A stretch of 64,000 nucleotides of DNA from Zootoca vivipara (lineage: Eukaryota): NCBI RefSeq assembly GCF_963506605.1, contig NC_083287.1, positions 16,058,001 through 16,122,000 on the forward strand. The letters are read 5' to 3'. Below the pieces are notes generated by a model. That model saw only the letters and a list, made by a program, of their open reading frames with translations. It did not search any database and was not told where the DNA came from. The position numbers and the translations under genes were made by a program. Each line of letters opens with the position of its first letter. The stretch's first letter is position 1. Shown here piece after piece: positions 1 through 64,000 of the stretch.

Positions 1-129
1 ATTTCCTATTTGAAACCCAAATTGAGCCTACTGCAGGAATTTAACTCAAGATATGAAGAACATACTAAAAGCCCTGCTGAGCAAAACCAAACTCCAATAC
101 CCTGGTCCCCCCCCCCAGTGCCAAACAGC

Positions 130-272
130 TGTCTCTGGGACACCCACCAAGCAGGCCATGAGGACAACAGATCCACAGCAACTGGTATTCAGTCAAGGTG
201 CCTCTTATCCTAGAGGTAGCACAGAGCTATCGTAGTTGGTAGCCACCAATAACCATATCTTCCATGAATTTC
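130..272 (-). mobile_element. Degenerate CR1 LINE 3' UTR fragment
   Basis: gcaactggtattcag...ggtagcc...ccatgaattt resembles the reverse complement of reptile CR1 3' ends (recall). Confidence 0.5.
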
Positions 273-282
273 TATGAATTCC

Positions 283-562
283 TGGTACGCAGGCGGAGAC
301 CCTACCTGCCCACGGACTGTCTCGCCAGAGTGGTGCATGCTCAGGTTATCTCCCGCTTGGACTGCTGCAATGCGCTCTACGTGGGGCTACCTTTGAAGGC
401 GACTTGAAAACTATAACTATTCCAGAATGCGGCAGCTAGACTGGTGACTAGGAGGGGCCGTCGAGACCATATAACACCGGTCCTGAAAGACCCTACATTG
501 GCTCCCAGTACGTTTTTGAGCACAATTCAAATTGTTGGTGTTGACCTTTTAAAGCCCTAAAC
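283..562 (+). mobile_element. L2 LINE ORF2 C-terminal fragment (disrupted)
   Basis: Translates with stops and frameshifts as VHAQVISRLDCCNALYVGLPLK...QNAAARLVT...DHITPVLK.LHWLPV...QFKLLVLTF.KALN, the typical L2 motif series. Confidence 0.85.
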
Positions 563-3400
563 GTTGAAGGATTCAGGAGCTCGTGGATATTGGAGCTTGT
601 GAAACCACAGTAAAATTTGGGACAGGGACGAAGCACAAGATCCTGTTTCCCAACTCCTTTGTGATAATGTGTTTTTAAATTATGAAAACTGCCTTGGGGG
701 GTTGTAGCTCCCCTAAGCTAGAGTTTAGACAGGGACATTGCAGCTCCTTTTTGTGCTGACAATTGTTTCTTCCCTTCCCAAATAGCAGAGGTGGGATGAG
801 GAATCTCGCTCTTTTCCTTTTAAGACAAAACTTTGAAACATCTCAGCACATATCCTTTATTATTTACTGGATAAACTTATTCATGTTTCACTTTGTACCT
901 GTTCCAGGCTGGACAGACAAATTACTCTTTTGCTTTTGCTTAGACAAACAACTATGCTGAATCCATTTGTTCTTTAAAAAAGAATTAAATATTACATCAT
1001 GGCGAAATAAATTAATTGACCCGTGCCGTGAACAAATAAATCACCAGGCCCAATATGCAGCTTCGAATTTGCAGCTCATTTCAGCAAGCAGGCTTTGCTT
1101 TTTCTTAACATATGAGTTAAGTAAGCCTTTCTGACAGGTGTAAGAGCCTCTTATATCACTTGCAAAGCTATGGTAGCAAGATATGACAGAAAATTAGGAG
1201 TAGTCATAATATCAGATGTTCCATATCACCAAGTATCATAACAGAAAGCCTTGGTACACCAAATAAAAGAGAACATGTAGTACAACCAATACGTTTTTTG
1301 CGGGGTAGGAAGGAAGGATGACATAACAAGAACATTCAGTTATGCCAACATTCTTAACAAAAATATGTACAGTACAAATGTCTATAGGATCTCAATAGCA
1401 AAGTGGCTGATTTTATTAATCCTGGGTTACTGATATAAAAATGACATAGCATATCTAGATGGCAGTTTTTTCATCCACTCTGCAAATGGTTTCGCTTTCC
1501 AGTTGTTAACAGATGTACCGTGCTACTTTCCCCTGCCTGCACTTTCTTGGCTGCCATATTGAATTTCCCTGTCCATCACGTTGCTAGAACTTGCCTGAAC
1601 GAAGAACTTCTTTCACATAATTCTAGGTACTGCAGTGTAGAATTTGGCTGCTCCATTGGTCTCCATTATTTCATCTCAATATATCCCTTCTCCAACACTT
1701 AGGACTATGTTACTATGTTACAGCTATTCCTTCCATCAAGCTGGGTACCATGAATGGCCAAAACTCTCCAAGTCTTTCCCAAAGAGACTAAAGGTTCCAG
1801 GAAGAGAATCTGTCCTTGAGGTCTTTGTTAGGTGAATATACTTTTACAGATGGCTACAGAGAAACATGCTGATCATACTGTGGTTCATTACATTGGGAAT
1901 GAGGAATCTGTGAGCTCTCAGGTATCGTTTGACTACAACTCCCCAATGATTCCTTTATTTGGCAAATTGGTGGTTAATATTCCAGAATAAATTGTTGTTA
2001 AATAAATAGGAAATAATGTTTAAGAGATGGTCTCCTGATATTTGTTGGCATCCATCTGTCAAGAGGCAATGGAATGCGTCTTTGGGGGTGAAGTCAACCC
2101 AATATCTCTATATTTTTAAATGAGATACTCATGAGGGGAGGAAGTAGGTGGTGTGGATGGGTGGGGGAAGGAGAGGAAGGGATAGAGACAGAGAGAGAAA
2201 AAAAAACTTGTAGGGTTGGGAAGTCCAGAAGAGTCTGTTGTGTCCAACGTGTGCAAGATCACCCTAATAATGTTCTGCTGGCACCTCTATCAGGGTAGTA
2301 TTTGGGTCCTTATGTCTTCTGCATATGGTGTTCCATGATTTGCATTGTATGAGGTAATGCTACATGTGTTTGAGGTTTAAAGGCATTTTTGTCAGATACT
2401 AGAATTAGACTAGACACCCCAGTGGTTAAATGAAGATGATGCTCCCCCTTTAAAATGCAATGCCCAATGGTGGTTAATACAGGCTACCCAAATATTTGAT
2501 ATTGATAATGCTGGCCTTGCTTTTGCTTCATTTCTTTCTACAACCCTGTCCCCAACCGCTGCTCCTTAATGACTGCACCATTCCATTTATAATTATTCAC
2601 TGAGTCTGCATGGTGACAAGGAATGTCAGTGAGCATGTCAGCTTTGGTGCTGAGAGCCAAGTGGAGCAGCACTCAAAGCTTGATGAGTAATCAAGGCTTA
2701 TTTAATTGTAATTAATTTGTCACCACCCAGACAATTTGAAAACAAAATCAAAACATGCAAGTACCAGATAGGAGCCAGATGCTGATCCCACTAACACTAT
2801 ATCACAGTTGCACCAGCTTGCAAAGTCAACAAGCCTTTCCAAATTCATACCAATATAAGTGCAAGTACTAGAATACAGTCAGCAAAACATAATCAACAAA
2901 GTGACAGTCCATTTCAATGTTCCCTTCCCCCTCAATTCCGGGAAGCTGAAAAGAAATCTCTCCTCTGTTGGGTCCCACACTCATTTAGTAAAACAGCTGA
3001 AAATCTGCACAAGGACAGATCCATATTTCTAAGTCTAAAAATCCCAAGGTTGGAGTCTGGGCACCAAATCGTCCGCCATAAACCAACATTCTGACATTTT
3101 GGGGGGACCTTTTACTTTTGAACCCATGCATTTCCTGGGAAAATCTTTAATGGAATAACTCAGGTCAAGCAAGCCATTTCTGGACACCAGGCTACTGTAC
3201 TGTAATGCATGCTGTGACAGAATGTGGCATAATGACAATTGCTTCCCCAGCAAAAAATTCAAATTTAAATGACAACACAGATGAGAGATTTAATTCTGAA
3301 GAGTCCCAGGACAGTTTCAAAGATCCTGGTTGTTCTTTATCACAAGATGAAATTTACCATCGCTCTGTAAAACAACTGGATACATTAGTACCTGTCTTGG

Positions 3401-3626
3401 TTACAGGTAGGTAGCCGTGTTGGTCTGACGTAGTCAAAACAAAATTTAAAAAATTCCTTCCAGCAGCACCTTAGAGACCAACTAAGTTTGTCATTGGTAT
3501 GAGCTTTCGTGTGCATGCACACTTCTTCTGTTTCAGTGTATCTGAAGAAGTGTTCATGCACACGAAAGCTCATACCAATGCCAAACTTAGTTGGTCTCTA
3601 AGGTGCTGCTGGAAGGAATTTTTTAT
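3401..3626. mobile_element. Penelope-like element remnant: fold-back (inverted) pseudo-LTR
   Basis: 81-bp inverted arms (3448-3528 and 3544-3624, 2 mismatches); flanking direct repeat ctgtcttgg (3392-3400, 3627-3635); contains a hammerhead motif typical of PLE pseudo-LTRs. Confidence 0.8.
3538..3575 (+). ncRNA. Minimal type I hammerhead ribozyme motif (Penelope-associated)
   Basis: GUAU-CUGAAGA-A-GUGU(UCAUGC)ACAC-GAAA-GC-UC^-AUAC: intact core, 4-bp stems I and II, palindromic loopless stem III (AGCU). Activity is untested. Confidence 0.7.
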
Positions 3627-3959
3627 CTGTCTTGGGTGATTCTTCTTAAGGAGGTAGGTAAATTTTAGTCCTATGGGCCATAATCGCAGAATGCAACACT
3701 ACCACTGCTACTCATGGGCACTGACCACATTGATCACAATGACACAATTCAGTAGCAGCCTTTGGAACCCTGCATGGTATGTACACACGCCTCCTAGTCC
3801 AACAATGCGCAAATAGAGCACCAAAAGAGGCAAAAAAAGAAATTTAATGTTATTGCAACTGGTGCCACCCTTTGCCTTCTGAGAACGACAGGAAGGAATC
3901 GCCTGCAGAGACCGGGAGGAAGGATCCTTCACAACTTGACAGTGACACAGAGCAATAAA

Positions 3960-4290
3960 GTTGGCGCTTCGAGAGAATTTGTCTAGCTTCAACTTATATC
4001 CACTGGGTCTCATTATGTCTTGGCCTGTGATATTAAAGAGCTGTCTAGCATCAAAAATCTTGGGCCTGTATATTTATAGACTACTCAAGTCACCTCCCAA
4101 CTGACACTTTTAGAGTCTAGTTTCTCTAACTAAACATATTGAGTTTCTTAACTCTGTCTCATTTCAATCTAGGCTGCAGACATCAAGCTTGCCCCCGTGG
4201 CTCTTCCCTGAACCCTTCTCAGTTCTTTTCTGATTTTGACCTGCGGCTATTGGAACAAGACATGTGGCAGTTTCAGCAATGGCTTCATTA
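3960..4290 (-). mobile_element. Old CR1 ORF2 3' fragment
   Basis: Degenerate resemblance to the reverse complement of CR1 ORF2 C-terminus (aagtcacctcc...actaaacatattgagttt...ctgaacccttctc). Confidence 0.45.
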
Positions 4291-4871
4291 ATTCCACAAA
4301 CATGGTCATCATTTTCCCTCTCACCTCCTTACTTGATATTCACCCTGTTGAAATGCTTTTTAAGGTAATTGGTAGGCCATTAATTAGGCTCAAGAAATCG
4401 GTACAGCCGTGCAGTGTGCCTTTTTTACTTTCACACAAATCATCTGGCCACATCTACTTATCTTTTAAGAGAATTATTTATGAAAGGTGCTCCGTCAAAT
4501 ATTAATATTGGGCTATAATAACTAATGTGTGAATCACTTTAATGGGGAATAGCTATCGATGCTACAACAGTGCTTGGCAATATGTTTCTCCTCAGATTAA
4601 ATGGGCAACTAGCAAAATGAGAATCTTCCTGAGCCAAATCCCTCTTGAAATATACTCGGAGTCGAGAGTATACTTTGCTGCAGGAGCTACTTTGCTGCAG
4701 GAGGGTTTACCTAAATATTACCATGTTTTGGGACATAAAGCTTTATTGTATATAATTGTATATAATGTACTATTTTCTGTCATATCTTGCTACCAGTGGC
4801 AACTGTTCAGAAGTTTGCAAGTTCACATGTTAGGGGGGAAATAAGAAATATAGTACATCGCTTCCTTAGAG

Positions 4872-5327
4872 CAGCGTTTCTCAACCACTGTTCCGCGGCA
4901 CACTAGTGTGCCGCGAGACGCTGGCTGGTGTGCCGCGACGTGCGGCGACGAGAAGGGCGATTTGCATTGTCACGTGCCTGGTGGCCGCCAATAGACAGCT
5001 CTGACCCGCCAGAAAGCAATATTTCTCCTCCTCTTTCCCAAAGCTCAGTGCAAACGAGCCTGGCGGCCGCCAATACACAACACTAACCCGCCGAAAAGCA
5101 ATATTTCTCCTCCTCTTTCCCAAAGCTCAGTGCAAACGAGCCTGGCGGCCGCCAATACACTGCACTTACCCACCAGAAAGCAATATTTGGCAAGTATTTC
5201 TTACAGTCATAATTATAATATAGGGCGGCACAGAGTTAATTTTTTTAACTTTTTTAATGGTGGTGTGCCTCGTGATTTTTTTCACGGAACAAGTGTGCCG
5301 TGGCCCAAAAAAGGTTGAGAAACACTG
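4872..5327 (+). mobile_element. Non-autonomous hAT (Charlie-like) MITE, same family as 47369-48423 but without the cargo
   Basis: TIRs cagcgtttctcaacc...ggttgagaaacactg; 8-bp TSD ccttagag; internal ~80-bp tandem duplication. Confidence 0.9.
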
Positions 5328-6124
5328 CCTTAGAGGACATGATTGCAGTACTTTCTGTATACCATTTCTTTGTTTGCTTGAGCAAAGAAGTGTCAGAAAT
5401 AGTCATTGAATACTACCAATTCATCGTATAATTAGGGAAATTCCACCAAATCGTGTTTGTTACACAATAGCCTGACTGAGCCAAACAGCTGTCCCAGATC
5501 AGCTCTCAGGGTGATGCTTTCTAAACACAGAACCGTATTTGGCATGGGAAGCTAGCTGATCAAGCAATTGACTTGACTGCATCTGTTAAACCCAGGGGTA
5601 GCTTGTGCACAAGGCTGTTATGTTTTGCAGTTTATATGGGTCACAAGGAAATCAGTGAAGATGCAGCCCCCATCCCAGCAACACACATGCATACACACAC
5701 CATATTCACTCCCAGAACACCCAAGGAAATCTGTGTCAAATTTCTGGGAAGACCAAGTGAAATCATGTTGTTTTCCATGAAGAAAACCTAGTGACAGCAA
5801 CCCCTAATTATCTGTGGGTGATCAAAATGTAACACACAATTAAGGATTTATAATATTCTCCCTCTCGCTGTTTCTGTCTCTCTCTATATATATAATGCTT
5901 GAAAGAAGCTGGAACCCAACAAGGCACCATCTTGGCTATTCCTGATGCATAACCTTATCATAGATCTTAAAGGAACTATAAACACTGTGAACTTGCAATT
6001 TTGGGGCACGTGAGTTTTAGGATATCAGAGTCATGACTCCCTTTACATTGGACACATTAGTATTTGTGATTACTCAAGATTCCTGCCTAAGTGCAGAACC
6101 TCAAAATTCATTTTGTTAGTTTGG

Positions 6125-6330
6125 GCTCAGTAATCCAATCTGTTAAGGTCATATTGAATTCAATGCAGCATTAGCGACACCTCCCAACTTGGTGTCATCT
6201 GCAAATTTGATGAGCATACTCTTGATTCCTTCATCCAAGTCATTTATAAGGATGTTGAACGACAACAGGCCCAGGACAGAACCCTGCCGTACCCCACTTG
6301 TCACTTTTTTAAAGTACAATGAGGAACCAC
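6125..6330 (-). mobile_element. CR1 LINE reverse transcriptase fragment
   Basis: ORF 6149-6352(-) contains VTSGVRQGSVLGLLSFNILINDLDEGIKSMLIKFADDTKLGG, the CR1 RT core. Confidence 0.9.
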
Positions 6331-7191
6331 TAGGCAGAAGATGTATTCTCAAGCTTGATTATGATCCAACCCAGAGGCTGATTGGTTTGGGATACAAACT
6401 GGATATTCTGAACCCTTCCTCCTATCAAAATCCAGAAACTTCTGTAGTCCAAAAAACACAGCGGGACATAAGTAAGGATTTGAGCACAAACCTGAACTCC
6501 TATTTGCACACGTCTGAAGATGTTGCTCATTACACTACAAGCTCAATGGTAAGTATGCAATCAGCAGTGCTGCAAACTTTTCTCTGAGTGTACACCAGGT
6601 TTTTTATTTAGCGCTAAAATATTGGCCTGCTCCTGTGACAGAATTTCCAAACAGTAACACAAATAGCTGTTTAGAGCTAGCTGATTTAAATAAGAGCTTA
6701 GGAGCTTTACAACGGTCAGAGAAAGAACACACTGTATGAGAAAAATACTTCAATGTAGATTTCAGAATAAGGAGAAAAAAAGAAGGGGAGAATTCAGTAA
6801 GATTGTCTGTTTACTACAAATGTTCACTTTCCAAGCTTACTCCTGTGTATTAACTCCAATTTAAAATAGATCACAGAAGCATTCTTCCATCTGACACTGA
6901 TTTTCATGAGTCTCTGGAAACAAAGGCAACAGAAAGCATATTCCCATGATGTTGGATTCACATAAAACTGAACAAATCAGGAACAGATCTTTAAAACACA
7001 CACACACACACACACAACGATTTCCCTATGGGGAAGAAGGGGAAAAAAGCCATGAGAATCTGTCACTACACCTGTCTCTTCTTTTGTAGGTAAGTGCAGA
7101 AAAAAAAAATGTTACTAGAAAAGTTATATAATCCTTTCTGTAGTTTTTCTCCAAGCCAACATGTATCCACAATTATTAAAGATAGACTATA

Positions 7192-7421
7192 CAATCGTAC
7201 CTCGGATGTTGAACGCCTTGAGAGTCAAACATTTTGGCTCCCGAACGCCGCAAACCTGGAAGTGAGTGTTCTGGTTTGTGAACGTTCTTTGGAACCCGAA
7301 CGTCCGACGCGGGTTCTGCGGGTTCCTGCAGCCAATCGGAAGCCTCACCTTGGTTTCTGAATGTTTTGGAAGTCAAACAGACTTCCAGAATGGATTCTGT
7401 TCGACTTCCAAGGTACGACTG
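7192..7421 (+). mobile_element. Tc1/mariner (Tigger-like) MITE
   Basis: TIR caatcgtacctcgga...tccaaggtacgactg with TA TSD; same family at 39232-39482 (reverse) and a fragment at 54101-54199. Confidence 0.85.
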
Positions 7422-8509
7422 TATACTGGAAATATCCCAAACATGCCTTAAATGCCAGTAGTCTGATCTAAATTCCAAACTATATAATGGGGGTGAGTTT
7501 GTTCAAATTTTTTATCAGCATGCATTGGTTTATTTTCCTGCTGCTCAACACTTCTGTACTGATATATTTGTTTCATCACTGCTGACATTTTAGTGTAACA
7601 AAACAACTAGTGGGCTGTCCCAATTCAATGTGGGAAATTCACCCCAGCCTCTGGCTTCTTTGGTCTTCGTTACCCACTTAGGTATGCCAGGTCACACTAC
7701 TGCCATGGGGACAATAGAAGCCATATCTGACAGAATTCCTCTTGGATGCAATTCTTAAAATGGATAAGCAAACAACTCAGCCAGGATCAAACCCCTAGCT
7801 CTCTGGCTCACAGGGAACAAACCTACCTTCTTGATCCCCCCCCCCCCCCCGCTAGCAGTGCACAACTTCTTGTCTTCTTCTTTTTCTTAATTCTCCCATC
7901 ATCCTTGTGCCTCTGCTTTTCAAGTACCGTTTCCTTCAGCCACTCAGCCGGCTTACATAGCTCTCCTGGCTTCCCATAACATACAGCATCTCGTGGCTGA
8001 TATGAGATTTCCCCAGAACCCATTTACTCACTTGCTTTCCCTTGTTAAAGTACCCTATCTTCCCTGCCCCTTTCCTCAGTCTCTTTCTCAATTCTCCCTT
8101 CCTCATTCTATTAGGTGCATTATACCCCTCCTTCAGCCACCTTGCTTCTATGAGTAACCCCCTGCCCTTAAAACTTCATTACCTTTCCAGTATTTGGAAC
8201 CTACCCTACCCCACCCACAATGCCATTATTCTGTTGGGGTTTGTGTGGTCTTTTAATCCAAGTGAAACTGACAGATTTCTTCCCTTCAGAGAATGCATAT
8301 CCCAACATTCCTACAGCAGCTGGAAGGCAAGAAGTGCGGCATAACATAGAAATTTCAGTCTTTCAAAAGTGTAACTGAAACCTTGGCAGCATTTTAGAAT
8401 TTAAGTTTAAATTTCAAAATTTGAGCTCCAGAGGTATTTTAAAATAAACTAAATATAAGGCAGTAATAATAATGACCAACTTTTTGGCTTCAACTTTTTA
8501 CATCGTTAA

Positions 8510-8575
8510 AACACACACACAGAGAGAGAGAGAGAGAAAGATAGAGAGAGAGAGGGAGAGGGAGAGGGAGGGAGG
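8510..8575. repeat. (AC)n(AG)n microsatellite
   Basis: Directly visible. Confidence 0.9.
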
Positions 8576-9293
8576 TTTCACCAGTTCATAACTTGTACAG
8601 GTAACCCTCAATTTCTGTGGGGGCCGCTTTTAGGGTCATTGCGCACTTACGTGAAATCACATGAAATTGTGCACTTGCGTGAAATCTCATTCTGCCGTTT
8701 CAGTGATGTCTTTTACGAAATTTTCAGGTCACCTCTGACTTTCAGTGTGACTTGCAGATGAAATTTTCAAAGGATTGGGCCCATATAAAACTCAAAGGGA
8801 CAACTTACAAACAAATAAATACAACCCATATTTAATTTCTTCTAAGCATCAGAAATGTTCTTCATGAATTATCTGAGGGCATTTATGAACCCAGTTCAGA
8901 ACAAAAGTATGCGGACCATCTAAAGGCTTATCCTTTTATCTGTTGCAGAATTCACAGTACAACATAATTGTTTTGTTTTCGGATGGCTGCAATGAAAATA
9001 TTAGGTTCATGTGCTTTGGTTGAACTTTTAAACGTCTGAACATTTTGGTTTGTGTGGGGGCACACAGAGGTTAACACTGTTGCATTTCCTCTGTAGCTCA
9101 TATCAATGCCAAAGTCTTTGTATGTCCTGTAATGATCAAACTCAGGAAAAATCTATGGCATTCTTAACTTACATATCCGGTCACTCCTGTCTCCCTTACT
9201 GAAATAGTGTTGAGTGAGACAGACTCACTTCCTTCCATTTGTACCCTAATTTAATATAAGATTAAATTAGACTCTGAAGAATCTGAATCTGAA

Positions 9294-9331
9294 GTATCTG
9301 AAGAAGTGTACATGCACACGAAAGCTCATAC
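9294..9331 (+). ncRNA. Minimal type I hammerhead ribozyme motif in Penelope pseudo-LTR fragment (~9264-9384)
   Basis: GUAU-CUGAAGA-A-GUGU(ACAUGC)ACAC-GAAA-GCUC^AUAC followed by the same downstream sequence as the 3544-3624 arm; the fragment is flanked by direct repeat tttaatataagatt. Confidence 0.7.
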
Positions 9332-11318
9332 CTATAACAAACTTAGTTGGTCTCTAAGGTGCTACTGGAAGGAATTTTTTTATTTTTAATATAAGATTGT
9401 TCTCTGATGGTATTCCCGACCCACTTCTCGGCAACATTTTCTCCCCATGCCCTAGAAACTACATTCCAGGATCTACAGTATTCATTTGAGATTTCAATTT
9501 TATTAGAATTTTTTTCCTGCCTGCTCTAAAACCCCACCAACTTTCCAAACCCCAATAGCAGTACAGTACAGAGTAGGTGAGAAAAACCTGCTAAACCTGG
9601 CCAAGCACAGACAAAAAAATTCCTACTTATCTCTGAAAATCCTGCACTGTAACTGAGGGTGGGCTTGATGATGTTAGTGAAGGCCACAGAGGCCAAATTG
9701 GGAGTGACTGGGAACAACTGGCAACAACATGTTCCTTAATAAGGCTGAACTTATCCCCTACGAGCTAGACTGAAAATGTTGCTTAAGGAAACTGTTATGA
9801 GTTTATAGTTCAGCTTAATGAATAACAATTTACTAGTATACTCAGTTAAAGGGCCAGGGGAAGAGATGCAGTATTCTTGCCCAAAGAGCATCATATACTG
9901 CTTTTAATCTACTACCCACTGGAACATTGAACTCTATTCCGTGTGAATGACCTGACAGAGAGCCATGAAAAAAGGCCATCACTCGGTCAACAGGAAGTAT
10001 GCTGGGACAAAAGGTCCAAGTTTAGGAATGCTTTTTTCTGGGGTCTATTTTGATCTAAAGCCTACTCAGATTTTGTTCTTGGGGAACAGCCAACAACAGA
10101 AGAAGGGGAGGGGAACATACTCTGGGTAACTGAGCTCTGATATTTTCTGTAAAAGAGAAGAGAAGAGAAGAGAAGAGAAGAGAAGCAGTGTTTTGTGAGA
10201 AAGCAAGATTAAGAAAGATTGGGGCTTATGAAAAATAATGGATGCCTCTAGGCTTGTTTTCAAAATGTGTTTCTTATTGACTTTTTGAGCTCAATTAAAG
10301 AATATGCTCTTTTGACACTGTCACTGTCCACTATGCATCAAGATACAGTACAACCAATTTAATTCTAGCGGCCAAGGTATGCTCACGTATTTATCAGAGC
10401 CTAAATATTAAGGATGCTATTGAAGCCACAGACAAACAGAGGGCAATTGCTTCCCTAAAATCTCTACCACTGTAAACAAAAGTATGCAAAGCTACTTTAA
10501 CAAATGAACATGACCGTTCCTCATGAGCTGCCCAACTTTGTTTCCAATTCCATAATAATATTGAAATCTCTCCTCGTTTAGTTTACAGTAGAACTGGACC
10601 AACTTTTAAAACACAGATCTGTCAGTATACTTACTATAGCATGATAGAAGGAAATCAAACAGAACTTATTCACGGGTATTAATCAATTCAAGATTGTGGC
10701 TCAGCTGTAGTCTTTTTTCTTATGATGGAATGAAGTAGATCGCTAGGGGAAAGCGTATGTTGGTATTATATATGTTAACTTCCAAGACAGTTGCTAAATC
10801 AACACAAAATTAGTACACAGGGGCAAAAATGACTTTTATGTAAAGTCTCCCTTGCACTACTTCTTTTTCTTTAGATTAGTTCTCATTGTATGCCATGTTG
10901 AAAACTTTCAATAAAAATATTTAACAAAAAAGATAAAAAGAAAATGCACTGCTGTTAGTTTGTCCTGCTAGTAGATGCTCAAAAGCAATGTATATATTGG
11001 TTTAACACGATAGCTATCAATATATAAGATATTGAAATATCCAATTTCAAAGTTTGCAAAGGACCCTATTTTTATAGTTCATGACAAAAAAACAACAGGA
11101 CAAATAAAAGCCTAGGCTTAAACATAATAAAATAAAGACTGAGAGTAACAAAATTTGCTAATCAAAAAATCCCAGTCGATCATACTTTTGATCTCTAATG
11201 AACAGTTTGCCTCCTTGATTGAAACTGTTTATTTCTGTGCTATTCTGAAATTGGCTTCTTTATCTCAAGCCTCACCTACTGGACCAAGAACAGATAGATG
11301 TACCCGTAAGAATGCAAG

Positions 11319-11546
11319 CATACCTGCCAAGTTGCTGTCAGAGAAATAAGGGACCGGGCGGAAATAGCAGACCGGAAGTAGCGCTGCTGCCATTTTGGAA
11401 CTGGGCGGAGCATGCTCAGAAGTGACTTTTGATGCTGCTTTGCCCAGTTCCAAAATGGCCACCGTGCCAGAATAAACCAGGAAAAAAAAGAAAAATCCGT
11501 TTTTCAGCTAGGAACAGCTAGGAAAACGGGAGACTTGGCAGCTATG
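11319..11546 (+). mobile_element. hAT MITE (CATAGCTGCCAAGT-TIR family)
   Basis: TIR catacctgccaagt...acttggcagctatg; 8-bp TSD aatgcaag. Confidence 0.9.
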
Positions 11547-12562
11547 AATGCAAGCGAAGACTCCACAGCACTTCTTTCCAGTGTCTGCCTTCTCAAATGC
11601 TGGGAGTTATTCTCGCGAACTATTTGGTGTTTTCCATCTTCTCTGCGTGTGCACGAGGCACATCAGGAGATTTGACCCAGATGTCAGTGCATTTGTAGTG
11701 GGGAAAAAGGAACTTACACTGACTGTTGAGTGCTTAATAAAAGTTTTTGCATGGTTTCCTGCAGCTGTTTTCCATGTGTCCTGTCGGGATAGCTGAACGC
11801 TTCACCATTTAACAAATTAATCCAACATGCAAAAAATGGTGAAAATGCAAAAATCTGCCTGCCAGTTTGATGTGAATTTAGAAGACAGTAGACTAATAGC
11901 CTAATCCTATGCATGTTTACTTAGAAGTAAGGCCCACTGAGTTCAATAGGTTTACTAGTTCATTTTACCATGAACTACATTATTGTGAAATCCATTCCCC
12001 AAATTAGATTCACAACAACACATATACATTTTAGAGAGCATCAATCTGATTGGTTCATCATGCTCAACAAGATCCCATAAAAACCAAGAACAGCCTACAC
12101 GGGCTGTGATATTTATTCCAGCATTGTTTTGTGTACATACACTTCAAATGTTTCCCAGTCTAGCATTTCCTTGGACTTATCTTCCTAGAAATAGTTTCCT
12201 GAATGATAAATAAGTGGAAAACAAACTTCCTGCTTAGCTATACAGGACATTACTGCAACCTAAAATAGTTCTTGGCAGTAATTGTGTATTCTCCAAAATA
12301 TGTCAATACTGCAGTCTGTACGAACTCTTTATATGGGATATATATATAGAGAGAGAGAGAGTCAAATTTTGCAGAGAAAATCCAAAAATTAAGACAGGCT
12401 TTTCTGAAAGTGGGGGGGAAGGACACGGGTGTGTTGGGGGGCCCCAAGGTTGGGTGGAACCTGGCACATGTGATGATTAGTTGGAGTTATAGAGTATATT
12501 GATGTGACCTGCAGATTGGGGTGCTGCATCCTAGAGAAGTAAAATGCCTCTTTAGTATATTG

Positions 12563-12806
12563 CAGTGGGGGCCAACTCCCAAGAGACTGAGATCTACTCA
12601 CATAGTTAAAAACTGGCAGTGATCTACCCCCTTTTTGGGGGGGGCAAGGTGTCGAGTTTTTTTCAGGGAGGAGGTAAAATGTTGGGCTTTTCTAAAGGGG
12701 AGCCACAGTTCAGCTTCTTTGGGGGGAGCCAATGATCTACCAGTGATCTACCACAGACATCCAGTGATCTACCGGTAGATCACGATCTACCTGTTGGACA
12801 TGCCTG
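12563..12806 (-). mobile_element. hAT MITE (GTAGATC-repeat family)
   Basis: 8-bp TSD gtatattg; reverse-complement homolog of 59899-60210. Confidence 0.85.
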
Positions 12807-14830
12807 GTATATTGCATTGAATGCTGTAGGTTACCTTGTGGTTGGAAAACCTGAATTGCCGTTAATACGATTCGCGTTAAATAGTGGGTTTTCCTGGGGG
12901 GAAACAGTGGGGCAACCCCTCCCCAAAAGTGCTCAGACATGACACTGTGCAAAAGGTATGTGAGAATGAGCCCAGAGAATAGCTATGGAGTTGCAGTGCT
13001 GGCTCAAATTCCCATGAAACCACTCCCAAACGATTCCACAAGCGGATGCTAAAGAAAGTTGGCTGACTATCTTGCAATATTCGGTGCAAATGAGAAAGAA
13101 ACTAAATGGGAATGCAACACAGCTCTAGAGAAATACAACTACATGGATATTTAATTAGAAAGCTGATTAGGTTAGTTATGTTGGTGTGATCGGTCCAGCG
13201 TAAGGAAAAATCAGAAAGACTGAACCAAGGGGGAGGGGCAAACGATAGTCTCCATTATAAAGGGTTTCATTGATGAAAAAGGAAGGATCAATTATGCTAG
13301 TAGGATCTACTGCTGAGCTTTGTAATGCATTTGGAGCATTCGGGAGGCAGGGAGATAGCAAAAGGAGGACAGTTTGAATATATAAAGCTATGGAACAGCA
13401 CATAGTTGATGTAAAAACTGATTGGGCCCAGATGTTGCAAGATTTCAATCAATAAGCACATCTTTCCCATCATCAGACCTCCAGGTTTGCAGGATTATTG
13501 CAATATTAGAAACGCGAGAATGATCTATACTGTTTTGGCCACAGCGTTCAAAACAGGCTTCTAAAATGTTCCATAATTTCACTACAACACGGACCATTTG
13601 TTGTCTTGGTTTGGGGAAAATAGAGGCAGTTTGGGAGATACGTAGGAATTAATTGGGGACCAATTTAACAACTTGGGACCAGTTTAGCTGCGGCATCTCC
13701 CTAAACCACATGTGCCCACTCGACGACTTCAATCAGCAGAACTGGCACTACTACAAGTGCCACATAGTACCTGTTCCTGTACTTGTAAGAACTCAATTAT
13801 TTTGAACTCCCTGCCTATTAAGATCTAGCAAGTCCCTTCACTGTACTCTTTTCAGCACCTGCTAAAAACATTCTTGTTTAGGGAAGCCTATGCAGATTCT
13901 TAGGAAGCTGAGGTAATTTTTAATCTATTATAATATTATATAACCTTTGTACATTTAAAAATATGGCTGTATTTTTTTCCTCGGTTTTATTGTTTTATCT
14001 TTTTTTAAAAAAACTGCTTCAGAATTGTTTTTGTTGTTTTTTAACAATCAAGCGGTGTGTAAATTTTATGAAATAATTAATAATTAAATAATACACGGGA
14101 ACAAAAATTAGGGAGAATCCCATTCATGAAAGCATTTGCGTGTTTGGCTAAGCAAATATCAAGGAGAAGATTTAAATTCATTATACCTAAAATAAAAAAG
14201 ACAAATGAAAGGGGGGAAAGAAGGAAGAATTAATTAGAGTGGTGCTTGGGGACCTAAGGTAGCAATAAGGAACTGCACTGAGATTAAATTATAAAATGCA
14301 AAGTTTAAAATGGCTATAAAGAAGACGCTCTTGCTAATGAGATTTATTACACCAGGATATGAGTTCCCAGATGAAAAGAAGAACCCATTCCCTGGAGTTA
14401 TTGCAGAAATAACATACAAATACATATTGCGCTACACTCAAAGGAACAATGGAACACTGGCAGGGAAACTAGGCTAGCCAGAAATGCTAAGGCGCTTATA
14501 TCGACCAGCCTGACATTTGCTTAAATTCACTAAAACAGGCTCACCTTGTTACCTGCTGAATAGAGATAATGGTGAACAACAAAATGAACCAACAATCCCA
14601 CTGCAACAAACTCATCTCCCCTGTGCTTTCACAACTTCTGAGGATTCCATGCGCATTTTGGGCATGGGACTCACTGGTTGTGCGATTGAGTTCTGTGGTT
14701 CGATAATTACCAGAAAAGTTATCATCCTTGAGGGAGACGAAAAAGAAAAACAAAACAAAAGAGAGAGAGCAAGACAAATGAACAAATTGCGCTGAGGAAT
14801 AAAAACCCTCCCCCCCACGTAAGCCTAGAG

Positions 14831-14966
14831 CAGGCCTGGCCAAACTTGGCCCTCCAGCTGTTTTGCGACCACAATCCCCATCATCCCTGACCACTGGTCC
14901 TGTTAGCTAGGGATGATGGGAGTTGTAGTCCAAAAACAGCTGGAGACCCAAGTTTGAGGAACACTG
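14831..14966. mobile_element. 136-bp palindromic hAT MITE
   Basis: Homologous to 17596-17731 and 24019-24154; degenerate copies at about 17025-17142, 33365-33480, 37085-37152, 56520-56592 and 60762-60895. Confidence 0.8.
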
Positions 14967-16590
14967 GTTTATAGAGGGAAAACATTATTCTACCACTTGG
15001 GTTACATTCAAATGACTATTATTATTTTTCACACCACAGACCAAGAAAGGTCAGAATATATACTCCTAATAGGTGACAGCCACTCAGGTAAGGCAGAAGA
15101 CATAAGGGTTTGCTACAGCTGACCAGGAAAACAAGAAACTGGGAGGATGTGTTCTTGGAAGGAACAGGGGCAGAATAGTCAGTGCGTTGATCTGAGATGT
15201 ACTGCTTGAAAGCAGATCCTGTACCAGAAGCTTCCAGCACAGGGAATGATAACACATCAAAGAAATGCTTTCTGAACAAGTCTTCCTCATAATGCTTCTA
15301 GGTTCTGGCTTGTGGATAATTTCAAACAAGCCATGTCAGAGGCGAGGGACCTTTTCCCTGACAAGGACCGAGTTCTTCTGGAGGCAAGCTGTTCATGCCA
15401 CTGCTAGGCAGGGCCAGAGCTAATGGTGGGTGGAGTTGGCAGCTTTGCAAGGCTGCCTAGCACTCTCTCCCCCTGTCTCTCTTCCAACCCATCTTTCTGC
15501 CCACTGTGTGCCCTCTGCCACTCCGTGTCCTTCGGTCTGTGTACCATGTCACACACCCCCGGTGCACCACAGAGGACCTTCTCCATCCCAGGACATATCC
15601 CACCACCGGGAAGTGCCACTGGCCTCTGACGGCCATACCATAAGCTCTTTCCAACATCCAAATTGAATTTACAATTATTATTTTTTTACTATCTATGTAT
15701 TTTTGCTTCCTAACCTCTCAGCAGTTTTAAAATGCCACATGAAGCAGATAAACAGGGTGTGTGTGTGTGATAGTTCTTCCAAATATGAAGTTTCTCCAGT
15801 AGGAAAACAAAATTGTGGTAGAACAAGCAATTAAAAAAATGTGAAAGTTCAGTTTGTTTTAAGAGCAAAACTGCCTCCCATTAATATTTTTAATGCCCTC
15901 CGCTACTTTATCTTGCATCACGGCTAAACATTACAGTAGTTGTGAGATTCCTGCAGAGATCAGGAGAGGATAAAAAACACCATCCATAATGACTTGCAGG
16001 TCAGATACCTGTATGTGTGTGTGGGGGGGGAGACAGGTCAAGAGTCATAGCATTTATCAGGAAATGTGAAACTTTAAACTGGAAGCAATTTGTTCAATGG
16101 CTGTTTTGACCATACAGGCTTCCTAATCTCAGTTCCCATAAAGTTTGGCTGAGATCCAGCTGGAGTGGTTAGTTTCAGCTGTGTAGATATCGTTCACAGA
16201 GGAAATAAAAGGATTTTAAACCCTGAAATAATTTCCTTTGGTTCTCAGCTCATTCAAGAAACATATCCTCTTGGTCAGTGATATCTCAAAACTTAATTTC
16301 AGCAGCATGGGCTTTAAAAAGAAAGTCTTTGTGGGTTTCTTTAACAAAAAAATAGCATTTTTCTTTTTCTTTTTTGCTAAGTTCCCCCCCCCCCCAAGTA
16401 ACTGTAGAAAACAAATTATAGGGACGGAAAGCAGTCATAGCTACTTTTATTATGATGGATTATTACAGGAATCCCATTTGCTCTATTGTTGGGCAACAGA
16501 TATTAAAATAAGGCACACAGAGAATCAGTAATTAAACTAGTAATAAAGTTTTTTGCAACCAGAAAAGCAACATGCAACCCCCATTTGCAA

Positions 16591-16942
16591 GGGACACGGT
16601 GGCGCTGTGGGTTAAACCACTGAGCCTAGGGCTTGCCGATCAGAAGGTTGGCGGTTCGAATCCCCGCGATGGGGTGAGCTCCCATTGTTCGGTCCCAGCT
16701 CCTGCCAACCTAGCAGTTTGAAAGCACGTCCAAGTGCAAGTAGATAAATAGGTCCCGCTACAGCGGGAAGGTAAAGACGTTTCCGTGTGCTGCTCTGGTT
16801 CGCCAGAAGCGGCTTTGTCATGCTGGCCACGTGACCTGGAAGCTGTACGCCGGCTCCCTCAGCCAATAATGCGAGATGAGCGCCGCAACCCCAGAGTCGG
16901 TCACGACTGGACCTAATGGTCAGGGGTCCATTAACCTTTACC
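16591..16942 (+). mobile_element. Sauria SINE, full length
   Basis: tRNA-derived head with A box (tggcgctgtgg) and B box (ggttcgaatcc), body shared with the other copies, acctttacc tail. Confidence 0.9.
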
Positions 16943-17377
16943 TGCTGTCACAAATATTGTGTGTGTACCATTACACGTACACAATAGTTACGTATGTAAA
17001 ATGGCCAATTACAAGTGTTTATCTATGGGAGGAATGGGGAACCTGTGGGCTTCAGCTCCCATCATCCCTGATCACTGGTGACACTGTTTGAGGATGATGA
17101 GAATTGGAGTCCAAACTGGAGGGCAACACGTTCCCTACCCTGATGGAAACACAAACACAGTAGCATGGGCCTGTGTCCAGCTTTGCATAGAACAATATAT
17201 GATGGAGATTTCCTCTATTTGAAGATCTGTCCTGTCCAAGTTTTGTTTAAAGATAAAAACAAAAACAAAACTATAAAGGAGAGCAGAAGCCTTGACAACA
17301 GTTAGCATCTAGACTGCAGTCTCCACAAGTCTCCACTACGGTGAGATGTACCGGTATCTATATTTAAAATACAGACG

Positions 17378-17585
17378 TTTTGTTTAGTCATTTAGTCGTG
17401 TCTGTCTCTTCGTGACCCCATGGACCAGAGCACGCCAGGCACTCCTGTCTTCCACTGCCTCCCGCAGTTTGGTCAGACTCATGTTGGTAGCTTCAAGAAC
17501 ACTGTCCAACCATCTCGTCCCCTTCTCCTTGTGCCCTCAATCTTTCCCAACATCAGGGTCTTTTCCAGGGAGTCTTCTCTTCTCT
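17378..17585 (-). mobile_element. Bov-B (RTE) LINE 3' end
   Basis: Reverse complement of the 3' part of 42496-42866. Confidence 0.85.
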
Positions 17586-17595
17586 TCTAATATAC

Positions 17596-17731
17596 CAGGT
17601 GTCCCCAAACTTCGGCCCTCCAGATGTTTTGGACTACAATTCCCATCACCCCTGACCACTGGTCCTGTTAGCTAGGGATCATGGGAGTTGTAGGCCAAAA
17701 CATCTGGAGGGCCGCAGTTTGGGGATGTCTG
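17596..17731. mobile_element. 136-bp palindromic hAT MITE
   Basis: TIR caggtgtccccaaac...gtttggggatgtctg; 8-bp TSD taatatac. Confidence 0.9.
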
Positions 17732-18355
17732 TAATATACGTTATATATACATAAATAAAGTAGCATGTGCAATTTTTATGTGACTCTTTGCTCTTGTTAG
17801 TGATGTATTTCTAGTTAATATATAGTCATTATTTATACATAAATTAGCACATGAATTTTTCATGCAATTTGTTCTCTTTTAGTAATGCATTTCCAGGTTG
17901 GTGTTTTTGTGCAGAAGGGGCGCGGGAAGTGGGCATGTTAAACACTGGGTCACTCATTTCTCATTTAAGGATGCAACTTGCACTATTAGAAAGGCCAAAT
18001 CTCTAGGCAGCCACAATTCTCCTTCCCCTTAGTGTGCAGCAAAAAATCTTGATGGCGATAGCTAGCACAGGGAAGGATCTGCAGAGGAAGAGCCTGGGAA
18101 GCCTGATGGCTGTGTGTCTATTGAATTTCAGAGAGTGTGAATAATGTTGCACCGTCCTCTGAAATGCAGCCACGCCTCTGGACGTCCTGCTACCCATCTT
18201 CATTTGCTGTATGAGAAACTCCGCTGCAGACTTGTGATTTAGAGCACTGGCTGGGAGCAGCATCAAACCGTGTTAATAAAACCATTACCAACACTCATAT
18301 AGAGCTTGATTCAGTACTCCAAGCTTCAACAAACAACACATCATAAGCATGGCAA

Positions 18356-18428
18356 AGAAGGAAGAGGAGGAGGAGGAGGAGGAGGAGGAGGAGGAGGAGG
18401 AGGAGGAGGAGGAGGAGGAGGAGGAGGA
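18356..18428. repeat. (GAG)n microsatellite
   Basis: Directly visible. Confidence 0.95.
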
Positions 18429-19035
18429 ATGGTACCACTACTGGGCAAGGAAAGTACTAGTCAGACCTAATCAAATACTCAGCAAGAATAAAACCACCAA
18501 CACTAGTATGTTTTTAGACTGCTAATATATTCTGAAATCTTAATTTCTCTAGCTGAAGCCATTATAAGAAAACCACAAATTTTATTATACAGATCCAGTA
18601 AAATCAAATTCAAATGCGGAAAACATACAATTTCTAACATACATGGATGGTATTTATATAAACTCATTAAGAACAGAAACAAGCTAGGTTGCACCCCAAA
18701 AACAGACATCCAGTATGACCAAAGGAAAGCTATTCAACCTAGTCCTATAAAAGAGCAGCTGATATTTGGATAGTTAGGTTATCCAGATAATTGGCATGAC
18801 TACCAGCACTGGCGGGGAAAATAGGGACATTTCAGGATCAAATCAGAATTTTGGAATTCCGGGACAATCCTTTTAAAATCGGGACACTTTGAGGGTATGC
18901 TGGAAATCTAAAGTATGGTCTTATGGTTCAGTTTGCTTGGAAGTCCAACTAATTCAAATAGATTTAACTGTTTTAATGTGTGCCCCGGCTACAATCCTAT
19001 GCACACTTACAGAGGTAAACAGTACCCCCCTTGAA

Positions 19036-19403
19036 CAGTGGCGGAGCAAGCCGATTGGGTGCCTGGGGCGGCACACATGCCCTGTGCCCAGGGGTGGGGC
19101 CAGCCACCCATGGGAGCAGCGCCAGCCAAGGCAGGACGCTCCACGGGGCCTCCAACGAGTCTGCCTGCCTCCTCCCACTCAGCCGCCCTACAGCTGAAGG
19201 GGAGGCGGCAGGTGGACCGTTTGGGGCAGCGCGGAGTCTGCAGGTACCCAAGCCACTGTGTCACTCTCAGGAGAGACACATGGATCGGGCGCACTGCATG
19301 CCCCGTGGTGAGTGCCCCTGGCATTTTGTGGACCCCCCCCCCCAGTGGTGATACCTAGGGCAGACAGCCCACACCGCGCCCCTCTTCCTCTGCCTCCGCC
19401 CTG
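19036..19403. mobile_element. GC-rich non-autonomous DNA transposon (hAT-like ends)
   Basis: Imperfect TIR cagtggcggagc...cctccgccctg; sharp GC-rich block; no clear TSD. Confidence 0.5.
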
Positions 19404-20333
19404 GAACCCAGTGGAACCTCTGAGCAAACATACTGCATGTTATAACACAAGGTGGGGAATTATAATCTCTCTCTTTTGCCAAGAAAGTTTGTTTGTTTTC
19501 CAGAGTTACAACCAGTCCCTTGAGGATGAATTGGATTGGGACTACACCACTGAGGGGGGCAAAGATCCACCCATCACCCCCATATACACTTTCTGCACGT
19601 GTAAGGGAGTCCTAGCCTAAGCTGCACCGGACCAAGGCCGTTTAGGGCTTTAAAGGTCAGCACCAACACTTGGAAATGTGCTCAGAGGTGTGTGGAGGAA
19701 TGTGGCAGCCAGGTAAATTTCTGTTTGACTCCCATATTTTGTCTCCTTAAACTTTTATCCGTTATGACAAAGTAATCAACCAGAGACACATAAGCAACGC
19801 ATAAAACACTAGGCTTACAAAGCAGCAAACTTTTTTTGCGGTTGGAATGGAACAGCTCTAGAATCAAAGCATGCAACTCATTTTAGGGTGTATGTAAATT
19901 CAAACCAAATGTTACATGGAATGTCTCTCCTCTTTGCATTCCATTCACTTCTCTTCCATTACAGGAACGCCAAACTGAAGAACAGAATGTTAGCAGGACA
20001 GGGGGAAATATACTATCTTAGCAGGAACAGATACGACATTCCTGTTTTTACTTAGTCCTGTGGTCACATGTGCTTACAGCCGCTTCTTTCTTATACGCAG
20101 CTGGAAGCCTGAGTTCTCAAGCCCTAATTAGAAAATATCATGTTGGTATGAGGTTTACTACCAGAAAAATGACTGATGACAGTCCCCCCTATATGCACGC
20201 TTGCCAATATTTCAAAATCCATAGAAGAACTTTCTCCCCTGCTCGCATGCTGCAATCCCATAACTAAGAAATCATCGGCTAATTGCCTCCTTTACTGCAC
20301 ACAGGCCTTAAGAGCACAGTATGGCTTTAAGTA

Positions 20334-20576
20334 CAGTGGTACCTCTACTTACGAATAACTCTACGTACGAATGTTTCTACTTACGAATGGAGCTCCGTCC
20401 GCCATCTTGGATGCGGTTTAGATAGGGGTTTTTCTACTTACGAATTTTTAGATAGGATTTTTTCTACTTACGAATTTTTTCTCCCAATGCATTCCTATGG
20501 GATTCGACTTAGAATTTTTTTCTACTTACAAATGTGCGTTTGGAACACATTAAATTCATAAGTAGAGGTACCACTA
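20334..20576. mobile_element. Tc1/mariner (Tigger-like) MITE
   Basis: TIR cagtggtacctctactta...taagtagaggtaccacta; TA TSD; internal tctacttacgaa repeats. Confidence 0.85.
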
Positions 20577-22700
20577 TATATATATTTTTCTTACTGTCTC
20601 CCATTGTCCCCCTCCATCTTGTGACGTCTTCTCTCTGAACCATTAAAAATCTGATCTAGATTTTATTTTTATAAGGGGTGGGAAGTCAGATATTTCCATC
20701 ATTTCCTAAATTCATATCACATTCAGAAGTGTAAAGTAAAAAGCCACAATTCTGAACAGCAGAATTGTGTCTTTTGCAGCTGATGAGCTGAGGGCACTGC
20801 ATTGCAATGCAATGGTAAAAGACTCTATTTAGTTTTTGATCAAACATCCCAATCCTATGCACAATGATTCATGAGCCCCACTGAGTGCAATGCGACTTAC
20901 TACCAGATAAGGGAGCACAGAATTACAGTTTAACAATTACATCCTTGAAATGGCCCACTTGCAAAGCTTTTTTTTTTCTTTTTAACTGACATTTGTTTGT
21001 CCGTTTCTCCAAAGATGGAACTCAAGGGGGCTTGCAACATTTCAAAACACCGTTGTAAAATACAAAGTAAGAAAAACAAACATTTTGGAACCAGCATTAA
21101 AATACAGTTTGCCTGGACGTCAGCCCAGCGGTCAGCATCATCTGCGCCTTAGTTTTCAAAGGCCTGTCTAAATAGGAAGCTCTTAGGCTGCTGGCATAAT
21201 TCCACAATATGGGAAAGCCGCTCACCTTTCAAGGAGGGTGGGGTTGCGGTCAGGCCACTCGTTCTCCTGTGCTTAGCAGGGGCGGGGAGAGTCCCTGCGT
21301 CATTGGAGGGTCCCTGCCTGCATCACGCCCTGGGATCTCTTCCTGCTGCTCCTTGCTTCATTGGATCTCCCGCCCTCCCACACTATTTTTCTTGCGTTTG
21401 ACACTTTGACCTTGCTATGGACCTCGGTTGGTCGCCTGCTGAAGGGGCCTGGCATGAATTTTTCCACCTGGCAGATTGGTACCAGCCATTTGGTTTTTGC
21501 CTACCTCGTAGCAAACCGTCACCACTTTGTAAGGTTAGGCATTCAAAAAGCTTGGTTGTGCTTTCAGTGCTCTTGAAACTGGAAAAACAATCCAACACCG
21601 ACACAATATGCCATTCTTCAAGCACCCTTAGATGAAACCTTGCCCTACTGAGGTCAATAGTGAAATTCACAATTATTTCAGCTGATGGTAGCATTCCATC
21701 ACTGGTGCTTTGCTCATTATTTGATTGTTTACTTGCTATCTTCTTCCCGAGGATGAAGACAGATGGACACTGTCTTTCAAACAATAACTCAAGATATTGC
21801 TGAGTTATGGTTTGGAGTGCATTTTCTTTTTAAATTGCCATTAGGGGCAAAACTATTGGCAGAGCTCCTATATTCTGTTGGGGAATGGGTCCTTTTCTTT
21901 AGCGTTTCAAGTAGGTCTCACTGTTGCAGCAGAATGATGTTTTCAGATAAGGCTGATAACTACAAAGCTACAGTTGGAGGGAAGGATAAAAATGAAGGTT
22001 TGCCTTGGGAGGCAATGTTCTTTCTCTAGCTGTTTCCCCATTCAAAATTCAGAACAGATTTAACACATTCTAGATTCTCTTTCATTTTAGTCTGCTGGTT
22101 CACTTCACAATGCAGTATTTGGATGACTTGTTTCCACCCACTGGTCCCCTAACCACAAATGGGACCCCCGAGACACAGCTGTTCTGCCTCACTTCTGTTA
22201 TCCTCTTACACACCTTCTGGCAGATATGAATGGCATCTAAAAGGGACCGTGTCATCTTCAAACACAAACTAAGATTATGCCGGCGTGGCCAGGATCTATT
22301 AATGCTTTGTTTTAGTTAATTACCCACTGAGGGGGAAAAACATTTCCCTTTATCATTAAGACAAAAATAGCTCCACAATCATAACTGAAAGTCAACAGTG
22401 GGAAGCAAAAAGATTACTACTTCTCTGCCTGTTTGCATAGCTAAGAGTGTAGACTGAAATTCATTGATGAGCATTCTGGAGAGTCTATTGTGAGTAACAC
22501 AAGCTGTTATAGTGGATTGTTGCAAGGGCTTTCAAACTTTATTGATCTGGGGCTGAAAATGCAAAAGCTATCAAGCACCCACTATGACAACAAAGCATGA
22601 ATTGCTTCCAGGTCACAAATTGTGGGGGTCTGTTATATTTTGAGCATATTCAAATTCTGGTGGACATCTAAGCTTAGCATGCAACAGAGTGAGGGGGAAA

Positions 22701-23168
22701 AAGGTAAAGGTAAAGGACCCCTGACAGTTAAGTTCAGTTGCGAACATAGCTGCCAAGTTATCCCTTTTTTAAAGGAAAATTCCCTTATGCTGAATAGGCT
22801 TCCTCGTGAGAAAAGGGAAAACTTGGCAGCTATGGTTGCGAATGACTCTGGGGTTGTGGCACTCATCTCACTTTACTGGCCAAGGGAGCCAACGTTTCTC
22901 TGCAGACAGTTTTTCCATGTCATATGGCCAGCATGACTAAGCCGCTTCTGGCAAAACTAGAGCAGTGCATGGAAATGCCGTTTACCTCTCCACTGGAGCG
23001 GTACCTATTTATCTACTTGCACTTTGACGTGCTTTTGAAGTGCTAGGTTAGCAGGAGCTGGGACAGAGCAATGGGAGCTCACCCCGTCGTGGGGATTAGA
23101 ACCGCCAACCTTCTGATCGGCGAGCCCAAGAGGCTCAGTGGTTTAGATCGCTGCGCCACCCATATCCC
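22701..23168 (-). mobile_element. Sauria SINE (donor of the templated copy at 61201-61572), interrupted by a MITE
   Basis: Reverse-complement homology to the other copies; ggtaaaggtaaagg tail. Confidence 0.9.
22745..22834. mobile_element. 90-bp hAT MITE nested in a Sauria SINE
   Basis: TIR catagctgccaagtt...aacttggcagctatg; 8-bp TSD gttgcgaa. Confidence 0.9.
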
Positions 23169-24018
23169 TTGCTCTTGTGTTAAGTACCTGCAATTCCCTA
23201 TGAGCAACCAGTTTAACACAGCAAATACTAGTTTGTCTAGAAAAGGTGTTGTTGTTTTTAAAAGGGCTGTCAATTAAACCTGATTAACATCTGAATTTGT
23301 TTTCCCCAACAGTGTATAAAATATTGTCAGCTTCCAATATGTGGGGGAGTGACTGTCAGACGAGGAGCACTCTATAACGTATCTCATGCACTAGACTAGA
23401 CCATTTTGAGGTTTTTATAGGTCTGAAAAGGCTGCTAAACCCAGAAGTGCATTTATTAAGAAGAAGAACATAGTACAGGAAATAGGCTCCAAAAAGTTAT
23501 GTTTCAGGGAGGGAGAAAAAAGTGAAGAGCCTGGGGAGCTAATTAGGATGAAGCTGCCTTTCCCCAAGATTTGACCTTAAACCCTGGGAGAAAACTATAC
23601 ACGACTTAAGACAGAATACAATTTAAATGAAATCAAGGATCTCATTTGCCACCAGTTATTCTTGCACCATATGTGAAGCAACATTTGACCATTATTTTAA
23701 AAGGGGGCAGAGTCCTCAATAATATATATATATATAACCCTGCCAATTTTCAGAAATGCTCCTGTAACTGTAAGGGTGGTCTTGGTGACATGTACAAGTG
23801 TACACAATGTGAAGACACCGAATTAATTAACCCAACAAAGGGATTCAAGTGTCCCATTTGCCAAGTCCCCAACTTGGTGCCAAGAACCAGTGTAGAACAC
23901 CTTCAGGCAACCATGGCAGATGTCAAAAGTACAAGCACAAAGGAAAACAATCTACCTGCTTATTACCGCTTCTGAATTTGCCTTTCTAACTCTCCTTAAA
24001 AAAAGAGTGTATCTAAAG

Positions 24019-24154
24019 CAGGCACCCCCAAACTTCGGCCCTCCAGATGTTTTGGACTACAATTCCCATCATCCCTGACCACTGGTCCTCTTAGCTAGGG
24101 ATCATGGGAGTTGTAGGCCAAAACATCTGGAGGGCCGCAGTTTGGGGATGCCTG
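24019..24154. mobile_element. 136-bp palindromic hAT MITE
   Basis: TIR caggcacccccaaac...gtttggggatgcctg; 8-bp TSD atctaaag. Confidence 0.9.
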
Positions 24155-25100
24155 ATCTAAAGAATCCAACCATCTGATAAAGCTGCAACAGTGTTGGAGA
24201 TAAGCTGACCAGACTTTGCCTTTAAAGACTCATTCGGTGGCCCAAGTTCCAAAGGCTGATGAAGTTAATGGGACCCAGCTGCCCTGCTCCAAAGCTCTCC
24301 CCGGCACAGTCAATTTGCACAATTGGGGGCACATGGTTCTGACAGCAACATGCATACAATTTGACCCTGCTGGGAGTACGAGACTCCCGACAGCTTTGCT
24401 CACAAGGGTCATGGGAACATGCAAGCCTACTCACCATGACAAGGTGATGATCCAGCGAGTGATCTCTAAAGGCAAAACTTTAAAAAAGTTTTCTTGTCCT
24501 ATAATGGGTTAGCCCTAAATCAAGATGCAGAATACAATTGCAGAAATGAACACAAAGTTCTGAAATTGGTGGTGCTGCGGACATGATCCGATATACTGTG
24601 CTATTTTATACCTAGAAGCATCTTCTCGTGCTGTAAGCACATAATCTGTTTTATCAAAAGACCTTCAAGAGAACTGTAAGGTCACCTGCCAATCCAAACA
24701 GTTTTCTGCTAAATCTGATATTTTACCTTGCCAAGCCCTCTTCAAATCAGGAAAAGTGCCTTTAAGTACCTATTGCCCTGGGAAGCAAGTCAATACTATT
24801 ACCTCAGGATTACATTTAAAATGTTATAATTGTTTAAGGCACAGCAGGGAAAAATAAACTTACTGGAATTTATCTGCAGTGATAGTTGAAACAAAAACTG
24901 AAGGAGATAAGTGTCAGAGACTACTGGGAAATTCTAGCACATATTAAATGCCTACCATTCTACAGACATAGGTCCTATAGTAAAGCTAGGCTACCAAACA
25001 GTACGTATAGACTAGAGTATTCTAATTGTCACCAGCTGGTTAATGTAATCTCCTACTAACTTCCAAGACTTGCTTCCTTAGCAAATTTGGAAGAAGTAAG

Positions 25101-25102
<2 letters not shown>

Positions 25103-25180
<78 letters not shown>
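25103..25180. repeat. (TC)n(AC)n compound microsatellite
   Basis: Directly visible. Confidence 0.95.
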
Positions 25181-25183
<3 letters not shown>

Positions 25184-26221
25184 GCTCCAGAATCTGGATT
25201 ATTGTGAATTCTTGGGTGCCAATCCTGAAAATGGTGGCAGCACCATGGGGAGAAAGCCTACCTGTGTTAAATTTCTAAATGAGTCATCTATTTCCACAGT
25301 TTAAGTATCATATATACATATCTGTTTTTAAGGGAGTTCCAAGGTTTTTCTTTAATGTCACCAGTAACGATACTAAAAAAAACAAAGGTAATAGGCAAAA
25401 GAAAATAATTAGGAGGACAGGATTACCATCATACCCACCAGACATTTTGGCAGCTAAACGGTACAACTTTTTTTTTTAAGCTTCAAAATCAAAAGTTTTG
25501 CAAATTATTTACTTTCTATGAGGTCCTTTCCACTCCAAAGGAAGCTCTGATCCCCTGCCCAATGTGGTGAGCTTAGAGTCATTAAATAGGTATGAACCCA
25601 TTTGGTTCAAATTTTCCCACTGACAAAAAATGTCAGATGGGAGAAACATAAATAAAGTAGCACGTTTATTTCAAAAAAATTTTTTTGCTATACCCAATAA
25701 ATAAAATTTATTAGTGAAAGAGGTATTGACACAACTTAGCCACACTCTCCGCCACTTTTTATTATTTCACATGGACCTGTTCCATGTTGCTATACTCATC
25801 CAAGTCCCTCAACATTAAGAACAGGAAAACACTAAGGCAGTTCTTCTAATGTTGCCATATAATCATCACCCACCTTGCAAGGGTAAGCCCCCAATTTAAG
25901 ACTGGTGACATTATTGAAATTCCATGACACACAGTCTATGCAAAAATCCCAGGTTACCTGGGTATATTTCAGCATGAGTCTCATAATTAGTGGCAGTTAA
26001 AGACCATCAAACCCTGGTGCATTTTCAGTCACTTTTCAGTCCAAGTGACCACAGAGTTTGCTCTGGAGCTGGGAAGAAGAGGCTCTACCATTTAAAAATG
26101 GGCTGGTGTTCCTGCTGATCTCCTCCACTGGTCTGGCCCCAGTGGGCTCAAAGATGAGTGAAATATTACTGTCACTTTTGCCACATTCTTCTGAGGAGGC
26201 CACACGGACTTGTGCAGAACT

Positions 26222-27250
26222 TGGGGGTTCATCGTTGCATTGCGAGTCAAGGCCTCACCCCCACTTTATGATGAAATAAGACACATGGACACAAGTATTT
26301 TAGGATAATGAGCTAAAAAAAAGGCCACAACTTTATTGGTTACAGAATGTGAGTGGTATTGGCTTAGGCATTGGACCCGAACCGACTATACTTGACTCCT
26401 GCCCGCTCTGCAGGAAGTCACACAAGGGTTAACAACCTGTAGGGGAAGCTTGTTGATGCAAATCAACTGGAAGCTCTCCCCTGGAGTCACCAGAGGGTCG
26501 TGCCATGGCCCTAGCCACCACCTGGGCATCGGACGGAATACCCTTCAAGGGCAGGGGTAGGTGATGGCCACAACCTCCCCTCGGACACACAACACAATTT
26601 CCAATGCCTGCCTAACCGCCAAACCTTACAAAGTTGTGATGATTTGCTATGAGGTAGGCATACCTGCAAAGTTGCTGTCAGAGAAATAAGGGACCGGGCC
26701 GGAAATAGCAGACCGGAAGTAGCGCTGCCGCCATTTTGGAACTGGGCGGAGCATGCTCAGAAGTGACTTTTGATGCTGCTTTGCCCAGTTCCAAAATGGC
26801 CGCCGCGCCAGAATGAACCGGGGGGAAACAAAAAAAAATCCATTTTTTTCAGCTAGGAACAGCTTGAAAAACGGGGATTTCCCGGGGGAAACTGGAGACT
26901 TGGCAGCTATGGAGGTAGGTGGAGCCAATCTGCAAACTGGGGGGAAAATCCTACCAGTCCCCTTGGGCAACCAAGGCGACCAACCAAAGTCCATAGCAAG
27001 GTCAGGTGTTGAATACATAGCATTAGAGGGAGGGAGGGAGATCCGTGTGTGCAGGATCCAAAGAGGTGCAGCTCGGGGCCCACGGCCGTTTGAATGTGGC
27101 AAGACCATGCCCCCCTGGCTGAGGGGATGACGCGAGCCCAGGACTCCCTGTGACGCAGGGGAACCGACAACGCCGCCCTGCGAAGTGCAGGAAGCGAGTC
27201 CCGCTCGCAATCCCTCCCCTTGCGAAAGACGAGAGGGTTTGTATTCAACA
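26222..27250 (-). mobile_element. Unclassified LTR-like repeat (possibly a DIRS/Ngaro terminal repeat); related fragments at ~21235-21543 (+), ~56280-56518 (+) and possibly ~37330-37600 (+)
   Basis: Shared gacc.tgctatgga...ggtc.cc...gggg..ggYagga.ttt...attg...cctacctc.Yagcaa..gtcac.act block; ccaataaagttgtg near the 3' end. Boundaries are approximate and the family assignment is uncertain. Confidence 0.55.
26659..26911 (+). mobile_element. hAT MITE (same subfamily as 11319-11546), nested in an LTR-like element
   Basis: Same TIRs and interior; 8-bp TSD gaggtagg. Confidence 0.9.
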
Positions 27251-27744
27251 ACATGGCCTTGTTCTGATACAAATCTTGAGCTCACATGCAAGGTAACCTG
27301 GACAAAACATAGCACTGGGGACTTCCTGCACCCCTACCCCATGTTATCATGGAACCACAGAATTAGAAATGTGTTACTTATGATTAGTAAAACTAAGAGC
27401 ACCAGGCTGTTTGGGGGATAAAACAAGAAGGAGCAGAGCCATGGGCACCACCTGGAACGTAAATAAATATCAATCTGAAGTCTTGTGCATATGAGGGGAA
27501 GTGGTACATGACAGCAGCTAAATTATTAGGAATAGGAGATAACTGGCTTCCTAAAAGAACTGCTGTTTCTGGGAAACTTTCTGGAATCCATGCAAGGCCC
27601 ATCTGTTCATACTGTGAAGAGGGGAAGGGCATGCTGGGTCTGTTTTATGTGCTATTCTGAAATGTGTTTTGGGGGGCTATATGCTCTTTTTAGTAATAAC
27701 TGTTTTAATTTTTTAAAAAAGTTAATTTATTCTGTTTTGTTCTT

Positions 27745-28390
27745 TTATTTATTTGTACTTGCAGCTCGCACCTTTCACCTAACACCCAGGGCAGGTAACA
27801 AATATCACAATCAAAATAAGTACAGAATACACTAAAACCATCAAATCAAATCAAAACAACAACGCCGCCGCCACCAGAACAAGAAAACTCCAAACCAGAA
27901 TTGCAGTGCACAGCCATGCAGAGGATCTGGGTAAAGACGTATCTTGACCAACTATCAAACAGAATACAGTGGTGGTTCAAAATGAACTACAGAAGGGAGG
28001 TCTTTCCACAAGCTGGGAGCTACCACAGAGAAGGCCCTGTCCACTGCTCCTCAAACCACAGACAGTGGTGGCAGTAGCAGCAGCAGGGCCTCCCCTGCAA
28101 ATCTAATAATAACAATAACAATAACAATAACATATTTATTATTATTCATCTGGCTGAGTTTCCCCAGACACTCTGGGCAGCTCCCAATCAAGTGTTAAAA
28201 ACAATACAGCATTAAATATTAAAAACTTCCATAAACAGGGCTGCCTTCAGACATCTTTTAAAAATAGGATATCTGGACATGTGGACATGGGAAGAGGAAC
28301 TGCTTCAGATATTTGGGGAGCCCAGTCATTTAGGGCTTTAAAATGTCAATATTAACACCTTGAATTGAACTTGGTAATGAATTGGCAGTG
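27745..28390 (-). mobile_element. Old L2 3' region with a younger L2 tail (28105-28270) nested in it
   Basis: gtcatttagggctttaaa...aacaccttgaattg and gaaggccctg motifs of reverse-strand L2. Confidence 0.65.
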
Positions 28391-28413
28391 ATGCTGCTGG
28401 CTATCTCTGCCTA

Positions 28414-28770
28414 GACCGAGGGTGGTGTTGTGGTCTAAACCACTGAGCCTAGGGCTTGCTGATCAGAAGGTCGGCGGTTCGAATCCCCACAACGGGGTGA
28501 GCTCCCGTTGCTTGGTCCCAGCTCCTGCCAACCTAGCAGTTCGAAAGGACAAAGTACAAGTAGATAAATAGGTACTGCTCTGGCGGGAAGGTAAATGCCG
28601 TTTCCGTGCGCTGCTCTGGTTCACCAGAAGCAGCTTAGTCATGCTGGCCACATGACCTGGAAGCTGTCTGCGGACAAACGCCGGCTCCCCCGGCCTATAG
28701 AGCGAGATGAGCGCCGCAACTCCAGAGTCGTCCGTGACTGGACCTAAGGATCAGGGGGTCCCTTTACCTT
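28414..28770 (+). mobile_element. Sauria SINE
   Basis: Homologous to 16591-16942 over its full length. Confidence 0.9.
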
Positions 28771-30679
28771 ATATATATGACACTAGTCTTGAAAGGTTTG
28801 CACTGCGTGCCAATTCACTACCAATTGGATGAGATGGGCCTTTAGTCTGAGATTCAGTACACACATGCCTTTGGTTTGGAGCTCTAGAAAGAAAGTCACA
28901 TGTGTATGAGAGGGAGTAAATAAATTATCTTCTTCATCTTCCCAGTAAGAACCCCCTCCCTCCCCACATGTGTAATTAATTAAGGAAAACCAAGGTATGC
29001 AGTGGCATATTATTCATGAACCTAACATCCAGCTTGGGCCCTGAGTACACATCACTCAGTCTGCCTTGGGTTGTTTATCTCTTCTTAGGATTGTTTTTCC
29101 TTTATTTCTAAAAGATTTTTTTTTGTTTCACACTTCTGCAAACCTCAAGGTTGTCTTGTGTGTAGGTGGTGCCTCTTTGGCTACAAAAGGAATGGCAAGC
29201 GCCAGGTGCCTATCGCCCTCACAGGTGGCGCTTAGGATCCCGTATAATTCTCCCATGTGACATCCATTCCAGTTCCTGAGCAGATATACAGGGCTAGCCG
29301 GAGTTCTTGATTAAACCAGGAAATAAAAGTGGCATGCACACAGTTATGAAGAGCCTGCAAGGCCAGATGCAGAAGGCAGTAATTCATGCTCTTAAGAAAC
29401 TGGCTTGTATACTTTGGCAAATGAACATTGCGGTGAAGTATGGAAACAGTGTACTGAAACTTCCACTACTCAATCCCTCTGAACGCTTAGCTATATCAGA
29501 AAGGTGGTGGGGGTATGGAGGATTTTATGAGAAACCTTGCAGACCCGCTATGCATTTAAGATACATGTTTGTTGTTGTTAAATTCTTCGGTTCGCCCTCC
29601 CTGACCATTCAAATTAGCAAAGAAAAGAAATATGCAAATCATAAACCGGGGAGGCAACAAAAAAAACAAAAAAAACTTCCCAACTTTACATCTTACTGAG
29701 CATCTTTTAATGTTTGTATCTGATTGTATCATGTATCTGTTTTTTGTTCTTCCCCATATGCAGTTCCGTTCCTTGCTTCATTCAATGATTTGGGGCCATT
29801 CTGCGGTGACAGCTCTTGTTTTGTTTTATGCAGTCCTATTAGAGAACGCTTGCTTGCTGTTGTTTAGTATGCACGCCACCCAAGGAAGAACAGTCTCAAA
29901 CGAGAGGCTTCATCAAGAGGCGTCCCCAGTGAACCCTATCGCAGCAAGTGAAGATATTTCCTGAGGTCTGATGGCTCAATTCAAGTGTGTGTGTGTGTGT
30001 GCGTGCGCGCACGCTAAAAATAAAGACTGTGGCAATTATCTATGCAACCCTGTGCATGTTTACTTGAAAGTAAGTCCTACTGTGTTTGACGGGGCAAACT
30101 TCCAGGTACGTAGCCAGAGGTTCGCAGCCAATAAATCCGATTTCATTGCTATACAATTTACAGAAAATGAACCTTACATCTACACCAAACGTTTAAGCCA
30201 TCAAGTCTGCTTAACAAGAGACTGGAATCATGACACTATACTGTAGAGACAGCACACTCTGGGTTTAATATTAAACAGCAAAGCAAATGCTAATGGGTCT
30301 GCTTTGTTTCTGCCCAGCTGCTGTTGCCATCACCTCCTTCTCTTCTAAGCTGGGAAACCAAACACCCAAGTGCCTCTTTACAACTAGGAGGCAAAGGTGG
30401 TAGCATTAACAATCAGGTAAATGGGCAAATCATTCACTGGGTGGCTAAAGACACTTGTTTATAGTGTTATGGGGGGGGGTGTAGGCTGTATGCTTGAGCC
30501 CCCTTCTAATTCCTGGATCCCGATTGGATTTAATTCCTGGAATAACCAGGCTAGCTTCCTGGTGAGGTAATGGCCCTCTAAGTATGGGCCATTAAGGTAA
30601 CAAAGGAAGTGGCTCTGTGCCAGATAACAAAAGGGTGGGGGCCCCTTCCTCAACTTTCTGGTAGTTAAAATAGATTTAA

Positions 30680-31150
30680 AAAATTGTCCAGTAGCACCTT
30701 AGAGACCAACTAAGTTTGTTCTGGGTACAGTGGTACCTCGACTTACGAAGGCGATCTGTTCCGCGGCGCTCTTCGGATGTCGAATCCTTCGTAAGTCAAA
30801 GCGTCCATTTTGCGCATGCCACTTCTGCACATGTGCAGAACGCACGCACGGCGAAAATACTTCCGAGTTTGTGGACTTCATAAGTCGAAAACTTCGTAAG
30901 TCGAGGCATTCGTAAGTCGAGGTACCACTGTATAAGCTTCCGTGTGCATGTACACTTCTTCAGATACTGTACACTGAAACAGAAGTCACCAGACCCTTAT
31001 GCGGTATATAGTGGGAGGGTGGGGTGGGGGTAATTAGTCTTCCATGAAAAAGCAAGGGATAGTATGCAGCTGACCAAAAATAGCCTTAGCATATGTCTCA
31101 TTACCTGCATACAGGTTTAGTCAGACCAGCATGGCTACCTACCTGAATCT
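30680..31150 (-). mobile_element. Penelope pseudo-LTR fragments with mutated hammerhead (GAAA to GGAA), interrupted by a Tc1/mariner MITE
   Basis: Homologous to 3401-3626; the reverse complement of 30931-30967 is gtatctgaagaagtgtacatgcacacggaagcttata; an inverted copy of the element start is at ~31110-31146. Confidence 0.75.
30728..30930. mobile_element. Tc1/mariner MITE nested in Penelope remnant
   Basis: Perfect TIR cagtggtacctcgacttacgaa; TA TSD. Confidence 0.9.
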
Positions 31151-32343
31151 AGAATTTCTGGTAGTTAGGAAGGCAAAGGGCAGAGCTGAGAACTATGTTA
31201 GCTAGAAGCTGGCAGCTAGCAACTGGCAGGCTGCAGGCTGGGCAACTGGGAGACAGAGCCATTGGGAGGTTTCAGATCCTAACTCAGTCATGAAATCAAT
31301 AGGGCCAGTCATCTCTCTGCCTAGACCCCATAGAGTTACTGAGACAATTAAAAAGGATGGATCACATATATGGCTTTGAGTCCCTTGGAGGGAAAGCGGG
31401 GTATAAATTTAATAAATCAAATGCATTTATTAATTTAGCCTCTTCCTAACTCACTTTTCAATCTTAGAAAAGACTCTCAAGAGTAACTTCTACGTTAAAA
31501 CAAAACACACAAAAATGGGTTGTTTTTGGGGGGGGGCATTTTCAAAGTTACCAAAATAAAACAGACGTGCAGAGTGAATCTTCCGTGTGTGTCTACTCAG
31601 AAATTATTTCAATGGAGCACAGATCAGCCTGAAAGCAGCCTGAAGCCAGATACAAATAACAGGAATAATTAAAAAATTGTATCCCGTAACAGCAGCAAAA
31701 GCACACATCGCGATCCCACTGGAAGCACAGGAAGCAGGAGACATTTCACCTGGCGCTTAAAACTTTGCAAGGTTGGTGCCAGGTGAACAGCACCAGGGGG
31801 AGACTTTCATGTGTGCTTAAGAAGAGCCTGCCGGATCAGGCCAAGGGAGAATCGAGTCCAGCATCTTGTTCTTGCAATAGCCACCCAGATACCTGTGGGA
31901 AACCATCAGGCAGGACCTGAGGTGGGGTTCCAACACAGAAAACCCTGAATCCCACCACCTTCCTCGCTTCCAAAGGTAGGGCAAGCCTTCATAGCCATGC
32001 CCAACACGAGAATCCAGTCATTGATCCACTTGTACATTGATCCACAACACAAAGGAGCAGGGGCGCAGCAAAGAACAAGGCTGTAATCCTATGCACAGTT
32101 TTTCTGGGAACAAACTACTGAACTCAATGCTGGCTGCTTAGGTTCATTCCCTCCGCTGCCGAAATGCAAATCTTTAGCTTTTACTTAGAAATGCAAATCA
32201 CGATGCAAGGAAGTGTTACTGCCATTTGAACTATGTGTGTGAAATGGGAACGCCATCAAAGGAAAGAGGTTTCCAGCCTCTACTTATTTCCCCTCATTCT
32301 TTGACTTCGCACTGCAATAACCTCATGCAAACCAGCTACTAAG

Positions 32344-32460
32344 CACTGTTTAGGGAAGTTTTTAATGTTTGATGTTTTATCGTGTTTCTAATATTCTGTT
32401 GGGAGCCACCCAGAGTGGCTGGGGAAACACAGCCAGATGGGCGTGGTATAATTAATATAT

Positions 32461-32497
<37 letters not shown>
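32344..32497 (+). mobile_element. L2-type 3' tail with (TAC)n
   Basis: Same family in reverse at 28105-28270, 33785-34033 and 44718-44830. Confidence 0.75.
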
Positions 32498-32498
<1 letters not shown>

Positions 32499-33609
32499 GT
32501 CAGCGGAAGAAGAGTCTGAATTGCAGAGGGTTGAATTCTACGATTCTATTAATTTCTCTGGTGCTCCGGAAAAAGACCAGTAACTTTGCCTCTCTCCCCC
32601 CACCCCCCAGTCTTTCCCCTTCACTGTACCAATGGGAAGCACCTCTGAGGATGATCTGCACAGTTTTGCAGGGGAACAGGGGAACTTTTAAATATCCGCA
32701 CACTGTCAATGTTACAAGAAAGTAGAGTTCTCTCTGGAGTGTGGTTCTGCATCAGCTCCAGATAGACTGTAATAACCTTGAGAAAACCCTCATTTAACCC
32801 CCCCCCCCAGGTGGGTTGGCAATTGGATATTCGCACGTGTGCTCTAGCTATGCTCTCCATTGAACAAATTATATGGTGGGGTCTTTTTTTGGGGGGGGAC
32901 TTCTATTCTAAAGCCTTATATGCATATAGTCTTGGAAGTAGGACTCCTCTCACATCCTCACTAGAGAATTACATCATGATAACTGAAGCAATTTGGAAAG
33001 ATTTCCAGGGGGGAAAGCATGTGTGTAGGTAGTATAATGAGATCAAAAAGCGAAGATAAGACAGTGAAGCTAATGTGAAATGCTACTCTGATCAGAAATT
33101 ACAAGGCTATCAAAAACTCGAGGTTCTCAAAAGCTTTTGACTACGCACAGTAACCTTTACGTCATTATCACCCACTGCTCAGTCCAATGCCTTTAAGATG
33201 CCGAAGATGCAGATGGTTCCGTTTCGAGAATACGTTGCAACTGATTTAGGATGCAGACCCGTGCCTCCAAATTGTGGGTCCGACTCAATTTAGTCCAACA
33301 AAGGAGATGGTGCAATTTAAATGACCAAAAGGGTTGTGCAGACTTTTGTTCACTCGCTATACTTACCCCTGCCCTCTCAGATGCTGTTGGGACTACAACT
33401 CCCATCATCCCTGAATGCTGGCAGCGCAGGCTGATGAGAATTTGGACCCGCAGCATAGGGGGAGACCATGTTTGCTGTAGCTCATCCTGCAGAGTCCTCT
33501 TTACCTAACCAGGCACCCATATTAAAAGCAAGAAGGCCATAGCTAAAGCGAGAAAGACTCCACTGTACACACATTTTCCACTTGTGCGCTTCTTTCCATT
33601 TTAGATATA

Positions 33610-33784
33610 CAGTGGTACCTCTGGTTATGAACTTAATTCGTTCCGGAGGTCCTTTCTTAACCTGAAACCGTTCTTAACCTGAGGTACCACTTTAGATAAT
33701 GGGGCCTCCCGCTGCCGCCATGCCGCCGCTGAGCGATTTCTGTTCTCATCCTGAGGTAAAGTTCTTAACCCGAGGTACTACGGG

Positions 33785-33832
<48 letters not shown>

Positions 33833-34090
33833 TATTTATACCCCGCCCATCTGGCTGGGGTTCCCCATCCACCCTGGGCGGCTTCCAACAGAAAAATGAA
33901 ATAAAATAATCCCCAGCCACCCTGGGCGGCTTCCAACAGAAAAATGAAATAAAATAATCTATTAAACATGAAAAGCCTCCCTAAACAGGGCTGCCTTCAG
34001 ATGTCCTCTAAAAATCTGGTAGCTGTTTTTTTCTGGTAGCTGGTTAGCGGAGTCTGTAACCCGAAGTGTTTGTAACCCGAGGTACCACTG
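33610..34090. mobile_element. Tc1/mariner MITE interrupted by an L2 3' tail (33785-34033, minus strand)
   Basis: TIR cagtggtacctc...gaggtaccactg; the insert has an (AAT)n tail and a 48-bp tandem duplication (33863-33958). Confidence 0.8.
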
Positions 34091-36084
34091 TGAATGAAAT
34101 GCAGGCCTGCATTTAAAGATTCAAGACTTCCCTGACACCACATGTACGTTGGCCTAGGGACCCACCTCAACAAGTGAATTCCCACTTTGGATCTGAACCA
34201 CAGCAACTCATGTGAACTCCGCTCTATTCCAAGCAGAGACCTATCGTGTTCCCAAACATGGCAGAAACCCTCCCTGCTACCTGCTTTTTTCCAAATGCAG
34301 AACTTGCCAAAGGATGGTGAGATGGCTTCTCAACAACCTCCCTGTGGCCTGGATTGTCACACAAAAGTAGTCAACACACAATGAAACAGAGAGGCATCGG
34401 AAATGCAGTCCCCACACTGCTTGATTTCACAGTCCACTACTTCTGGAAATGATATTGTCCCTACTTCCTTATTTCAGTGAGCAATGTCAAGAAGCAGAAG
34501 CAGACCTTGTGGCCATGTAGATGGAGCTCTCCCAGCTCTCCCAGCTTCTGAACACAGCGTGTGACCTGAATTACCAGAAGGAGAAAGGGGCACAGGGAGA
34601 GCATTGGTGCTCCATCTATGCTGCTTCATGGGGCCCTATTGTCAATAACACTTGTCAGAGTCAAAGCCTCTCTGCACAGCTGTTCCCATTGACTTAGTAA
34701 GGTAGGGTCTTGAGAAAAGGGGTGGGCAGTAGCAAGGAAGGCCGGAGAAGAATCGATCCCATTCCAAATGGGACCTGAACCACGATGGGGTCAGATTTGA
34801 AATCATTGTGGTGGATGTGCAAAACATGTCAATCAAAGCCGCCGCTACTCGTTGATATCTGGCACCCTAACAAGTTAAGACTATAATCCACGCTTGTCAT
34901 TTCTGTCTGAGCAACGGTTCCCAGACAGAAGATTAATGGTGGATACCAGACGTGCGAAATGAATATTTTATGGAATAAAGATGTAAACTGCGCTGCAAGA
35001 GTCAGAACTCCGGTGAAACATCTTCCCGCAAAAGAGATAATGTGTTGATAAATCATTAAAAACACCATTATTGCGCTCTAGAACAGGGGTAGGAAATGTG
35101 GGGGGGGGGGGGTTCAAGCCAAGGGCAGCTTCTCCTCGTAGCCAACCTTTCAAGGAAGGGTGGGAGGGCAGATGAAAAAGCAGACAGAGCAACAGACATG
35201 ACTCTTGCTTCTCGGCAGCGGACCGCATTCCAGTCCTGCAAAGTTTCACCTCCCTTTAGCTTTCCACACACAAATTCACCCATGCAGGCAAGAAAGAGGG
35301 AGTTCAAGGGCACACGCCTACCAGGGCAAAAGCACTTGGGGATGGTGTGGAACAGAGCAAGTGAGGGGAATGGCCTGGGGTGGATTTTTAGGGCAAGACA
35401 GCTAGAAGCTTGGAAGGCAAAATTCAGCTCCAAGGCCCAAGTACACCACTCCCTGCCATAAGTGTATTTTGCATATTAAGAATGCCGGAATAAAAATATT
35501 TTGTAGGCAACCATAGCATGCCACGCTGGTGCACTCCGCATTCGAATTCATTTAAACGACAAAACATATTTTAAAGTATTAGCCATTAAATGAAAATAAA
35601 CTGCAAGCGCTACACAGATTCATTTTCGTTCCACTACGCCACTATTTCAGAAGCGATGCGGTTGGGCCATAGTTAACATTTTCTTACAAGAACGGAGCAC
35701 AAGATGTCAAAAGAGAGAAAAGCGGGATGAGGATTTGCTTGGGAAAGCTTTCCCAAGAGTTTCAGATTTTTACATAGGAAATCAATTTGCATCACCGATA
35801 ATATTGTTCAAATCAGATGACACTGTGTGGTTAGGAGGTAATTTACTTTGCTGCCGAAGCAATTTGATAGTTGTTCTGATTTGTGATTTTCATTTTGTTT
35901 GTTAATGAAAAAAATTAATGAGCAATGTTACTGGAAGTAGAACTCGAAGGAGCAGCATTATTAAACATGTTTTCAATATACTGTACATTATGTTGATTGC
36001 ACCGCCATAGCCTGAACTTTTGCAGCGCAAACACCAGTCAATCAATCTGATGTGGAATTTGCAGGGAGGAATTTTGGCACTTAC

Positions 36085-36143
36085 CTTTGCACTGATTTGT
36101 GTTTTTGTCTAGAATTGCTTTTGTGGATACAATTTTTCCATAC
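36085..36143 (-). CDS. RBMS3: RBMS3 internal coding exon (part of RRM1; probable exon 3), 59 bp
   Basis: Minus strand reads polypyrimidine tract...ttttcag|G TAT GGA AAA ATT GTA TCC ACA AAA GCA ATT CTA GAC AAA AAC ACA AAT CAG TGC AAA G|gtaagt, giving YGKIVSTKAILDKNTNQCK(G). Splice sites are canonical. The NTNQCK residues match RBMS3 rather than RBMS1 (TTNKCK), from recall. No neighbouring exons were found in the window, consistent with large introns. Confidence 0.95.
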
Positions 36144-37714
36144 CTGAAAAACAAAAGTTGGGGGGGGGAGAGAGAGAGAGAAATAGGGATGTTCATTTTA
36201 TTGTTGTTTAAAACCTAGCCCAGTTGTCAAGCATACTTAAAAGAGAAGGAGACTTAAGTGCTCCTGAAAAGTGCAGCACTAACAGTATTGTATGGTAATA
36301 TCCTGCATGCTGTCTTTGCATTTCTCACCTGACCTTCAAAAGCTACCCTTACAAAGGTGGTTAATTTTCTATGCTTGCACTTTGATAATCAACAAAGAGA
36401 CCAATTACAGTGGCAGATTTGGGGGATGTCAAGGCAAACAAAGATGTTTTTCTGAGTCTGTTGATTAGATCAGGCTAAAACTGTGTTTTTTCACTTGGTT
36501 GAATGAGATGAATGGGTGATTTTCCAAGACACAGAATGGACCACTCTCTGAAATTGGCAATGCCAGAGTGGAACATATGGGAGACTCATCAGCCAGCCTA
36601 AGGGGATGCCTGTTTTCAGAACACACCGCGTTGATTTGTGTGCAATGGAGGGATTTTTTTTAGATTTTTGGGGTGGAAATGGTGACTAAGGGAAGAGAAC
36701 ATTACGGAGGTTTGTAAAATTATGACTGGTGTGAATGGAGGGATTTTTTTTCTCCCTCTCAAAATATGAGAACTTGGAAGGTTGCCAGATTGCATTTATT
36801 TCTTGACTTAACACCATACCACTGCCACAAAAGGTACAATCAAAAATCACCATTGAAACAAAATTAAAAGCTATTTCTAAAAAATAATGTCTAAAAATGC
36901 ACTTAAAGCCAAATAACTGCAGACCATAAAATTAAATCAAGAAACCTCCAGCCAATACTAAATGCCTTCTCAGTTTTTAAATAGAAACTAAAACACCAGA
37001 AGTGGCTGGACACAATTCTGATAGAAGTGAATGCTGGAATTCCACAAAAAGGGCTTACTGTATATTTTTTCTTCTTCTGGAAGAGGCTGTCTGGGGCTGA
37101 TGGGAGTTGGAGTCCAGCAACATCTGGGAGGGGACCACATTGGCCACCCCTGCCCCAAACCATGTAGCAACTCTGAATTGTGTCTGGAAGCTAGTAGGGA
37201 GCCAGAATAAGCAAAAGCTTCCAAAGCATAATGATGCCAAATCTTTGTTCTGTGTCTGAAAGCTCTTCATACAATGTATATTCTCATGTACTTATAGAAT
37301 GTGGCCGTTAGCTTAATCTTCAGCGGCATCTCGCCGGAAGCAGCAGCAGCTGTGCAGCCCTGGTAGTAGGGTACCAGCAAGGGCACTGCATCGTGGGATT
37401 TCACCACCCAAGGTGGCTGCTTCATTCCTTCTCATGGGCAAGGCTGACCCTGCCCTCAGGGCTGCCTAGCACACAGGCTAGGAGAGACATTGGCCAGCAG
37501 GTGGGCTGCCCTCTAATAGGATCCTTGTTCTGTCCTGTGCAAAATCCTGATAATCTGCAACCAATAAAGTTGTGCTCATGTTTTTACCTACACATGCCCC
37601 ATCCTGTTCATTGCTCCAGATCAACAGGCCTTACACACCTGGTATTCATAGCAGTACTTATTGCCCATAGCAATAAAACACTTAAATGTGAATGCAACGG
37701 TGTATCCGACCATT

Positions 37715-38045
37715 GTCAACAAAAGAGGTTTAAAGACTGTCTCAAGGCAAATCTTAAAAAATGTAGTACAAACACTGACAACTGGGAAACACTGGCCTGC
37801 GAGTGCTCCAGTTGGAGAACAGCCTTTACCAAAGGTGTCATGGGCTTTGAAGACGCTCGATCTCAGGACGCAAGGGAGAAACGTGCTAAGAGGAAGGCAC
37901 ACTTGGAAAATCCACACCATGATCAACTCCCGCCTGGAAACCAAGGTCCCCACTGTGGAAGGACGTGTGGATCCAGAATTGGCCTCCACAGTCACTTACG
38001 GACTCATTGTTAAAATCTTACTTGGCTATGAGTGATTGCCGAAGA
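37715..38045 (+). mobile_element. RTE-clade LINE 3' end
   Basis: QQKRFKDCLKANLKKC...WETLA...PHCGRTCGSRIGLHSHLRTHC*, a C-terminal zinc finger; same family as 51590-52310. Confidence 0.85.
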
Positions 38046-39231
38046 AATATCCAAATTAATTGGACATACGTTTTTTCCTAAATAAAAGTTAATAATTAAT
38101 TGCAGCGGCCAAGACCCCAAGTTCTGATAATTGGTCATAAATGGAACAATAACATCTGATAACATTTTTTTCTTGCTTAGGTGTCTGGCACTGTAATTTG
38201 TCGTTAGGGATATGGCTCTTCTCATCATTGCAAGCAATGCAATTTTAATTCTTATCACACAGATACCAAAAAGGCATTACACAATGGGAATCTACATGCA
38301 AATAGCATGGAATGGCATAATGCATAACAGAGCTGGCCTGCTAATTTGTAATACTAATCATGGTTTTAGTTGTTTTTTTAAAAAAACAAAAAACCTCTAA
38401 AACTATTTAACTCTGTACATGCGTACATGTGCAGATTTTCAGTTTGACATTTCGGAGACCTCCAGTCAAGTCCATAAACCTCAATACTGTAGGTCTGTTC
38501 TGAGTAGGAGTAGAGTTGAATGTCAGCCTCTCTCTCTTGACCTTCATTCACTGTCACCGCCAAAGCAAGCAAACGAATTTGATTTCCATAACCAACGTGC
38601 AATTGCACCCAATAACCCATGATTGCAAGCTAATCCACACATCGCAAGGAAACGTGAAAGAAGGAAGAATGCCTGGAGTTATTGTAGCAGTCAGATAACT
38701 TTGGTAATACTGTATTTGATATGCCCCTTATAATGGGCCATTCCAAAGAGTAACGTATTCCACAGTGAAATAATGGAAGAGCTATCCATAGTATATTGTG
38801 ATAATTTACAAGTCACATCAAATCCATATCTTTTTGTTTTCTTTTCAGCTGCCGTCTTGGAGGAATCACATACACTCACTCAGGCTTTTCATGAGATTCA
38901 GATTTTATCTCACCACTGTTTTGAATTAGGCCTCCTGCTCATGTTTTATTCTCGGTTTGAACTTGGGTGTGTGCACCTTTCTTTTTTAAGAATGGGAGGA
39001 TTCAGCTAACTAACCCTTCTAGTGGAAGACCATGGAAAGACTTCAAAAAGCTCCCCCAAACTGGCTCTGTGGGAGTCAGGAGAACCCCCAGAACAGCATG
39101 CAGTTGAAGGAAGGTATTGGCTGTTCCATCTGGCAAGCTGTTTGCATGTTTTTTTCCAGTGGGTTTCAATTATATGTGATTTCACTGACATGCGTAGTTC
39201 CTCGGAATATAACCCCCACACAAAAAGGGGG

Positions 39232-39482
39232 CTGTCGTACCTTGGAAGTCGAATGCCATCCATTACAGAAGTCTGTTCGACTTCCAAAGTGTTCGACTTC
39301 CAAATCGTGGCTTCTGATTGGCTGCAGGAAGCTCCTGCAGCCAATTGGAAGCCCCGGAAGCCCCGTCGGACGTTCGGCTTCCAAAAGAATGTTCGAAAAC
39401 TGGAGCAGTCACTTCCGGGTTTCAATCGTTCAGGAGCCAAAACGTTCAAGAACTAGGCTGTTCAAAAACCAAGGTACGACTG
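39232..39482 (-). mobile_element. Tc1/mariner MITE (7192 family)
   Basis: Reverse-complement homology to 7192-7421; TIR ctgtcgtaccttgg...ccaaggtacgactg. Confidence 0.8.
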
Positions 39483-41152
39483 TGTTTAGAAGTTGACAAG
39501 GCCAATGGCTAGTACAATAAAAATAAATTTGCTGCTGATATTTTAAGAACTCTTGATTCCTAAGTTGTTAGTTTAAGATTTTGCATGGTTTATTTTATTA
39601 TGATATTATACAAGCAACCCCCCAATTGCAGGTGTGCAGTCATGCATCAACTGAACACATGTAAATGTTGCCTGTACTTCGCTTCCATAATCTATTGGGA
39701 ATTCACATGACTCTTTTGTCCAGAAAATATTGTTGCTAAAATATGCACCAAGATGTAGGAGTTGCATTATCTTAAATAATTATCTACAATAATTATAAAA
39801 ACCAATCCATCCTTGCCCTGATATTTCACATTAAAAGTTAATATATGGAACAAGGCTTACCGAAGCAATATTCCTCAGCCAACAAAGTTTGATTGATGTC
39901 TTGTTCAGAAATGTCATGGGGGAACGTGGCTGTTGTTTTTTAATCTGGTTATGCTACTGATATAGGAGTAATTAGATTTTCAAGGCCTCCAACAAGTTAA
40001 GCAATTTGGAAGTAAAAATAAAAGGCAAATGCCTTGGCAAATAAGCACAGAAACATGTACTGGTTACATGTGAAAGGAGAATAATGTGCTGCAATAATTA
40101 CCAGTAAGAAGATTGCAACATAATCTTGTTATAATAGGAAGCAATGCGACAACATACACAATTTCACCCCACCCCCCTTTAAATAGCTGGGTGAATGATT
40201 CTGTGCTCAGACCATGATTTGGGATGCACACATAGAGTATTTACAGAAGATCTGTTTTAAGAGAATTATTGGTACTTAGAAAATATGAGGTTTCTCTCAT
40301 TAAATTCAAGACTGCTTTGGAGCAAGTGCTCGGAGATTACTGCTATATTTTTCTTTCCCACCTTATCATAAAGTCTTAGACAGCAGATGGAAGAGAAGAT
40401 CACCGGGTCTGCATTTTAAAGCAAGCAAACCTATTCTTCTTTCTTGGGCTTATACATGGATCAGAACACAGTTGACAATCGGATCCCATACGTCTCTGAA
40501 TTTTGTGAGCCAGTTTGGGTTCAGATTAGTACGTACACAAAAAAATGTGTTTTAGGGAAACTGTATTGGAAAGCATACAAAAAAGTGTTTTAGAAGTAGT
40601 ATCAGTGAAGGCAGTTTGTTAACATTTAATAATTTAGATTAAGTTTTTTCACATCTTTTAAAAGCATTAAGGGGTCTAGACCTTAAACTGACTGCATGCA
40701 AGACTGACATGAAACAGAAATAGGCTAATCTGCCCTTTCCAAGTCAGGCCAGACCAAAGCGCATCCCTATTTCCCATTATTGCAATGGTCATGTAATATT
40801 GCTTTTGCAAGAGTCAGTGTGCATAATTCTCTCTGGATTCAGCATAGTAAGTTCCCATTGAGATCAATGGGAACCAAATGCTTAACTCTAGTTTCTAAAT
40901 TTCATTGACTTCCCAGAATTATTTCCAGTTACTATGCCAATGCCAAGTGGATTTCATGACTGTGTGGGAATTCAACTTGATTGGTAATTTAACCTGTGGT
41001 CTGCTGTGTCCTTTCACTGGATATCCCTATAAAATTTTGTAGTTCTACAAACTAGTTAACTAGAGAATTATTCCAAATGGCTCAGGTACTTGGGACAAAA
41101 GTGAAACACACTGTATTAAATTCACTTCTCTACTCCTTTGCAGGTATAGTTA

Positions 41153-41358
41153 GGGCTTTTTTTTCCATCTGGAACTCACTGGAATGGAGTTCCACCACCT
41201 CTTGGAGCGGACTGGCAACTGTATAGCAGCACAATGCCCAGAGCTCAATAACTTTGCCTCCCCCCCCCCAAAAAAAGCTCACCAATTTAGGGTTGTCTGT
41301 AAAAAAAGAGTGAGAGTTCCTGCACCTCTTTTTCTAGAAAAAAAAAAAAGAGCGCTGG
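41153..41358. mobile_element. hAT-like MITE; reverse copy at ~58390-58535
   Basis: Shared gagttcc.gcacctctttttctagaaaaa terminus. Confidence 0.6.
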
Positions 41359-42495
41359 ATATACCTGCCTCTCACTTTGGTGATTTGATGCAGTACTCAC
41401 AATCATTAACTAAGGCTATAATCCTGCACTCACTCGCTTCAATTAGCTTCAACAAATCTAAATGGGTCCCACGTTGCAGCTTAAGACAATATTCAAGAGA
41501 AAATGTGTTTCAAAATGGAAATAATGGGCAAAGTAACTCCAGAATTTCTCCCAAAATATGCCTGCCAGCTGTCAGATCTCCACTGAAATATGTTGTTGTT
41601 TGTTTTATTGTATTTTTAAGGTTTAGATACTGGTCTTTGTCAAAATAGGGTAGAACTTAATAAACAAAGGGGCAATATCCAACGGAACACATCTGCTAAC
41701 ACAAGGACTTTGCAGCTGTGCAAAGGAAATTCCCTCTCCTCTCCCTGTGCAACCTCTAAATCTGTTCCCCTACCCTAATCCTCCGGAAGAGGTCTATGAG
41801 GCACACACACATGGAAGGGAAGAGGGTGGAGAAATTCCATGGCACATCTGAAAGTCCCTGCACTAGTGGAACTGTTTAGTTGGACATACAGTATCTCAAT
41901 ATGATATAAATAAATAACACCTATACAAATAAAAATAAAACAAAACCATGTAAAAGCAATTCAAAAAAATCATGTCCTCCTCCCAGAGAACACGTGTTGC
42001 AGTGAGATCACCAAGACCGACCTCACTGCTGTTGTGGGTGGGAGTGATTGGATAGCCACAACAACCCCATTGGTGGTCCCTCAGTCACTGGGATAATTCT
42101 GGCCAATGGGATTGTTTAATGCATTAACCGAGTGACCCATATATACCGCTGCACGTTGCATTGAGCTTCCTCTTTTTCACTTAAGATTGTCCCACCATCT
42201 ATCTGCTACTGTCCATCACCTGCTATAATGACAATCGCTTTGTAAAAGATAAAAGCTTTAGAAATTTGTAGCTGAATAGGTACACCGTATGTGCCCATTC
42301 AATTGGCAGAATTGGCATTTTGGCAGGTGCGACATAAATACCCTCACCAAGTCTGTAAGAACTCAGTCATTTAGTGTGGCAGCACTCTTGATATCACTGT
42401 ATTCTTTTTGTCGCCTGCTAAACATATACTTAGCTTAGCAAGGTGTTTAGAAGTTTATATGAGTTTTTATTTGTTTTAGCCTGTTCTACTGCGTT

Positions 42496-42866
42496 TTGAT
42501 GCTTTTGAATTATGGTGCTGGAGGAGACTCTTGAGAGTCCCATGGACTGCAAGAAGATCAAACCTATCCATTCTGAAGGAAATCAGCCCTGTGTGCTCAC
42601 TGGAAGGACAGATCGTGAAGCTGAGGCTCCAATACTTTGGCCACCTCATGAGAAGAGAGGACTCCCTGGAAAGACCCTGATGTTGGGAAAGATTGAGGGC
42701 ACTAGGAGAAGGGGACGACAGAGGACGAGATGGTTGGACAGTGTCCTCGAAGCTACGAACATGAGTTTGACCAAACTGCAGGAGGCAGTGGAAGACAGCA
42801 GTGCCTGGCGTGCTATGGTCCATGGGGTCACAAAGAGTTGGACACGACTAAACGACTAAACAACAA
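42496..42866 (+). mobile_element. Bov-B (RTE) LINE 3' fragment
   Basis: DAFELWCWRRLLRVPWTARRSN...QYFGHLMRR...KTLMLGKIEGTRRRGRQRTRWLD; (caa)n tail. Confidence 0.9.
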
Positions 42867-43266
42867 AATGTTTTAAACTGGAGTTGTAAAAAAGTTTAAG
42901 CAACATATTTATTGTTTTTGTAAGCTTTGCACACACACACACACACACACACGGATTATTAAGCGGTATATAAATTTTAGGAGCTAAATAAATAAATATA
43001 ATAAAACAGTGGCTTTGCATTTCAAACCCCTATTTTTCTACTTACATGTTTTTCATTAATTTTTTGTCCCTTTTTAAAAATAAAAAAATCACCAAAACTC
43101 CAATACAGCATGTGATTATTAACAAATGCAGCAACTATTTTATTTTTTTAGTAAAAGGCTTATAAACCCACCTTTTCTCAATGGGATCAAGATGACTATA
43201 CCATTGCGTAACTTGGGTTATAATCCAGTGCCTATCTACCTAGAAATAAATTCCATTGAAAGCTAT

Positions 43267-43391
43267 TAGAATCATAGAATAATTGTTCAGTTGGAAGAGA
43301 CCCCAAAGGTCATGCAGGATTTTTTTGCCCATCATGGGGCTCAAACCCACGACCCTGAAAATGAGAGTCTCATGCTCTACCGACTGAGCTA
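43267..43391 (-). mobile_element. tRNA-Lys-derived SINE with CR1-like 3' tail
   Basis: Minus strand tagctcagtcggtagagcatgagactctcattttcagggtcgtgggtttgagccccatgatgggca resembles tRNA-Lys(CTT) and is followed by gacc...ttccaact...attctatgattcta. A second head begins at ~63969 at the window edge. Confidence 0.8.
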
Positions 43392-44829
43392 TTAGATTTA
43401 CTTCTGAGTTGACATGGCTGTCAAAATATAAACATCAAGAGACAACATTACAAGGCACATTTTATTTTTTAAAAAAATAGCATGTGTGTGTGTGTGTGTG
43501 TATCTGTGTTTACATGTGTACACCCAGTGACTTAAAGCCCTACCATGGGGACAAGTGGCGGCAGAGAGAATCACTAGAGGATATTTTCTGAAATTCAGAG
43601 AGAGAGGACATGTTGTTCACAATTATAAAATTACTGAAAATTATAAAATCATTCATCCAGTTACTGCTTCCCCTCCCCAAGTGAAAAGACTGAGAATACT
43701 AAATATTCCTGCAGGTATACAAATCTTGGACAGCAGGATCCAGAACAGATGATAAACTTCACCCAATCTCTGGGAAGGATAGCAAGTGCTCAAAGCACAG
43801 TACTACAGTAGTATTTCAGCCACATGCAGTTTTTTGCCAAAAATGAACCAATAATCTAGCAATCCTATACCCATTTAACCTCTAAGTAACTGCATTAATG
43901 GGACTTACTTCTAAGTAAGCATGTATAAGATTACAGTGTTTAAGGCGACGACTCATTCTGCATTTTATATGGCTTTTCCATTCAATCCATTAGTCTCCCC
44001 TTTGCTTTTTTAAACATATAGTGCTTCTGGGTAGAAAAAAACATAAAGCTCCATTTTTCAGAGAGAGAGAAAAGATGAAAGTCTTCTGCCACCAGGGACT
44101 GTCAACAAACAAATCACTGCAAGTTAAGCATTTTATAGAGTTCACGCAGCGTGTGCAAGAATCACACGTGAGCCCAGAAACTTCTTTTCATTATTTACAA
44201 ATTATGGGTGTCTACTTGTCTGGGCTTTCTATAGTAATAATTATTTGTGAAATTCTAATACCAGTGCTTTTTCAGATGAGTTTATTCCTTTCAGAAATTA
44301 TTTATAGGAACTGTATCAGAGGAAGCTTTCGGCTCATTAAATATTTCTATTCACTCTATTTTCAAGGGGGATATATCAAGTTTTATTAATTTCAAAAGGG
44401 TGTATTTAACACCTCAAAGAGGAAACTCAAACACATTTTCTCTCTGATGCAATTATTTCAGCCGAAACAAATAAAACAACCATAACGTAATTGTGTTTTA
44501 TAGCAACAAAATCCTGCACTCTGTAGGCTACCCATTACTTTTTTTTAAAAAAAAGATGGTATTTGTTGGCTGATATCTAATTTACACTTCTTCTTTTTTA
44601 ATGGTTAAGTCTCTGTGAGGTGATTTAGCCACATCCATTTAGTGTGGTGATTTCATACAAATGCATCTTTGCTGTATCTCAGCCCTGTTGCACTCCATGA
44701 GCTATTAGAGGCTAAGTTAATAATAGTAAAAAAAATTATTATTTATACCCCACCTATTGGGATGGGTTGCCCCAGCCACTCTAGGCAGCTTCCAACACAT
44801 ATAAAAACATAATATAACAGCAAAGACTA

Positions 44830-45845
44830 CAAAAATTAAAAAGTTAGATTTCTTAGTTTACAAAAATACTTGCATTGTCTCTTTCTCAAGTTGCATTTTC
44901 TACAGATCAGTTTCATTTGTTGTGAGACTTTAGTATTGCACACAATGTTAGGTTAGGAAGAAAAGAGAGGGAGAGGGGAATGGTGAGTGGGGTGGGGTGG
45001 TAATGCTTCTATTATTCTACTTAGTGTATGTGTGAGGTTTTGTGTCAGCGTCGCTTTTGTGGGTTCTCTTACCATTCACTTGTATTTCCTTGGTGGTGAG
45101 AGAGGTTGGGGGTGACCAGGGTGTGGTTGGTTGTCTTTGGTTGGCTAAAGTGAGATTTGTTTTTGTGTGTGAGCGGTGTGTGTGTGTGTGCATTTTGGAT
45201 CAGGTTAGCCATATTGATGCTTTTGAATTATGGTGCTGGAGGAGACTCTTGAGAGTCCCATGGACTGCAAGAAGATCAAACCTATCCATTCTGAAGGAAA
45301 TCAGCCCTGTGTGCTCACTGGAAGGACAGATCGTGAAGCTGAGGCTCCAATACTTTGGCCACCTCATGAGAAGAGAAGACTCCCTGGAAAAGACCCTGAT
45401 GTTGGGAAAGATGGAGGGCACAAGGAGAAGGGGACGACAGAGGATGAGATGGTTGGACAGTGTTCTCGAAAGCTATCAACATAAATCTGACCAAATTGCG
45501 GGAGGCAGTGGAAGACAGGAGTGCCTGGCGTGCTCTGGTCCATTGGGTCACGAAGAGTCGGACACAACTAAACGACTAAACAACAACAACAGCAAAAGCA
45601 GCCATATTGACTCGTATGCTGTCAGTGGATTCTTGTTGTTGTGTTGTTGGGCTGTGCATGCACCGTATATGAACCATACTGTGCACTGTGTATGAACTAT
45701 ACCAGGATGAAGGCGTCTTCTTCTATTTATAATAAGGCTGTTTCCCATACTATTTGATACCATTGGTTCATGATTATTCTTGACAGGTCTCTCCAGTGTC
45801 TGGCTATGATGCTTCTGGCTGCTGAGAATAGGTTGGTTATGAAAA
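44830..45845 (-). mobile_element. L1-clade LINE 3' end (ORF2 C-terminus and 3' UTR), interrupted by Bov-B
   Basis: Minus strand of 45735-45840 reads ITNLFSAARSIIARHWRDLSRIIMNQWYQIVWETALL, resembling the L1 ORF2 C-terminal AAR..IA..W motif. Confidence 0.65.
45214..45599 (+). mobile_element. Bov-B (RTE) LINE 3' fragment inserted in an L1 remnant
   Basis: Same peptide motifs; TSD agccatattga (45207-45217, 45600-45610). Confidence 0.9.
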
Positions 45846-46055
45846 GTTGCACTCTGATATTATAAATACCAGCTCTTGATGAGGGTACTTCCAGCAATAA
45901 CTATGATGGGTCTTAAGAATACGGCACACTCCTAATTAACTGTGCCAGAATGCAATGCACCCACACCAAATAGTTTCTCCTTTTCCTGATCTGTATCTAA
46001 AATACTGAACTGAAATCTACATTGCTCCATGCAAATGATTATCCGGCTGGACGTA

Positions 46056-46342
46056 CAGTGGTGCCTCGCTAGACGAATTTAATTCATTCCACGGGTCTTT
46101 TCTTATAACGAAAAATTCGTCTAGCGAATCCCATAGGAATGCATTGAAATTTTTTTGATTTTTTTTTTTTGCCCATAGGAACGCATTAATTGAATTTCAA
46201 TGCATTCCTATGGGAAACTGCGATTCGCTAGACGAATTTTTCGCAAAATGAATTCGTCTAGCGAGGGAACCTCCACTAGAAAAAACCTTTCGTTAAGCGG
46301 AAATTTTTTTAAGCAGGGCATTCGTTAAGCGAGGCACCACTG
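46056..46342 (+). mobile_element. Tc1/mariner MITE
   Basis: TIR cagtggtgcctcgct...agcgaggcaccactg; TA TSD; same family as 49226-49514. Confidence 0.9.
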
Positions 46343-47368
46343 TATGTGAATCAACTTTCTTCAAGGGGCCTTCAGTACACCTCTGCACACTATGGCAAAG
46401 CCAAGGATAGAATTTCAGTCCTGCATGGTATAATTTCCTGTCTTTCGCTAATCTGCACTAGGCCCTAATGTTATATTAATGTCATTTTTTTGTGGGTGTG
46501 ATTGAATTATCCACAGCATTAAGAGGATCTGAGGGGTTATGAGAGCGGATACTTCTCGGCACACACAATTACCAAGCAGTATTAAGCATCATCCGTGTGC
46601 CTCCCTTTAGCAGCACTGGGAGACAGCGACGTCGTGAGACAAAGAGCACTTTACGGTTGGCATCTGGCCTGATCCGGCAAGCCCCGTGTGTATAAAAGCT
46701 CCCACTGAAGTAAGCGAAAGCCCTCTTCCACATAGTCCACAGCATTACTGAAAGCAAGCGGCAAATCTTCAATATTCAAAGTGTAACGTGTTGACAGGTT
46801 GGGTCCAGGCTGCTTCTCTCTATAGAGGGTGGTGCACGAATTGGAGTCACTCTGCAGACTTTAATGATAGGAAGAGATTGAAATGTGTCCTATTTCTGGG
46901 GAATGTGAAGAAGGCCCACTGAGATTTGAAAAGCGCAGCCTGCCTGTTAGCTAAAATTCTTACTGCAGACAATTGCTGCAGGGAAAAAGGGGGCAAGCAA
47001 GGGAAAAATAAAAGAAACGGACTCCCAGCTGTGTTAAAGTAAGCCTGTACCACTTATCTGCCTTGGCTGACTGTGAGGTTTTCACACACACAATCCTTAA
47101 GAATCTAACTGAGGAAAGGGGTGGCCTGTATTTTCATTAGTCCAATTGGTGTTGTGCTGTCATGGCAAAGTCGTATTTCAGAGCTACGGGAATGCATTTG
47201 AGTGAGGCCAAGGATCGCATGTTTCCTCTTCCCCCATCTTCCCCCTCTGTGCATGGTCACAAGATGGGAAGATCAGAAGATTTCACTTCCACAAGATTAA
47301 CCCATACGTTGTGGCTACTTGTTTCCTCCAAACTAAGAATGGCGCTTAGGGTTAACTGTTGTTTAAGG

Positions 47369-48423
47369 CAGTGTTTTTCAACATTTTTTGGGCAAAGGCA
47401 CACTTGTTTCATGAAAAAAATCACGAGGCACACCACCATTAAAAAAAGTTAGGGCTTTTGGGGGGGGGTTATTATTTTGTGAAAACAACATGGTCAAAAA
47501 AAATTCCTGTTCCTTTCTTCTTTCATTATTCCTTATTCCCATTGCTATTAGTCAATTATTTTATCAGTGATGGTGCCATAAAGGCATTCTTATTCCTTAC
47601 TCCTATCCCTCAGTCCTATTTTTACTATATTCTGCCAATGACAACCTCCAACTCCAATAATCACCCCTACACTTTCCCTCCACGTCATTTTTCAGCTAGT
47701 ACTGTAGTATAAAATCTTTGCAGCAGCTGTAAAGTTGGTAGTTTCCCATTACAGTATTATTATCTTGCCATTAAACAAACCACTATCCTTACTGACAGAA
47801 ACCCAGAGGACACGGATATTGCCTCTCCGTGTCATTGCTTGCCCCCTCGCTCCCACATCTCAAAGGCAAGCATCGCGCCCCCGCCAGCACCTGCCCCGTT
47901 TTTTATCCACTGGATAAATATCCAAATATCCATTGGAACCCGTGCGACCCCCCGGGAGCAACGGGCCTGCCCCTCCTCAGTCCAGGCCAGGCGCCACTGC
48001 GGCCTCCCCGGCGCCTCACCTTCTGCAGGGCGCACACATTCTCCTCGCCGAAGAGGCCGCTCATGCCCCGGTAGACGCCGCTGGCTGCCCTCCGGAGGCT
48101 GTTCTGCTTGTCGGCCCCGTGGCCTCGCGCCGACCAAGCCCCGGGCGCCACCAGCAAGAGGAGCGAGAGCGAGAAAAGGAGCAGCAGCAGCACCCGCCGG
48201 CCGCCTTTCGCGTCCGAGGCTGTGGTGGTGGCTGTTTAGAGCCGCGCTCGCCCCGCGTCGTGACCCGGCTGGCTTCCTTTCCGGCAGGTCAGCGCCCCCT
48301 AATGGCGGTCGCCTTCTCGTCGCGGCACGTGACCAGGCAACATCTCGCCCTTCTCGTCGCGGCACACCAGGCAGCATCTCGCGGCACACTAGTGTGCCGC
48401 GGAACAGTGGTTGAAAAACGCTG
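47369..48423 (-). mobile_element. Non-autonomous hAT (Charlie-like) element carrying ~850 bp host cargo (Pack-hAT)
   Basis: TIRs cagtgtttttcaac...gttgaaaaacgctg; perfect 8-bp TSD gtttaagg (47361-47368, 48424-48431); both ends are homologous to the element at 4872-5327. Confidence 0.9.
48020..48223 (-). pseudogene. BRI3BP: Captured BRI3BP first coding exon fragment inside a hAT MITE; start codon apparently lost
   Basis: Translates as (T)ASDAKGGRRVLLLLLFSLSLLLLVAPGAWSARGHGADKQNSLRRAASGVYRGMSGLFGEENVCALQK, followed by donor AAG|gtgagg. This aligns with the recalled human BRI3BP N-terminus (LLAPGAQGARGRGGAEKNSYRRTVNTFSQSVSSLFGEDNVRAAQK). Kozak-like GCCACCACC-ACA-GCC sits where ATG is expected, with an in-frame TAA just upstream. 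Confidence 0.85.
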
Positions 48424-48501
48424 GTTTAAGGAAACAATGCAGTAGCAGTAAATCACAGTTAAACTAACCACAGTTTCTCTGGCTTTGGACGTTAAAAAGT
48501 A

Positions 48502-48739
48502 CAGCGGAACCTCAGTTTTCGAACCTAATCCGTTCTGGAAGACCGTTTTGACTTCTAAAACGTTCAAAACCAAGATGCAAAGGGCTGTTGGCAAATTCAA
48601 TTGACAAAATTGAAAACACGCAGCGGAAGCTGTTTGGCTTCTGAGGCTTTAGAAAACAAAAGCATTTACTTCTGGGTTTTTGGCGTTTGGGTTCCGAAAT
48701 GTTCGTCAACAGAGACGTTCAAGAACCGAGGTTCTACTG
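48502..48739. mobile_element. Tc1/mariner MITE
   Basis: TIR cagcggaacctcagtt...aaccgaggttctactg; TA TSD. Confidence 0.8.
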
Positions 48740-49225
48740 TAACTGGTTATTTGAAAATGGGAGTAAAAGCTTCTAATCTCTTTCTCACAGCCATGTCAGA
48801 AGAGAGAAGGCAGAAGAATAGGCCAGAGCTTTGGGCACATAATGCAAAATCTTAGGTTGGTATGAACCAGATTAGTGAGTAGAAGGGATGGGAAAATTTG
48901 TCCATTTTGATTTCCCTCAGATTCTCATTATTCCAATCTTAAATAAAGTTCACATTTCTGTAGCAATAAAACTGCTAGCACATTTGCAAAGCTAAATAGG
49001 GTCCGGTATGGTTTCAAATTGGATGGGGGACCGACCACAAGTTGAGATTTCCTGCATTGCAGGAGGTTGGAACTAGATGACCCTTGAGGTCCATTCCAAC
49101 TCTATGCTTTGATGCCAGTTCTTTCAGTTTGCAATTTATAAGAACTAAAGTTCTCAGGAAAATTCACCAGCATTTTAAAGTGAATTTCTCCTAACAGACT
49201 TTTTTTTTTGCAATTTTGCCTAATA

Positions 49226-49514
49226 CAGTGGTGCCTCGCTAGACGAAATTAATTCGTTCCATTGGTCTTTTCTTATAGCGAAAAATTCATCTAGCGAATC
49301 CCATAGGAATGCAATGGATTTTTTCCGACTTTTTTTTTGCCCATAGGAACGCATTAATTGAATTTCAATGCATTCCTATGGGAAACCGCGATTTGCTAGA
49401 CGAATTTTTCGTAAAACGCATTCGTCTAGTGAGGCAAGCAAGCTCCGCTCGAAAAATCCTTTCGTTAAGCAGAAATTTCGTTAAGCAGGAAATTCGTTAA
49501 GCGAGGCACCACTG
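49226..49514 (+). mobile_element. Tc1/mariner MITE nested in an older repeat (~48885-49720)
   Basis: Same TIRs and interior as 46056-46342; TA TSD. Confidence 0.9.
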
Positions 49515-50043
49515 TATACACATTCTTACAAAGCAATTTTTGCTAATATAATGATGCAATTTGTGCATACTTTATCCCAGGGTATGCATTTTTTGTAGAC
49601 ATGATTTGGCTGGAGAACTGTGCTGCAACATTTGGAGAAGTGCAATTTTTTTGTGTTTTGGTTTGCTTGCTGCTTCAGAAACTGTGAAATATGTAGGTTT
49701 GCCTCTAAATGCAACTTGACTCTCTTCCCCCAATCACTAGTGAAGTTACGTACATGGGTTTCCAATGGGCCCAGATACCTAACATGCTACTCCACCTCTG
49801 GTGCAAATGTAACTCCTCACTTGCTGGCAGGCGTCAGAACAATCTGGCCAATATATTGAACCTACCACACAAGCAATCACTTAGACTTGCAACCAACCAA
49901 TGTTTTGGAGCACGTCCCACAAGCATGGTGACCTGGAAACCACCAGAAATATGCCAAACTGTACTCTAGCCCAACCCATGCCCTATTACTTAGTACCTTT
50001 TTATACATAATGGATTTGGATAGCATATGGGCTCAGCAATTAA

Positions 50044-50463
50044 TTAACGGCTCAGGACCGCAATACCTCAAGGGCCACCTCTTTCCATATGAACCTACCC
50101 AGACCCTGGGATCATCTTCTGGGGCCCTTCTTTGTGTGCCCCCTCCTCGAGAGGTCCAGAGGGTGGCAACACGAGAATGGGCCTTCTCTGCTGTGTCTCT
50201 CCTTCTGTAGAATGCTCTCCCTAGGGAAGTTCGCCTGGCGCCTTCATTACACACCCTTAGGCGCCAGGCAAAAACACTCCTTTTTAACCAGGCCTTTGGT
50301 TGATCTGATTTACATCCTATGCCCTTTTAAAATGTGGTGTTTTTTTGTGGGGGCGGTATTGGATTGCTGTTTTTATTTTTATTAGGTATTTTGTGGTTTT
50401 ATATCTTGATTTTATTCTGTGAACTGCCCTGAGACCCCTGGGTAGAGGGCGGTATATAAATTC

Positions 50464-50509
<46 letters not shown>
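50044..50509 (+). mobile_element. L2 LINE 3' end with (AAT)n tail
   Basis: NGSGPQYLKGHLFPYEPTQTLGSS...AFSAV, L2-type 3' hairpin (gccctgag...agggcggtat) and microsatellite tail. Confidence 0.85.
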
Positions 50510-50510
<1 letters not shown>

Positions 50511-51589
50511 TTTTTGGTTGTGTGTATGTGTGGGTTTTTTTTTAATACAATGGGTCCTAAGAGAGTCTGTTGCCAGATTTAGGGCACTGGGTAGCATCCT
50601 GCTTCTATGGGCTGGAGTTCCACTTACAGTGGATATATTTGCAACTACATCACCCACCCACTGGTGACACCAATATGGAACTTGGGTCCTGTGAAAAGAC
50701 ATCAACGTATGTTCACATCCTCCCAGGCCCCCTTGCACTGAGCCAGCCCAATTTTGAATGGCTGCCATTCAGCAGAAGAATGCAAGCCCAGGAGCCAAGC
50801 GGGGGTCTTTGTTCGATAGCGGAATGGGCATACTACAGCTGCAATAACTAGAAGAATTAACAGCCAGTGGTTTGTTCTTTTTTTAAAGGTGTTGCTAGAG
50901 CAGCATAAAAAGGGCTAGGGACCTTCACATAATTAAGAAGTCCCCCCTCCCCCCCCTTGTGTAAAGTGTAATAAAGATGACAGCAACAGACCAAACAATT
51001 TCAGGAGAGCTATAAAATATTTATTAGGCCGCCTTCCCCTTATTAAACAGTACAAGGCCATTGTTTTCAGCTTACTGGAGATGGCAAAAGAGAAATCATA
51101 CAATTAAATAAAATAAAATATTTGTTTCAGTGCTGGCAATATTTAATAGCCACGTCGTTACAGCCTGCCCTTTTCTTCCATCAGTGAGAATTACAATCAC
51201 ATCTTAAAGAGACCATATGTACAATGAGTGAGGAATAGAATTATACTCTGTGCCCCTGGGTTGTTTTTGTTGCTTTTCCTTTCTATTAATTGCTCTGGTA
51301 GCTCAGTGCTATCTATATTCTCTGTTAGAAAGTACTGTGCCTGTGTGATTGTATAAAGAAGCAAAACTGAAAGGTGATTTCATAAACCCTTCCCCCCCAG
51401 CTCTCCATTTTCATTAGTGTTGTTTCCTAACTGTTAGGCTAAAGCACATACACAACACCAACAAACCCCATTCAATGAAGCTGTGATCTGCACATGTGCA
51501 ACGGCTGTCTCAGATGTACACACCTCAGCTTATCTGCAGTCTTCAGTTTTCAAACTGGATGGAAGGTGCAAGTGCTCTGCGAGGGCACC

Positions 51590-52310
51590 TTTTTCCTGAC
51601 TGAAGTGCATGCAGAGTGTTTAAGGACTGGGACATTCACAGGGAAACCAAAATGCTTGTTTACAAAGCTATTGTACTACCAACCTTACTGTACGCTTGTG
51701 AAACGTGGACCACTGATAAACACCATCCATCTCCAACTCCTCGAAAGATTCCATCAAAGGTGTCTCCGGAAAAAATTACACATCACTTCGGAAGACAGGC
51801 AAACTAATACCACTAGTACTGGAAGAAGCAAAGATCACCAGTGTTGAAGCAATGATTCTTCAACATCAACTTCGTTGGACTGGTCATGTTGTGCAGATGC
51901 CTGATTATCGTCTTCCAAAGGAACTACTCTATTTCAAACTTAAAAATGGAAAGCATAATGCTGGTAGTCAACAAAAGAGGTTTAAAGACTGTCTCAAGGC
52001 AAATCTATATATAAAAAAAGCAGTATAAACACCGACAACTGGGAAACACTGGCCTGGAAGCTCTCCAATTGGAGAACAGCCTTTAGCAAAGGTGCCGTGG
52101 GCTTTTAAGATGCTTGAACTCAGGACAAAAGGGAGAAATGTGCTTGGCAAACCCTCACCATGATCAACTCCCACCTGAAGACCTATGTCCCCACTGTGTA
52201 AAGATGTGTGGATACAGAAGTGGCCTCCACAGTCACTTATGGACTCACTGTTAAAACCGTGTCCGTGATAGACAAACTTACTTAGCTACGACTGATCGCC
52301 AAAGAAGAAA
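51590..52310 (+). mobile_element. RTE-clade LINE 3' ~720 bp
   Basis: TKMLVYKAIVLPTLLYACETWT...LERFHQRCLR...QLRWTGHVVQMPDYRLPK...QQKRFKD, with frameshifts. Confidence 0.9.
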
Positions 52311-53256
52311 GACGGTTTGAGGGAAAGCATTATCAACAGGGAGTATTTCTCAGGAAACTGTAGGATACATATGGATTGTGGCTAAGGTGTACCCACGCTG
52401 AAGTAAACATGGAACGTGTGCACAGCCCTCATTGCTAAAGCAGGGAAGAAGCTTTTGTGCCAACAAATACCTCTTAAGTAGCATTATAGCTGCCTGCTTT
52501 CCAAATATAAATCATAAATAAATGCTTCTCAGTCAAATAATTCCAGGAAGTTACCAAATACTTGGAATAACCATTGCTGTGAGTTGCACAGGGCAAAGCT
52601 CTTGTTGCTGCTTGTTCAAAACGGTTGGGGGAGAATTAGCTATTTGGAGTACAATGGCATTTTTGTTTTGTGTACTGATAGCATGGCACTATACTGAAGG
52701 CACCAGCCCCTTATTCTGTTTCCCCTTGTTAAAAGGGAGGCCATATGCTTAAACTCTTAGCGCTAGCAGAAACTGATGCTCAGAATGTTTGGTTTTTCTG
52801 ACGTTTCATTATAAATATTATTACTAGTCACGTTATGGCATTAAGATAACATTTCTGAAGAACTGTTCCACATCTTTTCTGCAGAGAGCAGGGAATAAAG
52901 ATCACTTTCTACTCTTTGACCACCATGGAAATCAAAGGCGAATGTCACATTCTTCTCCTAATGCCTGCACATTAGTAAATACTGATTGGAATTAGGTCCA
53001 TGTGTCAAGAGGACAAAGGTTCTTTATTTTAGTTTTGTTTTTTAAGTTGGTTAGGAAGTATAGCTGAAAATCTAGCACAGACCTCATGTTTGTCTCTCGT
53101 TCCTGCAAGTGCATTTCACACCAGAAAAGTGCTATAGGCCTGGATTCAACTAGCCCAGCATGCTAGCAAAAACCATCGCAAGGGGTGCTGCTAGTGCAAC
53201 AGGGCTTTTCTTCCTCTCCTCCTTCCCTCTCTTGCACTCTCCGTATCTCCCCAAAT

Positions 53257-53535
53257 CATAGCTGCCAAGTCTCCCGTTTTTCGCGGGAAACCCCCGGATT
53301 TTAATCCGTTTCCCGCTGTTATCCCAAATAGAAAAAAATCCCGGAAATCCCCCATATTTCCTACCTGCCAGGGAGGCTCCATTTCGGGTGCCGTTCTGCC
53401 CATGTCTGGGCACTGGAAATTGGGCAGAGTGGCACTGGAAGTCGCTTCTATGCATGTCTGGACATGCGTAGAAGCGACTTCCGGTGCCGCGCTGCTGCTG
53501 ATCCACATTTTTCAATGGGAGACTTGGCAGCTATG
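53257..53535. mobile_element. hAT MITE (CATAGCTGCCAAGT-TIR family) with internal 58-bp palindrome
   Basis: TIR catagctgccaagtctccc...gggagacttggcagctatg; flanking repeat cccaaat; palindrome at 53431-53488. Confidence 0.85.
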
Positions 53536-54100
53536 CCCAAAATCCACTGTGGAGGTCCACTCCCAGCACAGTACGCAAGGAGAAGGGAGGAGGAAATGTT
53601 CCACCTGGCAAGAAGAACTTACAGAATAATCAAAAGAGTACATACTTAATCCCTCCCACAGCTCCCTAGTCTAGAACGTGTGTAGACTGTCATATATCTG
53701 GGGGATGCTAGCCAATCACAAAGGGTATTCTTCCACTCGACTCTAGAAATGGCCAAGCAGGTCAACTGAGGACATATGACATAGTAGCATGAAGTAAAGT
53801 GCTCCTTGGGGACTTCTACGAGAGTGGTACTGAGAGATTTGTGTAGGTAGGGGCTTTCCAAGCCTCTCCCCTCCTGTATGGGAGCAGTGTCGGTATGGGC
53901 GGAAATCTCAATCAATTGTCTGGAAAAATCTGGATGTACAGCAGCCCAGATCGGCAGTGCCGCATTTCCATAATAATTGCTCAAACTAGCAAAACTAAAA
54001 GAAAAAAGAACCTCAACAAGTTCCCCCCCCAATAAAAACCTCAACAATCCTAGAAATGTTACTTGATATATTGATTTGTTAAAAGCAAATGGGCATGGAA

Positions 54101-54199
54101 TTCCTGCAGCCAATCAGAAGCCACACTTTTGTTTCTGAACGTTTTGGAAGTTGAACGGACTTCCGGAACGGATTCCATTCAACTTCCAAGGTACAACTG
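54101..54199 (+). mobile_element. Tc1/mariner MITE 3' half (7192 family)
   Basis: Near-identical to 7323-7421. Confidence 0.75.
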
Positions 54200-55175
54200 T
54201 ATACATAATCAAACTACATGTTAAGATTCCAAGTTAAAAGCACATGTCTGGGTAGGTTTGCCTATATAAGGTTTTCAGCGGGTGCTGAAAACAAGACAGC
54301 CACAGAGAATAGTAATGAGCAGGGGAAACTGGTAGACAAAAGGGCCAATGCCAAACATTTGGAGATGGGGGGACGTTGGAAGAGGCTAGGCTCAGTTGTG
54401 ACAGCAAGTGAGTTTGCTATGGAAAAAAATCTTCCTTTCTTTTTCTTCAGACCTAGTTTTTTGTTGCTGTTTGTTTTGAGGATATATGGATATGCCAGGA
54501 GCATATCTGCTACTTTCCAGGAGCTGATTCCTCAGCCTGCTCTCATAGACATATTGGACCCAGTTTTTAAATTTATACTGTAGATCGCAGAAGGTGGAGG
54601 GTGTCTCCTAAAGTGGCAGTCTAAAAAAAATTCGAATACTTAGTAAACTGAAAAGGTGGGTCAACATTAGCTCACCCATTCTCACAGTAGAGAAACTTGT
54701 GTGTGTGTGTGTGTGCGCGCACGCGCATGTGTATGGGGTATATGGATTTCCAGACTCTCTCCAGAATCTAGCATTCGAAGAAGTAGACAGGCCTTTTTTT
54801 CCTCCCTCAAATCTTCCCATGCTTCATCTGCCTGCATTGCATTGTTATAAGAATTTTGAGGTCACACATGTATAATAAATGTTCATAAATATACCATGCA
54901 AACAGTACAGGAAGACAGGCCTGAAAACCATTTTGACTCTCCCAAACTGACCAGAATTAAAGTGATCTCCATCTTGTTGTAGGAGTTTCCCCCACCCCAC
55001 TGAATCACACACACACACACATTTCCACATGACTAGCAACTTGGGAGCCATAATCCTGTCAGCCGGAGGCTCTGCCAACTGGACATTTCCCCATCAATGG
55101 CGCCAGACTGCTAGCCATCTCATTCACAATGGAAGACTCCTCCAAACAAAAGACAGTGATCAACTCTTATGAAAA

Positions 55176-55558
55176 TGTTAATTTTTATTTGTGTTTAGGA
55201 ATTCACACCTGGGAGGGGTGAGAGGAGGACTAGGAGGTGTCGAAAGTGCTCAGATTTCTACCTTGAACCCTACTTTTTTGTGAGGTATTGATTACATAGC
55301 TGTGATGTAGGAATGATGTATTGGGGGGTGTTTCTTGGTGATGGGAAAACTGATAAAGGTGGAGGTTCTCTTTTGTTCTGGGTTCCTTCCTTGTTCTCCT
55401 GCTTGAGGGGAAGGACCCTGTTGCAACAGTAAAAATAAAGGCTTTGCTTCTCAAACTTCTCTGGTTGGCCTCTGTTATATATTCTCCGACCGATGGAGAG
55501 CCCAATAAGGCTCTTGTGTACCCCATAAGGGAATAAGGCCAGCTTTTTGCTTTTAACA
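55176..55558 (+). mobile_element. Probable solo LTR
   Basis: tgttaa...ttaaca termini, TATA-like ctgataaa (~55350), aataaa (55434-55439); no clean TSD. Confidence 0.5.
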
Positions 55559-57894
55559 GAATGATTTTCCAAGTTTGGGGAGAAGAGGTGAGGAGGATTG
55601 CTCAACTCCAGAATACTCAAAAGCACCCAACTTCACTTTAACAGTTGGAACCCTCTGCTTAGGCTCATTGGCGGAGCGACAACAAGTCACGAAGTTTCAT
55701 GTTTCATCCTGGAAAGGGGCATATGAGCAAGCAACCGGGGCTCCAGATGGAGACATATGCAGCTGCTATTTGTTCTTTGGCCTGGGTAGGCCATGGGTGC
55801 TTTCAGATTCTCAAACATTGACATTAATAATAAGCAAACAGCTCAGGGCCTAATGGACGTATCCAGCAGTGCTGCTACGGTTGATTGGCCAGATGCAGAA
55901 AACAGGCTGGGGGAGAGCAGAAATGAAGAGGATAATGAAAGAATAGGAACTGCCAGTGTCTCCAAGAGGTCAGAAGACACTCATTAAATGTGCTTGCCTT
56001 CCTGGTTCCTTGATGGGCTGTCCCTTAACCCCCTGTTAAGCAAACAGCGAGTTGTTAAAAATTAAAGCAGTATCGCTTTAAAACAAAATAAAATCCCCCC
56101 AGCCCAATGCATTTCTGAATAGGAGAGCAACAAGCAGTGACAACCGATGTAACCCTAACCAATGGGTCTGCTTCTGTCCAGATAAACAGCCCTTTTTTAA
56201 TCTTAGGAAATTCCAGGAGCTGGAATAAACGTTTATCAGGCAAATTAGGCAAATGCCGAGGTTCCAGGGGGAGACCTTTGATATAGGTCTTGCTTTCACG
56301 GGCACAGTTTATAAACTGGCGCCTGCTTACGAGTCAGAGCTCGTTCTCCCACCCTGTACAGCATACTCGTCCTTGCCCTAAGGTGAAAAGGCAGGTCATG
56401 CTTAGACCATGCTATGGAAATACTCGGTCACCCTATTCGGGGCCAGGCAGGAATTTCCCCTCCACTCAAATTGAGCCTGTCTAGGGGTTTCACCTACCTC
56501 ACAGCAATTGTCACAACTAACAGCACCAGTGACCAAGGATGATGGGAATTGTAGTCCCAAAACAGCTGGAGGGCCAAGCTTGGCCATGCCTGCCTTAGGC
56601 ACACACTGACCCAAGGCTCTGCACTATTTGATGAAACAGAAAGGTATTGGGAAGACTGGCTGATTGCCTGTTAAGGTTCATTTTGAAGCTTGTCTCCAGT
56701 TAAGTAGATTCTTGCCGGAGGTGGGTGGGATAGTGAGCGTGAACAGCAGGATGCCTGTTCATTTGAATGGCCCAGTATTATTTTGTCACAAAAGGCAACC
56801 CCAACAGACAAATACCAAGCATTGTTTTTATTTATATGACATCGCTACCTGTAGCAAAGTGTAAGGTATAAAAACCAGACAAAGTGTAATGAATGTCACT
56901 GGGAACAACCCTGTGAAATATCTTCCCTTGGAGGTTCAGACGGGCACTAACTTCCTCTTGCCAGGGGTGCCAACTAGAATAAAATACTATTGGGGGGGCA
57001 GGTAATCCCCGCCCCACATACTCGATCACATGACAGAGTGCACACACACCCTTTGAATGGCAATGCCCATCAACTTTGGGGAAGGCGGCTCCCTCAAATT
57101 TTTTGTTGTGGGGTCCGAAGCCCCCATGGCCCCTAGGAGGTGACTCCTATGTTTTTGCAGTTGAAAAATACCTATTTGCCCAGATGTTTCCTGATCACTA
57201 ATACTGAACATTTTATCTTTCCTTTCTACCTAGCTAGTGGAGGTGAGGCTTATAACCTAATTAAAAAACACACTCTGCCACAACCCTGTTATTAAGAATT
57301 GCACAAATATCTAAAACCAGCAGCCAATCCACAAGAAAGCAAACTAAGCAAACCAAATCCTGGTCAAATACTATTATTATTATTTTTAAAAAAGCTGGTG
57401 CCTAAAAACATACTAATAAGTGTTCCCTAACATACAGAAAGAAATTGAGAGGTTTCTGAACATGCAGAACTTTGTATATGCATCAGAGCCCCAATGATGT
57501 TTGAATTACAAACCCAACTACTGTATAACAAACCATGATCCATACTTTGGTAATAAACATGTGAGGGAATAAGCCTGGCTTCCCCCACTCCCCAATTGTT
57601 GAATGCCCTGTGCTAAATTAAGAATAAGCAACAGTTAATGTTTCCAACTGAAAATCGGGGGGGGGGGGAGGATAAGACACGAAATGTGGCCAAGAAATAT
57701 CTAAGATGTTTAAGGTTACATGCATTGTGCCATTACAACCCACACACTTGTAGTGTGCCAATCATACAGTCATGCCACTCTCTGCATTTTCTTAGCATCC
57801 TATATTTCAGAATGAATCCATTTATGTCATGCTTTGACTATATGCCATTTACATCTGGCTCCCGTGAGCTCTCGTCACTGGTGTTTGAAGAAAG

Positions 57895-58070
57895 ACTGCA
57901 CACAATGTTAGCCACAATCCACATGTATCTTGTAGTTCCTTGAGAAACGGCGCTGTTTGGTGCATTTTCCCTCAAACCACCGCCCATCTGATTTGTAAAC
58001 GCAAGCTGCGGCCAAGCTGAGGTGTGTACATTTGAGACAGCCATTGCACATGAGCAGGTGACATGCGTGT
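57895..58070 (-). mobile_element. Unclassified MITE-like repeat; second copy at ~51486-52430 is split by the RTE insertion
   Basis: Reverse-complement homology to 51490-51570 and 52312-52385. Confidence 0.6.
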
Positions 58071-59744
58071 ACAGACAAAAGCTTCACCGAATAGGAGTTT
58101 GGTACAGTAAAACAAATCAGGTAACCTTCTCTAGTGTGTACAGCAACATAAAAAACACCATGGAACACAACCACAAACATGTACAACGGCATCTGTCTCC
58201 TCTGTCAATATAACCTGTTGTGCCAAATGCAACCTCTGAGAACTGGCATGGGGGTAGAAAATGAGGCAAGCATGCAAATTTAACAAAGCTGTTTCACGCA
58301 AGGACCATTCATTCAGCAGATTCCTTCCACACAGCAGTGTAAGCAGGAAATGTACTCTACAATGCAGGCCTCAAGTGCTAAGGGCATCACCTGGTGCTAT
58401 TTTTCTAGAAAAAGAGGTGCCGGAACTCACCACAAATGCTTCCCTCGTTCTCTCCCTCGCAATGGTGCCCACCTGAGAGATGCCAGAACCTACCTGAGGT
58501 GCCAGGACAGAGTACTGGCTGAAAAGAAGCCCAGGCATGACTTCAGAAGCATCATGAAGGGGGTCACACAGCCTTTGCTCTCTAGATAGCTAGCTTCATT
58601 AGACAACAATTGCCTCCACCTGCAGCAGACTCCTGCTCATTTTTAAAGGAACTGAAACCCAAGGAAATTATTCTGTTATAAAATAAGCAGCTAACTGTGA
58701 GGAATCCAGAACGACAGAGGTCCAAAGGAATCCTGGAGAGTATTTCTGTTTGAAGAATTATTATTAAGAGTTTTTAAAAGGTGAAATACTACAAAAGCTT
58801 AGATGCTCATAGCCAGAGAATTCTGGATACTTTTAAAATACTTTGGCACCAGCTCTACGACTCTGCTCTAGGTTAAAATAATAGAGCTGTTTAATTCAGT
58901 TGTGGATTACTGATCAAGGGTGGCAACTTACACCAAAACAACAACAGCAACAATAACGAGTAGGATTTTTTTCTGCCAACCGTGCTTTATTTTAAGCGTG
59001 AAACATTGTTATACCCCTGATGGCATCCCAACCTGGGTTATATACTGTAAAGACTTTTTCTGTGAGCTTTTTGCATTCAACAGTGAAGTAATCTGTTTGG
59101 GGAATAAGCAGTTACTGTTGTTTTATTTAAAAGCATTTATATCCCACTTTTCCTTTTAAACTGTTCAAAGTAACTAACAAATAACAGACTATTGAAACAT
59201 TAAAATATATCAAAATGTTCTCAAGTTTACAAAAAAAAGCTTAACACAGCATTGCAACCAGTTTTATTTTAAAAAAGCAAAACAAAACAGAGAAATAGCC
59301 CCCGCACGTGGTTTTTAAAAAACACAGGATCAAATCAGGCAGGAAGTGCCCATCAACATCCATGAGGGTGGAGCTATGCAAAGTGACTGCAGAGTAATGG
59401 ATTCTCACTAACATGGATAAAGTTATCAATTCAATTTTGGTGTCCTTGGAAAAGAATGGAGCTATGACTCAATGAACAAGCATATCTCTGATAATGGAAT
59501 GTGGGAGTTATTGAGTAAAGGCAGCACCAATGATAATCATGAGAGCATGGATGCTAATAAACTTAGGGAGCCAAGTTCTCTTTTCTCCTTCAGACAACTT
59601 CATCTGACTACTACTCAGATTTCTCTGTCTTTATGTGAAATTGTTTGCATTCATAAATTAAAGCTCTTTGACTTTGGTCCACACTTCACTGAAATTAGAT
59701 CTGGTTGCTTGACACAGTATCTAATAAGGGAAGCAAACTGAGTG

Positions 59745-59747
<3 letters not shown>

Positions 59748-59836
<89 letters not shown>
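59748..59836. repeat. (AG)n microsatellite
   Basis: Directly visible. Confidence 0.95.
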
Positions 59837-59839
<3 letters not shown>

Positions 59840-59898
59840 GACCAGTAATACTTCAATTTTGCTTTGCTGTGGTTGCAATCAAGTCATTTACTCTACAG

Positions 59899-60210
59899 CA
59901 GGCATGTCCAACAGGTAGATCGTGATCTACCGGTAGATCACTGGACGTCTGCAGTAGATCACTGGTAGATCATTGGCTCCCTGCAAAGAAGCTGAACAAC
60001 TGTGGCTACCCTGAAAAAAGTTCAACATTTTATCACCTCCCTGAAAAAACTCAACAACTTTGACTTGACCCCCCCCCCAAAAAAACGGTCTTCCTCCTTC
60101 CTAAAAAAAAGTTCAACAACTTTGACCTGAACCCTAAAAAAGGGGGTAGATCACTGCCAGTTTTTAACTCTGTGATTAGATCGCAGTCTCTTGGGAGTTG
60201 GCCACCCCTG
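59899..60210 (+). mobile_element. hAT MITE (GTAGATC-repeat family)
   Basis: TIR caggcatgtccaac...gttggccacccctg; 8-bp TSD ctctacag. Confidence 0.9.
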
Positions 60211-60960
60211 CTCTACAGTATAGCACTCCTATCAAAGGTACCGAAACTGTTCAGGTATAAATGGTTTGAAGATTTAGGTACAGTAATCAAATTCATTCAA
60301 ATTTATGGTCAGAGGAAAGAACAAGTTTAGAGGAATGACATTTAAAGTATGCAAAACTATTAATGCCAATGGTATATATAATGTTTAATTTGAATTGATT
60401 TATATTGCCAGATCTCTCACTTAAGAGTTGACTTCCAATGAAGTCAACAGGGCTAAAATGGAATAACTGTTTAAAATGCTGTCTCAATAAATATGCTGGC
60501 CCTGAATCTTATGCTGGCCCTGAATCAAAGACATTACGTAAGATCACTTCTGATTTTGGACAAGTTTAGGTTTGAAGAGGAAAAGTAATCTGGAGAATTG
60601 TCATGCAGTTTATACTTCAGTGCTCCAAAGCTGGCCAGAACCCCAGAAAGTTAAGCATTCTTTAGCTCAGTAAACCACAAATGGAGGCCTTTCTTCCTGT
60701 AGAGCAAGTATCTCTTTTTAAGGAAGTTCCTCGGGATCCAACCTACCATTTCCATGGCAGAGACGGGAAACTTGCATCTTTCCAAAGGTTGTTGGACTAC
60801 AGCTCCCATGATCCCTGGCCACTGGTCCTGCTGACTGGTGCTGATGGTAGATAAAGTCCAACAACATGTGGAAGGACACTGGTTTACCATCCCTGATATA
60901 GGGCTGTATACATTTACAGAAAAAGGTATCTATGAAATTAGTATTACTTTATAAAGCTTT

Positions 60961-61678
60961 GGGACCCAGGTGGCGCTGTGGGTTAAACCACTGAGCCTAG
61001 GGCTTGCTGATCAGAAGGTCGGCAGTTCAAATCCCTGTGACGGGGTGAGCCCCCGTTGCTTGGTCCCAGCTCCTGCCAACCTAGCAGTTCGAAAGCACGT
61101 CAAAATGCAAGTAGATAAATAGGAACCGCTACAGCGGGAAGGTAAACGGCGTTTCCATGTGCTGCTCTGGTTTGCCAGAAGCGGCTTAGTCATGCTGGCC
61201 AAAAGACATGGAAAAACTATCTGCAGAGAAACGTTGGCTCCCTTGGCCAGTAAAGTGAGATGAGTGCCACAACCCCAGAGTCATTCACAACTGGACTTAA
61301 CTTGTCAGGGGTCCTTTACCTTTACCATTTTTTCCCTCACTCTGTCGCATGCTAAGCTTAGATGTCCACCGGAATTTGAATATGCCCAAAATATAACAGA
61401 CCCCCACAATTTGTGACCTGGAAGCAATTCATGCTTTGTTGTCATAGTGGGTGCTTGATAGCTTTTGCATTTTCAGCCCCAGATCAATAAAGTTTGAAAG
61501 CCCTTGCAACAATCCACTATAACAGCTTGTGTTACTCACAATAGACTCTCCAGAATGCTCATCAATGAATTTGGAAGCTATACGCCGGCTCCCTCGGCCA
61601 ATAATGTGAGATGAGCGCGCAACCCCAGAGTCAGTCACGACTGGACCTAATGGTAAGGGGTCCCTTTAACTTTACCTT
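60961..61678 (+). mobile_element. Sauria SINE with an internal ~370-bp templated insertion
   Basis: TSD tttataaagcttt (60948-60960, 61679-61691); own 5' part 60961-61200 and own 3' part 61573-61678. Confidence 0.9.
61201..61572 (-). repeat. Inverted duplicate of 22457-22926 (lacking the 90-bp MITE)
   Basis: About 245 bp of unique flank plus about 125 bp of donor SINE 3' end; only a few substitutions, and ~185 bp identical. Confidence 0.95.
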
Positions 61679-61955
61679 TTTATAAAGCTTTGTAAACACA
61701 TGCATAGATTAAACACTTTGGAATAGATGTGAATTTTTAAAAGTTTCGAAAGGGGTAGGAACATGCCTTTGGGCACATGCCTGAGAAAACACACAGGAGG
61801 GGAAAATATGATTGTTGATCACAGAGTTCATTCAATCAGACTGCTACTGGACCATTTTATAAGAACACAGATGTTATTGTGGCATATGGTAAATATATGT
61901 ACAACGAAAATAAAACTGTAGGTGAAATATGTATTATAATGTATGTACATATCTG

Positions 61956-62760
61956 TTAAAAATCTAAAAGAGACAGAGAAAAAAAGATTTGGTGCAAAGT
62001 ATTGAGATAGAACTTCACAAAATAGTAAAATATCTAGGGATATGGTTAACACCAAGAAATATAAATTTGTATAAAGACAATTATGAAAAAGTATGGTGTG
62101 AGATAAAAAGGAATCTAGAAATATGGAGTAGAATGAACCTTTCCCTATTAGGAAGAATTGCAGCGATAAAAATGAATGTGCTGCCGAAAATGCTCTTTCT
62201 TTTTCAGATAGTCCCAGTAATGGTCAAGGATGAGTGCCGCAAAAGATGGCAAAAGGATATTTCAAAATTTGTCGTGGGGGGGGGGGGGGAGGCCGAGGAT
62301 TAAACATAAGATACTTACAGATACAAAAGAAAGAGGAGGCTTCGCCCTCCCAGACCTTAAATTATATTATGAGGCTGCATGTTTGGTTTGGATTAGGGAC
62401 TGGATAAAACTGGGAAATGAAGAAGCATTAGCTTTGGAAGGACATGACAATAGATATGGATGGCATGCATACTTATGGTATGGGAAAGGGAAAGTACATA
62501 AAGGATTTTATAACCATATAATTAGGAAATCATTAATGAGAGTATGGGAAAGATATAAGGATTTAATAGAACAAAAAAAACATCTTGGTGGCTATCACCA
62601 ATAGGAACTTTGTTACTCAAACTGCTTGGCAAAAAGGGAAAGTGGCCTACAAATAGAGATCTACTGAAAGATCAAGGGGGGGATGTAATCGGTTATGTTA
62701 TTGGCAATTTGAATTGTTTAAAAAATCTTTTTCTTTAATAAAAATATTTTTAAAAATATA
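61956..62760 (+). mobile_element. L1-clade LINE, 5'-truncated and internally deleted
   Basis: KYLGIWLT...LSLLGRIAAIKMNVLPKMLFLFQ / KERGGFALPDLKLYYEAACLVWI; aataaa plus A-rich tail; 14-bp TSD tatgtacatatctg (61942-61955, 62761-62774). Confidence 0.9.
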
Positions 62761-62767
62761 TATGTAC

Positions 62768-62863
62768 ATATCTGAGGAAGTGAACTGTAGTCTATGATAG
62801 CTTATGCTATGATTAATTTCTTAGTCATTATGGTACCATGGGACTTTGTTGATTTTGCTGCAA
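62768..62863 (+). mobile_element. Older degenerate Penelope pseudo-LTR fragment with decayed hammerhead
   Basis: ctgaggaagtgaactgtagtctatgatagcttatgc follows the CUGANGA-stem II-GAAA-GCUU layout with GAAA changed to GAUA; the downstream ttagtc..ta.ggt.cca tract resembles the other copies. Confidence 0.5.
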
Positions 62864-62929
62864 CAAATTATTATTTTTATTTTTTATTTTATTTTATTAG
62901 ATAGGTAAATAGATAGATAGATAGATCAG

Positions 62930-63122
62930 CTTTATCTTCCAAGGTGATACGCATGGTTCTCCTCCTCCCCATTTCATCCTTACAACAACCTTGTGAGGTA
63001 GGTTAGGCTAAGAGATGGTGACTGGCCCAAGGTCACCCAGTGAGCTTCATGGTTGAGAGAGGATTCGAACCCTGCACTCCCAGGTCTTAGCCCAACATTC
63101 TAACAATTGCGCCACATTGGCT
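62930..63122 (-). mobile_element. MIR/Ther1-like (CORE) SINE; a more decayed plus-strand copy is at ~31270-31415
   Basis: acaacaaccttgtgaggtagg...gtgactggcccaaggtcacccag...ggattcgaaccc. Confidence 0.8.
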
Positions 63123-64000
63123 ACCCCCATCAGAAGCAGGAAATGTAGTTGCCTTTCTTCCACCGTAAAAGAGTCTACACATTTCTCAAGATCATATGTA
63201 ACACAGCAAAGAAAAATCTTCCAGCAATTTTTTCCCTTTTTCTTATTTACTTGGTTACCATTGAGTTCATGATGACTTGTTTTCTTGTACAGTCGTTCTA
63301 TCTGCACTGCTTGACAGACTACTGTGACAAGGTTACCCTTAAATTGATAAAAGGTTTGATGGTGTCGATCCATTTGTCAAAAATGTCTGGCATTGTGCGT
63401 AATGGACTCTGCAGCAGGAGTGTCACTAGCATTCCAGCTGGCTATTTTCTATTCAGTGCGCTGCACACATCACACACAAAAAGGCATACCATCGAGATGC
63501 GGAAGTGTCAGGAGGCTTAGATAACAATGACACTTATCAAACATGAAAACCTACTTTCTTTCACCCTCCAGAACTACACATCAATTAAGGCCAATTAAAA
63601 CTGTACTAAGTGCCATCCCATTCTTCGTAATCATATAAATAACGGCCTTTATTAACAGCAAAGGCTTAGGGGAAAAGAACTGTTGACAAAAAAGAGAGAG
63701 AGCCTAGTTGAGAACTTTCCCCACATTCATTTAGAAAGGGTTCTCCAGTCTCATATCATTTCCCTTTATATTTGCTGGGCTTAATGATGGGGTTGTAATG
63801 CTCTCAAAGTCTGTATAACCTTCAAAGCATAATGGCAAAAGGAGGGATACTTGCTACCCACCCACACTCACTGTCTAAGTTTGCTATTAGAGGGAGTGAA
63901 TCTTGTGCCACAAAGCATGCAAAACTCCGAGGGTCTATTTACCCTTTGGATATGCATTAAGGCTGTGGATAGCTCAGATGGCAGAGAATGAGACTTTTAA

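What the first reader, a model, noticed from the sequence alone, without database searches (positions are those of the whole stretch)
47369..48423. Pack-hAT: a DNA transposon carrying the 5' end of BRI3BP (upstream CpG-rich DNA, exon 1, donor, intron 1)
Seen: intact TIRs and a perfect 8-bp TSD enclose ~850 bp (~47452-48297) that is absent from the sister element at 4872-5327. On the minus strand this cargo reads as CpG-rich upstream sequence, a 68-codon exon with a signal-peptide-like leucine run, a canonical AAG|gtgagg donor, then ~570 bp grading from GC-rich to AT-rich. Recalled knowledge: the peptide matches the BRI3BP N-terminus; gene capture by TIR elements is well known in plants (Pack-MULEs) and reported less often in animals. 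Inference: the retained donor and intron indicate DNA-level capture rather than retroposition. I know of no description of this particular element. High CpG retention suggests it is young or unmethylated.
Basis: partly seen in the sequence, partly recalled or inferred. Interest (0 to 1): 0.9.

Follow-up and report, generated by a model that had tools for sequence, protein, structure and literature searches.

The report
Mobile hAT transposon carrying BRI3BP exon 1
A 1,055-base cut-and-paste (hAT, SPIN-like) transposon in an intron of a lizard RBMS-type gene carries a dead copy of the first coding exon and splice donor of BRI3BP; another individual of the species lacks it at this site, so the loaded element moved as a unit, a known kind of gene capture that is rarely seen mobile in vertebrates.

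Summary
Element 47369-48423 has 14-nt terminal inverted repeats and a perfect 8-bp target duplication (gtttaagg). It shares only its ends with the sister at 4872-5327. The 822-bp cargo (47452-48273) read on the minus strand gives 50 bp, a 204-nt exon, GTGAGG, then 568 bp of low-copy DNA.

The exon peptide matches BRI3BP N-termini (E 9e-18; 82% over 33 residues to sparrow BRI3BP). The match ends exactly at the conserved exon 1 boundary.

- There is no start codon.
- Only about 50 bp of upstream DNA was captured.
- Three conserved residues show CpG-decay changes, so the cargo is a dead fragment.

New results:
- A contig from another individual of the same species joins 47360 directly to 48424, a precise empty site.
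- In individuals without this insertion, cargo contigs sit at about 2-4 times single-copy depth.
- The exon part appears in up to 13 variant contigs, which suggests a transposed family.

No RNA support was found. The parent locus could not be fetched, so the BRI3BP-intron origin of the 568 bp is inferred. This scan already found Pack-hAT elements with other cargoes (OSBPL10, DNAH10, MCAT, EPB41L4B, NRG1) on other DNA of this genome. This is a new member of a known kind.

The parts
47361..47368 (.). Left copy of the 8-bp target site duplication gtttaagg
   Evidence: Read directly. Fits the SPIN-group target consensus NYYTARRN (PMC3014272).
47369..48423 (-). Whole non-autonomous hAT (SPIN-like) element with cargo (Pack-hAT). 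The strand given is that of the captured exon.
   Evidence: TIRs plus target duplication. Ends shared with the sister. Absent as a unit from X4 contig record 15, which joins 47360 to 48424.
47369..47451 (.). Family-own end A: 14-nt TIR at 47369-47382 plus subterminal GGCACAC motifs at 47397 and 47427
   Evidence: 91.6% identical to sister 5327-5246. Depth is thousands of times single copy in X1, X4 and X16. Loose ends in X16 start at 47451 and follow the sister's sequence. GGCACAC occurs 25 times in the window against 6.3 expected, 10 of them in the two elements' ends.
47452..48019 (-). Intron-like part of the cargo (568 bp): GC-rich next to the donor, AT-rich further on. Presumed start of BRI3BP intron 1.
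   Evidence: Follows the donor directly. No copy elsewhere in the window. Low-copy contigs at about 2-3.7 times single-copy depth in X1 and X4, contiguous across 47457-48063. The intron origin is inferred.
48020..48223 (-). Captured BRI3BP exon 1 coding part (68 codons, no ATG). The GT of the donor is at 48019-48018.
   Evidence: R>H, V>M and R>C at residues conserved in orthologues, each a CpG transition. Other copies read CG at 48064 and 48150.
48224..48273 (-). About 50 bp of captured DNA upstream of the expected start position (probable 5' UTR), with an in-frame TAA at 48238-48236
48274..48423 (.). Family-own end B: TIR at 48410-48423, palindrome CCGCGGCACACTAGTGTGCCGCG at 48380-48402, subterminal repeats
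   Evidence: Alignment with sister 4872 to about 5020. BLAST 95.7% over 48355-48423. The palindrome is shared with the sister. Very high depth in all DNA runs.
48424..48431 (.). Right copy of the target site duplication gtttaagg
4872..5327 (+). Sister element of the same family without gene cargo (own internal tandem repeat). Target duplication ccttagag at 4864-4871 and 5328-5335.
   Evidence: Its right TIR matches the SPIN_NA1_AC consensus CAGTGKTTCTCAACCT 16/16.
36085..36143 (-). Exon of the host RBMS-type gene (YGKIVSTKAILDKNTNQCK). It shows that the element lies in an intron, in the sense orientation.
   Evidence: Motif search and direct reading. The name RBMS3 rests on my recall and on note s1-854118.

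Best explanation
This is a non-autonomous SPIN-like hAT transposon. Its interior was replaced by 822 bp copied as DNA from the 5' end of the BRI3BP gene: about 50 bp of 5' UTR, the exon 1 coding sequence, the splice donor and probably the first 568 bp of intron 1.

The capture most likely happened at another locus, by template switching during double-strand-break or gap repair, or at a stalled replication fork, within a family member. The loaded element kept both TIRs and the subterminal GGCACAC repeats. A hAT transposase supplied in trans could therefore cut and paste it.

It then inserted as a unit into the target gtttaagg in an intron of an RBMS-type gene. It is still absent from this site in at least one other individual of the species.

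The cargo is a dead fragment. It has no start codon, it has CpG-decay substitutions at conserved residues, and the one RNA run examined showed no transcription.

Shown: element anatomy, BRI3BP identity of the exon, donor at the conserved boundary, the empty allele. Inferred: intron origin of the 568 bp, the capture mechanism, copy number, the source of the transposase.
For: Anatomy:
- TIRs, 8-bp target duplication and ends shared with the sister.
- Both target duplications fit NYYTARRN, and the sister TIR fits the SPIN_NA1_AC consensus 16/16 (PMC3014272).

Cargo identity:
- E 8.7e-18 against 1.84 billion proteins. Hits include Pfam PF14965 proteins and XP_064248250.1 BRI3BP.
- Homology ends at ..LQK|GT, where orthologues have the exon 1 boundary.

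Insertion as a unit:
- X4 contig record 15 (1527 nt, depth 58.2) covers 46342-47360 and 48424-48690 with adjacent record positions 268 and 267. That is one copy of gtttaagg and no element.
- The X1 contig stops aligning at the same base, 47360.
- Every X1 and X4 contig over the cargo differs from the window at 47502, 47607, 47830, 47943, 47975, 48064 and 48150.

Family:
- Cargo-only contigs have depth 195.7 and 217.1 against 58.2 single copy in X4, and 62.5-88.5 against 30.4 in X1.
- 7-13 variant contigs cover 48064 and 48150, with summed depth 30-130 times single copy.
- A 62-bp deletion variant has depth 725.7 in X4.

Decay:
- At 5 of 8 listed differences in the GC-rich part, the window reads TG/CA where the other copies read CG.
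- R>H, V>M and R>C at conserved residues.

Precedent: Pack-TIRs in animals, 208 of 370 of them hAT (PMC8277862).
Against: - Colinearity beyond the donor is therefore unproven, and the AT-rich part could be a second, unrelated captured piece.
- Contig depths are summed k-mer depths, not copy numbers. The high values over the exon could partly come from GC-rich, leucine-run low-complexity matches at the 85% likeness threshold.
- No listed contig of any run bridges the filled junctions, so the filled state rests on the assembly alone.
- The related species X16 showed no cargo-like contigs at all, not even the expected parent intron. The tool warns that a hole proves nothing.
- No autonomous partner was identified.
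Confidence: 0.85

Rival explanations
1. In-situ capture. An ordinary MITE of the family inserted at gtttaagg, and its interior was later replaced at this very site by gap repair copied from BRI3BP (transposition-independent gap filling). The loaded element never moved.
For: Tan et al. found that most animal Pack-TIRs are single-copy products of gap filling in place (PMC8277862). No second TIR-flanked copy with another target duplication was seen directly.
Against: The conspecific allele is fully empty, with neither MITE nor cargo, so both events would have to be recent and on one haplotype. Cargo sequence is present above single-copy depth, in several variant contigs, in individuals that lack this insertion. 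The window copy differs from all of them, mostly by CpG decay on its own side, which fits descent from an older loaded copy elsewhere.
Confidence: 0.07
2. Composite cargo. Only the exon, the donor and the GC-rich stretch come from BRI3BP. The AT-rich half (about 47452-47800) is a separate fragment from elsewhere, or family-own sequence of a sub-lineage, not BRI3BP intron 1.
For: The related species X16 shows zero contigs on 47508-48043 although its flanks align at about 94%. Protein hits never extend past the donor. Multi-fragment cargo is common in plant Pack-MULEs (general knowledge).
Against: GC content falls smoothly with no recognisable junction. Contigs in X4 tile 47457-48063 without a break at similar low depth. 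The stretch is neither repeated in the window nor high-copy.
Confidence: 0.2
3. Functional exaptation. The captured CpG-rich exon with its donor acts as a new alternative first exon or promoter of the host RBMS-type gene. The ATG at 48039-48037 is in frame with the exon at 36143-36085.
For: The captured exon has the same orientation as the host gene. It has an intact GTGAGG donor. Read by eye, the frame ATG TGT GCG CCC TGC AGA AG|G TAT GGA is open. Tan et al. report that transcribed Pack-TIRs often form chimeras with neighbouring genes.
Against: The RNA run X21 gave depth 0 on 47508-48043 and about 1-2 reads on the exon. The two reads that cover the diagnostic site 48150 carry the allele of the other copies (G). 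No joints from the donor were reported. The insertion is not fixed. The window copy shows CpG decay, which implies germline methylation.
Confidence: 0.04
4. Assembly artefact. The element is a chimeric join of reads, not a real insertion.
For: No listed contig from four runs bridges the filled junctions, and no run holds more than 0.63 of the sampled words of 46800-49000.
Against: A chimera would not create a perfect 8-bp duplication that fits the family's target consensus, flanking complete TIRs. It would also not match the empty allele base for base.
Confidence: 0.02

Closest known systems
Animal Pack-TIRs, especially multicopy Pack-hAT such as Pack-hAT-N8_XT carrying the CAPSL 5' UTR in Xenopus tropicalis (Tan et al. 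2021, PMC8277862)
   Same: A non-autonomous hAT element with intact TIRs and an 8-bp target duplication. Its interior is a DNA-level copy of the GC-rich 5' end of a host gene, and there are signs of transposition after capture.
   Different: The cargo is larger: 822 bp against a median of 224 bp. It includes a coding exon, the donor and intron-like DNA. The host is a lizard; the four multicopy cases among 370 in that paper were three in frog and one in alligator. Here an empty allele within the species is seen directly. The parental copy was not identified here, and that study required one.
SPIN and SPIN_NA non-autonomous hAT-Charlie elements of squamates (SPIN_NA1_AC of Anolis; Novick et al. 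2010, PMC3014272)
   Same: TIR consensus CAGTGKTTCTCAACCT (sister 16/16, loaded element 13-14/16), target consensus NYYTARRN, 8-bp target duplication, very high copy number of short derivatives.
   Different: The internal and subterminal sequence (GGCACAC repeats, a 23-nt palindrome) was not compared with SPIN consensus sequences. No transposase was examined. The Anolis survey reports no gene capture; a search of that paper for 'captured' and 'transduplication' found nothing.
Pack-MULEs of rice and other plant Pack-TYPE elements
   Same: TIR elements that pick up gene fragments, with a bias towards GC-rich 5' ends, and amplify them.
   Different: A different superfamily (Mutator, 9-bp target duplication), in plants, with thousands of elements. 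Here it is a vertebrate hAT family.

Membership tests
hAT superfamily (non-autonomous member) | 8-bp target site duplication | tested here: met
   gtttaagg on both sides of the loaded element and ccttagag on both sides of the sister.
hAT superfamily (non-autonomous member) | Short TIRs with the terminal motif YARNG | tested here: met
   The ends read CAGTG and CAGCG. The motif is as stated in PMC3014272.
hAT superfamily (non-autonomous member) | A matching autonomous element with a hAT transposase (DDE and dimerisation domain) in the same genome | not testable with these tools
   There is no transposase in the window and the genome cannot be searched. Earlier scan notes mention hAT transposase genes, but none was linked to these TIRs.
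SPIN-like group of hAT-Charlie | TIR CAGYGGTTCTCAACCT / CAGTGKTTCTCAACCT | tested here: met
   Sister right TIR 16/16 and left TIR 14/16. Loaded element 14/16 and 13/16.
SPIN-like group of hAT-Charlie | Target consensus NYYTARRN | tested here: met
   gtttaagg and ccttagag both fit at all 8 positions.
SPIN-like group of hAT-Charlie | Sequence homology of the element body or transposase to SPIN consensus | not tested
Pack-TIR (gene-fragment-carrying TIR element) | Intact TIRs and target duplication enclosing sequence foreign to the family | tested here: met
   The 822 bp are absent from the sister and from the canonical family reads.
Pack-TIR (gene-fragment-carrying TIR element) | The foreign sequence is homologous to a host gene | tested here: met
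   BRI3BP exon 1, E 8.7e-18, ending at the conserved donor.
Pack-TIR (gene-fragment-carrying TIR element) | The parental copy is identified elsewhere in the same genome | not testable with these tools
Multicopy (transposition-dependent) Pack-TIR | Several copies with different target duplications, or an empty orthologous or allelic site | tested here: met
   A precise empty allele in X4 contig record 15. The copy-number signal comes from contig depth only, and other target duplications were not seen.
Intact BRI3BP exon 1 | Start codon and conserved residues retained | tested here: not met
   There is no ATG between the in-frame TAA (48238-48236) and the conserved block. R>H, V>M and R>C at conserved positions.

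The most novel reading that the evidence does not exclude
The SPIN-like hAT family of this lizard is still transposing in living populations. It repeatedly picks up CpG-island 5' ends of genes and spreads them: BRI3BP here, and OSBPL10, MCAT, EPB41L4B and NRG1 in earlier notes of this scan. That would make it a vertebrate counterpart of the rice Pack-MULEs. It would scatter spliceable first exons with donors through introns of other genes, such as this copy in sense orientation in an RBMS-type gene.
Probability: 0.3. Interest if true: 0.75.

Novelty: new member of a known kind. Interest (0 to 1): 0.5.

Why it matters
Capture of gene fragments by cut-and-paste transposons is well documented in plants. 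In animals it has been catalogued mostly as single-copy, immobile products. Tan et al. 2021 found only 4 multicopy cases among 370, and none in a lizard.

Here a loaded hAT element can be seen with both its filled and its empty allele inside one species. The signs point to a small family. That gives a natural system for studying three things in a vertebrate: how Pack elements arise, how they move, and how they decay (CpG loss after leaving the promoter context).

Taken with the other cargoes this scan found in the same genome, it points to a family-level tendency to capture 5' CpG-island exons. That could be tested genome-wide. On its own, this copy looks non-functional.

Tried and rejected
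- Pfam scan of the 72-residue peptide: no family, because exon 1 lies outside PF14965.
- The search for homologous proteins with the 110-codon read-through of exon plus intron: 4 hits, all covering only the exon part (38-39% of the query), so no colinearity test was possible.
- The search of earlier findings by sequence: blank. By the word BRI3BP: only this same stretch.
- Literature search for 'Pack-TIR' with 'lizard': no paper.
- Self-BLAST of the element against the window: no second copy of the cargo.
- RNA run X21: no coverage of cargo or flanks, so no support for expression or for splicing into the host gene. The genotype of that individual is unknown.
- A retrocopy origin was considered and rejected, because the donor and non-coding DNA follow the exon.
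- The idea that this is the real BRI3BP locus with two independent MITE insertions was rejected. The two ends form one element with one target duplication, the whole unit is missing from the empty allele, and the surrounding gene is an RBMS-type gene.
The frame was read by eye only.

Full report
**1. What is in the sequence**

The element spans 47369-48423. It begins CAGTGTTTTTCAAC and ends GTTGAAAAACGCTG (13/14 complementary). The octamer gtttaagg flanks it on both sides, at 47361-47368 and 48424-48431.

A second element of the same family lies at 4872-5327, between two copies of ccttagag. The TIR pattern occurs five times in the window against 0.6 expected by chance. Four of the five are the ends of these two elements.

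The two elements share only their ends:
- 47369-47451 matches the sister at 91.6%.
- 48355-48423 matches at 95.7%.
- Weaker but clear homology runs inward to 48274.

Both carry a 23-nt palindrome next to one TIR and five copies each of GGCACAC in their ends. That motif occurs 25 times in the window against 6.3 expected, and never in the cargo. This is the usual look of subterminal transposase-binding repeats (inference).

The foreign interior is therefore 47452-48273, 822 bp.

**2. Family of the transposon**

An 8-bp target duplication and YARNG termini define hAT elements. The Anolis DNA-transposon survey lists SPIN_NA1_AC with TIR CAGTGKTTCTCAACCT and target consensus NYYTARRN (PMC3014272).
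- The sister's right TIR fits 16/16.
- The loaded element's TIRs fit 14/16 and 13/16.
- Both target duplications fit the consensus at all eight positions.

I file it as a non-autonomous SPIN-like hAT element. The body was not compared with SPIN consensus sequences, and no transposase was examined.

Contig depth over the ends is thousands of times the single-copy level, both in this species and in a related one. The carrier family is therefore a very abundant MITE.

**3. Identity of the cargo**

On the minus strand the cargo reads as follows:
- 50 bp, with an in-frame TAA at 48238-48236;
- 204 nt of open frame (48223-48020);
- GTGAGG;
- 568 bp whose GC content falls from about 0.65 to about 0.37.

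A phmmer search of the 72 stop-free codons against 1.84 billion proteins gave 27 hits at E <= 1e-3, the best at 8.7e-18. All lie at protein N-termini. Three of the ten hits scanned carry Pfam PF14965 (BRI3BP). P0005 is XP_064248250.1, 'BRI3-binding protein [Passer domesticus]', 82% identical over 33 residues.

Homology ends exactly at ..ALQK. The full-length proteins continue there with exon 2 (FFSRLTERF and the like). Read-through ORFs from contigs of several other species continue with V, a GTN codon. The donor in the window therefore sits at the conserved exon 1 / intron 1 boundary. A donor followed by non-coding DNA excludes a retrocopy.

**4.

- There is no ATG at or near the position where orthologues start. 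The only Met in the frame (..RGMSG..) stands where orthologues have Val and where the other copies in the species read C at 48064, giving GTG.
- Only about 50 bp lie upstream of the coding part, so no promoter-sized piece was captured.
- The copy carries R>H (CGC>CAC), V>M (GTG>ATG) and R>C (CGC>TGC) at residues conserved across orthologues. Each is a CpG transition.
- CpG observed/expected is still 0.87 in the GC-rich part, against 0.35 for the window. At 5 of the 8 listed differences from the other copies, the window has TG/CA where they have CG (47943, 47960, 47996, 48064, 48150). The reverse is seen once, at 48210.

So this lineage has begun to lose CpGs. That is expected for a methylated, non-promoter copy.

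**5. Reads and contigs (on 45900-49900; runs chosen)**

*Empty allele.* In X4, which is the same species from another study, one contig (record 15, 1527 nt, depth 58.2) aligns to 46342-47360 with record positions 268-1286. It aligns to 48424-48690 with record positions 1-267. Position 47360 is thus joined directly to 48424. This is the empty site with a single gtttaagg and no trace of the element.

In X1 the flank contig also stops aligning at 47360, with 48 further letters that were not listed. In the related species X16 the contig aligns up to 47368 and then continues. An exact empty allele, together with a target duplication that fits the family's consensus, rules out an assembly chimera. 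It also shows that the loaded element arrived as one unit.

*Cargo elsewhere in the genome.* In these same individuals, contigs lying wholly inside the cargo have depths well above single copy:
- X4: 195.7 and 217.1 against 58.2.
- X1: 88.5, 73.3 and 62.5 against 30.4.

These contigs tile 47457-48063. Every one differs from the window at diagnostic positions.

*Exon part.* Over the exon, 7-13 distinct contigs are laid at 48064 and 48150. Their summed depth is 30-130 times single copy. A variant with a 62-bp deletion (48063>48126) has depth 725.7 in X4.

I read this as a family of loaded elements: a few with the long cargo, and more with shortened cargo. The caveats are that these are summed k-mer depths, the threshold was 85% likeness, and part of the exon is a leucine-run of low complexity.

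*Related species.* X16 has the MITE ends in abundance but no cargo-like contigs. This fits a capture after the two species split. The parent intron was also not seen there, and the tool warns that holes prove nothing.

*How recent.* Flank divergence between the window and X1 or X4 is 0.7-0.9% (7 and 9 differences in 1019). A second transposon at 49224-49514 is also missing from X1, X4 and X16. The reference haplotype is therefore fairly distant from the sampled ones, and 'recent' means younger than that coalescence.

**6. Expression and host context**

A minus-strand exon at 36143-36085 encodes YGKIVSTKAILDKNTNQCK, an RBMS-type RRM exon. I take it for RBMS3 from memory and from note s1-854118. 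The element thus sits in an intron, in the sense orientation.

Read by eye, the ATG at 48039-48037 is in frame with that phase-2 exon, as the other note says. I did not build or search a joined model.

The RNA run X21 (about 6% of the run was read) gave no reads on 47508-48043 and about 1-2 on the exon. The two reads that cover the diagnostic site 48150 carry the allele of the other copies (G). No joints from the donor were reported. There is therefore no evidence of use. The genotype of that animal is unknown.

**7. Mechanism**

*Shown:* a complete cis-apparatus for hAT transposition around a DNA-level copy of a gene's 5' end, and a filled and an empty allele.

*Inferred:* the capture arose by template switching, either during repair of an excision gap or at a stalled fork in a family member. 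These are the gap-filling and FoSTeST models of Tan et al. (PMC8277862). Inferred too is that the product was then mobilised in trans.

Breakpoint microhomology could not be examined without the parent sequence.

In-situ capture at this site is unlikely, for three reasons: the alternative allele has no MITE at all, cargo copies exist elsewhere, and this copy has diverged from them.

**8. Comparison with what is known, and novelty**

Tan et al. 2021 found 370 young Pack-TIRs in 100 animal genomes:
- 208 were hAT.
- The median cargo was 224 bp.
- Only four were multicopy (three in frog, one in alligator).
- The multicopy ones tended to capture GC-rich DNA.

The present element is of that kind, so it is not a new category. 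It is notable for four things: the 822-bp cargo with exon, donor and intron-like DNA; the lizard host; the directly observed empty allele; and the family signal. I found no paper that pairs Pack-TIR with lizards.

Within this scan, Pack-hAT elements with other cargoes (OSBPL10, DNAH10, MCAT, EPB41L4B, NRG1, a Myb/SANT exon) were already reported on other DNA of this genome. Several had read-depth signs of amplification, and one was absent from other individuals. This case adds a new cargo and agrees with that pattern.

**9. Limits**

The parent locus, other copies with their target duplications, and the autonomous partner remain unseen.

Noticed in passing
window 49224-49514 and 46053-46342: Two inverted copies of a roughly 290-bp MITE flanked by TA, with TIR CAGTGGTGCCTCGC... 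(looks Tc1/mariner-type). Contig depth is about 20,000 times single copy. The copy at 49224-49514 is missing from contigs of two conspecific runs and of a related species (joint 49223>49515). The copy at 46053-46342 is missing in the related species (joint 46052>46343). A second DNA-transposon family therefore shows insertion polymorphism within 1 kb of the Pack-hAT.
   Followed up: partly
window 36085-36143, minus strand: An RBMS-type RRM exon (YGKIVSTKAILDKNTNQCK) with a phase-2 acceptor and a GTAAGT donor. The window lies inside this gene on the minus strand. The ATG at 48039-48037 of the captured exon is in frame with it, as note s1-854118 says, but no RNA read supports use.
   Followed up: partly
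window 4990-5170: The sister element's interior is a tandem array of about three units of roughly 80 bp (GGCGGCCGCCAATACA...GCAATATTTCTCCTCCTCTTTCCCAAAGCTCAGTGCAAACGAGCCT). Breakpoint B of the cargo falls just after the first GAAAGNAA of that unit.
   Followed up: no
window 48446-48700 and 48980-49250: The right flank of the insertion is itself repetitive, at hundreds to thousands of times single-copy depth in all three DNA runs, including the other species. The left flank 46436-47239 is single copy.
   Followed up: no
window 14952-14966: A lone TIR-like match on the minus strand (CAGTGTTCCTCAAAC, 2 mismatches). It may be the end of a more diverged hAT relative.
   Followed up: no
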